Shown here: positions 1-64,000 of the stretch, one piece after another | Layout of the letters: each line of letters opens with the position of its first letter | Position numbering within the stretch: position 1 is the first letter of the stretch | DNA from: Thalia democratica | Lineage: Eukaryota | NCBI GenBank assembly: GCA_965202585.1 | Contig: OZ241831.1 | Coordinates: forward strand, 28,582,001 to 28,646,000 | Length of the DNA: 64,000 nt | Direction: 5' to 3' | Made by a program: the position numbers and the translations under genes | The notes under the pieces: generated by a model | Databases searched by the model: none | What the model was told of the DNA's origin: nothing | The model's input: the letters and a program-made list of their open reading frames with translations, nothing else

Positions 1-1944
1 AAATAGTTGATTTGATATATATCACATTTTGAAACAAATTTTATGACATGAATAAATTTTATAAACATATAAAAATACTTTAAATTTTTTATTACGCAAT
101 TATAAAAATAAAACAAAATATCTAAAATAAATCAATCTCGATCAATTTTTTTTTAAATGAATGCGAAACTGAAGCTGGTAAAGTTCTAATTGGTTTAAAT
201 TGAAAGAAACTTTTAAACTGTGTAATTGATAACAGCCTAATGTACCTTAACACTGTTTGTATATTATTGCTACTTCATAACTAACATAAATAACATAGCC
301 ATTCCACATACTAATTCAGGATACATAAAATTATTTAGGCTTGAATTTGTATTAAAATAAGGAAAAAACTATTATTTTCAAAATGTAGTGTAATTTATCA
401 TTGAAAAGAACTGTAAATAGTTTACTAAAGTATAATGTTTAGCCATATTTTTATAGGCTAGAAAACCCTACTTAAAAGTTAATGTTGAGTATAAGTTTAA
501 GTTCTTAATTAAATAAAGTTTAAGTATACTAAATAAAAATTTCTGTTTTAATTTTGTTTAAAAGCAAAAAGTTATAATAATAGAATTTGTTATAGCAAAT
601 AATTTTTTTTGAATAATTTTAAATTTTTATAGATTTAGCATTTGAATATATTCTTTACTCAAACTATTCAACTATTTAGCTATAAAGTTTAATATCTTTA
701 TTCTTTAGTTAAAAAAATATTTGGAGCTACTGAGATAGTATTATAATTTTGTGTGCCCCAATTGGTGTATACTTTTTTTTCCTATCAGTTAATGCAGGAT
801 ATTTGCCACTCACTCAGGATACTTTAGTTTACTCATTCAAGTTAAAAAAATTTATAGGTATTTAAAAAAAAACTCAGGTTTAGTTTAATGCAAAAAAAAT
901 AACTTTTTACCTCTTCCTTTTAAAAATTTACTGAAAGTTTAAAGTAAGAATAAATATTTTAAAGTGCACTTAACTTTTTTTTTCTTTAACATAATATGTT
1001 TTTTTTTAATTTGATTGCCTATGACATTGTTTAAGAACTCCATTGGGACTGTAACTGTACTTAATTCTTTTTTCTAATAAAGTTAAAACATTAAAAAGTG
1101 AATGAAATTGAAAAAAATTTCAGGATAAAATAAATAAACATATATATATATATATATGTACATTAAGTCTTAGTGTGACTTTTAATGACTTAAGGTGATG
1201 AAGTGCTTGCTAACAAGAACAATCTTTAATAAATAGTGTGCAGGAAGAAAATAAAGTTAAGTTTAAAAGACTTCATTCAAGTGATTCTTTTTGTTTTAAC
1301 TAAGTAAATCACTTTATTTATTTGGCTGTATTTAAGCAAACTCTGCACATTTTTAAGCTACAAATGTTGAGTTATACTATTTCTTTATTTAGTTGTTTTA
1401 AACTATTTTAGTATGTTTACTAGAAAATAAAATTTAACATTTTATAATTAATTAAAGCTTTCTTAACAGATTAAATTCATTTATTTTTATAACAAAACAT
1501 TTTTTTACTAAAATAACATTGGATCTTATATGAAAGCTTTGAGTACAAACCACAAGCCAGTTTTTATAGAATTAAAAAATATTATTTAACTTGTGAGATA
1601 TTGTAATTTTTATAAAAAGTTTACGATTCAAAAGTATTGACCACAAATTTTTCAGGGTCAATTTTTTCAGAAATTTAAAAAATCACTATAAACCTATCTT
1701 CTCTTTCATTTTTTTAGATAAAGACCTCAAATTTTCAGAAAAGGTTCCTTAAATAGTTTAAAAGACTTCGAATGTTGAAATTTTAGAAATATTAAAATAT
1801 AAAAATTTCAGATTAAAAAAAAAATCCTGCATTCAATCTTTTTTAAATTAAATAATACACTTTTTGTGAATATTTGAAGAAGATTGCTTAAAAAATGAAG
1901 GAGGATATAGATTTTTACTGAAATGGTCTTTTTTTTTTGTTTTT

Positions 1945-2103
1945 AGTTTGCGCTTTCCTTTAGATTTCCACCAACTTTGACTGCTCATGTCTTAAAAAAA
2001 ACTTTGAATTTTTTTAAGCGGTTAAAATGTCTGATAGCTCAGATAAAACTCTACAAAATAAGATCAACTTGTAAAAATCAAGGTGGACCCCATATGCCCT
2101 TAA
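1945..2103. mobile_element. Terminal fragment of a TTAA-targeting DNA transposon (Kolobok/piggyBac-like); second copy ~9820-9982
   Basis: Both copies share ttttagtttgcgc...aaaataagatcaa...tatgccc|ttaa and end in TTAA. The other end was not identified. Confidence 0.4.
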
Positions 2104-2820
2104 TAGTGTTTTTTTTTTAATTTTTGGCAGATGTTAGATTTTTTTTCAATTTTTTTATAAACTCAAGCTGACTTTTTTGCCTAAATTTTTAAGAGTGACA
2201 ACCCTGTAATACAAAGTACTGTATTTAAAGTTAGGTTGTCAGTTACTTAAATTAAAAAGTAAGAACATTTAAACAAACAACAATATAAAAATGGAAGTAA
2301 TGAGCTAAAAGTTATATGGGGATTAGCATAAGTATAATCTAAAACTCTTTTTTATGGTCTTTATAGATCATAACATAAATAATGAAGTAAGTTTAAAAAA
2401 AAAAAGTTTTTTTAGACTAACTAAAAGTATCTTTAAGATATTAATAAAATAAAATTATAATGAAACTAGAAAAAAAAGAATGACTATAAATAAAATTTTG
2501 ATCATTACTTTTAAGTTTTGTTAGTTGAAAAGATAAAATTTTTGCTGTAATGCCTTTTAATTTTTGTTAGTAAAGTTTTAAAGTTGTGTGCATTGTGTAA
2601 ATTAACTTACAAAAATGTATTGATAACAATTTAATGATTTTTAGTTTTCTTAGAAGTTTATGATTTCAAAAATAATCATTTATTTTTCATGTTTTTTATG
2701 AGCAAGAAACCTGAAATTTCAAAGAAAAATTTCTCAAATGGTTAAGGAAAACCATGAAAAATAAGTGTTGATTTTTTTATATTCTTAGTGTGTGCTTTCT
2801 ATAAGAAACTTGTTAAACAT

Positions 2821-3548
2821 CAGGGTTGCCACACACTCAGGGAACTCAGGGAATTTTCAAACTGTAGAAAATCTCAGGGAAACTCAGGGAATTTTGGCAT
2901 TTTTCTTTTAACTCAGGGAAACTCAGGGAAGTTTTGATTTGTTCTCTAAATTTCAGGGAAGTTTTTGAAAATCTCAGGGAAATTTTTTTCTAGATCTAAA
3001 ATGAGGTTTAGTCAATCCAGTTTCAATATTTTGTTCAAAAGTAGTAATTTTTATTATTTAAGTGGTTATTTAGAATTTTTTTAGCCTTGCGGCTAGTTCT
3101 TCAATATTCTTAGTATTAACATTGTAGTTTTTTAAGTTTTAAATTTATATTTACTTAAGTAAAATGAAACAGTTTAGAGAAATGAAAGTTGTTGTTAACT
3201 ATTTATTGAAAAGTTCTAATAAACTTTTTATTTTTAGTTTTTCTTTTATGTAAAAAGTTAACTAATAAGTTTACACAAAGTTGTGCAAAAATTTAGTTTT
3301 TTATTTTTTATTGGTTTAAACCTTTTAAGATTGAGTTTTTTAAAACAGTTTTTTTCATAAATTTAATGCAGAAGCATACACATACAACCTTCCTTTTATT
3401 ATTAAAGAAGAAAAATGAGAATGAGGTATTAATAATTTGTGTTAGAAGAGAAAAATTTTTTTTTAAGATTTGAAAAATACTCAGGGAAACTTAGGGAAAT
3501 TTAAGGTTACTCAGGGAAGATTTTTTGGCTCAAAGAGTGGCAACCCTG
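2821..3548. mobile_element. hAT-like MITE family with CAGGGTTGCCA termini and internal actcaggg or aaaacctgg repeats. Further copies or fragments at ~3667, 5341, 6380, 7265-8105, 12430, 36945, 62795-63080, 63424-63851
   Basis: cagggttgcca at 2821 and tggcaaccctg ending at 3548; recurrent internal motifs shared among the copies. Confidence 0.7.
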
Positions 3549-6500
3549 TAAACTCTTTAGCTTTGATTGCTTATATCTTAAAAGTAACTTAACATTAATT
3601 TAACTTACAGTATTTAATGTGTAAGTTTTAATGTTTAAAAAAACAAGTGTCAATGATTTATATTTCAGAGTTGCCACACACTCAGGCTAGTTTAAATTTA
3701 ATAGAAATTTCAGGTTTGTTTTTTTATTTTTTGAAAAAATACTAGTTTTTGATGTTTTCTTAATGTTAAGCTTTCTAGTATGAGTATTAACAGTTTGGTT
3801 TTTCTTAAATTTGTTCTTTTTAGATTTAAGGTTTTTTTAATTATTATTTTATAAGCTAATTTAGCCTTTTTAGCAGTAAAGTTTTTTAGTTTTTAGTTAT
3901 GTATGATCTACTGATGCAAAACTTGGACTCAGATCCGAATTTTTTTGAACCTGGCTAAATACTAATTTCAAAATGATATTTGGATCTTGCTAAATCCTAA
4001 ATATCAAAATAAGACTAAAAATTAGATCTAGCTGGATCCTAAATTTTGGATCCGATAGACCACATAAAACTTTTTAAATTTTACTCAATTGTTTGTCAAA
4101 AATTAAATGTAATGTAAAACTAATTAATGATTTCATGCTTGAGTGGATAAAACAGTGCTTTTTCACACTTACAAAAGCCTTCTCAACTTTGATTTATAGT
4201 TTTGCACACAGTATAAAAACTAATATAAATTATTTTTGTTAAACTCTCAAATAAACTAAAGTACATAGTTAAGGTGTTTAATCTCTGCTTTTTGGATAAC
4301 TGCTCTTACTTATTCATCATATGATTAGTTTTTTATGTTCGCTTGTGAACCTATTTGGTTCAAATAACATTTTGTCTTTTCTGCTATGAGAATATAAAAA
4401 AATAAATATACTTGTGGGTAATTTATTTCATTTTAGTACGGTCACCTTAGTTCAGTGAAATCTTATCTGCATATCTCAGGCCTAACCAGGATTTTTTTTC
4501 TAAACATCTTAATTAAGGTTTAATCTTAAAAAAAAAATTTAAATTAATCTTTGAAATTTATGACATATATTTTATTGATAAATTTATGGAAATTTAGTAG
4601 GTAGGTCTAGTTTATAAAGACTATGTAATTATTTAAATTATTTTTTGTTTGGTTAATACAGTTTTTAGTCTCCATTCAGATGTTATTAAATAATTATTTA
4701 ATTGTGTCATTACTGACTTGTGACAAGAATTAATAGGATTTATATATTTTACTTTTTCATAATTAAAAAAAAATTGTCATGTTATTTTGTCTATTTTGGT
4801 TAGCCTGTTAGTTAAAAAAAAATCTCAATTATAATAAGGTTGTTTTTTTTTAAAACTTTTCATATAAAGGTCAATTATTTATAGAAAGAAAAAAAAAAAT
4901 CTTACATTAAAGCAGATACTTGCATATTTTAGCTAAATACTTTTATGTTAATATTTTATTATTAAATTAACTGATAATATTAATGTATGACATATATGCT
5001 ATATCTTCAAATATTTTAATTTTTTTTTTTCAAAACAATGTTCTAAAGAAAAAAAAAAGTTTATAATAAAATCTTAAATAATTTTTAATAATTTTTATTT
5101 TATTTGAAGTTCTAATAATTGGAGTGAAAGATTGTTATAAAATCAAAATTTTAAATAATTGAAGTTATATCATACTCTTCAGCAATTAGTGATACCTTTA
5201 ATTGTTATTTATCTTTAGAGACAAAAGCTTTAAATATATGATATGGCCAATTTTATACTGTTTTAAGTAAGGAGGTATAGTTTACAAAACCATATATTGT
5301 TTATTAATTTATCTGTTAGCTTTTATTATTTTCAGCAATCCAGGGTTGCCACACATTCAGGGTACTCAGGGAAACGCAAAGTATTTTTAAATTTTAGATT
5401 AGCTCTGAGAGACTCAGGGAGATTCAGGAAAACTCAGGGTATTTTGACTTTATTTTAAAACTCAGGTTGACTCAGGGTAGTTTTAATTTTTTTAAAATAT
5501 CTCAGGGTAGTTTTAAGACTTAAAAGTCTAAGGCTAGTTTTTTCTTAGACTTTGAATGAGATTTAGTTTATTTAGTTTCAATACTTTTTTATTTAATAAC
5601 CAATTTTGTTAAAAAACTAGATTTTTATTGATTTTGAAAAGTGTTTTATTTTTTTTCAAGGATTTGAAAAGTTTTGGTGACTCAAGGTCAATGAAAGATT
5701 ATTTTCTGAAGCTGGTAATTTGTACGAGCAAAAGCCAAAAACCAGCAAAAAACTATTATTTCTTCACAACAACTTGAAAATAATAGTTTTTGTAGTAAAA
5801 CTTTGTGTAGTTTGTTTTATGTTTTTAAACAGTTGCTTAAGTTAATTTATATTTCTTTCTTGTAATGGTAAAAGTGTAATCCTAAGTTGAATTCAATTTT
5901 TTTTATTACAGTTGTGATTCTTAATCTTTTTTAGGCCTTTACTATAGTTGGTATTATAAAATATAGTTCAAACTTTTTTTTCACTAAATAAGTAATAATA
6001 TAATACATAGTTATTAATTATGAACTTTTATTGTATTTACATTACAAGCAGTTTACATCTAAAGAATTTCAACTATTAAAAGACACGCACTTAGATCCGA
6101 ATTTGGATTTGGTACTTATGTTTTTATAATCTTTTCTTATTAATTTTGTGTTTTAAGGTATTACAGCTTGATTATTAGTTTTTTAATTTTTTAACTTAAA
6201 CTACTTTTTTTCTCAGACTGTCTCAGGCAAGTTTTATGTAACTTAAGCTAGTTTTTTTGTAACTTAACTTTTATTTGCTTACTTACTTAATAAAAGTATT
6301 AGAAACTTAAAATGCTTTTCAATGTTTTTTTGATACAAGTATTGTTCTACAAAATACTTTAGTTCCAAGAAATGAACAGAGTTGCTAAAAAACCTGGAAA
6401 AACCTAGGATTTCAAACAATTTTTAAATTTGAAATAATGAATTAATGATTAGATAAGAAAAATCTATCATATACCTTTTTTTTGTACTGTATAAATTATT

Positions 6501-9120
6501 TATTACTAAGTACAAATAAATTAGCATTATGGTATCTTTTAAATATTTATTTCCAATTTAACACAGTTTATTATCTTAAATTTGATTTTGCACAAAAATG
6601 GACAACTTTCAAAAACCTGTAAAATTATCAGATAACCTTGAAAGAAAATTGAAACTTTCTTTTAAACCTGTGATTAGTTTTATCTTGCCGTTATAATCAT
6701 TTATAACATTCCAAAGTATTTGTTTTATTGTTTTCTTACATAAAATTATTTTTCAGCTTGGTTTGTAGTAAAAAAAGGGATAAATTGAAGATATTACATT
6801 ACAAAAAAAAATGTTTCTTTTATTTGATAAATTTTAAAATGAGATTTCTTCTCCTTACAATTTGATAAAATGATATATTTAAATAGTTATTAAAAACAAC
6901 AAAAAAAACTTAATACTAACTGTTGTTTCTAATAATTTTATTTCGTAAGTTTTTTTAAAACTATCTTACAATAAATCAAACTTTAAGTTAAAAAAAATAT
7001 CAGATTATAGTTGAAGTAAACAATTTTTTATTTATTTAACTTCAAAGTGATTTTATAGATGTATATTTAAAGTTGAGCTTATTTTAGTAGCACTAAGTAA
7101 TTTAAAAATCATTAAAAAGTATTCAGCTGTTGTATTTTTTTACTAAAAAGTTTATTTTAATTTTGTAAAATTAGCTAATTAGTTTGATCAATCAAGCTCA
7201 AAATTTAAAAGTATCAGATTACAAATGAAAAATGTATTATTTTCTTTGTTTTCTACCTATCTCTAGAGTTGCACACACTCAAGCTAGTTGAAAAATTTTG
7301 TTTTGAAATCAGTGTGGCTTTTAAAACTTTTTTTTCTAAAGTTCTCTTAAGTCCTTATTTATTATCATGGTTGCCACACACTCAGGGAACTCAGGATATA
7401 TTCACTTTTTGTCAAACTCAGAATGACTTAAGACAATTTTGATTTTTTATAAATTTCTCATGATAGTTTTTTTTCTAGATCTAGAATGGTATTAGTTTAT
7501 CCAGTTTCAATATTTTGTTGTTTTATATAACCAATTTTCTTCAAGAATTTGATATTTGTTGAATTTGTATTCATGCCATGTTACTAGTTCTTCCTGTTCT
7601 TAGAATCAACATAGTAGTTTTTGTTATAAGTCTGAAATTTGTGTTTATCATGATTTAAGTTTATGATAAATTGTTTAATCAAAATTAAAGTTAATAAATA
7701 TGCATTCATGTCAGTACTCAGTGTGGTAAGATTTATTTAAGCATAACAATTTAAATGCCAAAAAAAAACTTTCTATTTTTATAAAGTTAAATAACATAGT
7801 TACATAAAGTTATAAGCAACCTTTGTTTTTTAATCTCAATTAATTTAAAATTTTAACATTAAATCTTCAAAAACAGTATTTCTCATAAGTTTAGTGAACT
7901 TTTAATGCAGAATCATATGCATACAACCTTTTAATTATTAAGAAGAAAAATCAAAATCAGGTATAAGTAGTTTGCTTGAGAGGCCAAAAAAAAAGGTAAA
8001 GGATTTGAAAAATAAACTCAGGATGACTCAGAGTACTTAAAGGTTTTTCAGGGCAGTTTTTGTTCACTCAGGACACTTTTTTTGATTCTGAGAGTGGCAA
8101 TCCTAAAATTCTTTGGTACTTTATAATTTGTTAAATTAAAATTTTATTTATATTTTGCTTTTTAGTTCAAACTATTCATTTTTAGAATTTTTTAATAAAG
8201 TCTACTTGAGCCAGTTTTTAGTTAATCAGGCTGTTTTTTGTCTCAAAAATTTATAACCCTGCATTAACTGCATAAATTGAAAAAGAGCTACAGCTGACTA
8301 AGGTTGTCGTTGTTGCTTCAAAGAATGGTAACTTAGATGATGCACAATTAAATTCATCTTAAAATACTCAAGTAGTTGTTTAGTTTTTGTTTAAGATAAT
8401 AATTTGTTCAGGTTTGTATTGTTTTTGATCCACATTTAAAAAATTGCTTAATTAACAATTTACTTTATAAATATGACTTTAACATATAATTCTATAATGC
8501 ACTGATAAGCTCTTTGAGCAAAACTTAATTTGCGAAATAAATTTATACGAAAATAAATCTCTATCAAATACTAAGTAATATTAACTGTTTTTAATTATTA
8601 ATTGGAACTAGTGAGATACTTACACCAGAAAAATTCTTGTAAAAAATTGTTATTTAGCAAAAGGCTTGTAATAAAATCAGTTGTAGTTAAGTGAGTTAGG
8701 AGTAATAGTGCCGGACATAAGTTATGAAATGTACAAACTAATTATAATTTTAGTTTATAAATAGTTAATGTTCATGAATTTAAATATTAGTTATATAAGT
8801 GAGTTTTAGCAATTAATATTTTAAGGTAAGTTTAGTAAACATCATTACTAGTTTAATTGCCAATATAATGATGATACTATCCATTAATATTCAGTATTTG
8901 TTACTGTGTAATTAAAAAACCGTAATAAACAACACTAACGTTTATGTAGTATCATTTAAACATAAATTTAGTGAACATTATTGAATAAAAGTTTTCTTAA
9001 GCTATTACTGTAAATATACTTTTTCTCTTTGAAGATAAACTTTTCAAATTGTAGCAAACATTAAATACTTAACAATAACATTCTATAAACATCCAATAGG
9101 TTATTAAATTAAAATTAAAA

Positions 9121-9372
9121 ATGGGAAGACGTCGTTCAAAGAGAAAGCCTGCACCAAAAAAGAAGCTGATTGAGAAGCTGGAAACTTTTTTTGCCTGCCC
9201 CTTCTGTAATCACGAAAAGTCGTGTGAAGTCAAAATGGACAGAGACAGGAACACTGCTGCAATCTGCTGCAACGTTTGCACCGAAGAGTACCAGACCACA
9301 ATCAACTACCTGTCCGAACCCATTGACGTTTACAGTGATTGGATAGATGCTTGTGAGAGTGCCAACCAGTGA
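9121..9372 (+). CDS. ELOF1: Transcription elongation factor 1 homolog (Elf1/ELOF1), 83 aa, no coding introns
   Basis: The translation [10 protein letters not shown]...[18 protein letters not shown]...[33 protein letters not shown] has the basic N-terminus, the C4 zinc ribbon (CPFC/CNVC) and the C-terminal [14 protein letters not shown] signature of the ELOF1 family. AATAAA occurs downstream (~9445). Confidence 0.97.
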
Positions 9373-12300
9373 AATTATTTTGGATTTTAGGACTTTGAGC
9401 TTTTACTGACTTTTACTTATAGTGAATTTTTTATGCTTTCAGTTAATAAATTGTTGTTTGTGATTACAAAAATTAGTATTTTGCTTTTTGTGAACTTTCT
9501 AATTATTTTTATGTGTTTTGCAGATTCTGGTTAGCTTAATGTTTATTGTGAATGTATATGTGCTAAAGCTCGTATTGAATAAAGAGGCATCAAGATGTCA
9601 TCAAATATAGTTAGTGTTTATTTATTCTAATATAATTTTGTAAAAAATAATATGTAATTTATTTGTTTTCTTATGTTTTAATGCAAATTTAATAGCAAAC
9701 TTAAATTAATTTTTTATAAGGTATATTTAATTCTTAGATTCCTAACTTTTGAGTAAAATTATAAGGTTGTAGCAGCTGAGTCAAAACATAAATACATTTT
9801 TAATTTAGTTAAATCATGCCGTTTTAGTTTGCGCCTACCATAAGGAACCCATTGTTGCTTCAGACTTTGACCGGCTGTATCTAAAAAAATATTATCTGTA
9901 AAAAGCATCTTGTAGCTTAGTAAAAACTATATAAAATAAGATCAAATTACAAAAAAAGGTGTTCACCCCCCTATGCCCTTAAGATATGGATAAAATAGTT
10001 TCAACTTGTTGTGATATAAAAAAGATTTTGTTAATAAAAGTTTTATTCTTTTTTCTATCATAATGTTGTTAATTTGACCTATGGGAGGTTTTTTATGTTT
10101 TTAATGTATACAAATTACTTTTTGAGTTTTCCCCTTCAATTTTTTTAAACAATTTGAGTTGCATTTAAAACTGTATGTTATATTTTTCAAGTGTGAATGC
10201 CTAATACTATTGTATTAAATTTAGTATTATTTGAGTATGTAAGTTTGTAAAAAATCTGGAACTCTTTATTTAAATTTCACTTAAATTTTGTTCTAAATAG
10301 TTTTACGAAGTAATTATCAACTTGATTTTTAGTGTTGTTTTATGTATCAGTAATTCAAAATAATATAAACAACCCTCGAAAAAAATTGAAAAATTTGCTG
10401 TTGATTAAGAATATTTAATTCAATTGAGTAAATCTCCCTAAAATTTCACGGTTACTGAAAAATAGTCTAGATTTATTAAACAAATTTAACTAATTTACAA
10501 TAAAAAAATAAGTAGCTATTTTGTTTCAGCTATCGAGTCTCACCATTCAAAATACATGTTTAAACAAAAAGGCTTTATAAACTAATTTAACTTGATTTAA
10601 TTAAGAAAGATATGTTTGTTATTTGTAATACTAAAAAGTACAACAGCAAAAGTAAAAAAAATAATTAAATATTATTATAATTTCAAATCAATTAAATCAT
10701 AAGTTTTGTTTAAACAAGTCCCTGTTTGAGAATTAATAGAAATGTTTTTGAGTCTGTCTAGAAATTAAAAATTAATATTGTTGAGTCTGATTATTCGAAA
10801 ATTGTTCTGTTGAAAATTTATTGAGTTTGTTTCTTAACAGTAATGGAAAAAAAAATCCTTAAATATGTAATTTAAAAAATTTTAGTGCTTATTAGTGTAA
10901 GTTTTAACTAAATATTTCATATTGTATGGGTCTTTACGACTTAATATCTTATCATGTTATTTCTTACAATAGATTTAATACATTTTAAAATTACCAACCG
11001 TAAACATCGCGTCAAACTAATAAACTATACTTCATTGTGTTTATTTAAGATCATATTCGAGGAATCCAAACAATCTTAAACAAAAAGTTTATCAAGTTTG
11101 TGTGTTAGCCACGCCAGTAGTTGTCAATGTAAGACTTCAATTTTTTGTTTAAGAGAATGTTCAAGTTTTAATAACAAGTCAATTAAAAAGAAGTTCCTGT
11201 ACAAAGGTATCAAAAGTAATTGTTTTACATTTATTCTCTTAGAAAAATTATGTTACCTTTCCCTACCTAGGTTATTCAAAACTTTAAACCTAATTTAAAC
11301 ATTTCTCGAAACAATTAAATTCTGCAATTAAAATTTACATGTCCCATAATAGAAAATAATCAACATCCTTATGATAAAAAAGAAAGAAATCTAAAGTTTG
11401 CTCTAGAAATCTAAAAACAATTTATTCTCAATGCAAATTTTAGTTTAAATCTTCCATTGAGATCTTATAGAACTCTTATGTTTCTGGTAGGTATCACAAA
11501 AACTGTTTCGAATTTTCAAAACTTAAAACAAAATATTATAGCTTTGATAAAAGTCAACAAATTAAAACCTGATTGAAAATAGTTGTAGATTTTACTTTAG
11601 TCCTCAATAAAGCCACATATATTTTAATATCCATTTGAGACAAATAAATATTTAATAACTTTGATTTATGTTAAATAGTTAGAACAATTCAAATATTGTA
11701 TAAAAATTTATGAAGAAATTATATGCCTGTTTTTTACTTATAATAGTATCATTAATCTAAATCTAATATTACCTTTATAACAAATCTATTTAAAGCAAAA
11801 AAACCTTGGGACATCGTGTTATCTTATAACAAAATCAGATAAAAATAAGATTTACTAGCTTTTATTAAAATCATTGTATATAAAAGTTGTTATTTTCAAA
11901 AGCTATTTATAACTTTATTACAGTTTAGAAATAAAAGACTTGAAATAGAAAAAAAGGACAACTTGCTTAAAAATTCTTTTAAGGAACCAGGTAAAATTTT
12001 AGTTTTTTGAAAATATTTTAATAATTCGAAGATTGAAATACTTACTTAAAATTGTACAATTAAAGTTGAAAATTTTTCAATAAAGACTTTCATGCTTTAA
12101 AATGTTAACCTAAGCTGAACGTTAAAATTTTTTTTTAAAAGAGTGTATTATTAAATAATTTTTATTGAAATTGTTTTGGATACTTGTTATTCTAAAAAAA
12201 ATATTTTTATTTTGCAAACTTAGAAATACTATGTAAATGTTTTTCAGAGTTGTTATATTCAGAAAGTTTTTTAATAAATTAAAATAATTGTTTAAAGTTG

Positions 12301-15201
12301 TCTTATGTTTCAGTATTTATATAGAAGAACATTTTTTAATTAAAAACATATCACAAAACTAATAAAAACTTACTTAATTATATCAGTTTACTTTTTGAAA
12401 CTTGTATCATATAGCTGTAATTAAGGATGGGTTGTTAAAAAATTTGGAAACAAATGGAGCTTGACAATTTTAGCAAGAAAATCCTGGAATTTGAAAAATT
12501 TTGAAAATAAATTTGGAAAAACCTAGAATTTTTATCAAAAATAGCTGAAAAACCTAGAATTGAAAACAATTTTTACATGTAAAGTTATGGAATTTCGATA
12601 ATATACAAAAAATCTATCAAATACAAAAAAAAATTAACTTGAAAACACATTTAAAGTAGAGTTACGGTATCTTTTCAACATTTTTATACTATTTAAACAG
12701 TTTTGTATCTTAAATCTAGTTTTATTTTAAAAATGGGCTAACAAACTTGTAATTTCAAAACCTGAAAGAATTTTAAAAAACCTGGAAATTTTTTTTGAAC
12801 GTTTAGCAATTCTATGTTTATTGTTAAACTAAGCCAATTTGGTTTATACTTTATTATGAGAATAATGTTTCTTTATTTATTCAAATGATTGAGTTAGATA
12901 TTTTGACGAGAGAGGTTTAGAAAAAAAAGCTTTGCAAATCTTTTTGAAGCATTTTTTTAAGACTTCACACAGTATACCTCAAGGTTTAAAAAAAAAGTTT
13001 CCTTAGTTTTAAAAAATAAATCTAAAGTTAAAAAATATTAATTGTTTGTCAGTTTTTTCACTAAACATGTTACATAAAGTTTTTACAGTAAAATTTACCA
13101 GTAACGACTACAGGTTTGGTAGTTTTAGTGAGACAGTAGTCTATTTTGGTCTAAATGAAAGGTTAAAATTATGTTAATTAAAAATGAGTTTCTTAGTCAC
13201 AGTTATCACATTTTATTAGTAATTCTAGTTAGATTTTTATGAAGTTGAGAAGTGATCACTTAAAATTGTACAGTTGGAGCAGATAAATTCTCTAAAAATT
13301 AATATCAATCCAATTTATTTCCTACCCAATAAATTTATACCCTAATTAATTACCACCCAAACCATTTCCTGTCTAAACCAGTACCAACTTGAGTTAATAC
13401 AAACCCAATTTACCAAATTAGTTCCTATTCATACAGTTGTCGCTAACCGGGTCTACTTATACACTATTGGCCTGATTTATTACGCAACGTGCGCTCTAAC
13501 TTGTATAATAGGAGTCCCCAAGATAACGCTTAAATTATAGTTGACTTAAGTAAACTAATATGAACTACTTACTATTTACTAAATGTTTTATAAATCAGTT
13601 ACTTATACTAATTTAAACTGAGTTCGAATTTGTGATAATGATTATATTTACAATGAATTTGCGAAACGAAAAGATGATAAAAAACTGCACAACATTACAC
13701 TAATAAACCAAATTATCAATTCTTTTAAAAGACGACAATCTCGAATAAAAGAAACTAAACACTAAATGTTTAAACCAAACTCAAAAAGTATTCTAAAATC
13801 GACATCAATTCGACAACACGATTGAAACCATTAAAACTTAAGTGCAGCTTTTCGCTGCACTGAGTTCAGACCGCTGCCATGCAGTAAAAACTAAAAGAAC
13901 TGAACCGTAAATTACTCGAGACTATTGAATTTATACTCGCTTGAGAAAAAAGAAGAAAGTAAAAAAGAGACAATTACCGCGTAGCGGTACACAGTTCAAA
14001 AAAAGTATACCAATTTATTTCAAAATGAAAAATTGTTCAATTAATCTATTAAATACAGATTAAGTAAAATTTTCTAACTATAGTTTTAGGCTTCAACAAA
14101 TATTTATAAATCGTATTAATATTTTGATGTATCCCTTATATTAAGTCAGTAAAGTTATATACTTCAATTCATAAACACGGTAATTTTACGTAACCAAGTA
14201 AAAACAAGAAAATGGTTGCGAAAAATTTACAGTTATGGCAGTAACACCCACCTCTTAAAAGACCCTAAAATTCATTATAAGTGGTAAAAGTGAAGGAAAT
14301 GTTTACTACAAACAAGTTAAAATTTTTAATTTGTTTAAATCTTTTTTGTATACATTGTTATCTCTTAAACTTCTTTTTAAGCTCATTATCCAGTAACTAA
14401 TTTCCAACTCAATTTACCAGTTTGTCACGACATATATTTTTAGGTCGAAAATGTTTGTATAAAATAAAAATTAAAAAGTAAACGAGTTGTTTTTGTTTGT
14501 ATAATTAATATTGCAAATGGTATCTTAAAAGTTTAAAATATCATACTACAATACATAATATATTAAGATAAAATGTTAAAAAAATATTGTGCTTTAAAAA
14601 CACAGCTACTTTTTGACTAACCTTTTTATTCAGACTTCTGTATGTTGACAAAGCTGTTAATTCACTGAGTTTAGTTCGATTAGTATGTTAATAGCTTTAT
14701 AAGTGTGTTTATCTGTAATTTAATTTTGATAAAAATAATTATTTTACTTTTTTAATGAACGTTCTATTGTTGTTATACGTTATATAGTAGTTAAGTTACA
14801 CTAAATAAGTAGAATTGATATATGGTGAGTTTTTATTAATCGTAGACTATTATTATATACTTCGTAATAAAAAAACATAAAATTTTTAGAAAACATTAGG
14901 TCTTCCACACCTATTCCGAAAACAAGTTTATACAATTCCGTTATTGTTAGTTTCTGTTAGTTGTTATGTAGAAAGTATTTTAAAAAGTTGCTTTGATTAT
15001 TATAAAACGCTTTTGCTAAGTTATTTTATTATTTTTTTTAATAAATTTTATTGTGATATTTTATTTTTGGTTTGTTACAATAAATTGCCAATGACACAAA
15101 TAAGCAAAGTGACCACAAAATAGAAAATTTTTAAAGTTTTTGTTACAAAAATTTTTATTTGAGTTTTTGTATTGTTAAAAGTTATATTTATATATCTAAA
15201 G

Positions 15202-18200
15202 ATAAACTCGTCTGAAGAAAGCATCATTGAGTTGCTTCGTGACATGAATTGTTGCCAAGGAGAAAATAAATCATTTACAATTCTTAATCAATCCCAACGC
15301 GATGCCAGCAATCTAAAGGCTACAATAACTACTAAAACTCAGGTTATTTAAGATTGTATATACTTTTGCATTTGATAGTTAGGTCTTAAAGTTTTACAAT
15401 TTATATTTAACAAGAAATACACCAAACTGGTAACTCTTAATTTATTCTATTTAACATTTTTCTTTCTTTTATACAAATTTTTCTTGACATTAAACTAATA
15501 AACGTTACATCAATTTAAACGAAACACAGCAGAAAGAATAGTATCATTAATAACTTTTTTTTTTAAATCATTCACTATGTTTATTATTTTAAGGCCTTAC
15601 AAAATAATAAATAACTACAAATTTATTTTATTTAAGTGTGTTGAAAAAAAAATTGCACACATATTTATGAAGAACCCTTATTTGGTCTTCTCATTATTTT
15701 TTGTTGTTTTGTGAATATTTCAAAGTATAAAAATATCTACAATTTTTTTAATTGGTAGTGTAGTTCTCCTTAAGATTTATTTCTCTCTCTCTTTTTTCTT
15801 GTTTTATTCCGTCTATGATCCAGTGTGCAGTTCTTGAAAAATTACCATAAAAATAAGTTGTTTGTTTATATCAAGCTGTGAACTTACCAAAATAGTTTTT
15901 TGTTTGTTATCAGACAACTTTATATATCATTGCATTACATTCACTTTCCTACAACGCTTATCATTTTTCCTACGCTTATTCATTTATCTATAGATTTCGT
16001 ATATAAAGATTTTTGTCTTTAATAAATCTATAGATGGTTGTTTGTTTCACTAGTTTTTGTTTATACTTTACTGATTTTGTTTCATATGTTTCTTTATACA
16101 TTTATTATAATATTGTAAACACATGTTTATAAACTTAACAACGAATTAATAATTACTTAAATAGTTTGGATAAGTAGTTTTGTTATAAAAAATTATAATT
16201 GTGTCAAAATTATTTTAACAATTTATTTATTTATGTAGGCTTAATATAAGTCTAAATTTAATGAAACTCAAGAAACAAAAATAAGCATTATTTAGCCACT
16301 TTTAGTTAGCTTCAAGTGTTTAATTTGTGTTCAACTAATAAATTGTTACGGTGTACAATAAAATAAAATTTATTTCAGATATCTGGAAACAAAAAACATA
16401 ACAAACTCCAAAACAACAAAAAGATGAAAAATGAAAGTTGTAAGTTGTCTAAAAAAGGTAATATAAATGGCGATAAAAAGTCCAAAACTAAGTCAGTTTT
16501 AATTATTTTTCGAATAAAAAATGTTATATACTAACAAAGTTTTGTATTTAGAAAAGGAAGCCCGAGTCAAAAAGCTGAACAAGTTAACTTAACAAGTAAA
16601 TTATTTTAAGCTTTATTAATAACAAGCTTTCAAATACTATATAAATCTTTATTTTTAGCTAGTGTACTACAACATCAAAATTCCTTACTGAGAAATGACC
16701 TGAAAGTTTTAAAAAATAAACTCGAAAACACATTACAAGTAAACAAAGTTTTAAATCAGCAAAATGGAAACTTAAATGTGAGTTAGAGTTTTATAATTAA
16801 TAAGTGTTTTACTATTTACTTATATTAGGCTTGTATAAGTATTTTTAAGTATTTTATTGATTGGTACAAAGTAAGGAACGACAATTTTTTTGTTTTACTT
16901 TAATAAAGATTCTTTTGCTGTAATTCAATAACATATATGATTATTTTGTCCAAACATTTATTATACTTTTTTTATAAGTTTAGGAAATACCGAATTTAAA
17001 AAATAGTTTTAATATACAGGCAGACTTAGTCAAAATTAAAATAGAGTTAGAAAATGAAAAAGTAAACATCAGTGCAAAAGAAAATCATTTTCAAAATGAA
17101 ACTTTAGTAATCAAAAGAGGTATATATATATTTTTTAAATTAAACTATAGCTATAATGTGGAAATTTGTTATCATATATTCCAGTGAACTTGCTTCGCTA
17201 GGACCTCTATTGACAAACGATTAACTTTAAATTTTGAATGTTTATCTTTTATATGAGTATAAATTACTAATTGGTTGTCTTTAATGAATTAAAGTGATAA
17301 AGTATTTGTACTAGTATATATTTGTCAAGCTATATGAACTTTTTTTTTCAATTCGAACAAATTAAAACCAGTATACTATTATATAAGATATAAGTTCATA
17401 TTTTTTGTCTAACTATTGAAAAATATTAATTTAAGCGTTTTTAACAAAGGTCCGTTCACTGGAATATACAATACTAATAACAGATTATACAGTATTTATT
17501 CTTTATTACACTAACACATGTTTACTAACTCGTTAACACACAGAACCATGTGTTGGTGTAATAAATAATACTATTTAACTTGTTATAATTATTTTCTTTT
17601 TTGTAATTTTGTTTTGAATTAATATTTTTAAAGAAATTTGAAAGGTATAAAAAGTGTTTACTTTGCTGAAAAAACGTTCAAATGATTTATAGGATTAAAT
17701 TCTAGTATTGTTCAGTTTTTAGATAATTAGTTTCTAGTTTAACAATAACAATAGACTTAATCAATATTTATAAACAAAACTAAATTTTTGGCCAATTTTT
17801 GCGAATCTTCTATTAAGAAATTCTAATACATTATATTAAATATATTATATCAATAAACAAAAACTCTTACTAGAAGTTTCAGTGGTCACAAATAAAATAT
17901 GGAATTAAAACACTTTATAAATAAAAACAGCTTGTTTATCTGGTTATATAGCTTCTTGTTTTATTCTCTTTATATTTCAAACCAGTCTACTTAAAAAAAA
18001 AAATATTTTCTACTTTTTATTTTTATTTTAGCTTAAGATTTCTTAAACCAATTTGGAAGGTATAAAAAACACTGCTTTTGTTCAAAATTGTTTTTCAAGC
18101 TGTACAAGTGTACATGTACTCAAAAATGATTATTTTCTAAAACTATACATTTAACTAAACAAATTAAAGTAAAAAATAAGTAGGTATTTGATATATATTT

Positions 18201-21200
18201 ATATTTTAACTATAAAGTTATTTTTATTTTTTTTCAAATTCTTACATTTATTGTACTTACGAATTCTTTTGAATTTTTGTAAACAAAGACTACTACTTAA
18301 ATTTTCAATAGTTAAGTTCAACATTAATTCAAAAATTAACTATTATAGACAACAACTGTTTTATTTAGTTACAACTAAAATATATTTAACAAAATGATTA
18401 ATTCAATCTCTTTACAAACATCCATGCAAACTTTTAAATTTTTCACAATTCACTTGGTTTCCATTCCCATCATGAAGATCGCCTTCCTAGCAGCCGATTC
18501 CCTCGCCTCGTGCGCCGACTTCCTTCCCCTGCCGTCGCCCGCGATCACAAACTCGCTACTTCCCTTACCCAGGCACCTGCTCACCACTACGCAGTCGTGC
18601 AGCTCCTGGTGGCACATTATCTTGTCCGTGTGGAAGGCGTGCGGCCACTTGGCCATTTCGGAGAAGCTTTCCAATCGCTTCTTTGCAGGAACTTTGTCGT
18701 CTTCTTCTTGACCGCACAAATTTCTCAGCATCGATTTCGCCGCTGACTCCTCAGCGCACTGTCTGCTGCGCATCGGCACCAGCGACACCGACTCCGCCAT
18801 GTCGAAGTCCACTTCTCCCAACCTCGCCAAGTTCTCCTTCGCTTGCGCTTCGTCCTCTGCAGGAAGCGGCGACAAGTCGACGACGGAATCCGGAAGGAGA
18901 ATGTCTACGTCATCGTTGCTCTCCAGCGTCAGCTTGCTGCGCACGAATGACGTCACAGTGGTTGTGTAAGGAGAACTCCTCCCGTAGATCGGGATGGTGC
19001 CGCCGTTCGCCACACAGTGTTCCTTCAGCGCGCGCTTGTAGTCGCGCCTGCGCATCTTGTGGAAGTTCTTATGGTCCTGCAAGCACGCTTGCGCCGCCTC
19101 CACTTCCGCCTCCCTCCGTTCCTTCTTGCTAGACACTTTTGCGTCGACAAAAACGTCTTTTTTCGTGGCGCACGGCGTGAACAACTGCAGCGTGCTGACG
19201 TACACGTGCTTCTGGGAGAAGGGTGCGACGTGGTAGACCGGGGGAAGCCCCGTTTTGGCGCGGCACAGCAGGTCGAGGCTCTTGCACGGGTCGATTTCAT
19301 CGATCAGCGCTCCCTGCTGCTTGAGCGCCTGCACCGCCGCCGCCTCGATCGCGTCCTCCTCCGTCATCTTCGGCTGCCGGTTCATCGCCGCGAACCTGGC
19401 CGTGAACTTGACCTGGCAGTAGAACTTTCCTTTCTTGTGCTCGACGTCGAAGCTCGCGTCGTAATCCGGGTTCTGCGCTTTCAAAGCCTGCCTCAGCTTG
19501 TCCTGGAAGTATCCTTTTCCCCCGCCGCCGCTGCTCGAAGAACCTTCCTTTTTCCCGCCGTTACCATTTCTGCTTCTTGATCCCGTGCTTTTGTTTCCAC
19601 CGCCGTTGCCAGTTTTGCTGGAACAGGAAAACGACGCGCTGTCCGTGCTTTTTTGCCGTTTTATCAATTTGAAAAGAGACTCCTGGGATGACTTCAAACG
19701 TTGTTTTAAGCATTGTTTCAAATTCTGCGAGTTTTTATGAACTTGGGTAAGCGCACAAAGTTTTAGATTTTCGCTTTTCATGTTACTTGTTTGTGTAGTT
19801 TTCACCGGCGCGGATTTTGTGCGACGAACAGACAATTTTTCTGGCCTACCATAGTTGTTTTCCTTACAAAACGGCATTTCTTTTTTATCAATTTTCGACA
19901 GAACACCGTTCGCGTCGCCCAAAAGTATGTTGAGGTTGGCGCATTTGACGTGCCGCAGCTTGTCTTCGGTCGAGCTTAAAGAACCGAGCTCGCACAGCTT
20001 GTCGTCCCTCAGCAGCTGGAACATGTGCTCGAAGTTCTCGTCCAAGCGGTCCCGGTTGCACATGTAACCCGGGCAGTGCATCATCTCGTTACGGACGTCG
20101 GCCAGCTTTCTGACGGTTTGAATGTCCTCGATGAAGTCGTCGCACGTCCTGTTGCTTTTTATGTAGAGCAAAAGCGCGGCCGCGTCGAACGACTTCCAGC
20201 TGCTGCCCCTGGGAAGCATGTTGCCCCCGGTCATGTACACCCGCGCCATGTCCCATGGGCCCTGGTCGGGACAGTGCCACTTGGTCGGGTCGGAGAACTT
20301 GAGCGCGTGGCCGGCCAGCCACTTGACAGAGGCGTTCTGGTTCCGGTGCTGCTTGCGCATCTCGCGCGCCCATTGCCAGTAAAAGTGCTTTTCCCGCTGC
20401 TTGGCGCTCATGCCTCGCAGCTTGTGCACTTCTTCTTTCGTGAACCTCTTGTTGTTTTGTGACTCTCGGACGCGGTCGAACTTGGCAAAGCTCTTTTCCA
20501 CGGCGCAAGTTATGTGCGGTGCGAGAAACTCCATGCACACTTTCAGGCCGAGGCAGATGCGCAGCCAGTTCTTGAACTCGTCTTTTCCCGCCAGTTCGTG
20601 CCATGTGTCTTCGTCCAAATTGGTCAGCGGCGCGTTGCTCACTTTGCTGACCAGCACTGACGACGAGGTGCTGCTGGAGATGAACGAAGAGTCGCGCCTG
20701 ACCGCGTTTTGGTCCATCGCGGGAGGTTGCTTGGAAATTATTGAGCTTGTGAACGTGCTGTACTTATAGAGCTGTCCATTGGCTAGGAAAAATGACTTGT
20801 TTCTACAGAAAAGCGTGAACTTTTGGCTTGAACTTATCTTAAATGACAAACAACATTTTGTGAACATGTTAACAAACGCAGACTTTAAACGAACCGATTA
20901 CTTTGAAACTATTCCATTTTAACACGAGAAAACCAGGTAGAATTTACATAAACAGACAAAATTTTAGTAGTAGTAATTTACATACTCAAACTTGAAAAAA
21001 CTTAATCTTTTTTGACAGATTTTATTTAACCGTTTAATTGTGATGTCATCTTAAAAATTTAATGTAAAAATAGTATAAAATGATTCTATCCAAGATTTTA
21101 TTCACAAATAACGATCTTTAGAAAACCTGAATATAACATTGATATGTATTTATAATCTTTTTAAATAAAATTTTGGAAATTTGTCTTATTATATAAAATT

Positions 21201-22628
21201 AAGTTGAGAACTTTTTATAATTCATTTTGAAAATAAATTACATTAGTAAAAGTGATTATAATTAAACTTCTGTTTTCTTATTATCTAAAGCGGTATATTT
21301 TTTTAGTTTTTTTATTGGACTCTTTATACATGTTTTATGTAAACTATAATATTAATTTAGATTTTTTTTTGGAACATAAAAAAGTAGTCAGCTAAATATT
21401 AATTACAAAAACTATTAAGTTGAGCTTTTTATCAATATTATGCAGTTTTGTGCATTTATTTTTGTTATTAAAATTTAATAACTCACTCAAAAAATTTTTT
21501 ATCTCACATAAATTGTTTTTATATTATATTACTTATGTTGTTTTAAATCTTCTCTGTAATATAAAAAAATGTTTTTATCTCTTATGGGAAGTTTGAAAAG
21601 TTTTTTTTGTAAAGCATCAAAATTAATAACTTATATTAGTTATAAAACTACTTATTTATTTGATGAGTATAAAAAAAAATATTATGTTTTAATTTATCTT
21701 TCAGAGGTCGATACCGCGTTAGAAAAAATAAAAAACTTAAAAAAGAATTTAAGTAGTTGTGATAAAGAAAGAGAAAAGTTGTATAAACAAAATCTGCAAA
21801 AAGACGAAGAAGTTAACAGACTAAACCACTTAAATAAGTTTGTTTTAGTTTTAGTGTTACTTAACTGACTTTTTTATATAACATTCTGTGGATTTTAAAA
21901 AAGTTGAAATACTTTATAAAGAATTATGATAAGTATGAAACATGTACTAAAAAATATTTAAACTGTTTTTGTGAAAAATAACTTTAATAATTGAGTTGTA
22001 CCAGTGACTCTCAAATCTTAAAAAACTATCCAGTTTTAAAGTATTCTGTGCATTTCAAAATGTTTATGTGTAGTTTTTATTGTACTAATATTAAATAAAC
22101 CAAAAGTTTTTTAAAACCCAGCTGTTTGTTAGAAACTAAACAGGTATATATTTAAATCAATAAAAGTGCAGTTTATGTATATAAAAAAAATGCTGTGCTC
22201 ATAATTATATTTATTAGCTTAAAGTGAATAAAGCTTGGTTTTCACATACGCTCTTATAAAAACCTTTTTTTTTCATCAGGCAACTTCAAAGTAGCGTGGA
22301 AAGGCTTCTCGCCGATCTGCAGGAAAACCACCGCCACAAAAAGGACATGCAAGAAAAAGTCATGCTCAAACTGCACCGACCAATCAAATCGCTCCCTGAA
22401 CCTCCCAACATCGCGCATTGGTTGAGCGACGGTGGCAACATGCGCGTTTTGTACCAAGATCGAGACGAAAGCTGTTCGGGCAACTGTCAAGTTTCTCAGT
22501 CTTCAGATAATTCGACCTCGTCTTCTTGTCTGAGAGACGAGGAGCGAAATTTCAGCGACGAACTGACGATGCTCGATGAAGACATCGCTGAAATGCAGAA
22601 CAAACTCAGAAGTTTTGTCAGCCTGTAA
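15202..22628 (+). CDS. Multi-exon coiled-coil protein of unknown function. Exons 15202-15342, 16379-16491, 16552-16595, 16659-16777, 17020-17119, 21705-21837, 22280-22628; 5' end unresolved (in-frame ATG at 15244)
   Basis: All seven exons have AG/GT boundaries with mutually compatible phases and sum to 999 nt (333 codons including the stop), with no internal stop. The product has heptad-like segments (LLRNDLKVLKNKLENTLQ..., EVDTALEKIKNLKKNL..., ELTMLDEDIAEMQNKL). No family recognised. Confidence 0.8.
17177..17466. mobile_element. Small TA-flanked MITE (Tc1/mariner-like)
   Basis: ta|tattccagtgaac ... gttcactggaata|ta inverted termini. Confidence 0.5.
18450..20867 (-). CDS. Intronless 805-aa protein: CXorf38/DUF4559-like HEPN domain (aa ~88-310), Gly/Ser linker, four dsRBD-like repeats (aa ~452-520, 526-598, 609-718, 727-801)
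   Basis: Long open frame in a GC-rich island. N-terminal motifs match my recollection of CXorf38 in order: EFKNWLRICLGL (EYKNWVKAGHCL), WAREMRKQHRNQNASVKW (WKREILRHHVNRNGDVHW), PWDMARVYM (AWEVAKAFM), FDAAALLLYI (CDAVALLSLI), VRNEMMH (CRNEIMH). The C-terminal repeats begin with a helix such as DYKRALKEHC or PAKKRLESFS and end with K/R-x-x-A-[EQ]-x-x-AA-x-x-[AML] helices (KSAHEARESAARKAI, RSRQCAEESAAKSML, KERREAEVEAAQACL), typical of dsRBD helix 2. A second Met at aa 51 (20717) is an alternative start. Confidence 0.85.
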   Translation of the reverse strand: MFTKCCLSFKISSSQKFTLFCRNKSFFLANGQLYKYSTFTSSIISKQPPAMDQNAVRRDSSFISSSTSSSVLVSKVSNAPLTNLDEDTWHELAGKDEFKNWLRICLGLKVCMEFLAPHITCAVEKSFAKFDRVRESQNNKRFTKEEVHKLRGMSAKQREKHFYWQWAREMRKQHRNQNASVKWLAGHALKFSDPTKWHCPDQGPWDMARVYMTGGNMLPRGSSWKSFDAAALLLYIKSNRTCDDFIEDIQTVRKLADVRNEMMHCPGYMCNRDRLDENFEHMFQLLRDDKLCELGSLSSTEDKLRHVKCANLNILLGDANGVLSKIDKKEMPFCKENNYGRPEKLSVRRTKSAPVKTTQTSNMKSENLKLCALTQVHKNSQNLKQCLKQRLKSSQESLFKLIKRQKSTDSASFSCSSKTGNGGGNKSTGSRSRNGNGGKKEGSSSSGGGGKGYFQDKLRQALKAQNPDYDASFDVEHKKGKFYCQVKFTARFAAMNRQPKMTEEDAIEAAAVQALKQQGALIDEIDPCKSLDLLCRAKTGLPPVYHVAPFSQKHVYVSTLQLFTPCATKKDVFVDAKVSSKKERREAEVEAAQACLQDHKNFHKMRRRDYKRALKEHCVANGGTIPIYGRSSPYTTTVTSFVRSKLTLESNDDVDILLPDSVVDLSPLPAEDEAQAKENLARLGEVDFDMAESVSLVPMRSRQCAEESAAKSMLRNLCGQEEDDKVPAKKRLESFSEMAKWPHAFHTDKIMCHQELHDCVVVSRCLGKGSSEFVIAGDGRGRKSAHEARESAARKAIFMMGMETK

Positions 22629-23666
22629 CTTATTTTTTGATTTTTTTGATTCACTGTGAAATTATTATGCCTTTGAACTTTTATCATTCGGTACATGTAA
22701 TTTGTATATATATATATTTTTTTTTTATAATATTTTTTGTAGCTATAGAACACTAGTGTTTAGTACTTTTTAATTTCAATTAAATTATTATCGTTGTTTA
22801 TTTATCATAAGTTAAAAAAGATTGCTCAATTTACTGAAGTAAAAAGCTTTTTTAAATAGAAAAGTGCAAATTAAATAGTTGTTTATATAAACAAATTGTT
22901 TTACAATAGCCATTATTATTCGAAGAATTGTGACTATATAATTTACATTAAAATGTTTATTTAACAAACAACACTTAGAATTATAAAATATAGAAATAAT
23001 ACAAGTTAAATTTTGCTTATATGTGATTAATATTTATATGCATAAAATTTGGTAAATTAAAAAAAAAAACTTTACTACACAGTCTGTTTTATTTTTAAGC
23101 AGTTTTTTGTAACTATATTACAAATTAAAACCTATACTTTTGTTGAAAAAGAAAATTATAGTAATATATAAGTAGTTTTTTGAGGTGTTTAACCATTAAA
23201 TTTTTCTGCCATTTTAAAAGTAATCCGCGATCTTAACTTATGATACTACTGTTTAAAATACTTGCACTAGATTACTAGACCATCTAGTTAAGTTAGTAGT
23301 GGTATAGTAAAAATAGCAGAAAATAGGAGTTGATATTAAGACAATTTTACTCATAAATATGGTTTTCAAACTAAGTTATTGCTACCTTTAAAAACTGTTT
23401 GTACCTAATTTCTAAAAAAAATTGAAGTTGTAAAGTGAACTTATTCTATAATTTCATGTCATATAGTGTTACTTTTAGTTTTACATAGTGGTCTTCCGGA
23501 TCCAGTTTTTTGATAAGATTCAACTTAAGAGGTGAAAAATACAAAAGTAAGTACATTTTAGAAATAAAACGCTATAATAAAAATACTAGCACTCAATTTA
23601 TAACAGAAAGTCCGCCAAGAGTCAAAATCTCTGAGCAACAAGCTCAAACAAACACACACTACAAGA

Positions 23667-23890
23667 CAGTGGCGACGCTTTGATTTTTTTTTAGGGGTGC
23701 GAAAAGTTTACAAGTATTAAAAGAAAATCTTTACTTGATATTTGGAAAAACTAATTTAGTAAAATAAAAATATTGCAAGTCGTTTGTTAACAAATTTTAT
23801 TTCGAAAATGATAAACTTAACAGTTGCTTATAACTACAAGAAATTGTAATATTTATGTAGGAGTAACATCTGCTACACGCGACGCCCCTG
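23667..23890. mobile_element. Small hAT-like MITE
   Basis: cagtggcgacgc ... gcgacgcccctg termini; flanks ctacaaga / ctactata only partially match. Confidence 0.55.
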
Positions 23891-26800
23891 CTACTATACT
23901 TTTTTACAAACACTAGTTGACCTATGTTTTAAAGGTTTACAAGCACTTATGACTCTTTGATGTAGAACGTTCTTTGACATTAGCATAAATAGTAGTAATT
24001 GACCGGTTTGATAAATTTTTCATATCTATAAAACAAATGTATTGCCTTTCAACACTTCTTCAAACTTTGTTACTATAAAAATGTATCTTAAACCAAATGA
24101 ATCCCCTTTTTCATTATTTAGAATAGTTTCATTCCGTTAAGTTGAAACATGGTTATTTAGAGTTTTTTGACTTGCTAAGATTTATAGTTGTGTTTTCGAC
24201 ATTTTTATCATTCTGAAAAACTTATAATAAAAACTTTTATGTTGCGTTTGTCAATCTTCTCACTATAAAGACTATAATACTTTAGGTTTGTAGTCTACAC
24301 TACCTTATAGAGGTTAGGCTAAATGATGATAACTCTTGTTATATTTATAAATATGTTAATCTATAAAAATCTTTCCCGCACAAGCATAAAACGTAATTTT
24401 TGAAAAAAAGGATGAAAACATTAAAGGATGTTATTTCAGACAAAATAAACATTCCTTTAATAATAACACGGTGCAAAAATTCTTTGTTATTAAAAACTAC
24501 AGTTAATATTGGACCTATAACTTATATAAATTTACTGATAAATAAGCAAGCAAGTTTTAGTTATGATCAAGTTAATTAGCTTTTAGATTTTAGAGTTAGT
24601 GTTTAATACTTTTTAAATTTTATTAAAGTTACAAAAAAAAAGTACAAAGGCCAAAAATTGATTTTCAATTTGCATCCTATAGACACTTATTTTTTGATAA
24701 AAGTATGCTGATTGATTCATGTTCAAATTTAATTAATAGTTATTTTGTCATATTTTAAGATATGGACAAGACATTAAGCTTTATGCGTGGTGTTTACCGA
24801 TTTATTTTTCGTTACTAAGTCCTTAGACTAAACTTTTTGAGCGCTTTTAAAGAAGGACGTTTTTTACTAAATCAATGAACTTTTATTTCCGTTGTGTATT
24901 TTAAAATTAACTGTTATTAAAACTTTTCGTCTGATAGCAAAAAAATTACCTTGTTTTAAAGAAAAGGTCAAAATCCGGCTAGATATTAATTTATGGAACA
25001 AGTAGATCACTACTTTTAAACAAAATTATGATCTACTTTATCCGGTCGTATTCTATTTATTCTACATAAAACTATACACAATTATATGTTTTCCAAAAAA
25101 TTACCCGTAAAATAATTTGTAGATATCTAAAACTACTTCGTATGTTTTAGAAATTTTAGTTTTATGATAAAGTAGATATAGTAAAATAGCTAGTTAGAGT
25201 TTTTGTTATGTTATTGAACATTTTAATAATATTTTTATGATTTCCTGGAGTCCTGGACAAGACGTTAAAAGTTATCTGTAGTGCGACTCGATAACTGAAA
25301 TGTTTTTTGTGCACAAAGTCCTAAAACCAAAAGTTTATATATTTGAAAAAGTTTCATTCTTTAGTACAGTTAACAACTATTGTTATAATTACTTTTGGAT
25401 TTTAGAGTATAGTATAATTTTAGTATTGTTTTATATATTTAAAAAAAGGGTTGCTGCCAAATTTGCACTAGCGTACAAAATTGTACGAGGGCGCAAAATT
25501 GCTCAAAGATATTTTTGTACGAAGACACTTTGCACGGAGACATTTTTGCAGGGGTTGAATTATTTTTTTTTTCTTTTTATTTTTATTTATTTTTTTGTTT
25601 TTACTATCAGTGTTACCCCTAACGCTAACCCTTACCCTCGTTCAGTAACTTTTTATTTATTTATTTACCTTTTAGTTTTTTTCTGTTTTTTTTTACTCTC
25701 GTACAAAAATGACCCTCCATGCAAAGTTGACCCTTGGTGCAATTTTTTTTTCGTGCAATTTTTCCCTCGTGCAATTTCGTCTCCTCGTGCAAATTTATCT
25801 TTGTGCAACTTTGTGCCCTCGTGCAATTTTGTCTTCATACAGTTTTGACCCGTAAAATATATACTTCAATTGTTTGAACGAACTCCTGCTTATACTACTC
25901 ACTAAATTTATGCATACAATCTTAAGAGAACTAGTTTGACATGACAAAACGAATGTCAAACTTTTTACATATGCTAATCGGCTTTTAGATTTTTATGGCG
26001 TACTTAAAAATGATTAGTTTATTGTGAATGTCAAATTGCCTAACAAGTGTTCGTTTTGCGGCATAAACAATTTTTTTATTTCCTTGAACGCGGCCAATTA
26101 AATCAGAGGATTGTTCTTTCTTGGTGTAGGCAGATTGTAATAAATATATGCTGTCTTAGCCACTCACTTTTTAACAGTGTATCAAACTAATTTAAGTTCC
26201 TGCGATTTACCTTTACCTAAAGTTGTTTCCTAAAAAAGTATTTATCTAAGATTAGTTAGCTATAATCATGTTATACAAAAACTAAAAAAAAATTGTGGAA
26301 CAAATGTTAAACATTAATTATCCGTAAAAATCATAATGTACAATTATAATATCGTGATACAAGTTTTTAATGAAAAAAAGTGTTAGTTAATTTATTTAAA
26401 AAAATTCAATATTGTTATTTAAAACTCATAAGATGATTTTGTTGTTTTAATAAAAAACACTTAACAATAGACAGATATATTTTAGTAGTTACTTTATTTT
26501 ACAAGGTTCAAAAAATATATTCTAAAGTATCCAAACAAAACGCTGAAAAAAACGTGTTCTTGTTTAAGATCTAAAATAATTGCTAAAAATTAGTTTTATA
26601 TGAAATAAAAAGTAATTTTTTGTTAGTGTTCAATTTTTTTTTTTGTACGTATTTTGAAGTTTTATTTTTTTTTACGAAGTCTAAAAACTTGGGTAGCTGT
26701 CAAAATTTCACGAGCATACAGCATTGCACGAAGATAGTTTTGCACGAGGGCATAAAGTTGCACGAAGACACTTTTGCACCAAACATTTTTGCGCGGGTTG

Positions 26801-28199
26801 AATTTTTTTTCTTTATTTAGTTTTTTCTTACTACCACTGTTACCCCTTATCCTTACCTTCGGTCGGTATCTTTTTTTTGTATTTAATTATTTTATTCTTA
26901 TTTATTATTTTTTTTTTAATTTTGATTTTTTGTTTTTATCATCACTGTTACCCCTAACCCTTACCCTTGGTCAGTAACTTTTTTTCTTTTTGTTTTCTTT
27001 TACTAAATTATATTCTTTTTTTTTCTGTTTTTCTATATCTTTTTTTTTTCTGTCTTTTTTACTCTCGTGCAAAAATGACCCTCCATGCGAAATTGTAACT
27101 CATGCAAAATTGACCCTTAGTTCAAAATTTTCTTCGTGCAATTTTGTGCCCTTGTGAAATTTGGTCTTTGTGCAATTTTGACCCGTTCTCCAAACTTAGA
27201 CTAATTCTTCATAATAGAGTAAAGAACTGTTTTTTGTGATACGTGTAATTTAGTATTTATATTCTCGAGATACTTTCTTATTTCTTGCTTCAAGCTCAAT
27301 CTCAAGCATCTTAAGATCTTCTTGATACTACTTCAACACATTTACTGCACTTGCTCTAAAGTAAAACCCTTGTTAACTTCACTAAGATAGTCTTATAAAA
27401 GTGTTTATAACGACAGAGAAAAAAAATCATCTTGCTATAAAACTAAAAATGTCTAGCAGAGTTTTTATTTTTAAATCACAAAGTTACACTATTTATGACT
27501 AGATGATAAACAAGATTTGTATCAGATTATAATATGCTAAACTAAAGATTAACAAGTTTTCAAAATATTCTAAAACCTGTTTGTAAACCGTGTGCAATGG
27601 CAGCAATAAGTAAGATTTTCTCTGCTTCAATTTTATTTCTATCATTCTTCTTCAAACTTCTATAATAGTTCTAATTTATTTATTAAAAACAGTTATCTTA
27701 TATAAAACTAATTTTTGCTTATATACTAAACTGTTTCACCTAACCTTAACATAAAATAGCAAACAAAACTTTTAATAATACGTTATAAATTAAATAATCA
27801 AAATTAAACACGAGTTATAAAGAATTATTAAATTAAACATTTAATTTCGTTTTTTTATTATAACCTCTTAATTTTATTTTGATTATTTTTTATAGACTTA
27901 GCAAAAGTTTGGAGAATGTAAAAGGTTTTAAAGTCTATATAGCAGGTGATTAAAACTACTGAAGTTAAACTGTACTTGAAAATCATTATAATCTGAAGTT
28001 TATTAAATATAAAAAACTCATTCAAAGCTTACTTACTTTGAAACAATGCTTTCAATGATTTATGTTAATCTAGTCAATAACAAGATAGTTAATAATTTAG
28101 TGTTTTTTATTTAAAAATTTTATATATAAAAATTGAAACTGGTTTCTGCAGTAAGTACTATTACACTTTGACTTGATTTTTTAACAAAAACTTATAAAA

Positions 28200-28937
28200 A
28201 TGTTAAAATTTAGAAATATTTTCAGTAGCAAAGAAAATAAGGAGCGCAGAAACAACAAGGCATTCATCAGAAAACTCCACAAAAAACTGAAGCGCTGGGA
28301 CGATGCTTACTCCAAAGTCATTGTCGCCTACATGAAGTTCATAGTTCGGCTATACAGAAACCTGAAACACGGCTCAATTGGCTACGAATCCACTTTAAAA
28401 TTTTTTAAAGAACTTGAGCAGGAATTACGTGAGTTTTATTTGAACTACGACAAAATAGAATATGACTACATGGATCTACATTTGTTCTGCAACCAAGACT
28501 TTGTGAAAGTGTCGAAAGACGTCAAAACGACTTTGTGCTTCGGGGAGCTCGATACAGAGGTGAGCTTTCTGCCGATGAGCTTCTTGGCTGAAGCGTCGAA
28601 AATGCACGTTTTGGAAGGTGAATTTGGCGCGTATCATCTCGACGAGTATCTTGTTATAACAGAGACAACTTGCAGCAGAAACTGCAGGCTAAATCAAATT
28701 AAAGAAAAACTGAATATTTTGTACTCAAGCAACAATGATCGGCTGTCAGAAAACGATTTGATACTGAGAAAAGTTGCTGAACTGTCTGAAGAAATAGATG
28801 GTTATATCAAGATCACTAAGGATTGGGAGAAAAGAAAAAGAGAAGTAGAAAAGAGATACCGAAATTATTGCCAGGAAAGATATAATTTGTTGACGCAAGG
28901 AACACCGACTATTCTTGAAAACAAAACTGTTCAATGA
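28200..28937 (+). CDS. Intronless 245-aa hypothetical, largely helical protein (orphan)
   Basis: Intact ORF with raised GC relative to its flanks. In the conserved core, 6 of the 9 differences from the paralogous copy at 52875-53382 are synonymous, consistent with real coding selection. No family recognised. Confidence 0.75.
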   Translation: MLKFRNIFSSKENKERRNNKAFIRKLHKKLKRWDDAYSKVIVAYMKFIVRLYRNLKHGSIGYESTLKFFKELEQELREFYLNYDKIEYDYMDLHLFCNQDFVKVSKDVKTTLCFGELDTEVSFLPMSFLAEASKMHVLEGEFGAYHLDEYLVITETTCSRNCRLNQIKEKLNILYSSNNDRLSENDLILRKVAELSEEIDGYIKITKDWEKRKREVEKRYRNYCQERYNLLTQGTPTILENKTVQ

Positions 28938-30279
28938 CGTCTTAATAAAAAACAATGAATAATATTTAAAAAATGATTTTGAAAGTCTTTTTTAGTTTGT
29001 TACTATATTTGCTATTATTATTTATAAATGATTTACAGAAAAAGTAAAATTATAAAGTATTAAACTAAAAAACAAATCGTAGTTGTTATTTATAACTTAG
29101 TTTAGTTCAAATAAGTATCTCAAATCCTTTTTGAACTTGTTATGTTTTAAAAACTCAGACACGGTAAATCTTTTGTTGCGAATCAAATGTGATCGACGAA
29201 ACTACAACAAATCTTTTTAACTTATTTGTTACTAAGTTAATTAGTATTTAGAATAAAACAGTGCTTAATGATTGAATAAACTAACAAAATATTTCAAATA
29301 AAGTCAAACCTTGGATGTACCTTTAGGATTTAAAGAACTTTAAAAATTAGCTTACAAATTTCAATCTAATTTGTAATATAGTTTAATACAAAATAATTTG
29401 TCAATTTATGGTGTTTATCAAGAGTGAAATTTCTATACTGCTTGTGTTTTGCTATTAATTGTATACTGTTATAAGTCCAGTTCTGTACTAACTTTGCATT
29501 TAAAACTGTTTGTAATCTCTGAGGAAATTTAAGATTTTTATACTATTTAGAGTTTTTTTGAATAATATACTAATAATAAAAGTTCCAGTTTACTTAAGTT
29601 TAGTAACTTGAAACATACGCATTGCAAATATCTTAAAAAAAATTTTTTGCAACTTGGTGTATCTTATTTATTTAGTCTGGATTATTTAAAAAAATCAGTA
29701 TGTTAACTAAAAGCTGACCTAAAAGTAAAACTAATAAGTTTTTGATCTAAGAAAGAGCTTTTTAGTTAGTATTTGTATAAATAAAAATAAAAACAGCTAA
29801 TATGAACCACTTAGTGTAATGTTTTACAATAAAAACATAAATTTAATATATAATAATGTTTCTAATTTACGTGGTTTGTACCATAGTTGCTATAACAAGA
29901 GCTTTAATAAGTTTAGCAGATGTAAGAGAAATGTTTTTTTTTTTAATTTAGATGGTCTTACGTCTAGATCTAAAATTTTAATGCAGAAAAGTAAAGTTTT
30001 GAAAATTCTTGATTTTAAAAAGCTAAACTTTTGACTTTTTACTGACACTAATTGTATTTTAAAAGAGAGTTTTATTGTACTTACCGAAACAATTATGTTA
30101 CTTGTTTGCATTGTTAGTTGAACACAACAAAATTCATCAATCAAAAATAAAGTCACAAGAACCTATTTAACTCATTTAATTTTTTTTTACTGGTGTATCA
30201 TACCTAACAGTTTTAAAATTATACACATACGTGTTTTTTAAAACAGTAATGAGAATAATTATAGTATAGTTTATTTGAC

Positions 30280-30395
30280 GACAAAAAAAGCGCTCAAAAT
30301 ATTTGGTCCTAGGACCTGTTGAACGAAAAAACCTTTCACTTAAAGTCACACACCACTTGGATACCTTTTAACGTCTTGTCCATGACATAACTGCA
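30280..30395. repeat. Dispersed ~120-200 bp repeat with palindromic core ggtcctaggacc and aaaaaacctttcggttatcgagtc motif. About 10 copies (~24810, 25250, 30280, 40655, 45480, 50570, 54590, 56260, 58500, 61150)
   Basis: Recurrent motif gacaaaaaagcgctcaaaaagtttggtcctaggacctgg...aaaaaacctttc...gagtc(g/a)cacacc...gtcttgtcca, in both orientations. Confidence 0.75.
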
Positions 30396-30799
30396 TACTA
30401 AGAAGTTATATTACATAATTGCATAATAAATCTAGCACATAATTTCATAATACGAAGAATTAATAGCATAATAAAAAGTTACACTTTGATAATATTACGG
30501 TTACAAAACTTTGATTGAAATAAGATTTAAAATTGATAGGAAACATAAGTAAGTTGTTATATAGAAATAGGAAAATTGTATATTTGTTAACTTTAGAGAT
30601 ATTTTTTATAATTTAGCTAGCTGTATTGCCTCTTAAAACTTCTGAGTTTAGTTGTAAAGAAGTTGAATTGTCATGTAACCAAGCAAGGTAGGAAATATGG
30701 CTAGCTAAAAGTATTTCAAAAACATATACACACAAATTGTTAGTAATAATTATTTAATATTAATTACATAAGTACTTACTAAGATAATTTAACTAAGAT

Positions 30800-31590
30800 A
30801 AGCAATATTATAATAAAAAAATAAAAAATAAGCGACAAAATTCAAATAAAATCTATAACAACTTATAAAGATTAGATTTATAAACGTATTGTTGCTTACA
30901 CAAATTAGGTTTACATGTTTTTATAAATAAAGATTCTAAAACACTTAGGTGATAATCGTTACGAGCTTTACTTAAAATTGAAAAGTTACTATCACTATAG
31001 TTCTTTGCGCAATCTGAATTGTTTAATAAGTGTTCAGCAATCGCTGATGATCTATTAGATGGTTTTTTTAAACCAGTGTCCATCCATCTTCTGAGGGAAT
31101 TAAAAACGTGTTGGTCCCTTCTTATATGGAATCTTTGGGACGTTCTGCCAATGTACTCACTGTCACAGTGGCATTTGTACATAAAAATTATTTTGCTTTT
31201 TTCATGATCGGCAGTACGGTCTTTACAAATTCCATTTAAGGGCTTTCTTGTAGCATGACTGATTCTTAGTTGTACAGAGTTAAAAGTGGAGTTTACAGTG
31301 TATTTTACAGTCTTTTCTAGAGCAGTTGCTACTTCACCGAGATATGGCAATTTCAAATATACAGGGCATTTACTAGGACCAAATTTAACAGGTTTTTCAA
31401 ATTTTGAGATTGTATTGTTAATTGTCTTTCTGATTATATGCGATGGATAACCAAGAGCTTCAAAAATATTTTTTTATTTTATCTAATTCTTCTTCAAACA
31501 ACTTTTTCGAACAAATCTTGTGTGCTCTGAATACCAAACAGGAAATTAAACCGAGTTTTTGAGATAAAGGGCAAAATGACTGAAATAAAG
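30800..31590 (-). mobile_element. Penelope-like element fragment (RT C-terminal region plus GIY-YIG endonuclease)
   Basis: IIFMYKCHCDSEYIGRTSQRFHIRRDQH...SAIAEHL...LSVLESLFIK...KPNLCKQ is a GIY-YIG motif. Upstream, SFCPLSQKLGLISCLVFRAHKICS...EELDKIK is the Penelope post-RT motif. Confidence 0.85.
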
Positions 31591-32147
31591 ACACTTTATA
31601 ATCAAATTCCTTTTGTTTGCACAATTCTGGTTTCTTTAAAAATATAGACTTAGGCTCTAACTTAACAAGATCAAAAACACTACTACAATGATGAATTATT
31701 TTAAATCTAGATATCTCATATTTCCTAGCACAATCTATATTAATTATCAAATGTTCTGCAAGTGAATATATTTTAGCTGCGTTTTTGGTTATCGTGTCGT
31801 TGTCTTAATTTAAGGTTCTTCTAATTCTTCGATAAATTTCAACTTGCAATGAGGTAAATAGTCTTTTATACTACAGTTTATTGATAAAATTGTTAAAATT
31901 TATTGAAGAAGAAGCCGAAATTAAGACAACGACAACCAAAAACGCAGCTAAAAGATATTCAGTTGCAGAACATTTAATAATTAATAGAGATTGTGCTAGG
32001 AAATATGAGATATCTAGATTTAAAATAATTTATCATTGTAATAGTGTTTTTGATCTCGTTAAGTTAGGGGCTAAATCTATTTCTTTAAAGAAACCAGAAT
32101 TGTGCAAACAAAAGGAATTTGATTATAAAGTGTATTTATTTACTTGA
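31590..32147. repeat. Near-perfect ~245-bp inverted repeat of a second Penelope endonuclease 3' fragment (arms ~31590-31840 and ~31895-32133)
   Basis: Both arms encode ...AEHLIINxDCARKYEISRFKII...KKPELCKQKEFDYKV, on opposite strands, with a ~55-bp spacer. Confidence 0.85.
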
Positions 32148-32439
32148 ATAATCCATTTTGTTTTTGTTAATAGTATTTTAGTTTAATTAATGATTGTTTT
32201 TATTATTGTAAGTTTATTGTCATACGAAGGACCCGGGCATCAAAACCTAGGCCACTTATACAAAAAGACATACAACAAAAAGACAAAAATAAACCAAAAT
32301 TGTACATTGAAAATGAAAAAACACTTAGTTTAACTAATTAAAGTTTAAAATTAACATAAAAACACAAAAGTTATAACACAAAACTTATAATTCCGGTGCT
32401 TCCGAAAAGAGAACAACAATATCCTACTTCAACTTCACC

Positions 32440-32620
32440 CGAACAAATGGTTTCTCTCTAAAACTGGTTTCACTTTCATTCGTACAACTGGCTTCACATT
32501 ATTTGAACAACTGGTTCAGCCTTCATTTGAGTAACTGGTTTAACCTTTATCTATACAACTTGTTACACTTTTATTCGTATAACTAGAACCGCTTTTATCT
32601 GAACAACGTGTTTCACTTTT
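32440..32620. repeat. Degenerate ~24-bp tandem repeat (aactggtttcactttcattcgtac-like)
   Basis: About 7 imperfect units, each starting with aactgg/aacttg/aactag. Confidence 0.6.
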
Positions 32621-32939
32621 GTTAGGAGAGCCTGCTTCATATTTACTTTCAAATCTTTAATACTCAGATAACTCAGCGTTTGTTGGACTTTCGTAGTAGC
32701 TGATAAATGTTGAGAACACTGACTATAAACAAAACTTAAAAACCCAAGGCCCCAAGCACTTTAACAGGCCAATTAACTATGTATTTAAGGAACAGGTTTT
32801 GTTATACACAGAGGAAAGGCGCCGCTAATAAAATAAAGCTATAGGTTAAACCAAATTAGACAAATACAACCAGTGGTTAATGAAGAAAAAACAAAAAAAC
32901 AAAAATTACTTATGAATTTTGCTGACAAAATATTTATTT

Positions 32940-35390
32940 AAATCAAACTTTTTTAACCTTAACCGAAAATGCTCAACTTTTTTACAAGAAACTAATTCGT
33001 TTGGAAGCTTGTTCCATAATTCAACTGAACGATAAAAAAAAAGAATTATGCCAAACATTATTATTGAAATTATGTCTGCATGTAAATCTTCTGTTGTTAC
33101 ATCTCAATAAATAAGTACATTTATGAGGTTCAAAAATAGACTGTAAGTTAATTGTAGTTTCACTATTAATTAGTTTGAAAAAAGTAATTAAGTCAAACTC
33201 AATCCTTCTATACTCTAAAGACCAAGTTTTGAGAGTCTATCAAAATATAATGTGTATGATATGTTGAAATGGTTGAAGACTATTCTTGTATATTTTTTCT
33301 TTGAATGGATTCAAGATGGTTAATATCTTTCTTTAAGTATGAAGACCAAATTGGTGTGTTGTATTCTAACTTAGGACGAATGTAAACGAGATAAATTTTT
33401 TTAGAATGTTTATATCTGTAGATTTAAAACTTTTTAAAACTTGAAAAGAAATAGTTGATGCAATTTGATAAACGTAATTGATATGGTGGTTCCATTTTAG
33501 GTTTTCAGCAATAAAAATTCACAGATTTTTAAACACTTTAGTTGAAGGTAAACTTATGCTGTTTATTCTAAATTCAGAAGTGATACTAAATGTATTTTTT
33601 TGAATGTTTAGAACCTGACATTTACTAGGATTTAAAACTAGTTTTCTTTCTTTTAGCCAATGATAAATTTTATCCAAAGACTTTTGTAGAATTGTGTTAG
33701 AATGGCTAAAAATTTTTGTATCGTCTGAAAAGAGATTTATGTTGCTATCAACATCTACTTCTAAAGCTATATCATTGATATAAATTATAAATAAAAGTGG
33801 GCCAATAACCCCTCCTTGAGGCACTCCACTGAAAACAGGTTAAGACTCTGAAAAAGTGTTACCAATAACTACTTTTTGGGTTCTGTTTTCAAGAAACTCT
33901 TTGAACCAGCTAACTAAACTTTTATAAATTTTGTATTGAGTTAAAGTCTTTATTAGTTTAAAATGGGATACAGAGTCAAAAGCCTTTTGAATGTCTGTGT
34001 AAATAACTTTAGTTGACTTATTGCTTAGAAATGAAACCAACCATGAGTGTAAGCAATTCAACAGTTGATAACTAGGTGATCGATTAGGTAGAAAACCAAA
34101 CTGTTTATGTGAAAATAGAATATGTGAAAAAAGATGATCAAGTATTTTTAGAGAAATTATATGTTCGAAAATTCTACAAAAACTGCTTGTCAAAGAAATG
34201 GGTCTGTAGTTTAAAGGGTTGTACTTACTACCTTTTTTGTGCACTGGTATGACATATGAGACTTTCCACTGGTTTGGTACAGAGAATGTAGCTAGTGAAC
34301 AATTAAAAATTAGTGAAATTGGAAGAATTAGGGAATAGATAGTACGTTTAATAAAATATGAAGGAATGTTTTTGATTATTTTATCTTTTAAATGATTAAC
34401 AGACTTAATTATTTCATCATTGCTTATGAAGAAGTTTTTCATTTCCAAACAATTTTTACTAACAAGTTTAAAATTTTTGTCATCACAATCTTTAATAAAT
34501 ACCTTTTGAAAGGACCTGTTAAAAAAGAGGCTTTATCAAGTTTTGATATTATTGGAAAATTATTTTCATTAATTAATACAGGTAAAGAAGGTGTTAACTT
34601 GAGCTTTGATTTTACATAGCTGTAGAATTTTTTTTTGAGTTTGTGTTTTGGCAAAAACGTTTTTCATGTTCTATGTTGAACACTTTCACTGCTTTTTCAT
34701 ATTTTTTTGATATAGTTTTGTATTTTTGTATCATCTGCTTATCTAATTTACATTGTTTGTAGAGTTTTAGTTTTTCTCTTGATAGCTTTTTTATATCAGA
34801 AGGATATGTTTTCATTTTTCTGTCTTGTTTGATTAAAGGCACAAATTGTTTGATTGAAAAGTTTATTGTTTTGATAAATTTATCATAAAACATTTGTAGA
34901 TTTTTTGAGTTGTTAAAAAGAACTTTCCAATTTATTTCTGATAAAAATTTATTAATATTCTCAAAATTTGCTCTACGAAAATCTGGATAGAGTGATTTAG
35001 GAGATGGTTTTTTACTTTTGTGAACACTTATCCCAAACAAAATAACTTTGTGATCATTTATATTTGTTAAAGGTGAATCAACCAAATAAAACTTAACTCT
35101 ATCTAATGCCATATAATTACAAAGCAGTAAATCGAGGATATTACCGTTCTTATGGGTAGGTGAGTCAATAAGTTGTGTAAGGAGATTATCTGTACAAAAT
35201 TTAATAAAACATTTGTGACAGTCATTGTAGGTTGTGCTTGGGATATTCCAGTCTATATTTGGCAAATTAAAGTCACCTAAAATATAAAAAGGAGACTGTT
35301 TTGGAATAAGACTGTTTTACACTGATTATTTATTGCGCTAATTACTTTGCCAGTTTTAACTTTTTTGCTTTTAGGGATAAGACTAACCAT
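32940..35390 (-). mobile_element. Decayed, 5'-truncated CR1/L2-type non-LTR retrotransposon (APE endonuclease end plus RT)
   Basis: Frameshifted ORFs carry GDFNLPNIDW, HKNGNILDLLL, NYRPISLTSSFCRIFE, YTDIQKAFDSVSH, GVPQGGVIGPLLFIIYINDI, LFSDDTKI and a C-terminal RSVELWNKLP...FRLRLKKFD. Confidence 0.92.
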
Positions 35391-36272
35391 AGGTTTCTGT
35401 TCTTTTCTACTGTAATTTTCTGATGAAAAGTAAAAAAATACGTATTAAACTGTCACAAATAACTTTAGAGAGTGTTTTATACGTGTGATGTATTTAATTA
35501 AAAGCTAATAATGTTTGAAATTTTTTTTAAATATACATATTTTTTTTTAAACTGTAATTAGTTATAACTTTAAATGTTTACTATTGTAATAAATAACGTC
35601 ATACAGTTATTAAACTTAAACTAAGTTATATTCTTCCTAATTTATATAAGGAGCTTAATTGAGTTCTTAAAAGTTATGAAAAATATAAAAGTTTTATAAA
35701 ACACACTTAAACAACTTAGAAAATAAAATTGTTTATTTTATATTTTAGTATTTTTTCATAAAAGAACGAACTACAAAAACTTGTTACAATTTCTTTGTAG
35801 GTACATTTCAAAGACAGGTTGTCTTTAGACTTGTGAAAAGAATATGTAAAACTTTTATTATAAGAATAATATTTTAAGTTCAAAGAAAACTTCTAAGTGT
35901 ATTTTAAATTAAAACTAATTTAACTTTTAAAATCTTTAAAAATTGTGAAATAGTAATTGCAAACAGAATATACAAACATTAACCTAAAATAATCAAACTT
36001 AACAGTTCAGTTATTAAAGTAAATTTTTCTGAACATGTTTTAAGTTATTTAATAGATTAGTCTGCCGGTTGAGCTCACATTTTAAGCACAATCAAAGTTT
36101 GTTAACTCAACTTGCATTAACTCTATAGTAAAAAATTAATAATTTTTCTTTTTATAACTTAATTTTAGCCAGTATTTATTTCGACCATCATCAACAAAGT
36201 TGAGATGTTTTATGCCATCGATAATAAACAATAAACTTCACCGCACGATCAACAACAACAGCATCCGAGAAA

Positions 36273-36318
36273 ATTCTACGACCGGTTTCGTCCTAATTAG
36301 GACTCATCAGGCAGGAAT
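36273..36318 (-). ncRNA. Minimal type I hammerhead ribozyme, core intact
   Basis: The minus strand reads attcctgc-CUGAUGA-GUCC-uaauua-GGAC-GAAA-C-CG-G-UC^-guagaau. It has the full catalytic core, a 4-bp stem II, a minimal palindromic stem III (ACCGGU) and a GUC cleavage triplet. Stem I has one mismatch. Confidence 0.85.
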
Positions 36319-36443
36319 AGTCGCGAGAAACCGCTGCTATAATCTAACCAAGTGGGCTTAAATACGAAATACTGAAGCGATCGTTTGTGGGAAAGGTCCG
36401 AAAAATTGACGCAGGCAAATCTTCACAGCCCAACGTCTTAGAC

Positions 36444-39400
36444 CATGGTTTCCCAAAGTGGGCGATATCGCCCCCCTGGGGGCGATAATTAGTAAGGGGG
36501 CGAAAGGGTGGGCGATAACTATTAAGGAGGCGAAAAGGGGGCGATTTTTAATTTTTGGGCTGTCATAAAATTTTTATTTAATATCTTGCTATTTTATTAA
36601 ATTTAGCTTACTATTAAATTTTTGACCCTGAGGTAAAACTTAAACGAAAAAAGTTTATTTAGTTTATGTAAAATATAGAGAAAAAAATCAAGTAATTATG
36701 ACTCCTACTTCGCACTATGTTCACAATAAATTACATATTTTCATTCATATATTTTCTTATTTGATAATTACATAGATCATAGACGATCGGAAACCCTCTC
36801 GACATTTTATAACCTGAAATATATGTTATTTGGGATCATAAATGGTTTGTAAAAATCTAGATTATATTTATTATTTATCACCTCATGATATTTCTAATTA
36901 TTTTTCGAAAAGTCACTAAGTAAGACTAAGAAATAAAACTATACAGGGTTGCCAATTTGTCTAGAAACCTGGAAAAACCTGGATTTTGACAATTTAAGCA
37001 AAAACAACCTAAAAAATCGAGAATTTTTAAGAATTTCAACATACTAAGTAGTAAAATTTCGATTTGACACAAAAAAACTATCATATAGATAAAAATATAA
37101 ATCCCTTCGAGGCAGATCTTTTCGAAGTAAACGACGTACAGGAAACTTTCTTAGACTTACAAATTGACCGTGAACTTAAAATAAATTTTTCCAGAGAACG
37201 ATATGAAAGTTTTTAGACTCAACAAAACCTAAGGCAAAAGTGTCCAATCATTTGAGAGGAATTTAGATTGTTGTTTATAGTTTTTCCTTCTAGCTATGTT
37301 GTTGAGAAAGCTTTCAGTTCAGTTATCAACATATTAAGCAAAAGATCTAATCTAGATATTTGTAAAAAAGGCGTTAATTTACTGATTAAGAATCAGATTA
37401 GAAAAACTTGCAAGCAATCATGAACCTCATCCTTCACATTATATTAGACTTCAGTAGCAGACATTATTTTATGAAAGTTTTTATATTTTATTTGATCTTT
37501 TAAAATACTTGTTATTTAACCTGGTTTGTATTGTATTTAAGTATTATTTTTATAATAAAACTTTATTAAGTTATTTATTCTACAACAGGTTTGCATAATG
37601 CCTAATAAACATTAATTACGGTAGACTTCCTCTTTAGTTCGCACTTTTTACCCAAAAAACAGTGCAAATTTATATTTTCTATAATTTAACTTAAATAAAG
37701 TCTATTACTAACTAAGTATGAATAAAACATAAAACACATTTAATATCTATATAGATCTATTTTATTAATGAATGTTAGTTTTATGTTTTAGTTGATTTCA
37801 TGTTTATTCCTAACGTTATTGCATATAACATATTTAAATTTATCATTTTGTAAAAAGAGATGGTAGTAATTATAGAGTTTGCTCTTTTTGATTTTGTTCA
37901 AGGTGCGAACTCAAGCGGAAGTCTACTGTAATTATTAATTGGTTTATGTTCTTTTAAATCTGTTAATAGTATTATTTTGACCTGGTTAATTTTTTAGTTT
38001 ATATTTGTTGTTTACATTACACTAAAAGTTTTTATAGCATAGTGATTAAAGTATTTGTTTAAAAGAAGTTTATTTGACATATTTTTGTTATTACTTGTTT
38101 AAGCTGTACAAATAAAAAAATCTTGATAACCATTAATGTTTTTATTTCAAAAATTTTTATTTGGTTTTAAAAGAGTACAAATTTGAAGTCTCTATTTAAA
38201 ATGACATCAAATTTTTAATTTAAAAGATTCTTAAACCTAATTTTATTTTTTAACTTGATTTGTTATTATTATTTATATATTAAGGAACTTTAAACTGTTA
38301 ATACAACTGTTTTTTTTTGTTTTATCTTAATGTTTTATACATTAGCAACTAGAATAGGTTGTTTATTTTAATAGTTCAACTTTAGCTTTTAGTTTTTTAC
38401 TATTTTCTTCTAAAAAAATTTAAAGATTATTAAATAAGCCATCAAAAAGACTAATACATTTTCAAAACAAAATTTTAAGCTCACTAAAATAAATTTTCAA
38501 TCGATTACTTTCTGTTCATAGAATAAACTGTTAAATTTTTGATTTTTTTTGAATTTTAATTAAGAAAAAAGATAATGATAAAATCAAGGTTTAGTTATAT
38601 AAAGGTTGTTCCAAGTCAAACACTATTTAATGGTATTCTACTACAAAACATATAGTTTAAAAAGTTTAATATTAAGTTTTTTACATGACAACTAACTTGC
38701 TTATAATATATCTTAGTATTGAAAATAATAATTTTACTGCATTAACTGAAGCTGTTGATGAAACCACTTTTCATGTGAGATAATCAACCAGTCGTTCAAA
38801 CTTCCTCAAACTAGATCAGAAATTATGTTTTAATATTTATTTTATTATGTGTAAAAAAAACTGTTTATTCTTTTATAGTTTTTAATCTCTGGTATAGTAA
38901 TTTTAGAATATGCCTATCTATAAAAATAATTCAAATATTTTTTGCGGCTTAAATAAGTTACTTAGTATTAACTTCTAAAAGTCTAAAAATCGTTATATGA
39001 GAGATCATTATAATGTCAGATTTCAGTTAAGATTTTAGATGGGTAACGTACGTTTAAGATCCAGCCAAACTTCGACCCGCTAAGTAACTTGAAAACTACT
39101 TGTGCAAAATAAACAAAATTTAGTCTTTTGATACTTAATATTTTGAAATACACTTTCAATTTGGTTTTCAGTTCACAATAGTGTTTCCTAGATCACAATA
39201 ATACTAAATAATTCTATTACGACTTTGCTCGAGTTTTTTAATTTTCATATATGTTAATTTTTTAAAATATGCAGCCTGCAATTACATTTTTTAACGAGTT
39301 GAAACTATAAAAGGTTTTTTAGTAAATATGAATTGCTGACTACAAAAGTTGTCCACCACTACCCTAAAAGTTTCATTAATTTCAAACAATTCATATCTAA

Positions 39401-39693
39401 ACAGGATTTATTACAGATTACAAAAGGCCTTTTAATAATTAAGTATTTTAATACTTTTTACTGGGCTTATAAGAAAACAAATGTACTTATTTTCTCAAGC
39501 CCTGTAACCTACTTTTGACACAGCCCAAAAGTGCGTGCATAAGAAGTACCAGATTAAATTATATTTCGAACACAACTTTTTCGGCTCAAAAGTTTGTACT
39601 CAAGAGAAAAAATACTTTGTAAAATCGTGGGGGCGATTATTTTCTAAATTTCTGAAAAAGGGGCGATTTTGAAAATGAGTTTGGGAAACCCTG
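36444..39693 (+). mobile_element. Internally deleted hAT transposon (Buster/Charlie-like), 3250 bp
   Basis: TIRs catggtttcccaaa / tttgggaaaccctg (13/14 match) and an exact 8-bp TSD tcttagac (36436-36443, 39694-39701) with central TA. A transposase C-terminal relic lies at ~37100-37440 (FPSSYVVEKAFSSV...KRSNLDI...HEPHPSH). GGGCGA repeats occur subterminally. Confidence 0.92.
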
Positions 39694-40040
39694 TCTTAGA
39701 CATTGTCAGCTTAATGTGAGATTTTACTCTCCACGCTCGTTTTATCAGTTTTAGCCAGTGTTTATTTCGGCCATCATCAACAAAGTTGAGATGTTTTATG
39801 CCATCGATAATAAACAATGAACTTTACCGCAAGATCAACAACAACAGCATCCGAGACAACCCTACGACCGGTTTCGTCCTAATTTCGACCTTAATCTCAC
39901 ATTAAGCTGACAATGTCTAAGACGTTGGGCTGTGAAGATTTTCCTGCGTCAATTTTTCGGACTTTACCCACAAACGGTCGCTTTAGTACTTCGTATTTAA
40001 GCCCGCTTGATTAGATTACAGCAACGGTTTCTCGCGACTA

Positions 40041-40086
40041 TTCCTGCCTCATGAGTCCTAATTAGGACGAAACCGGTCGTAGGATT
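40041..40086 (+). ncRNA. Hammerhead ribozyme copy with a G5>C core mutation (CUCAUGA), predicted inactive
   Basis: ttcctgc-CTCATGA-gtcc-taatta-ggac-gaaac-cg-gtc-gtagga. Same architecture as 36273-36318 with a better stem I, but C at 40050 replaces the conserved G5. Confidence 0.75.
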
Positions 40087-41487
40087 TTCTCGGATGCTGT
40101 TGTTGTTTATCGTGCGGTTAATTTCATTGTTTATTATAACTTAATTTGAAACGATCAGGACAATTTTTTACATGTTTTGCTGTACTGTTTTATACAACAT
40201 AATTTCTGATAGTAGTTGGTTTTTATCAAAAAATTGTTTTCCATTTTTAGTATGCAGATTCCAGTTTGCCAATTATTTAAACTAAAATATTATTTTTTAC
40301 TTTAACAAAAAACAGTTGCATTTTATTATCTGGTGTTTACTCAATGCTTATTATAGTCATGTTTGCATATTATACTCATAGTAAAGTCATAACATATATG
40401 ACTAATCAAAACACTACTTGGTATAAGCACTAGTGTACACAAGTATTATTACATTTCGTTTGTTATTTTTTGCTCCGGTTGCAGAGAATGTTTTTTATAA
40501 AATTTAAGTCAAAGCTTTTTATAATTATACATACTTAAAAATAAAGCAGTAACAAGAGTCAGTATTTTATGTTGACAGTATTGTTAAAACAAGTGTAGAC
40601 AAACTACATAATATTTTTTATGCAAATAGTTATTATAGTTTATTTAACGACAAAAAAGATAATCAAAGTATTTAGTCCCAGAACCTGGCGCACGAAGAAC
40701 CTTTTGGTAATCGAGTCGCACACCACAGACTCCTTTTAATGTCATTTCCAAGACAATATCGTTTAAATATCGTATAAATAGTTTTATTTTACTGTTTATA
40801 GTTTTTTTAATACTTACTTGCTGATGAACTTAAACAAGCTTCTTTTTGTTCATAATTCGCAAAAAAATAAAAAATTAAATTTGAGTATAGCACATTGTTG
40901 GTTACACAACAACTAAATTCGGACAATTTAAACTCTTAAAATTATTTTTCAGAGACTACATCTAAAAAACTAGTATATATTTGAAAAAAAAAACAAGCTC
41001 TTGTAGGTCTAATTAATAAGATTTTGATATTAAAACAATTTGAAAAAATATATATTAATATAAAATTTTCAAAATCAAAAAAAGTTACTGTATTTTAAAT
41101 TTAATTTTAGCCATATATCAAAAAACAGTTTAAATTTTTAGAAAATAACAAATGTGGACATAGATCTAATTTTTAAGATCATGATGATAGAACGCATTTG
41201 TTGTTTAACTTTTATTACCGAGATGTAAATAAAAAAAAAATTATAAAAACTTGAATTGTCGGAACTTGAAGTGTCTGAGTTTTAATAGTCGTGCACCTTT
41301 ATAGTTGTTATATTAATCTGATCGTTAAAATATAATGCTTTTTATTATCATAAACATTATCATAAACACAACAACCTAGTATAAGACAAGATACAAAAAT
41401 TTATAGCTAACGTAGGCGGAATAATAGATTAAAGCTGTGCTACTTAAGTTTATTGAAACTAACTTGTAGGTAGTGTATAGTATACAC

Positions 41488-42033
41488 CTGGGGTGTCGCG
41501 TGGGGTGTTACACTGCCGCAATTGCACCACCTTAAAATTTTGTAAGAAAAAATTAAGTATCTATAACGTTTTCGTTATCTTTTAGAACAAGATCTCTTAT
41601 AAAACTCAAAATTAAAAAACCGCCATTTTTGCTTACTTCACTGCCGCAAACTCTTAGCTGACTGCCGCAAATGAACTCAAAAAACAAAATTTCTTCAAGA
41701 ATTACAGCAAAATCAATATCTTGCGGTAAGTAAGCTAAGTTGAAAACTTCCTAAAACAGCACAGGCATAAGTATCATTCCAAAAGCTATTGTAAACAAAA
41801 AATGAAAACAAAGCTAAGCAGAGCAGAGGTAACTCAAGTTGAAGCAACACAAACAAAGGTGATTCGAGCAGAGGCAACTGAAGCAGAAGCAACTCGAGCA
41901 GAAGTAACTTGAGCAGAAGCAACTCGAGCAGAAGCAACTCGAGCAGAGGCAGCTCAAGTAAGGGCAAATCAAGCACCGGCAACTCGATTTTTTTTTCTGC
42001 ACCACCTTGGAAAAATACCACGCGACGCCACTG
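41488..42033. mobile_element. hAT-like MITE (CAGTGGCGTCGCGTGG-type TIR) containing a 15-bp minisatellite (gagcagaagcaactc)n at ~41820-41990
   Basis: Imperfect TIRs; flanks gtatacac / gtatactt (6/8). Related ends occur at 23667-23890 and ~62725. Confidence 0.65.
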
Positions 42034-42125
42034 GTATACTTTGTATACTAATTATTTATTTTATCAAAGTTTCTAAACTACAGAATTGTTTTACCTATGT
42101 TTAAGAAAAATCCAAGCATCTAAAA

Positions 42126-42865
42126 CAGGGGTGGGCAACGTACTGCCCGCGGGCCGGATCCAGCCCGCAGAGTGAAAATGACCGGCCCCTGACCGTTTTT
42201 TTAATTTTAATAAGATTCGGCCCGGAAATAAAAATGACCTGCCCGCGAGCAAATTGACAGGTCCACAAAGGGTCAATATTATAAAAATTTTATAAAACTT
42301 TGTATCATATTTTACAAAACAAAACTGTAAGAACTTGAATTTTAAAACATGCTAAAAAATGACTTTATAATTTAATGTGTACTAATAAATACACCATTTT
42401 GTCCTAAAATTTTGTGTTGTTCTAACTTAGTTGGAATATCTTTTTGTCACATTACCTCAAGCAAAGTATTTTTTTAAGTACGATGTTCTATATACGTACC
42501 TTTGTCAATTACAATGTCAATTATATTTATAGTTATTACTTGAACATGTGACATGTCTCAATCTACATCTTAAGCTGACAGACTTAAAAAAGTTTTGTGA
42601 ATTTAAAGGACTCAAAAAAGTGATCAACTGTATCTGTAAAATTAGATTCCGACCGGATCCAAAACTTTTGTTTAAACTAGAATCCGACCGAATCCGGATC
42701 TCGATTTAAAATTAGTATCTAGTCGGATTCGGATCTAAAAAGTCATTAATCGGCTAGATCCAGATACCGGATCTGGTAAATAACTAGTTCGAGGTGCTCC
42801 GGCCGGCTAATGACTAATTTTTTTCCGGATCCGGCCCGTTTATTGAAAAACGTTGCCCAGCCCTA
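42126..42865. mobile_element. hAT (Buster/Charlie-like) MITE
   Basis: TIR caggggtgggcaac / gttgcccagcccta, with an exact 8-bp TSD atctaaaa (42118-42125, 42866-42873). Confidence 0.88.
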
Positions 42866-42946
42866 ATCTAAAAGCTGGTAATTAAAAAATATTATTCAGC
42901 TAGTATTTTGTTTTTACCTAATTCTTAAAGAAAAAAAGTTCATAAC

Positions 42947-45900
42947 ATGTCTGAAAGAAGAGTAATTCAAATAAATGTGCCAAAGTTGGGTGAATCTTGG
43001 TCTCTTGTAACACTTTCAAGTCGTAAAATAAAACAATGCTTTACAGAAGTACTTCATAGGGGACGTAATCTTTTAGAAGCGGCGTCTATTTGTAAGAAAA
43101 TAGCTTGTATTTAAATTTTTAGTAAAATTAAAATATATTGCTAATTAAATATTAATATAATTTAAATTATTATAATTTCGACTGATCAATATGTTATTTT
43201 TGAGTTGTTTATATTTTAAACGTATGATTTTTATCAAAAAAAAAAAACTGAATTAACTGTATATTTCAAAACTAAAATGTGTAACTGTATGTTACAAAGT
43301 TGTAAGTTTGTGCTTTTGCCTGTAAGAATATTTTTTTAAATTATAAAACTCCTAAATCCTTTTAAAATTGTCTTGTTTTGTATACAGCAAACAAATGTAA
43401 AAAAAATAAAATAAATAATCTGTAACACTTCAGCAGTGTTTTTCTCAGTCGAAAGCAGTGTTTTTCTTTCTTTTCTCTCAAACTATTCAAACCACTTAAA
43501 TTCAGTAACGCGCTTGTTTTGGGAGTTAGTGTTTAACGTCTTAGCTGATAACACGTTTACTGCTTGCAAGTGTTGTGTTCGCATCGTACTTTTGTACGAT
43601 GGCGACTGTTTTTTATATGAACTTTTGAATTAAAGTAGCTTATTTTGTGTCTTTCAGTCAGCAGTTGTTGTATTTTTATTGCAGTTTTTATACATTGTAA
43701 ATATACCTTTGTTTCTAAGACTCGATTTATTTATATACAATTAGTTTAAGCATTCTAACCATCTTACAAAATCATTTAGGCTAAGCTTAATGATAGTCTA
43801 AGGTTATTCGCACTGCATTTATCGATTTAGCTAAACAATTTAGCTAAGTCAATTCTAAACATTTAAGTAACCGTCACCGATATTGTTATAACGCGTTAAG
43901 TCAGTTAATATCCGGGTTCGCGTAACTAAGTAACAACTTTACATCGGTAGATCGGCAAAAATCAACCTATATATTTTACATATTAAAACTGATGTATTTT
44001 CAGTACAAGCATTTGAAGAAATAGTTGCAATTTCCTCTGACAAACAGCTTGACGTTGAAAAGACATTAGACGACTACAACATACAGAACAAAGCCGTGAT
44101 TTTTATTTGGCAAAAAAGCGAAGTAGCTTCAAAACATGTCTTTATCGAGGAAAGTTCTGGTGACAGATTTTTTGCTTTTGAATTTGACGATTCCCACACG
44201 ATTGGTGACATCAAAAAAATGGTTGAAGACAAAACTGGTTTGTAGTAGCACATTTGTCTACGAATTTGATTCATAGTTTAAATCTACTAACGATAATTAT
44301 ATTTGTTTTCTTTTACATTTTCATAAACATTTTTTTCATTATGAATTAAAGTGCGTTTTACTTACAAATGTGTCACCAAATGTGTACCTAAACCTCCCAT
44401 AAGTAACTTTGTACTGTTTTGATAGTATAACTAACCGAATTATTTTTTCAAGGTTTCACAAGTGAAAGTATTGTACTAAAAATCAACGGTTCAGTGCTGG
44501 ACGATGACAGAAAGAAACTGTCCGGTTTGCAGCGCGACTACCACCCGAGCTCGACCGTCCAGTTCAGTTTGAAGCAGCAATCGATAAAAGTCGAATGCTC
44601 GCTCGAATGGCTGAGAAACGGAAGGGAAATGAATGTTCAGCGAACCGACAAAATTATTGACGTCATCAGGTCTACTTGCGGGTATTTTCCCGAAACTGGA
44701 GGTGAGGGTATTTTTTAAAATCAATTTACATTAAACAAGCATTTTTTAAATTAAATTTTGAATGATGAAGCTTATAAAATATTTTTTTAATGATTTTAAT
44801 ACAGTATGGCTTAAAGTTATATTTTAAGGAGCTTTTGTTTGTACGGTTTTCGGTATTTTTTGTAATGTTCATAACGTAAAAACGGGGTTTTAATAAAAAG
44901 TAAGAAGAGTTTGACCATTTGTATGTTTTATTAAAAAATTAAAAATTAAATACTCCGATTTAATTCCACGTCTACGTTTTAAAATAAAACCGTACATAAA
45001 AAAAACTTTTATAAAGTTTTCCATACGTTAATAGGCTGCTTATTATAATACTAGACTACTAGACTATTAGTTTCATCGATGTTTCAGATTTAGCATCGAA
45101 CGACGAGTTTGTGGCGACGCTCGATGACGTCAAGCTTGAGCCGGAAGCGACGCTCGCCGATTATGACGTCACTGACGGATCTCGGATTTCCGTGTGGTCG
45201 CGACGCCGGGGAGCGAGCAAAATATTTGCGCAGCAGTTTCGGGGTGACAAGCTTTTTGTGCTGGAAGTTCCAGTCGAGGTTCCTGTGGGTGTGGTCCAAG
45301 AAATTGTTGCGGATAAGCTCAGTCAGTTTATGAGCGGAATGTTTTAGTTTTAACAGTTTCTTGAAAAACAGCTAATTTAATCTTATTGTATCATTGAGAC
45401 TGTATGCAAAGAGTCAGTAAATTCAATATTGTTTATTAAAATTATCAAGAAAATTTTTGACAAGTAAATTATTGTTTGTTAAACGACAAAACAAGCGCTC
45501 AAAAAGTTTGGTGCAATAACCTGGTGTACAAAAAAACCTTTCGGTTATCGAGTCATACACCACGGATAAAGTTTACTGTCTTGTCCAGGAAAACTATAGC
45601 TACTAGTACGATTTAAAAGACAAAGAAAGAGATTAAATAAATATAGGGTAAAAGTTTTATAGTTTCTTTAAATTTAAAAACGTTTAAAGGGCAAACTATA
45701 AAGTGTTTTAAGTCAACATGTGTCAACTCTTTATGGTTTTTGTTAAACATATTGATGTGGAATGAGAAAATTGTAGTAATCTACACTGCAAATAAAGTTT
45801 TTAGCTCACAAGTTTACAATTCATATAAACTATCTTTGACACTAAATATGTTTAAAAGTATACAAATACTGTACAAAATTTTTTAAAAATAACATTTTTT

Positions 45901-46246
45901 TCTTTTAAGTACAACTACATTACGCTACGAATTTGGCTTTTCGTTTTCAATAGCCAAAAGCTTAGAAAAACTCATTCACTCGATAGCTTTGATAAAAAAA
46001 AACGTTTTTCACGTATTTCACAAGTTTTTGTGCTCAAACCATGCTTTAAACTATGTTTCAACAGGTACGCGCCCGGAACACATTGCTTTGGAGTTCAACG
46101 GAGCTTTCTTGTCGGCTGCATCTCTGGCTGAGGCAGGAGTGAGTGACGGCAGCACCGTGGTCTTTCACCAGCGCCTCGCCATGGAAACAGAAGTCATTCG
46201 ACCGGAACCGGATTTCGGTCAACTCGGTTTCGACAAGCAATTTTAA
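42947..46246 (+). CDS. 338-aa protein of four tandem divergent ubiquitin-like domains. Exons 42947-43064, 44004-44237, 44453-44701, 45088-45321, 46065-46246
   Basis: The exons join in phase (all introns phase 1, GT-AG) and total 1017 nt. Ubiquitin-fold motifs include KQLDVEKTLDDYNIQNKAVIFI (cf. ubiquitin [22 protein letters not shown]), SHTIGDIKKMVEDKTG, KLEPEATLADYDVTDGSRISV and SLAEAGVSDGSTVVFH. There is no C-terminal di-glycine. The exon 1 donor is the least certain junction. Confidence 0.8.
43430..43970. repeat. ~500-bp interspersed repeat; a direct copy at ~48130-48630 interrupts a Penelope endonuclease ORF
   Basis: Shared blocks include ggcgactgttt, tatacaattagtttaagcattctaac and tagctaagtc...ttctaaacatttaagtaac. 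The first copy lies in intron 1 of the UBL gene. Confidence 0.7.
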
Positions 46247-47789
46247 CTTGTTAAACCTTCTGCTCGAGTTCGCTCTTTCTGTTGAGTACGCGCGTTTGGC
46301 TTGTGTTCAAAGTGCGCACTTTGGCAGTAGATTGCTACAAACTACTTGTTGTTTTTAAATATAATGTCGTTGTAATACAATAAAGTTTAAAACTAATTAG
46401 AACAAATTGCTTTAAAATTTTCTAAATAGAAATGTAAAAATCTCAATCTTTAGTCTAAGAAGTTAAATAAAATTTTTTGATTAAATGGTTATAAACCTTC
46501 AAGTATATATTAATTTCTTTAAAAAATATTTGCTTTGTTTTTTTAAAGGTACTTTGTAATTAAACATTTAAAAACTGCAAATAAAACAAATTTTTATATA
46601 TTAATAAACTATGTATAAAAAATAAAGAAACAACTTATTAATATATGGAAATTTGTTTTGTTTACATTTTTTTAAAGTTCAATTACAAATTATCCCATAA
46701 AATTATGTTTAGTTATGTATATATGTTTTTGAAATACTTATAGCTTGCTATATTTCCTACCTTGCTTGGCTAAATGACAATTCAAGTTCTTTACAATTAA
46801 ACTAAGAAGTTTAAGAGGCAATACCTCTGGCCAAATCATAAAAAATATTTTTAAAGTAAATATTAAAGAGACATCTTTTCATCTTGGTACTAAAATAGTT
46901 TGTTCAGTTTTCATCTACAAACCTTGCTTAAATAAACTTTGGCGTACATAAACAAAAAAAGTTAAATTTTAAAACTTTAGATAGTTTTAGCTCAATTGTG
47001 GTCTATCATTAAGAATTTTTTTGCTATAAACCGTTGAAAATACTTTAAAGCCTACAAAGAAATTATTCTCATACAAATTATATTAAATAATGATTTATTA
47101 AACATTTAAAACTAGCATAACATTAATTTTAATAAATTTACCAAGTAATGAATTAAAGTTTACTGGTTGCTAAAAAATTTAAAATTTGATAGTTAAAGTA
47201 AAAAAAAATCTGGAGTTTGGTACAACAATCTTGAATTTTAAACATTTTTTATGTACAATGATGAAATCCTGATTAGGTACAAAACATCTATTGTAAACAA
47301 TAACTTTTTTTTATTTAGAAGTTTTTTAATTACATTTAAAATACCATTACAGTACTTTTAAACTATTTAAGACAGTTTTTTACCAAAGTATTCATTTTAT
47401 TCTAAAAATGTACAAAAAAGAAACTGTTCTTTTAACAACTTGTAAGAAATATTAAAACACCTGGACATACTTTTCTTAACTACTGGCAAAATGAAGTTAA
47501 CAAACTTAAATAATTAATTAAAAACCTCTTTTTATGGGACATAACTTTGTGCATTTTTAAACTGATGTTATTATTTAAAAAAAATTGAAGGACTAATAAA
47601 GTAACAGAATTATATTATGAAAAAATCTTTTCAGATGAAAGCTAGTTTAATTTTGAGTTTGTAACAACAGTAGCTGAAAACAGTTTGCTGAAATTAAATA
47701 AATTTTTAGTACTACAAACCTTAAACAAAAATTAAGACACAATTAATTCAAAAATAATTTTGTTGAGAAAACAATTAAGTTATATCTCA

Positions 47790-49260
47790 GCTCACCCTTA
47801 TCAACTACTTCTGTTAGCAACTAATTTTGAAATTAAAGTTTAAGTAAACAGTTTTAGGTTTCGTCAGATAATACTCAATTATTAAGTTAAGCAAAATTAA
47901 TTAGAGTAAGAATATCAGTTTATAATGACATAGTTTTAAATGAATTAATAATTTCACTAAGATAAGCATACGTAGAAAAATTAGATAAAATTAAAGCAAT
48001 AAATAAAACAAAATAAGCGACATACTAGACAAAACACTTATAACGACTTATAAACATTAGATTTATAAACACACTGTTGCTTGCATAACTTAAGTTTTAA
48101 CGTTTTTACAAGTAAAAATTATATGTTACAGCTAGCACTGTTCTTTTCTTCCTTTTCTCTGAAAATCGAAAATGCTTAAGTTCAGTAAAGCGCTAGTTTT
48201 TTTGCCAGTTAGTTTTTAGCTTTGTATTAATATCATATCGTGCTTAAAAAGTTGTGTTAGCCTCGTACTTCTCGTACGAAGGCGACTGTTTGTTGTATGA
48301 ACCTCTGAATTGAAGTAGTTATTTGTATAGTTTGCTATGTTTTGTTAATGTGTTTATCGCAGGTTATATTCATCATAATACAGCTTTTATTTCTACAACT
48401 CGATTTCTTATATACAATTAGTTTAAGCATTCTAACAATATAACTATTTAATTAGGCTAAGCATTAAAATATAGTCTAAGTTTAATTCGCAATTCATTAA
48501 GTCGACTTAGCTAAATAACTTAGCTAAGTCATTTCTAAACATTTAAGTAACATCACCGATATATTTATAACGCACTAGGAGTCAGATAATAACCAGCTTC
48601 GCGTAATATAAGTAATAACTTTCCGTCGGTCGATAGTTAAATATAAAACGCTTAGATTATAAGTTTTATGTGCTTTACTTGAAATTTTAAAATGATTATC
48701 AATATAGTGCTTTATACAATCAAAACACTTTATTAAGTGCTCAGCAATTGCCGACGACCTACTGGATGGTTTATTTAAACCCGTGTCCACCCAACTTCTA
48801 AGGGTTTTTGAAATATGTTGGTCTCTTCTAATATAAAATCTCTGGGAAGTTCTGCCGTTATACACACTATGACAGTGGCATTTGAACTTATGAATTACTT
48901 TACTTTTTTCTAGGTCGGTAGTGAAATCTTTATATATTCAATTCAAAGATTTTCTAGTAAAATGGCTTATTCTTAGTTGTACAGATCTAAAAGTAGAGTT
49001 CACAATGTTTTTGACATTCTTTTCAAGAGCTATTGCTTCTTTACCTAAATATAGCAGTCTTAGATTTTTTAAGGCACTTTCCTAGTCTTTCCAGTTTAGA
49101 GATTGTATTGTTAATTGTGTTCCTGATGATATGTACGGATAACCTAGAGCTCTTTAAGTAAATACTTTTAATGTTCTCTATTTTTTCATTAAACAATTAC
49201 TTATTATAAATCTTGTGCGCTATAAATACCAAACAGGAAATTAAGTCAACTTTCTGGGAT
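47790..49260 (-). mobile_element. Second copy of the 30800-31590 Penelope family, with an inverted copy of its 3' flank at ~50035-50150
   Basis: YNGRTSQRFYIRRDQH...SAIAEHL; the C-terminus (KLCKQQCVYKSNVYKSL) resumes at ~48040-48110 after the 500-bp insertion. 47790-47900 is the reverse complement of 50035-50150. Confidence 0.75.
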
Positions 49261-52200
49261 AAAGAATAAAACGACTGAAAAAGAATATATTGGCCAACAA
49301 AAGTTGGTTTTCGGTAAACAATAGTAAGTAACAAAGTAGATGTGCACAATTATTATAAACTGATTAATAATCATCCAAGAAAGTTAAGTAATTATCTCTA
49401 TTTATTTCAGTAGTAAGCTTTTAATTTAAAATTCAAATTTTTATTTTTAATTATTTTAACAATAAATTTTAAATTTTGCCAATTAGTTCATCAATATTAG
49501 GAATAAGAAAATGCCCTATATATTTATAACTACCTTATTTAGATCTGTACAGCTAAGAATGAGCCATTTTATTAAAAATCTTTAAAAGGAATTTATTAGG
49601 ATTTCACAGGTGATCTAGAAAAAGTAAAGTCATTTATAACTTAAAACGCCACTAAGATAGTGTGTATATCGGCAGAACTTCCAGATATTTTTTATTAGAA
49701 GAGATCAACATATTTAAAAAACCCTTTGAAGTTGGATGAACACGGGTTTTAATAGACCATCTAATAGGTCGTCGGCGATTGCAAAACACTTGTAAAACTA
49801 TTTTGATTGTGTAAACAACTATAATGATAAAATTTTTAAATATTAAGTAAAGCACATAATACTTACAACCTAGGCGTTTTAGAACTTTTGTTTATAAAAA
49901 CTTTTAGACCTAAGTAATGCAAAAGCAACAGAATGTTTATATATCTGATATTTATAAGTTTTTATAAATTCTTTGTCTAACTTGTAGCTTATTTTATTAC
50001 TTTTATTGTTTTTTTTTTACGTATGCTTATTTAACTGATTTTGGTTAATTAAATAATTGAGTATTTTCTGATAAGTCCTAAAACTGCTTACTTACTAAAA
50101 AATTAATTATAAAATCAGTTGCGAACAGAAGTAGTTGATAAGAGTTAATTGAAATATATTTTACATGTTACTCAATATGAATGTTTTTGAATGGATGGTG
50201 TCTCAAGTTTTTGTTTGATATTTTCTGAAGTTGTTTAATTCGATTTTAAAAACTACAAAATAGATTAAATTAGTAATCTCTTAACATATTTAGGTTATTA
50301 ATTTTGAAACTTTGATTTTAAAAGATTAAATGTGTTAAAATTAGTCAAAAAACATTTACAAACATACAATTTTCCTGTATTAACTTACTTATGTTTCCAA
50401 TCAATTTTAAATCAAGTTTCAATCAAAGTTTTGTAATAGCAATATTGTCCAAATATAATTTCTTATTATGCTATTTACTCTAATTATTATGCAATTATGT
50501 GCTGGATTTATTATGCAACTATGTCATGCAATTATGCAATATAACTTCCTAGTATGCAACTACGTCAATGACAAGACTTTAAAAAGTATCCAAGTAATGT
50601 GCGACTCGATAACTGAAAGGTTTTTTCGTGCACCTTGTCCTATTACAAAATATTTTAAGCGACTTGTTTTTGTCGTTCAAAAAACTGTACTACAATTATT
50701 CTAATCATTCTTTTAAAAAGCATGTATGAATTGTATAATGTTAGAACTGCTAGATATGCTACATTAGTCAAAAATATTTCAAAAATGAGTGAAAGAAGTT
50801 CTTGTGACCATATTTTTAATCGATGAATTTTATCGTGTTCAATTAACAATGCAAATAACTAGCATAATTGTTTGGTAAATACAGTAAAATTTTCTATTAA
50901 AACATAATTAGTGTCAGTAAAAATGTTTAGGTTTTATAAATCTAGAAATTTCAAAACTTTACTTTTCGGCCTTTAACTTATTAGAGCTAGACGTAAGGCC
51001 ATCTGATTTGAAAAATCATACTTCTTACAACCGCTAAATTTATTAAAGCTCTTATTACAGCAACTATGGTACAATCCACGTAAATTAGAACAATTTTGTG
51101 CATTAGATTTATGTTTTTATAGTAAAACATTACACTAAGTATATCATTTTAGCTGTTTGTATGTTTATTTAAACAAGTACTAACTAAAACGCTCTTTCTT
51201 AGATCAAAAACTAATTAATTTTACTTTTAAACCAGCTTTTAGTTAACATAAAAATTTATTTTAATAATCCAGACTAAGTAAATAAGATACTTCGAGTTGC
51301 AAAGTTTTTTTTTTTTGCAATGCTTAAATTGCAATGCGTAATAAAGATATTTGCAATGCGTATATTTCAAATTAAGCTAAATTTTAGTAAACTGGAACTT
51401 TTATTTTTAGAATAGTACTCAAAAAATAAGTTTAAATAGTTTAAAAGTCTTAAATTCCCTCAGAGGTTACAAACAATCTTAAATGCGAAGTTAGTACAGC
51501 ACTGGATTTATAACAGTATACAATTATTAATAATAAAAAAGCAGTAAAGAAAATTTACTTCTGATAAACACCTTTTAATTAAAGAGATAAAGAAAGAAGT
51601 AAATTTTGTTATTTTGACAAACTATTTTGTATTAAACTATATTACAAATTAAATTGAAATTTTTAAGCTAATTTTTAAAGTTCTTTAAATCCTAAAGGTA
51701 CATCCAAGGTTTGATTTTATTTGAAATGCTTTGTTAGTTTAATCTATCATTAAGTACTATTTTTATTAGTATTAATAAACTTAGTATTAAATAAATTAAA
51801 AACAATTGTTGTAGTTTCCTTCAGAACTTTTGATTCGCAACAAAATATTTACCATGTGTGGGTTTTTAAAACGTAATAAGTTTAAAAGTATTTGAGATAT
51901 ATAGTTGAACTAAAATAAGTTTTAAATACAAACTATGATTTTTTTTCTTATTTAGAAGGTTTATTATATGTTTTGACTTATAGAAAAAAATAAAGAGATC
52001 TCGACTACTAGAGAAGAATTGATGAATTTATTCTTTCAAGACTTTATTTTACAAACTAAGTTTCAGTCATAGACCTCGTCAGTGCTTAAAGAAATCTAAA
52101 AAGATACGTGACAGTCATGGAAAGTAGCATCTAAACAATTAAAAAAAATATATTTTTACTCAAAATTATTATTAGAAAACAAAACAAATAAATTTTAATA

Positions 52201-52874
52201 TTAAGATTGAATTTATGGTGAATTTTAAATTTTAGTTAAGTTTCAAAATCAATATAACAACAAGAGTAATAATAAAAAATGTATATAATTTTCTTTTTTC
52301 TTCTAGTTAGTTTTCAAAGTAACATTGCTTAAAAAAAAATTAGTGAAAAGTACTAAGTGTGCTTTAGTTGAGATGCATTTTCATAGGGACGTAACTATTG
52401 AAATTTTTAACCATTTCGTATTTGTAATAGCTGTGAAAACTTTAAATTTTGCTTGATTGTTTTTTATAAAAGCTTTCATTTAAAAACAAATTTTTACTTT
52501 AAACAAAACAAATTAAATTTTAATATTAAGATTTAATTATAAAAAAGTTTAAATTTTGGTTAAGTCTCAAAATCAAAAAGCAATAATGAAGTTTATTAAA
52601 AAGTTTATAATTAATGATCTTTTCTACAATTTATTAATATTAATTACAAACTTTTACAATAAGAAACAAATCATAGTTTGTATTTAAACTTATTTTAAAA
52701 TTTTGGTATGAAGGCAGTCTGCCTCTTTTGATTCTAAAGACCGGATAAAATTAAACTTATTTTACTTATAATTTTAGCTTTTAGTTTTAATTTATTATAA
52801 CAAACATACTAACAAACTAAAAATGACTTTCAAAATCATTTTTTAAATCTTATTCATTGTTTTTTATTATGACG

Positions 52875-53382
52875 TCATTGAACAGTTTTGTTTTCAAGAA
52901 TAGTCGGTGTTCCTTGCTTCAACAAATCATATCTTTCCTGGCAATAATTTTAGTATCTTTTTTCTACTTTCCTTTTTCTCTTCTCTCAATCCTTAGTGAT
53001 CTTGATATAACCATCTTTTTCTTTAGACAATTCAGCATCTTTTTTTAATATCAAATTGTTTTCTGACAGCCAATCATTGTTGCTTTAGTACAAAATATTT
53101 AAGTTTTTCTCTGATCTAATTTAGCCTGCAGTTACTGCTGCATGTTGTCTCTGTTATAACGAGATACGCATCGAGATGATACGCGCCAAATTCACCTTCC
53201 AAAACGTGCATTTTCGACGCTTCAGCCAAGAAGCTCATTGGCAGAAAGCTCACCTCTGTATCGAGCTCCCCGAAGCACAAAGTCGTTTTGACGCCTTTCG
53301 ACACTTTCACAAAGTCTTGGTTGCAGAACAAGTGTAGGTCCATGTAGTCATATTCTATTTTGTCGTAGTTCAAATAAAACTC
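52875..53382 (-). pseudogene. Truncated, disabled copy of the 245-aa orphan gene
   Basis: Reverse-complement match to 28431-28937. The first ~230 nt of the CDS, including the ATG, are deleted, and premature stops occur in the 3' half (e.g. CAA>TAG, TGG>TGA). Confidence 0.9.
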
Positions 53383-56300
53383 AATATGTACATGTAGATA
53401 TAGTTTTTAATTTACATTAAACTAAATGATTAAGTTTCTTGTTTTTGACTAGAATAACATAAATCATTGTAAGAATTGTTTTAAAGTGTATATGCTTTGA
53501 ATATGTTTTTTATACTTAAAATACTTCAGCTCAAAATAAATTTTTATAAGAGTTTAGTTTCATAAGTTGCATTCACCTGCTTTACAACTTTAATAAATTT
53601 TTATAGTCTCTAAATTATTGCGAAAACAACAAAAAGTAATTAAAATAAAGTTACTGAGCTTATGATAAAAAAAAAACGAAATTAAATACTTACTTTACTA
53701 CATCTATTTATAAAATTTTGTTCGCTATCTTTTGAATAGTATAAGTAAAAAAGTTTAGTATATTAGCAAAGTTTTATTCTATATAAGATAACTGATACTT
53801 ATAAACAAGTTAGTACTATTAATGAAATTTGATTATCAATGATAAAAATAAAAATTTAATATGAAAAATATTACTTATTGTTGCCATTTCACACAGTTTA
53901 TAAACAGGTTTTTAAATATTTCAAAAACCTGTTAAACTTTAGTTTAGTATATTATAACCTGATACAAATCTTGTTTATCATCTAGTCATAAATAGTGTAA
54001 CTTTGTGATTTAAAAATAAAAACTCTGCTAGACATTTTTTGTTTTATAGCAAGAGGATTTTTTTTCTAATAAACACTTATAATTAGACTATCTTAGTGAA
54101 GTTCCCGATGATTTAACTTTAGAGAAGGTGTAGTAAACGTGTTGAAGAAGTTTCAAGAAGATCTTAAGATGTTAGATATTGAGCTTGAAGTATCTCGAGA
54201 ATATACATACTAAATAACACGAAATACCAAAATAAGTATTTTACTCTATTATGAAGAATTAGTCTAACTTTTATAGCTTCAGTAAAAAAACTAAAATTGC
54301 GAAAGAACAAAAGAAAAACTTTGAATAGTAACAAAAAATTACTTTTTGCTTTAGAGAAAACTAATTTTAATCTATTGAATTACATCTTAGTCAAAAAATA
54401 CGTATACGTAACGAAGTTATTTTGTATTCTTTAGAATAAATTTTTTCATACTTGTAAAATAAAATAACGTCTTAAATATATTTGTCTATCGTTAAATGTT
54501 TTTTATTAAAACAACAAAATCATGTTATGAGTTTTATCTTACAATATTGAGTTTTTGAAAAATGTATTAACTAATAGTTTTTTTTATTAAAAATGTGAAC
54601 CACGCTATTACAGTCCTGCACAAGATGTTAAAAGGTATCCAATAGGTGTGCAATTCGATAACTGAAAGGTTTTTTGTGCACCAGGTCCTAGGACCAAACA
54701 TTTTCAGCGTCTTTTTTTCGTCGTTCAATAAACCATAATAGCATAATAGTAAACTATTATTTTTACGGTTAGTTAGTGTTTTACATTTGTTCTACTAGTA
54801 ATTTTGTTTTTCTTGGTGTTTTGTGTTACATAATAAAATCTAATTAATAGTTTGATGTTCGTTTTGTCATGTCTAACTAGTTCTATTAAGATTGTATGCA
54901 TAAATTTAGCGAGTAGATAATAAGCTGGAGTTCGGTCAAACAATTGAAGTATATATTTTACGGGAACGGGTCAAAATTGCACAAAGACAAAGTTGCACGA
55001 GGTTACTAAATTGCACAAGGGGACTAAATCGCACAAAGACAAAATTGCACGAGGAAACAAAATTGCACGAAGATAAATTTGCACGAGGGAACAAAATTGC
55101 ACGAAGACAAATTTGCACCGAGGGTCAAATTTGCATGGAAGGTCATTTTTGTACGAGAGTAAAAAAAATACTCAAAAAAAAAGAAAAAAAAAAACTAAAA
55201 GGTGAATAAATAAAACTTAAATAACATTTTTTTTTTTTTTTAACAAATTAACTATTTTTTTTTTAACTTGAATCACGATATTATAATGGTACATTATAAT
55301 TTTTACGGATAGTTAATGTTTAACACTTGTTCCACAATTTTTTTGTTCTTAGTTGTTTGTATAACATAATTATAGCTCACGAATCTTAGATAAATACTTC
55401 TTTAAGAAACAAGTTTAGGTAAAGATAAACCGCTGGAACTTAAATTAGTTTGATACACTTTTAAAAAGTGAGTGGCTAAGACAACAGATATTTATTACAA
55501 TCTGCCTACACCAGAAATATCAAACCTCTGATTTAATTGGCCGCGTTTAAGAAAATTAAAAAAAATATTTATGCCGCAAAACGAACACTTGTTGGGCAAT
55601 TTGACATTCACAATAAACTAATTATTTTTAAAGTACGGCATAAAAAATCTAAAAGCCGGTTAGCAAATGTAAAAAGTTTGACATTCGTTTTGTCATGTCA
55701 AACTAGTTTTCTTAAGATTGTATGCACAAATTTAGTGAGTAGATAATAATCAGGGGTTCGGTCAAACGGTTGAAGTATATTTTTATATAAAGAAAGCAAA
55801 ACTAAACTTACGCTATACTCTATAATTTAATATTTTCAAGTATTTCAACCAATAAAAAAAACTTTCAGCATAAAATACTGACATAATTCAACGTAAAAGT
55901 AATTCATCTTTTTACAACTTTACCTTTGCCTATTTTTCAATTATTTTCATGTTTATAAGTAGTGTTTATCTCGTTTTATGAAGAAGTTTTAGTTGGTTTT
56001 TTAGGTCTAGAAATGTTATTTACCTTCTATTTTTATTTTTTTGAGTTTTAGGCTTAGACTGTATTTTAATTTTTGTCTTATAAACAAGTTTTTTTGAACA
56101 TTATGAATAAAACTTTTTTAGGTAAGCACATAACTTGGTTTATTTTCGTTTAATTTTTATTTCTATTCGTTCATTTTATTGATTGATTTATTTCTTTTAG
56201 ATTTTAAATTTTATATTAAAATGTTTTAATTTTTTAGCTTGTAAGAAATTGTTTAAGCATGTAGTGTATGACTCGATAGTCGAAAGTTTTTTCGTACACC

Positions 56301-56774
56301 AGCTTCTTAGACCAAAGTTTTTGAACGTCTTTTTATTGTTCAATAAACAATATATATATATATATAATGTGAACCATATATATAATATATATATAATTTA
56401 TTGAAATGACGATTTTAAAAATGCTGGATTATATGTTTCATAAAGACAAAAAAGATTGTCTCTAATCTTCAGCCAGTTCAAATTTAAAATAAAAAGCACT
56501 TTGGTAAACAAAGGTGCAAAAGTTTAAAAAAAACAAGAACAATATGACGTAAGAATTGAACATTGTACATTACAAATGTTCAGTACAAAAATCGATCTAC
56601 CATCTAACTAATCAAATAACTAAAGTTAACGAAAACAACAGTTAATTTACTATAAAATACTTCAAAATCAAAAATTAAATTATTTAAAAGCCCTTCAAGT
56701 GGGCTCAGTAGAAGGTGTTCAAGTTTGAACATTAACCTTATTTTATAAATATATGTATATATATAAACTTCCCT

Positions 56775-57158
56775 ATGGTAAATGGAAGTTGCTTAATGGA
56801 AAATATTATATATAAAGCTACAGTCAAAACTGAAAACCAGACCAAATTTTATGTTGGCTCGACTGGACTATCGTTCAAGAATCGCCACACAAAGCACAAG
56901 TACAGCTTCAAACACGAAAAACATAAAAACACGACAACTTTATCGCAGTACATTTGGAAACTAAAAAATAACGAAGTTAATTTTAAAATTCAGTGGGAAA
57001 TATTAACAAGAACGAAAAATAAATATAGTTTAAAAAACGGATGTAAATTGTGTAATGCGGAAAAAATCAAAATTTTAAAAGTTAATAAATCAGAATCTCT
57101 AAACAAAAGAAACGAATTACAAACTGGCTGCATACATTATCGTAAACAATTTATCTAA
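56775..57158 (+). mobile_element. Penelope-like element 3' fragment (GIY-YIG endonuclease, different subfamily)
   Basis: ENIIYKATV...FYVGSTGLSFKNRHTKHKYSF...TLSQYIWKLK...CKLCNAEK...LNKRNEL...CIH is a typical PLE GIY-YIG with Cys/His motif. A hammerhead lies just downstream once the MITE is removed. Confidence 0.85.
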
Positions 57159-57206
57159 AAACTATGTTAATAAATTTGTCTAAAATCAACTATCTTTTAT
57201 TACGTA

Positions 57207-57977
57207 CAGTAACCTTTCGCATCTTTACGCACTCATGACGTTACGCACTCTCGTTTAGTTACGCATTTTACAATTCTAGAAAAATGCTAAAAATAAAATT
57301 CTAATTTGCTTTAATATTGCACAAATTAGGTTTATTGTATATTTTTAACTTAAAATATGTTTTTACATGCTAACTCACCTCAATAGATCTTTAGACTTTG
57401 TAAAATTATGTTCCTTGACTAACTAATAAACATTTGTAATACTTCAGTATATAAGAAATTTTGTTAACAACAAGAGATTAAATTAAAATTCTTAAAAAAA
57501 TATGACTTTGTTAAATAATGAAAGTATAATGAAATAATGAGAGTTTAAAACATAAATAAATAATACAGCACTTTTGCCCTATATATAAATGAACATCTAA
57601 AAAAGAAATCTAATGAAACTTCCTAGCATAAGGTAGCAGTGATACTTAATAAATGTAGAGCTTACAATTAACACAAATCTCAGTTGTTTATTATTATTGA
57701 AATTAGTAAAATTTTTATACAAGTATTATTATTTTATATAAATTTAAATACTTTTTTTAGTATATGTATAGTTTCATCTTTTATTTTCATATTCATAAAT
57801 CAAGTAAACAAATTTTTTAAAATGGATAAGTCTCCAGTCTGTTTATAACTAGAAGAAATATCAAAAAACAGCCATTATAGTTAGTATATTTAATACCTCT
57901 CGTATCTTTACGATCTCTCATATCTTTACGCACTTTTTCTGTGGACACAATGTGCGTAAATAAGCGAGAGGTTACTG
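57207..57977. mobile_element. Tc1/mariner-like MITE, 771 bp
   Basis: 26-bp TIRs cagtaacctttcgcatctttacgcac / gtgcgtaaataagcgagaggttactg, with TA on both sides. Confidence 0.85.
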
Positions 57978-58039
57978 TAATACCTAATTTTGTATAATTT
58001 TATTGCTGTACTTACAAGTTTGCTTTTCATTGAATAAAA

Positions 58040-58083
58040 CTTGGCTGAAGACGCGTATTAAACGCAGAAACAGCTGTCCCAAG
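58040..58083 (+). ncRNA. Minimal type I hammerhead ribozyme in the Penelope 3' UTR / pseudo-LTR
   Basis: cuugg-CUGAAGA-c-gcgu-auuaa-acgc-a-GAAA-C-AGCU-G-UC^-ccaag. It has a perfect 5-bp stem I, a palindromic tetraloop on a minimal stem III and a GUC triplet. The first pair of stem II is a C.A mismatch. Confidence 0.8.
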
Positions 58084-58931
58084 CAAAAGTTTATTTTGAT
58101 TTTATATATATATATATAAAAGTATAACATCACAAAATCTATAACCAACTAGTTTACTATATCTAATTTATATTAGATCTAAAATTCCTAAAACATACGA
58201 AGTTGTTTTAGATATCTACAAATTAGTTTACGGGTCACATTTTAAAAGAGATGTAATGATGTATAGTTGTATGTAAAACAATTAGAATACGTCCGGATAA
58301 AGTAGATCATAATTTTGTTTAAAATTAGTGATCTACTCGTCCATAAATTGACATCAAGCCAAATTCTGACCTTTTTTTTAAAACAAGGTATTTTTTTGTT
58401 TCAAAATAAAACCAGACCTAAAGTTTAAAAAAACAGTTAATTTTACAATACACTGCGAAAATAAAAGTTCATTGATTTAGTAACAAACATCCTTCTTTAA
58501 AAACGCTTAAAAAGTTTGGTCTGAGGACTTGGAGTACGAAAAAAAAAGTTGACTGTGATAAAGCATAATAGTTAAAAAAAAGATTACTATCACATAAATA
58601 TCACATATACAAACTTTTAATATAAGTATAAACTATATTTAGAATATACATGAAAGAAGTTATAAGTTGCTGTAAACTTTTAGTACTTTATTTGATAAAA
58701 TAACAGGCTCAAGTAGTGAATAAGTGTTTACAAAAAAACAAAAATAAGTCACCATTTCATTATTTATCTGAATTGCTTTGAAATCACAGTGTAAAATCTT
58801 TAAAATTATATCAATGGACGTAAAAATTTTAATCTTGGAACTTTACAAAAAGTCTATAATTTAAGCCTGAAAGATGAGCTTCGACATTTTTTTTTCTTCG
58901 TAAAAATTTCATTCATTAACTGTATATATTT

Positions 58932-61012
58932 GGGAAAGGGTCTAAATTGCGCGAAGACAAAATTGCACGAGGTTACTAAATTTCACGAGTACTAAACTTC
59001 ACGAGTACAAAATTTCACGAGTGTACAATAGTGCACGAAGACTAGTTTGCACGCGGGCACAAAATTGCTCGAGGGGGAAAAATTGCACGAAGACTATTTT
59101 GCACGGAAGCTCAATTTTGCACGGAAGGTAATTTAACGGAAGAGACAGTTTTGCGCAAAAAAATACTAACTTAAAATAACTAAACAGGAATAAAAAAAAA
59201 CTTTATATTTTATAAAAAAAATAATAAGCATGTATAAGCGTAATTAATTTTAATTTAATTAAGTTTATATTAATCTCATTTATTTTTCTTTTTTTTAAAT
59301 TAAAATAGTTTTATTAATTGAAACTAAATTATTGTGTTTACAAACTAATATAAATTTGAAAAGTTTTTAATAAAAATCAAACTAGAATTTAAATTAAATA
59401 AAAATATCCCTTATTAAAGAATAAACATGTATTGGTGTAAACTTAAATTAAATTAACATTATACTAAACTTCAATATGAAACAAAACAAAACTAAAAATT
59501 AAGATAAATAAATAATATTTACATGGGTAGGTGTTAAAATTGCACAAGCGTACAAAATTGCACGAAGATACTTTTGCACAGTAAAAAACGAGCATGCGAA
59601 ATATAAAAGACAATTAAATAAATTTAGAAAGGAGAAAATCCGTCTGATGAAATTTTTATCGTGCATTGTACAGAAAGTTTTGTTACGGCTGTGTTCTTAC
59701 ATAAATTATACTTTTTTTTTTAATAAAAGTTTTAAACATAATTTATTTATCATTATTTTCTAAACTTTACTTTAGTTGCATCACTATTTGCGCGCGTTTT
59801 ACTCTAACTAGCTCTTAAGTTTCTCCTGCTCTGTTTTTTCTCTTAATCTAACCCAGACTTGCAAAAAAGCACTGACAGAAGCAATTTTCTTCTTACGTTT
59901 TTCGAAGAAAAAGGAGATACAAGCTTTTGACTAAACTGAAACAAACGAAATAATACAACAGCTACAATTAGTTAATATATATATTTTTAACAAAAAAAAT
60001 TTATTAAAATAAAAAACCTCTTTTTGGTAATTATATTTTGATAACGGTTAGAATTTAATTTTATAGTTTAGTTTTTATTTCTATTTATAGTATTTTTTTT
60101 TGATTGATTTTTATTTACTGTCTAATTTGTTCATTTTGACTTTTTTAGTTATTATTATTTCTTTAAAACTTAGTTATTTATTTATTTCATTTATTTTGAC
60201 TTTTTCATTAATTTTATTAAATTTTGATTTCAAGAATTATTTAATATTTTTATTATTTAATCTATTAGTTTTTAAATTTTATGAATCTTATTTGTTTTTT
60301 TAATTTTTTTAAAATTTATTTATTATTTAGTTATTTAATTTTTTAAATGCTGACTTTTTTTATTATTTATTTTAATCTATTTAACATTTAGTTTTTATTT
60401 TTTACTCAAATTTTTTTTGTTCTTACTTAAAATTATTATATATACATTTATTTTTATGTATTTATAATTTTTTGTATAATTATTATTTAATTTGTTATTT
60501 TTTACTTAATTTTTATTTATATTTTTTTTTTACTAAATTACTTAAAATATTTTATTAATATATTTTTTTTAGTTATTAAACTTTATAATTAAATCTTTTT
60601 TTATTTTTGAAATATTATATAATTTTTTTCGTATTTTTCTTTTAATTAGTAATTAGATTTTCTAATTATGAATCTTTTTTTTTTATAAGTTTTTTGTGCA
60701 AAAGAGTCTTCTCGTGCAATTTTGTCCCCTCATTTAAAAATGTCTACGCGCAATTTAGACCCGTCCCTGGGAAAGAAACAAAATCCGTGCAGAACTGACC
60801 CTCCGTGCTAAATTGTCACTCGTGCAAATATGATCCTTTGTGCAAAAGTGTCTGCGTGCAAAATTGTCTGCTCGTGAAAAAATGTACCTTCGTGCAAAAG
60901 TGAACCTTCGTACAATTTTGTCTACGTGCAATTTTATCTTCGTGCAAGTTAGTCTTCGTGCAAAATTATCTTCGTGCAATTTCGTGTTTTCGTGCAATTT
61001 AGACAGCTTTCC
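58932..61012. mobile_element. TIR element family built from arrays of (aaa)ttgcacga repeats. Other copies at 25448-25855, 26691-27191, 54962-55160, 59525-60767 (nested) and 61690-62301
   Basis: Termini gggaaagggtctaaattgc / gcaatttagacagctttcc with an exact 8-bp TSD atatattt (58924-58931, 61013-61020). The 26691-27191 copy is flanked by aaactt, and the paralogous duplicated arm shows the empty site. Confidence 0.8.
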
Positions 61013-64000
61013 ATATATTTAGTTAATAACTATTTTTGTGTTACTTTTTATTTCTTAAGTTAGTTTAAACTATAAATTTGTTATGTTAAATGTATTTTAA
61101 CGTTCTCAGTTTTTAGAATTATTACTCAACTTTACTACAGCTTTATAAAGTAGTAAACATCACAAAAGACTCGATAACCGAAAGCTCTTTTTGTCGTTTA
61201 ATAAACTATAAAAGTGAAACTTTTTTATGTATCTATGTTGCTATGGCCTTTTTTGGTTGTATATGTTAATATCAAACATTTAAAATTTTTATAAGCATGT
61301 CTTAGAAATAATTAACATTTTTAATTAAGCAAAGTTTTTATTTAATAATCAAATTTTTCTTTATTTTTTCTTTCTTATTTTAGGAGTAACACAGGCTAAG
61401 TTAAAATAGTGTAATCTAAATGTGCTGGTATGTTTAGTCTTTCAAAGTATTTTTCAACTTAGTTTAATAACAACCATAGAACTTTACTATCTATTTCAAT
61501 TATTAAATAGAATGCAGAATTTAGTCAAAAAAAAGTTTTTTATCAATACTGTAATAGTGTAATGAAATACTAATTAACTGTTGTTCAACTTAGTTCAATA
61601 CTGAATAATATAGAATAAAATTACAGTTGGAGAAAATTAGTATGATATTTTTTAAACAATTTTAAGCTATATGTATACTTTAGTAAGGCGGGTAGCTGTC
61701 TAAATTGTAGGAGCGTACAAAATTGCATGAAGACACTTTTGCACGAAGGGTCACTTTTGCACGAACACACTTTTGCACGAGAAGACAATTTTGCACGGGT
61801 TAAACTTTTTTTTTTTTTTAATCAATTTATTTATTTTTTGTTATTTTTTTATTTTTTACTATCACTGCTACCCCTAACCATTGGTCAGTAAGTTTTTTAT
61901 TTTTTTGATTTTTATTTTAATTTTATTATTTTTAATCTATTATTTTTTTTTCTTTCACTGTTACCCCTAAACCTTACCCTAAGTCAGTACTTTTTTTTAT
62001 ATATTATTACTAGTTTTTTATGTTATAATTTTTATTATTTTTTATTTTTACTATCACTATTACCCCTAACCTTTACCCTCTATAGTAACTTTTTTTTCTT
62101 TTATTACTTTTAATTTTCTGTTTATTTACTTTTTTTTTTACTCTCGTGCAAAAATGTAACTCGTCCAAAATTGACCCTTAATGCAAAATCGTCTTCGTGA
62201 AATTTTGTTCCCTTGTACAATTTTGTGCCCTCATAAAAATTTGGCTTTGTGCAAATTTGGCTTCGTGGAATTTTATCTTAGTGAAATTTAGAGCCGTTTC
62301 CGAGTTGGGCAGTGACATTCATTTCTAGACCACCTTGCTGCTGCTAACATGTAGTTGTAGATATTTCTATTATTTGTTGTTTATTGTAAAGTTCTTTTTT
62401 AAGCATTGTTATTTCTTATAAGCAGTTTTTTGATTTAAATTCCAAGTAGTTTATTCTTAATTTTGTTATACTTTATTAAAGTCTAAATCTGTTAGATTTA
62501 GTTTTTGTGTAAATGTTTTGACCACATCTAAAGTGTTTTTATAAAGTATGGTGTTCATTATTTTTTAGTGTTTGATATGGTCTTTAATATAAAATATACT
62601 AACAAAATTCATGCCTAGTTTTTATAAGTAGTATCAATTAGCTTAAGTATTATTAAGTATATGTTAAGTCTGGAATATAATTATGGTTTATAGTGTGGTG
62701 TACAGTGTACACTGTACACTACACCAGTCGCATCGCGTGGTGTTTTTCTTAGGTGGTGCATAAAATTAAAAAAGAAATCCTCTTTTGGTATATACAGGTT
62801 TGCCACTCATCGAGTCAAAAAAACTCTACTGAGTCATTTTAAGATTTTTAAATTCTTGAAAAAAATTAATAAAAAATTACTTCTTTTAACAAAATATTAA
62901 AACTAAATCAACTAAAACTCATTTCAAGTGTATAAAAAACTGTCCTGTTATTTTTAAAATCTTAAAATTACCCTGACATTTTTATAAAGAATAAAAGTTT
63001 TTATGAGTCACCCTGATATTTTTAGAATGAATAATTCCTTAAGTTCTCCTGAGTACCCTAAGTGTGTGGCATGGCAACCATATAGCTCGAAAAGAAGTTT
63101 AAAATCATTTTATATACAAAGAGTTTAATTTAATCTTTAACTTTACAGAGTATTTAGATGATTATTTTTAAAAATAGATATTTACCAAGTGTAAAAACAA
63201 TTTTATTTTTGCTATACCTGAAGATAAAACTTCGCTCATAACATCTACTTTAGAATAATTTTAATGAACTTATTTCATACATCTTTAATTGAGCAACAAG
63301 TTTTCTTTTACCAAATTAGAAAGTTCATATTAACTTTTGAGATGTGGTAATTCCTACTAGGAAAGTACAAAAGAAACCTTATTAGGAAAACTAAAACAGT
63401 GAATAAATAAAACCACTAAAAACAAGTGTTGCCAATAAAACTTAAAAACCATGAAAAACCTGGAATTTGACTATTTAGGCTTAAAAACCTGGAAAACCTG
63501 AAATTTGAGAAATTTTGAAAAAGAAACCTGGAAAAACTTGAAATTTTGAACAAAAAATCACTTTAAAACCTGAAATAATTTTTACATGTTAGTGTAGAAA
63601 AATTTAGATTTGACACAAAAAATCTAGCGTATAGATAAAAATACTTTGCCATCATCAAAATTTTTTTATTAAAATACACCTTTGAAGTAGGTTTACAGTA
63701 TTTTTTCAATGCTTTTATACTGTTTAACACGGTTTTTAAACCTTAAACTTAATTTTAAACTAAAAATAGACCCAAAAATGTGTAGGTTTGAAAACCCGGA
63801 GGTAGTTTAGGAAACCTAGGGAAACGTTGTCAAAAACATTTGGCAACCCTGTAAGAATAATTCTATAACAAGTAAGTTTAATTAATTTATTTAAATATGT
63901 GACACTTTCAATTTTATAAATTCTTATATAATAAAAGTTTAAGTTATTTTTCTTAAACAGTAAAGTAAAAGTTTATTTTAAATTAAAAAAAAAATGTAAT

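Follow-up and report, generated by a model that had tools for sequence, protein, structure and literature searches.

The window, a stretch of 64,000 nucleotides from contig OZ241831.1 of Thalia democratica, carries at positions 18450-20867 one intact open reading frame on the minus strand, the strand of all features given below, with an ATG start and 805 codons plus a stop, and with orthologs in P0028, P0001, Ciona, Clavelina and Styela. The coding sequence is a single exon, present as a single copy in the 802-Mb genome, and a genome-wide search for paralogs found none. Its transcript, which comprises a 5' UTR, the coding sequence and a 3' UTR with no intron, extends at least over 18346-20953. 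Specifically, contigs from metatranscriptome and oligo-dT RNA, which carry no strand information, map colinearly onto the genomic sequence at 18346-19051, 19241-19779, 19920-20109 and 20719-20953, and no RNA contigs were found in the AT-rich intergenic flanks at 17952-18319 and 20954-21700. Contigs from marine metatranscriptomes match the gene, and a neighbouring gene shows a spliced GT..AG joint in run X8, which therefore contains real RNA of the organism. An AATAAA polyadenylation signal, read from the sequence, lies at 18360-18365, and 18346, 14 nt downstream of it, is where an RNA contig ends. The gene has about 55% GC against about 20% in its flanks, and the GC island that it forms exceeds any other in the window. 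Contamination and horizontal transfer were rejected as sources of this island, because the ortholog of the sister species has equally AT-rich flanks and the organism's own DNA runs hold 95-100% of the words. GC3 is 0.73 in the window gene versus 0.41 in the sister species. Every intron has been lost from the gene; the Styela ortholog has approximately 18 coding exons over 12.6 kb.

Full-length relatives were all tunicates (Ciona, Clavelina and Styela), and a cnidarian origin was rejected on this ground. The closest sequences differ by 25 substitutions (P0028) or share 70-73% identity (P0001), and the ascidian orthologs (Ciona intestinalis XP_018668010; Clavelina lepadiformis XP_076805481-3 and CAK8690992-4; Styela clava XP_039251565) share 26-32% identity at E 1e-26 to 2e-34 and are colinear end to end, from a leader through a HEPN domain and a linker to four repeats. 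A word-index homolog search, in which low-complexity words crowd the candidates, gave one ortholog only, and an exhaustive phmmer search was needed to go beyond it. Unlike the window gene, the ascidian orthologs are many-exon genes with longer linkers, more acidic repeats and isoforms without the catalytic segment, the latter annotated in both Clavelina and Ciona. Against the ortholog of 70-73% identity, the HEPN domain has a pN of 0.107 and the repeats have values of 0.147-0.186, while pS exceeds 0.59 or is saturated, and purifying selection thus acts on all domains. Because low pN coincides with saturated synonymous sites, and because RNA contigs cover the gene, the reading frame is not a product of chance.

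The folded core of the N-terminal half, aa 85-330 (19878-20615), is a predicted HEPN domain of the CXorf38/DUF4559 type, as identified by Pfam and AlphaFold. The Pfam family DUF4559 (PF15112) matched at E 4.6e-22 and 79.3 bits (cut-off 27), with an envelope of aa 96-396 (nt 19680-20582), and the same profile matched all 14 aligned relatives. The AlphaFold model of aa 85-335 is all-helical (pLDDT 82), and Foldseek, searching AlphaFold DB/Swiss-Prot and hence comparing a predicted model with predicted models, recovered only mouse Q8C5K5 and human Q8TB03 CXorf38 (E 2.7e-6 and 7.1e-6, TM 0.67 and 0.63, probability 1.0), the next-ranked match standing at E 0.68. Among solved structures, Foldseek gave no PDB match to the HEPN model at E <= 0.001, and a VIA search of the PDB gave AbiF (8vz6) at Z 5.5 and 2hsb at Z 5.4, which are within helical-bundle noise. 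HEPN domains are four-helix up-down bundles, and since no solved HEPN structure stands out, the case for membership is made by the motif, Pfam and the literature. Weak matches to other Pfam HEPN families occur among the 14 members, namely HEPN_Swt1 in 3 of 14 (best E 0.039), HEPN in 1 of 14 and PF13643 (DUF4145), which we take to be a HEPN family as well. The CXorf38 family was classed as active, within a Swt1-like group, in the computational survey of Anantharaman, Makarova, Burroughs, Koonin and Aravind (2013; Biol Direct 8:15, PMC3710099), which also lists a Zn-ribbon insert. In our alignment the Zn ribbon is absent from the HEPN domain of the window protein and of all tunicate orthologs, and the bivalve members (P0009 and P0013-P0016) carry a Cys-rich insert; the ribbon is a variable feature, and membership is possible without one.

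Within this domain, the predicted catalytic Rx4H motif, R259-N-E-M-M-H264 (20076-20093), lies exactly where the initial annotation had placed it. R259 and H264 are invariant, and N260 nearly so, across an alignment of 14 sequences from tunicates, bivalves and metagenome or assembly proteins. The arrangement R259-N260-x3-H264 has the form that defines HEPN domains in PMC3710099, and its location in the model of the window protein, at the end of helix 165-179 with R175 inside the helix and H180 as the first loop residue (model numbering), agrees with the end of helix 3 given there for HEPN motifs. Upstream, the alignment and the predicted dimer single out a nearly invariant acidic residue, D228 (20184-20186), that probably completes the active site and, judging from spacing rather than an alignment, may be the counterpart of D134 of human CXorf38, proposed in bioRxiv 10.64898/2026.05.28.728550. 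That R, N, H and this D are conserved between tunicates and bivalves, in a family classed as active by PMC3710099, makes it very improbable in our judgement that the protein is catalytically inert and acts by binding RNA or as a scaffold, with an RxxxxH that serves binding rather than cleavage. Such a reading would draw on the several HEPN families that are non-catalytic binders (PMC3710099) and on the ascidian isoforms annotated without the motif, which suggest that a nuclease-motif-free version may have a use. On RNase activity of any CXorf38 family member, the literature that we searched gives predictions only.

The HEPN domain alone, in the absence of RNA, was predicted to form a homodimer with an ipSAE of 0.59, compared with 0.01 for the best control, a score that may reflect the complex predictor's memory of solved HEPN dimers and that is silent on affinity. 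When the tool was calibrated, 21 of 30 proteins solved as pairs of one chain attained the mark and none of 23 solved as single chains did; among eukaryotes, 17 of 29 did. Three homodimer runs had at least 69% of contacts in common at a pLDDT of at least 82. The predicted interface includes residues 263-268 (MHCPGY) and 225-230 (KSFDAA) of both copies, with H264 pairing with D228 of the other chain, so that the two Rx4H motifs are predicted to be brought together in the dimer, in agreement with the earlier expectation that they would meet. The same prediction runs against a second expectation of the initial annotation, that the binding of dsRNA dimerises the protein and switches on the nuclease. 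As a full model, this would make the protein a monomeric, inactive sensor-effector, of which long dsRNA aligns copies through their dsRNA-binding domains (dsRBDs), leading to HEPN dimerisation and cleavage as in PKR and RNase L, to antiviral or anti-transposon ends. An effector joined by a long flexible linker to multiple dsRBD folds fits such a design, PMC3710099 proposes dsRNA or viral targets for CXorf38 proteins that bear dsRBDs, and an exon-by-exon genome scan, as a weak negative, found neither OAS1_C nor a C-terminal domain of RIG-I, and a single locus with a KEN domain. However, the HEPN domain is predicted with high confidence to dimerise on its own, so that regulation need not act through dimerisation. 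Further, the gene is single-copy with 1:1 tunicate orthologs under strong purifying selection, and shows no expansion as in bivalve DUF4559-NACHT genes. Pfam also found no kinase, pseudokinase-KEN or OAS nucleotidyltransferase domain in the window protein, and the OAS/RNase L or PKR logic invoked for it, given a dimer predicted without ligand, is reduced to a working analogy. Together with the features of the repeats described next, we consider this model unlikely.

The HEPN domain is followed by a low-complexity linker, aa 331-452 (19512-19877), that ends in a Gly/Ser/Asn tract (aa 414-451) and has the lowest amino acid identity to the ortholog (0.62), with a GC3 of 0.4-0.56; the linker at the same place in ascidian orthologs is longer by 100-250 aa. 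Beyond it, the four dsRBD-type repeats that had been read from the sequence are recovered structurally. Specifically, the AlphaFold model of aa 445-805 has the alpha-beta-beta-beta-alpha topology four times (DSSP), and in an all-against-all VIA search of 48,161 PDB chains, which used the four-repeat model as a whole rather than scoring it repeat by repeat, the top 50 structures were all dsRBDs (Z 11.3 to 6.9), the best being HYL1 (3adg; Z 11.3, rmsd 1.8 A, 68 of 72 residues). Repeat 1 (R1) spans aa 453-519 (19311-19511; model H9-21, E27-34, E37-47, E49-51, H59-74; pLDDT 84-91) and repeat 2 (R2) aa 527-598 (19074-19289; model H83-95, E100-105, E110-119, a loop, H137-153). Repeat 3 (R3), aa 607-718 (18714-19049; model H163-176, E183-185, E192-195, low pLDDT over 185-244, E246-250, H258-274), is interrupted between beta2 and beta3 by about 50 aa of disordered, acidic sequence, and its alpha1-beta1 part is what matches positions 1-28 of Pfam dsrm in Ciona. 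Repeat 4 (R4), aa 728-800 (18468-18686; model H284-295, E299-307, E313-318, E326-332, H341-355; pLDDT 81-91), is the most basic and reads GRGRKSAHEARESAA, of which the A-[KR]-E-S-A-A part is kept in orthologs.

At the level of sequence profiles, support for the repeats in the window protein is sub-threshold. A dsrm match had been expected on each of them, and Pfam found none in any repeat alone, the sole weak match to a dsRBD-like family being Dicer_dimer in R1; the whole C-terminal region scored below the cut-off for dsrm (PF00035; E 0.0017, 19.3 versus 23 bits). The corresponding region of Ciona passes that cut-off (34.7 bits, E about 2.9e-8), and dsrm, matched at E <= 1 by 7 of 7 orthologous C-terminal regions, is the only family common to all. 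Profile searches against PDB sequences were weak for R1 (DRB2 dsRBD1, E 0.046; RNase III, E 0.13), reached at best E 1.2 for R2 and 0.84 for R3, and gave nothing relevant for R4, whose top match, uL10, was dismissed as spurious. Likewise, when PDB sequences were searched by phmmer with the full-length protein, low-complexity noise was all that came up. Foldseek found no PDB match to the four-repeat model at E <= 0.001, with TARBP2, Loqs and MLE near the top, because multi-domain geometry defeats global alignment; the VIA search settled the fold. Comparison of the repeats with one another by hhalign was faint but in register (probabilities of 66% for R1-R4, 60% for R1-R3 and 44% for R2-R3), and their neighbours in a protein-language-model atlas lean to dsrm families, a lead only, with all scores below 0.9.

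Canonical dsRNA contacts of dsRBDs are made by a GPxH loop and by KKxAK at the N-terminus of alpha2. The KKxAK motif is kept in none of the four repeats, whose alpha2 N-termini read TEEDA (R1), KKERR (R2, in this species only), SRQCA (R3) and SAHEAR (R4). The pI values of R1-R4 are 8.1, 8.4, 5.2 and 9.3, and those of the ascidian repeats mostly 4.1-7.1, that is, acidic or neutral. With KKxAK missing, R3 acidic and most ascidian repeats acidic or neutral, dsRNA binding by the repeats is therefore uncertain, and these same features count against activation by long dsRNA as set out above. They count in favour of a housekeeping factor for RNA surveillance or processing, in which the dsRBD folds would mainly be non-canonical modules for self-association or for contacts between proteins, as in Staufen dsRBD5 or TRBP/Loqs dsRBD3, and would dock a HEPN nuclease into a complex; the protein would then resemble Swt1 or Las1 in its action, not an immune sensor. 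Staufen dsRBD5 (5cff), TARBP2 291-363 (7zpj_D), Loqs dsRBD3 (4x8w) and the DRB7.2:DRB4 interaction domains (8igd), none of which is known to bind RNA, rank high among the structural matches; yet the RNA-binding dsRBDs of HYL1 (dsRBD1), Xlrbpa (1di2) and RNase III rank equally high, and R4, as well as R2 in this species, is basic. The placement of CXorf38 in a Swt1-like group (PMC3710099) and the conservation of the gene as a single copy under purifying selection are in line with a housekeeping role.

Such a factor could also be organellar or nuclear, given the N-terminal leader, aa 1-50 (20718-20867), which alignment and composition set apart as basic, free of Asp and Glu and rich in Ser/Thr. 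The leader is kept in tunicate orthologs, which share the start M-[YF]-x-K...C-[RK] in the alignment. Composition is what suggests that it might act as a targeting peptide, although in the window protein it has a low hydrophobic moment (0.20). Overall, we regard the housekeeping role as possible but rather less than probable.

The reading that we favour, with somewhat better than an even chance of being correct, is that the gene encodes the pelagic-tunicate ortholog of ascidian CXorf38-family HEPN proteins with four divergent C-terminal dsRBD-fold domains. Its architecture, the conservation of R259, N260, H264 and D228, the purifying selection acting on every domain and its transcription are shown by the analysis. 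Under this favoured reading, the HEPN domains would form a symmetric homodimer in which the H264 loop of one chain is set against the D228 segment of the other, a predicted arrangement in which both chains contribute to the active site, as is typical for HEPN RNases, and the dimer would act as a metal-independent endoribonuclease. Through the flexible Gly/Ser linker, the dsRBD array would be able to deliver a protein partner, or RNA that is structured or double-stranded, to the dimer; R4, plus R2 in this species, would most likely be the repeats that contact RNA, and R1 and R3 would be more like non-canonical protein-contact dsRBDs.

What such a nuclease does for the animal can be hypothesized along several lines. 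To our knowledge, tunicates lack the vertebrate interferon system. One scenario, which we put forward as an improbable one, is a cytosolic, dsRNA-guided HEPN nuclease providing a stand-alone defence against RNA viruses or retrotransposons, in which the array measures or clamps long dsRNA and feeds it to a pre-formed dimer; ascidian isoforms without the catalytic exon would then be dominant-negative, a control lost in the pelagic lineage when the gene became intronless. More generally, the favoured protein might help to defend the animal against RNA viruses or transposons, which is the proposal of 2013, or it might take part in RNA surveillance and processing. CXorf38 is a conserved animal gene whose human ortholog has no experimentally known function, and the best indication that structured or double-stranded RNA is what the family acts on comes from its dsRBD-fused forms. 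A tractable route to a test is offered by the tunicate orthologs, this compact gene without introns among them, with Ciona permitting electroporation and CRISPR. Should dsRBD-directed RNase activity prove true, the animal HEPN nucleases RNase L/Ire1, Las1 and Swt1 would be joined by a fourth kind, and human CXorf38 would be given a function.

The architecture itself is no new finding at the level of sequence, and here the initial annotation, which suggested an as yet undescribed pathway, has to be corrected. The CXorf38 HEPN family and its DSRBD fusions were published, by computation, in 2013 (PMC3710099), where the fusion is named for vertebrates, cephalochordates and hemichordates, Ciona is listed in the family, and dsRNA, such as viral replication intermediates, is proposed as target; public databases have annotated it automatically, UniProt naming the Clavelina orthologs DRBM domain-containing protein. 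The window gene is thus a new member of a computationally described HEPN-dsRBD kind, and a predicted nuclease. It has DUF4559, the RN..xH motif and the C-terminal dsRBD fusion in common with the 2013 proteins, from which it differs in coming from a thaliacean-like pelagic tunicate, in its four very divergent repeats and in having neither Zn ribbon nor introns. With human and mouse CXorf38 (Q8TB03, Q8C5K5) it shares the predicted HEPN fold (TM 0.63-0.67) and an RNE[IM]MH motif at 18-19% identity, whereas the mammalian proteins, at 319 and 320 aa, have no dsRBD array; the earlier view that vertebrate CXorf38 lacks dsRBDs accordingly holds for human and mouse, but not for vertebrates in general according to PMC3710099.

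Comparisons with RNase L and Ire1 and with PKR and ADAR are working analogies with members of other families. The first two, with their KEN-type HEPN domains, share the principle of a HEPN-type nuclease active site formed across a dimer, and the tandem dsRBD sensors PKR and ADAR that of dsRBD folds reading dsRNA. In contrast to these proteins, the window protein carries no kinase or pseudokinase, ankyrin, 2-5A sensor or deaminase, and ligand-induced dimerisation is unsupported for it. The cyanobacterial 'two-headed' RNases (PMC3710099) are bacterial, belong to a different HEPN family and carry an RNase III domain with a single dsRBD, but they, too, combine HEPN and dsRBD on one chain.

The ORF at window 18450-20867 on the minus strand, uninterrupted over 805 codons, encodes a HEPN-dsRBD protein that is a tunicate representative of an architecture described computationally and known from predictions rather than biochemistry. 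The ORF and its R259-N-E-M-M-H264 motif (nt 20076-20093, minus strand) read as the initial annotation had stated. The ORF is the strongest GC island within the 64-kb window (about 55% GC, up to 66% in 200-nt windows, in surrounding DNA of about 20% GC), and the gene is single copy, with one locus recovered by protein search and by DUF4559 profile search of the 802-Mb assembly. RNA contigs from marine metatranscriptomes and from oligo-dT libraries are colinear with the genome at 18346-19051, 19241-19779, 19920-20109 and 20719-20953, and an AATAAA on the minus strand (18365-18360) lies 14 nt before the contig end at 18346; the gene is therefore transcribed, without an intron, over a length of at least about 2.6 kb. 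No contig of the same set was found in the AT-rich DNA flanking the gene on both sides. One run covering this gene also contains a splice junction of GT..AG type (21837 to 22280) from a neighbouring plus-strand gene, and thus holds real RNA of the organism.

This neighbour (exons at window 21719-21837 and 22280-22361, plus strand, with further exon-like sequence to about 22811) stands head-to-head with the HEPN-dsRBD gene, separated from the 5' end of that gene's transcript by less than about 800 nt, and the two may share a promoter region. Its GT..AG intron (21838-22279, plus strand) is confirmed by a metatranscriptome contig, and its translated exons resemble a coiled coil. GC and GC3 are 0.55 and 0.73 in the window gene versus 0.39 and 0.41 in the sister-species ortholog on a marine contig (L001:164-2689), with flanks of about 20% GC in both; within the window gene, the folded domains have a GC3 of about 0.85 and the linkers one of 0.4-0.55. 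Biased gene conversion and selection on the intronless mRNA are possible causes of the shift between orthologs. The Styela clava ortholog (locus L004) has about 18 coding exons across 12.6 kb, and the window gene and the ortholog on L001 are uninterrupted, which points to either the loss of every intron in the pelagic tunicate lineage or the replacement of the gene by a processed copy.

The N-terminal half carries a Pfam DUF4559 match (aa 96-396, E 4.6e-22). An AlphaFold model of aa 85-335, built from a 14-sequence alignment of relatives, is all-helical (pLDDT 82) and, among the Swiss-Prot AlphaFold models, matches only mouse and human CXorf38 (E 2.7e-6 and 7.1e-6, TM 0.67 and 0.63; next E 0.68). 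Together, these matches bear out the CXorf38-type domain originally proposed. R259 and H264 are invariant in the alignment, and N260 and D228 are nearly so; in the model, helix 165-179 carries the motif Arg in its final turn, and the motif His opens the next loop. Among solved HEPN domains, AbiF and 2hsb align to the model with Z 5.5 and 5.4, both within helical-bundle noise, and a Foldseek search with the model found no solved HEPN structure. Membership in the HEPN superfamily is assigned because of the motif, the weak Pfam HEPN_Swt1 and HEPN matches among family members, and the published classification. Specifically, CXorf38 was introduced as a new HEPN family, predicted to be active, by Anantharaman, Makarova, Burroughs, Koonin and Aravind (2013, PMC3710099), who gave its range as vertebrates, Saccoglossus, Branchiostoma, Ciona and Nematostella. 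The pathway that the initial annotation took to be undescribed had its central idea printed there as a computational hypothesis. Literature searches turned up no experimental study of CXorf38.

A low-complexity linker (aa 331-452), ending in a Gly/Ser/Asn tract, leads to four dsRBD-type repeats, in line with what had been read from the sequence. When aa 445-805 are modelled with AlphaFold (7 sequences; mean pLDDT 67, with R1 and R4 at 85-91), a helix, three strands and a helix recur four times, as R1 (aa 453-519), R2 (aa 527-598), R3 (aa 607-718, including about 50 inserted residues that are acidic and disordered) and R4 (aa 728-800). In an all-against-all structural alignment with 48,161 PDB chains, dsRBDs fill 50 of the 50 top rows (Z 11.3 down to 6.9; best match, rmsd 1.8 A over 68 of 72 residues), including those of HYL1, DHX29, DRB4, Staufen, Dus2, R2D2, TARBP2, Loqs, RNase III, Xlrbpa, PKR, ADAR and DGCR8. 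Foldseek with the whole four-domain model gave no clear match, TARBP2 and Loqs ranking first at E about 0.03. On Pfam dsrm, which the repeats had been expected to match, the C-terminal region of the window protein scores 19.3 bits, under the cut-off of 23; the Ciona counterpart passes at 34.7 bits, and dsrm is the sole family matched by all seven orthologous regions. Per-repeat profile searches gave weak PDB matches only, similarity between repeats is faint, yet in register, and UniProt labels the Clavelina proteins as DRBM domain-containing. Despite the highly divergent repeat sequences, the structural matches and the dsrm support from orthologs make the modelled dsRBD fold a sound assignment.

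Canonical RNA-binding dsRBDs carry KKxAK at the N-terminus of helix 2. The equivalent residues are TEEDA in R1, KKERR in R2 (not conserved among orthologs), SRQCA in R3 and SAHEAR in R4, with RGRK upstream. The pI values of R1-R4 are 8.1, 8.4, 5.2 and 9.3 in the window protein, and mostly 4.1-7.1 in ascidian orthologs; the high-ranking structural matches include RNA-binding and protein-binding dsRBDs alike. R4 is the best candidate for an RNA-contacting repeat, and R1 and R3 appear non-canonical.

Searched exhaustively with phmmer, 1.84 billion representative proteins yielded 16 matches only, and those spanning both protein halves were exclusively tunicate, namely Clavelina lepadiformis XP_076805481-3, Styela clava XP_039251565, Ciona intestinalis XP_018668010 and two Ciona savignyi fragments. 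Sequences closer still stem from assemblies of environmental or unlabelled samples: P0028 differs at 25 residues, and P0001, on a 2.8-kb marine contig, is 70-73% identical. The DNA itself turns up in several marine and seawater metagenomes as well. Together, these findings mark the organism as a pelagic tunicate and not a cnidarian. Relative to P0001, the HEPN domain shows a non-synonymous divergence of 0.107, the repeats 0.147-0.186, the linker 0.20 and the R3 insert 0.27, with synonymous sites saturated or beyond; purifying selection acts on all domains of the protein. The weaker phmmer matches cover the N-terminal domain only, the named ones being bivalve proteins, some of them NACHT fusions. 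The bivalves Mercenaria and Mya (P0009, P0014-P0017, P0034, P0039, P0040) have several DUF4559 genes whose HEPN domain contains a Cys-rich insert; several are NACHT fusions, and one 52.9-Mb contig bears several of the Mya arenaria copies. This pattern agrees with PMC3710099, which noted that immune-type HEPN proteins have undergone lineage-specific expansions.

For Clavelina, two annotation pipelines each list isoforms both with and without a 30-residue segment bearing RNRTMH, as a comparison of P0003 and P0018 with P0019-P0022 shows, and in Ciona (P0005) isoform X3 also lacks the RNxxMH motif. Alternative splicing in ascidians may thereby yield nuclease-dead forms that retain the dsRBDs; the window gene, because it is intronless, cannot produce such isoforms. 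The first 50 residues (window 20718-20867) form a basic, Ser/Thr-rich leader without Asp or Glu, whose start, M-[YF]-x-K...C-[RK], is kept in all tunicate orthologs and whose hydrophobic moment is high in ascidians (0.45-0.85). The leader may serve to direct the protein to an organelle or to the nucleus. In an exon-by-exon scan of the genome, the KEN domain (Ribonuc_2-5A) was matched by one exon only (G000:C8:45456654-45456827, 46.8 bits), which is probably Ire1, and OAS1_C and the RIG-I C-terminal domain were not found, a weak negative that does not show absence.

The initial annotation also proposed that dsRNA binding dimerises the protein and switches on the nuclease. A homodimer of aa 85-335 alone is predicted above the tool's mark (ipSAE 0.59 in three of three runs versus 0.01 for the best control; at least 69% of contacts in common and partner pLDDT of at least 82), although such a pass may reflect memory of solved complexes. 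When the tool was calibrated, 21 of 30 proteins with a structure solved as a pair of one chain passed the mark, against 0 of 23 solved as single chains; among eukaryotes, 17 of 29 passed. The switch model gains no support: by prediction the nuclease domain dimerises unaided, and the RNA-contact motifs are degenerate. The confident predicted interface comprises aa 102-112, 225-230 (KSFDAA, including D228), 263-268 (MHCPGY, including H264) and 306-318. As to whether the active-site motifs would meet in a dimer, H264 of one protomer is predicted to contact D228 of the other, a composite-site geometry expected of a HEPN RNase. This predicted pairing echoes a 2026 preprint (10.64898/2026.05.28.728550), in which a His-Asp dyad was proposed for a dimer of truncated human CXorf38.
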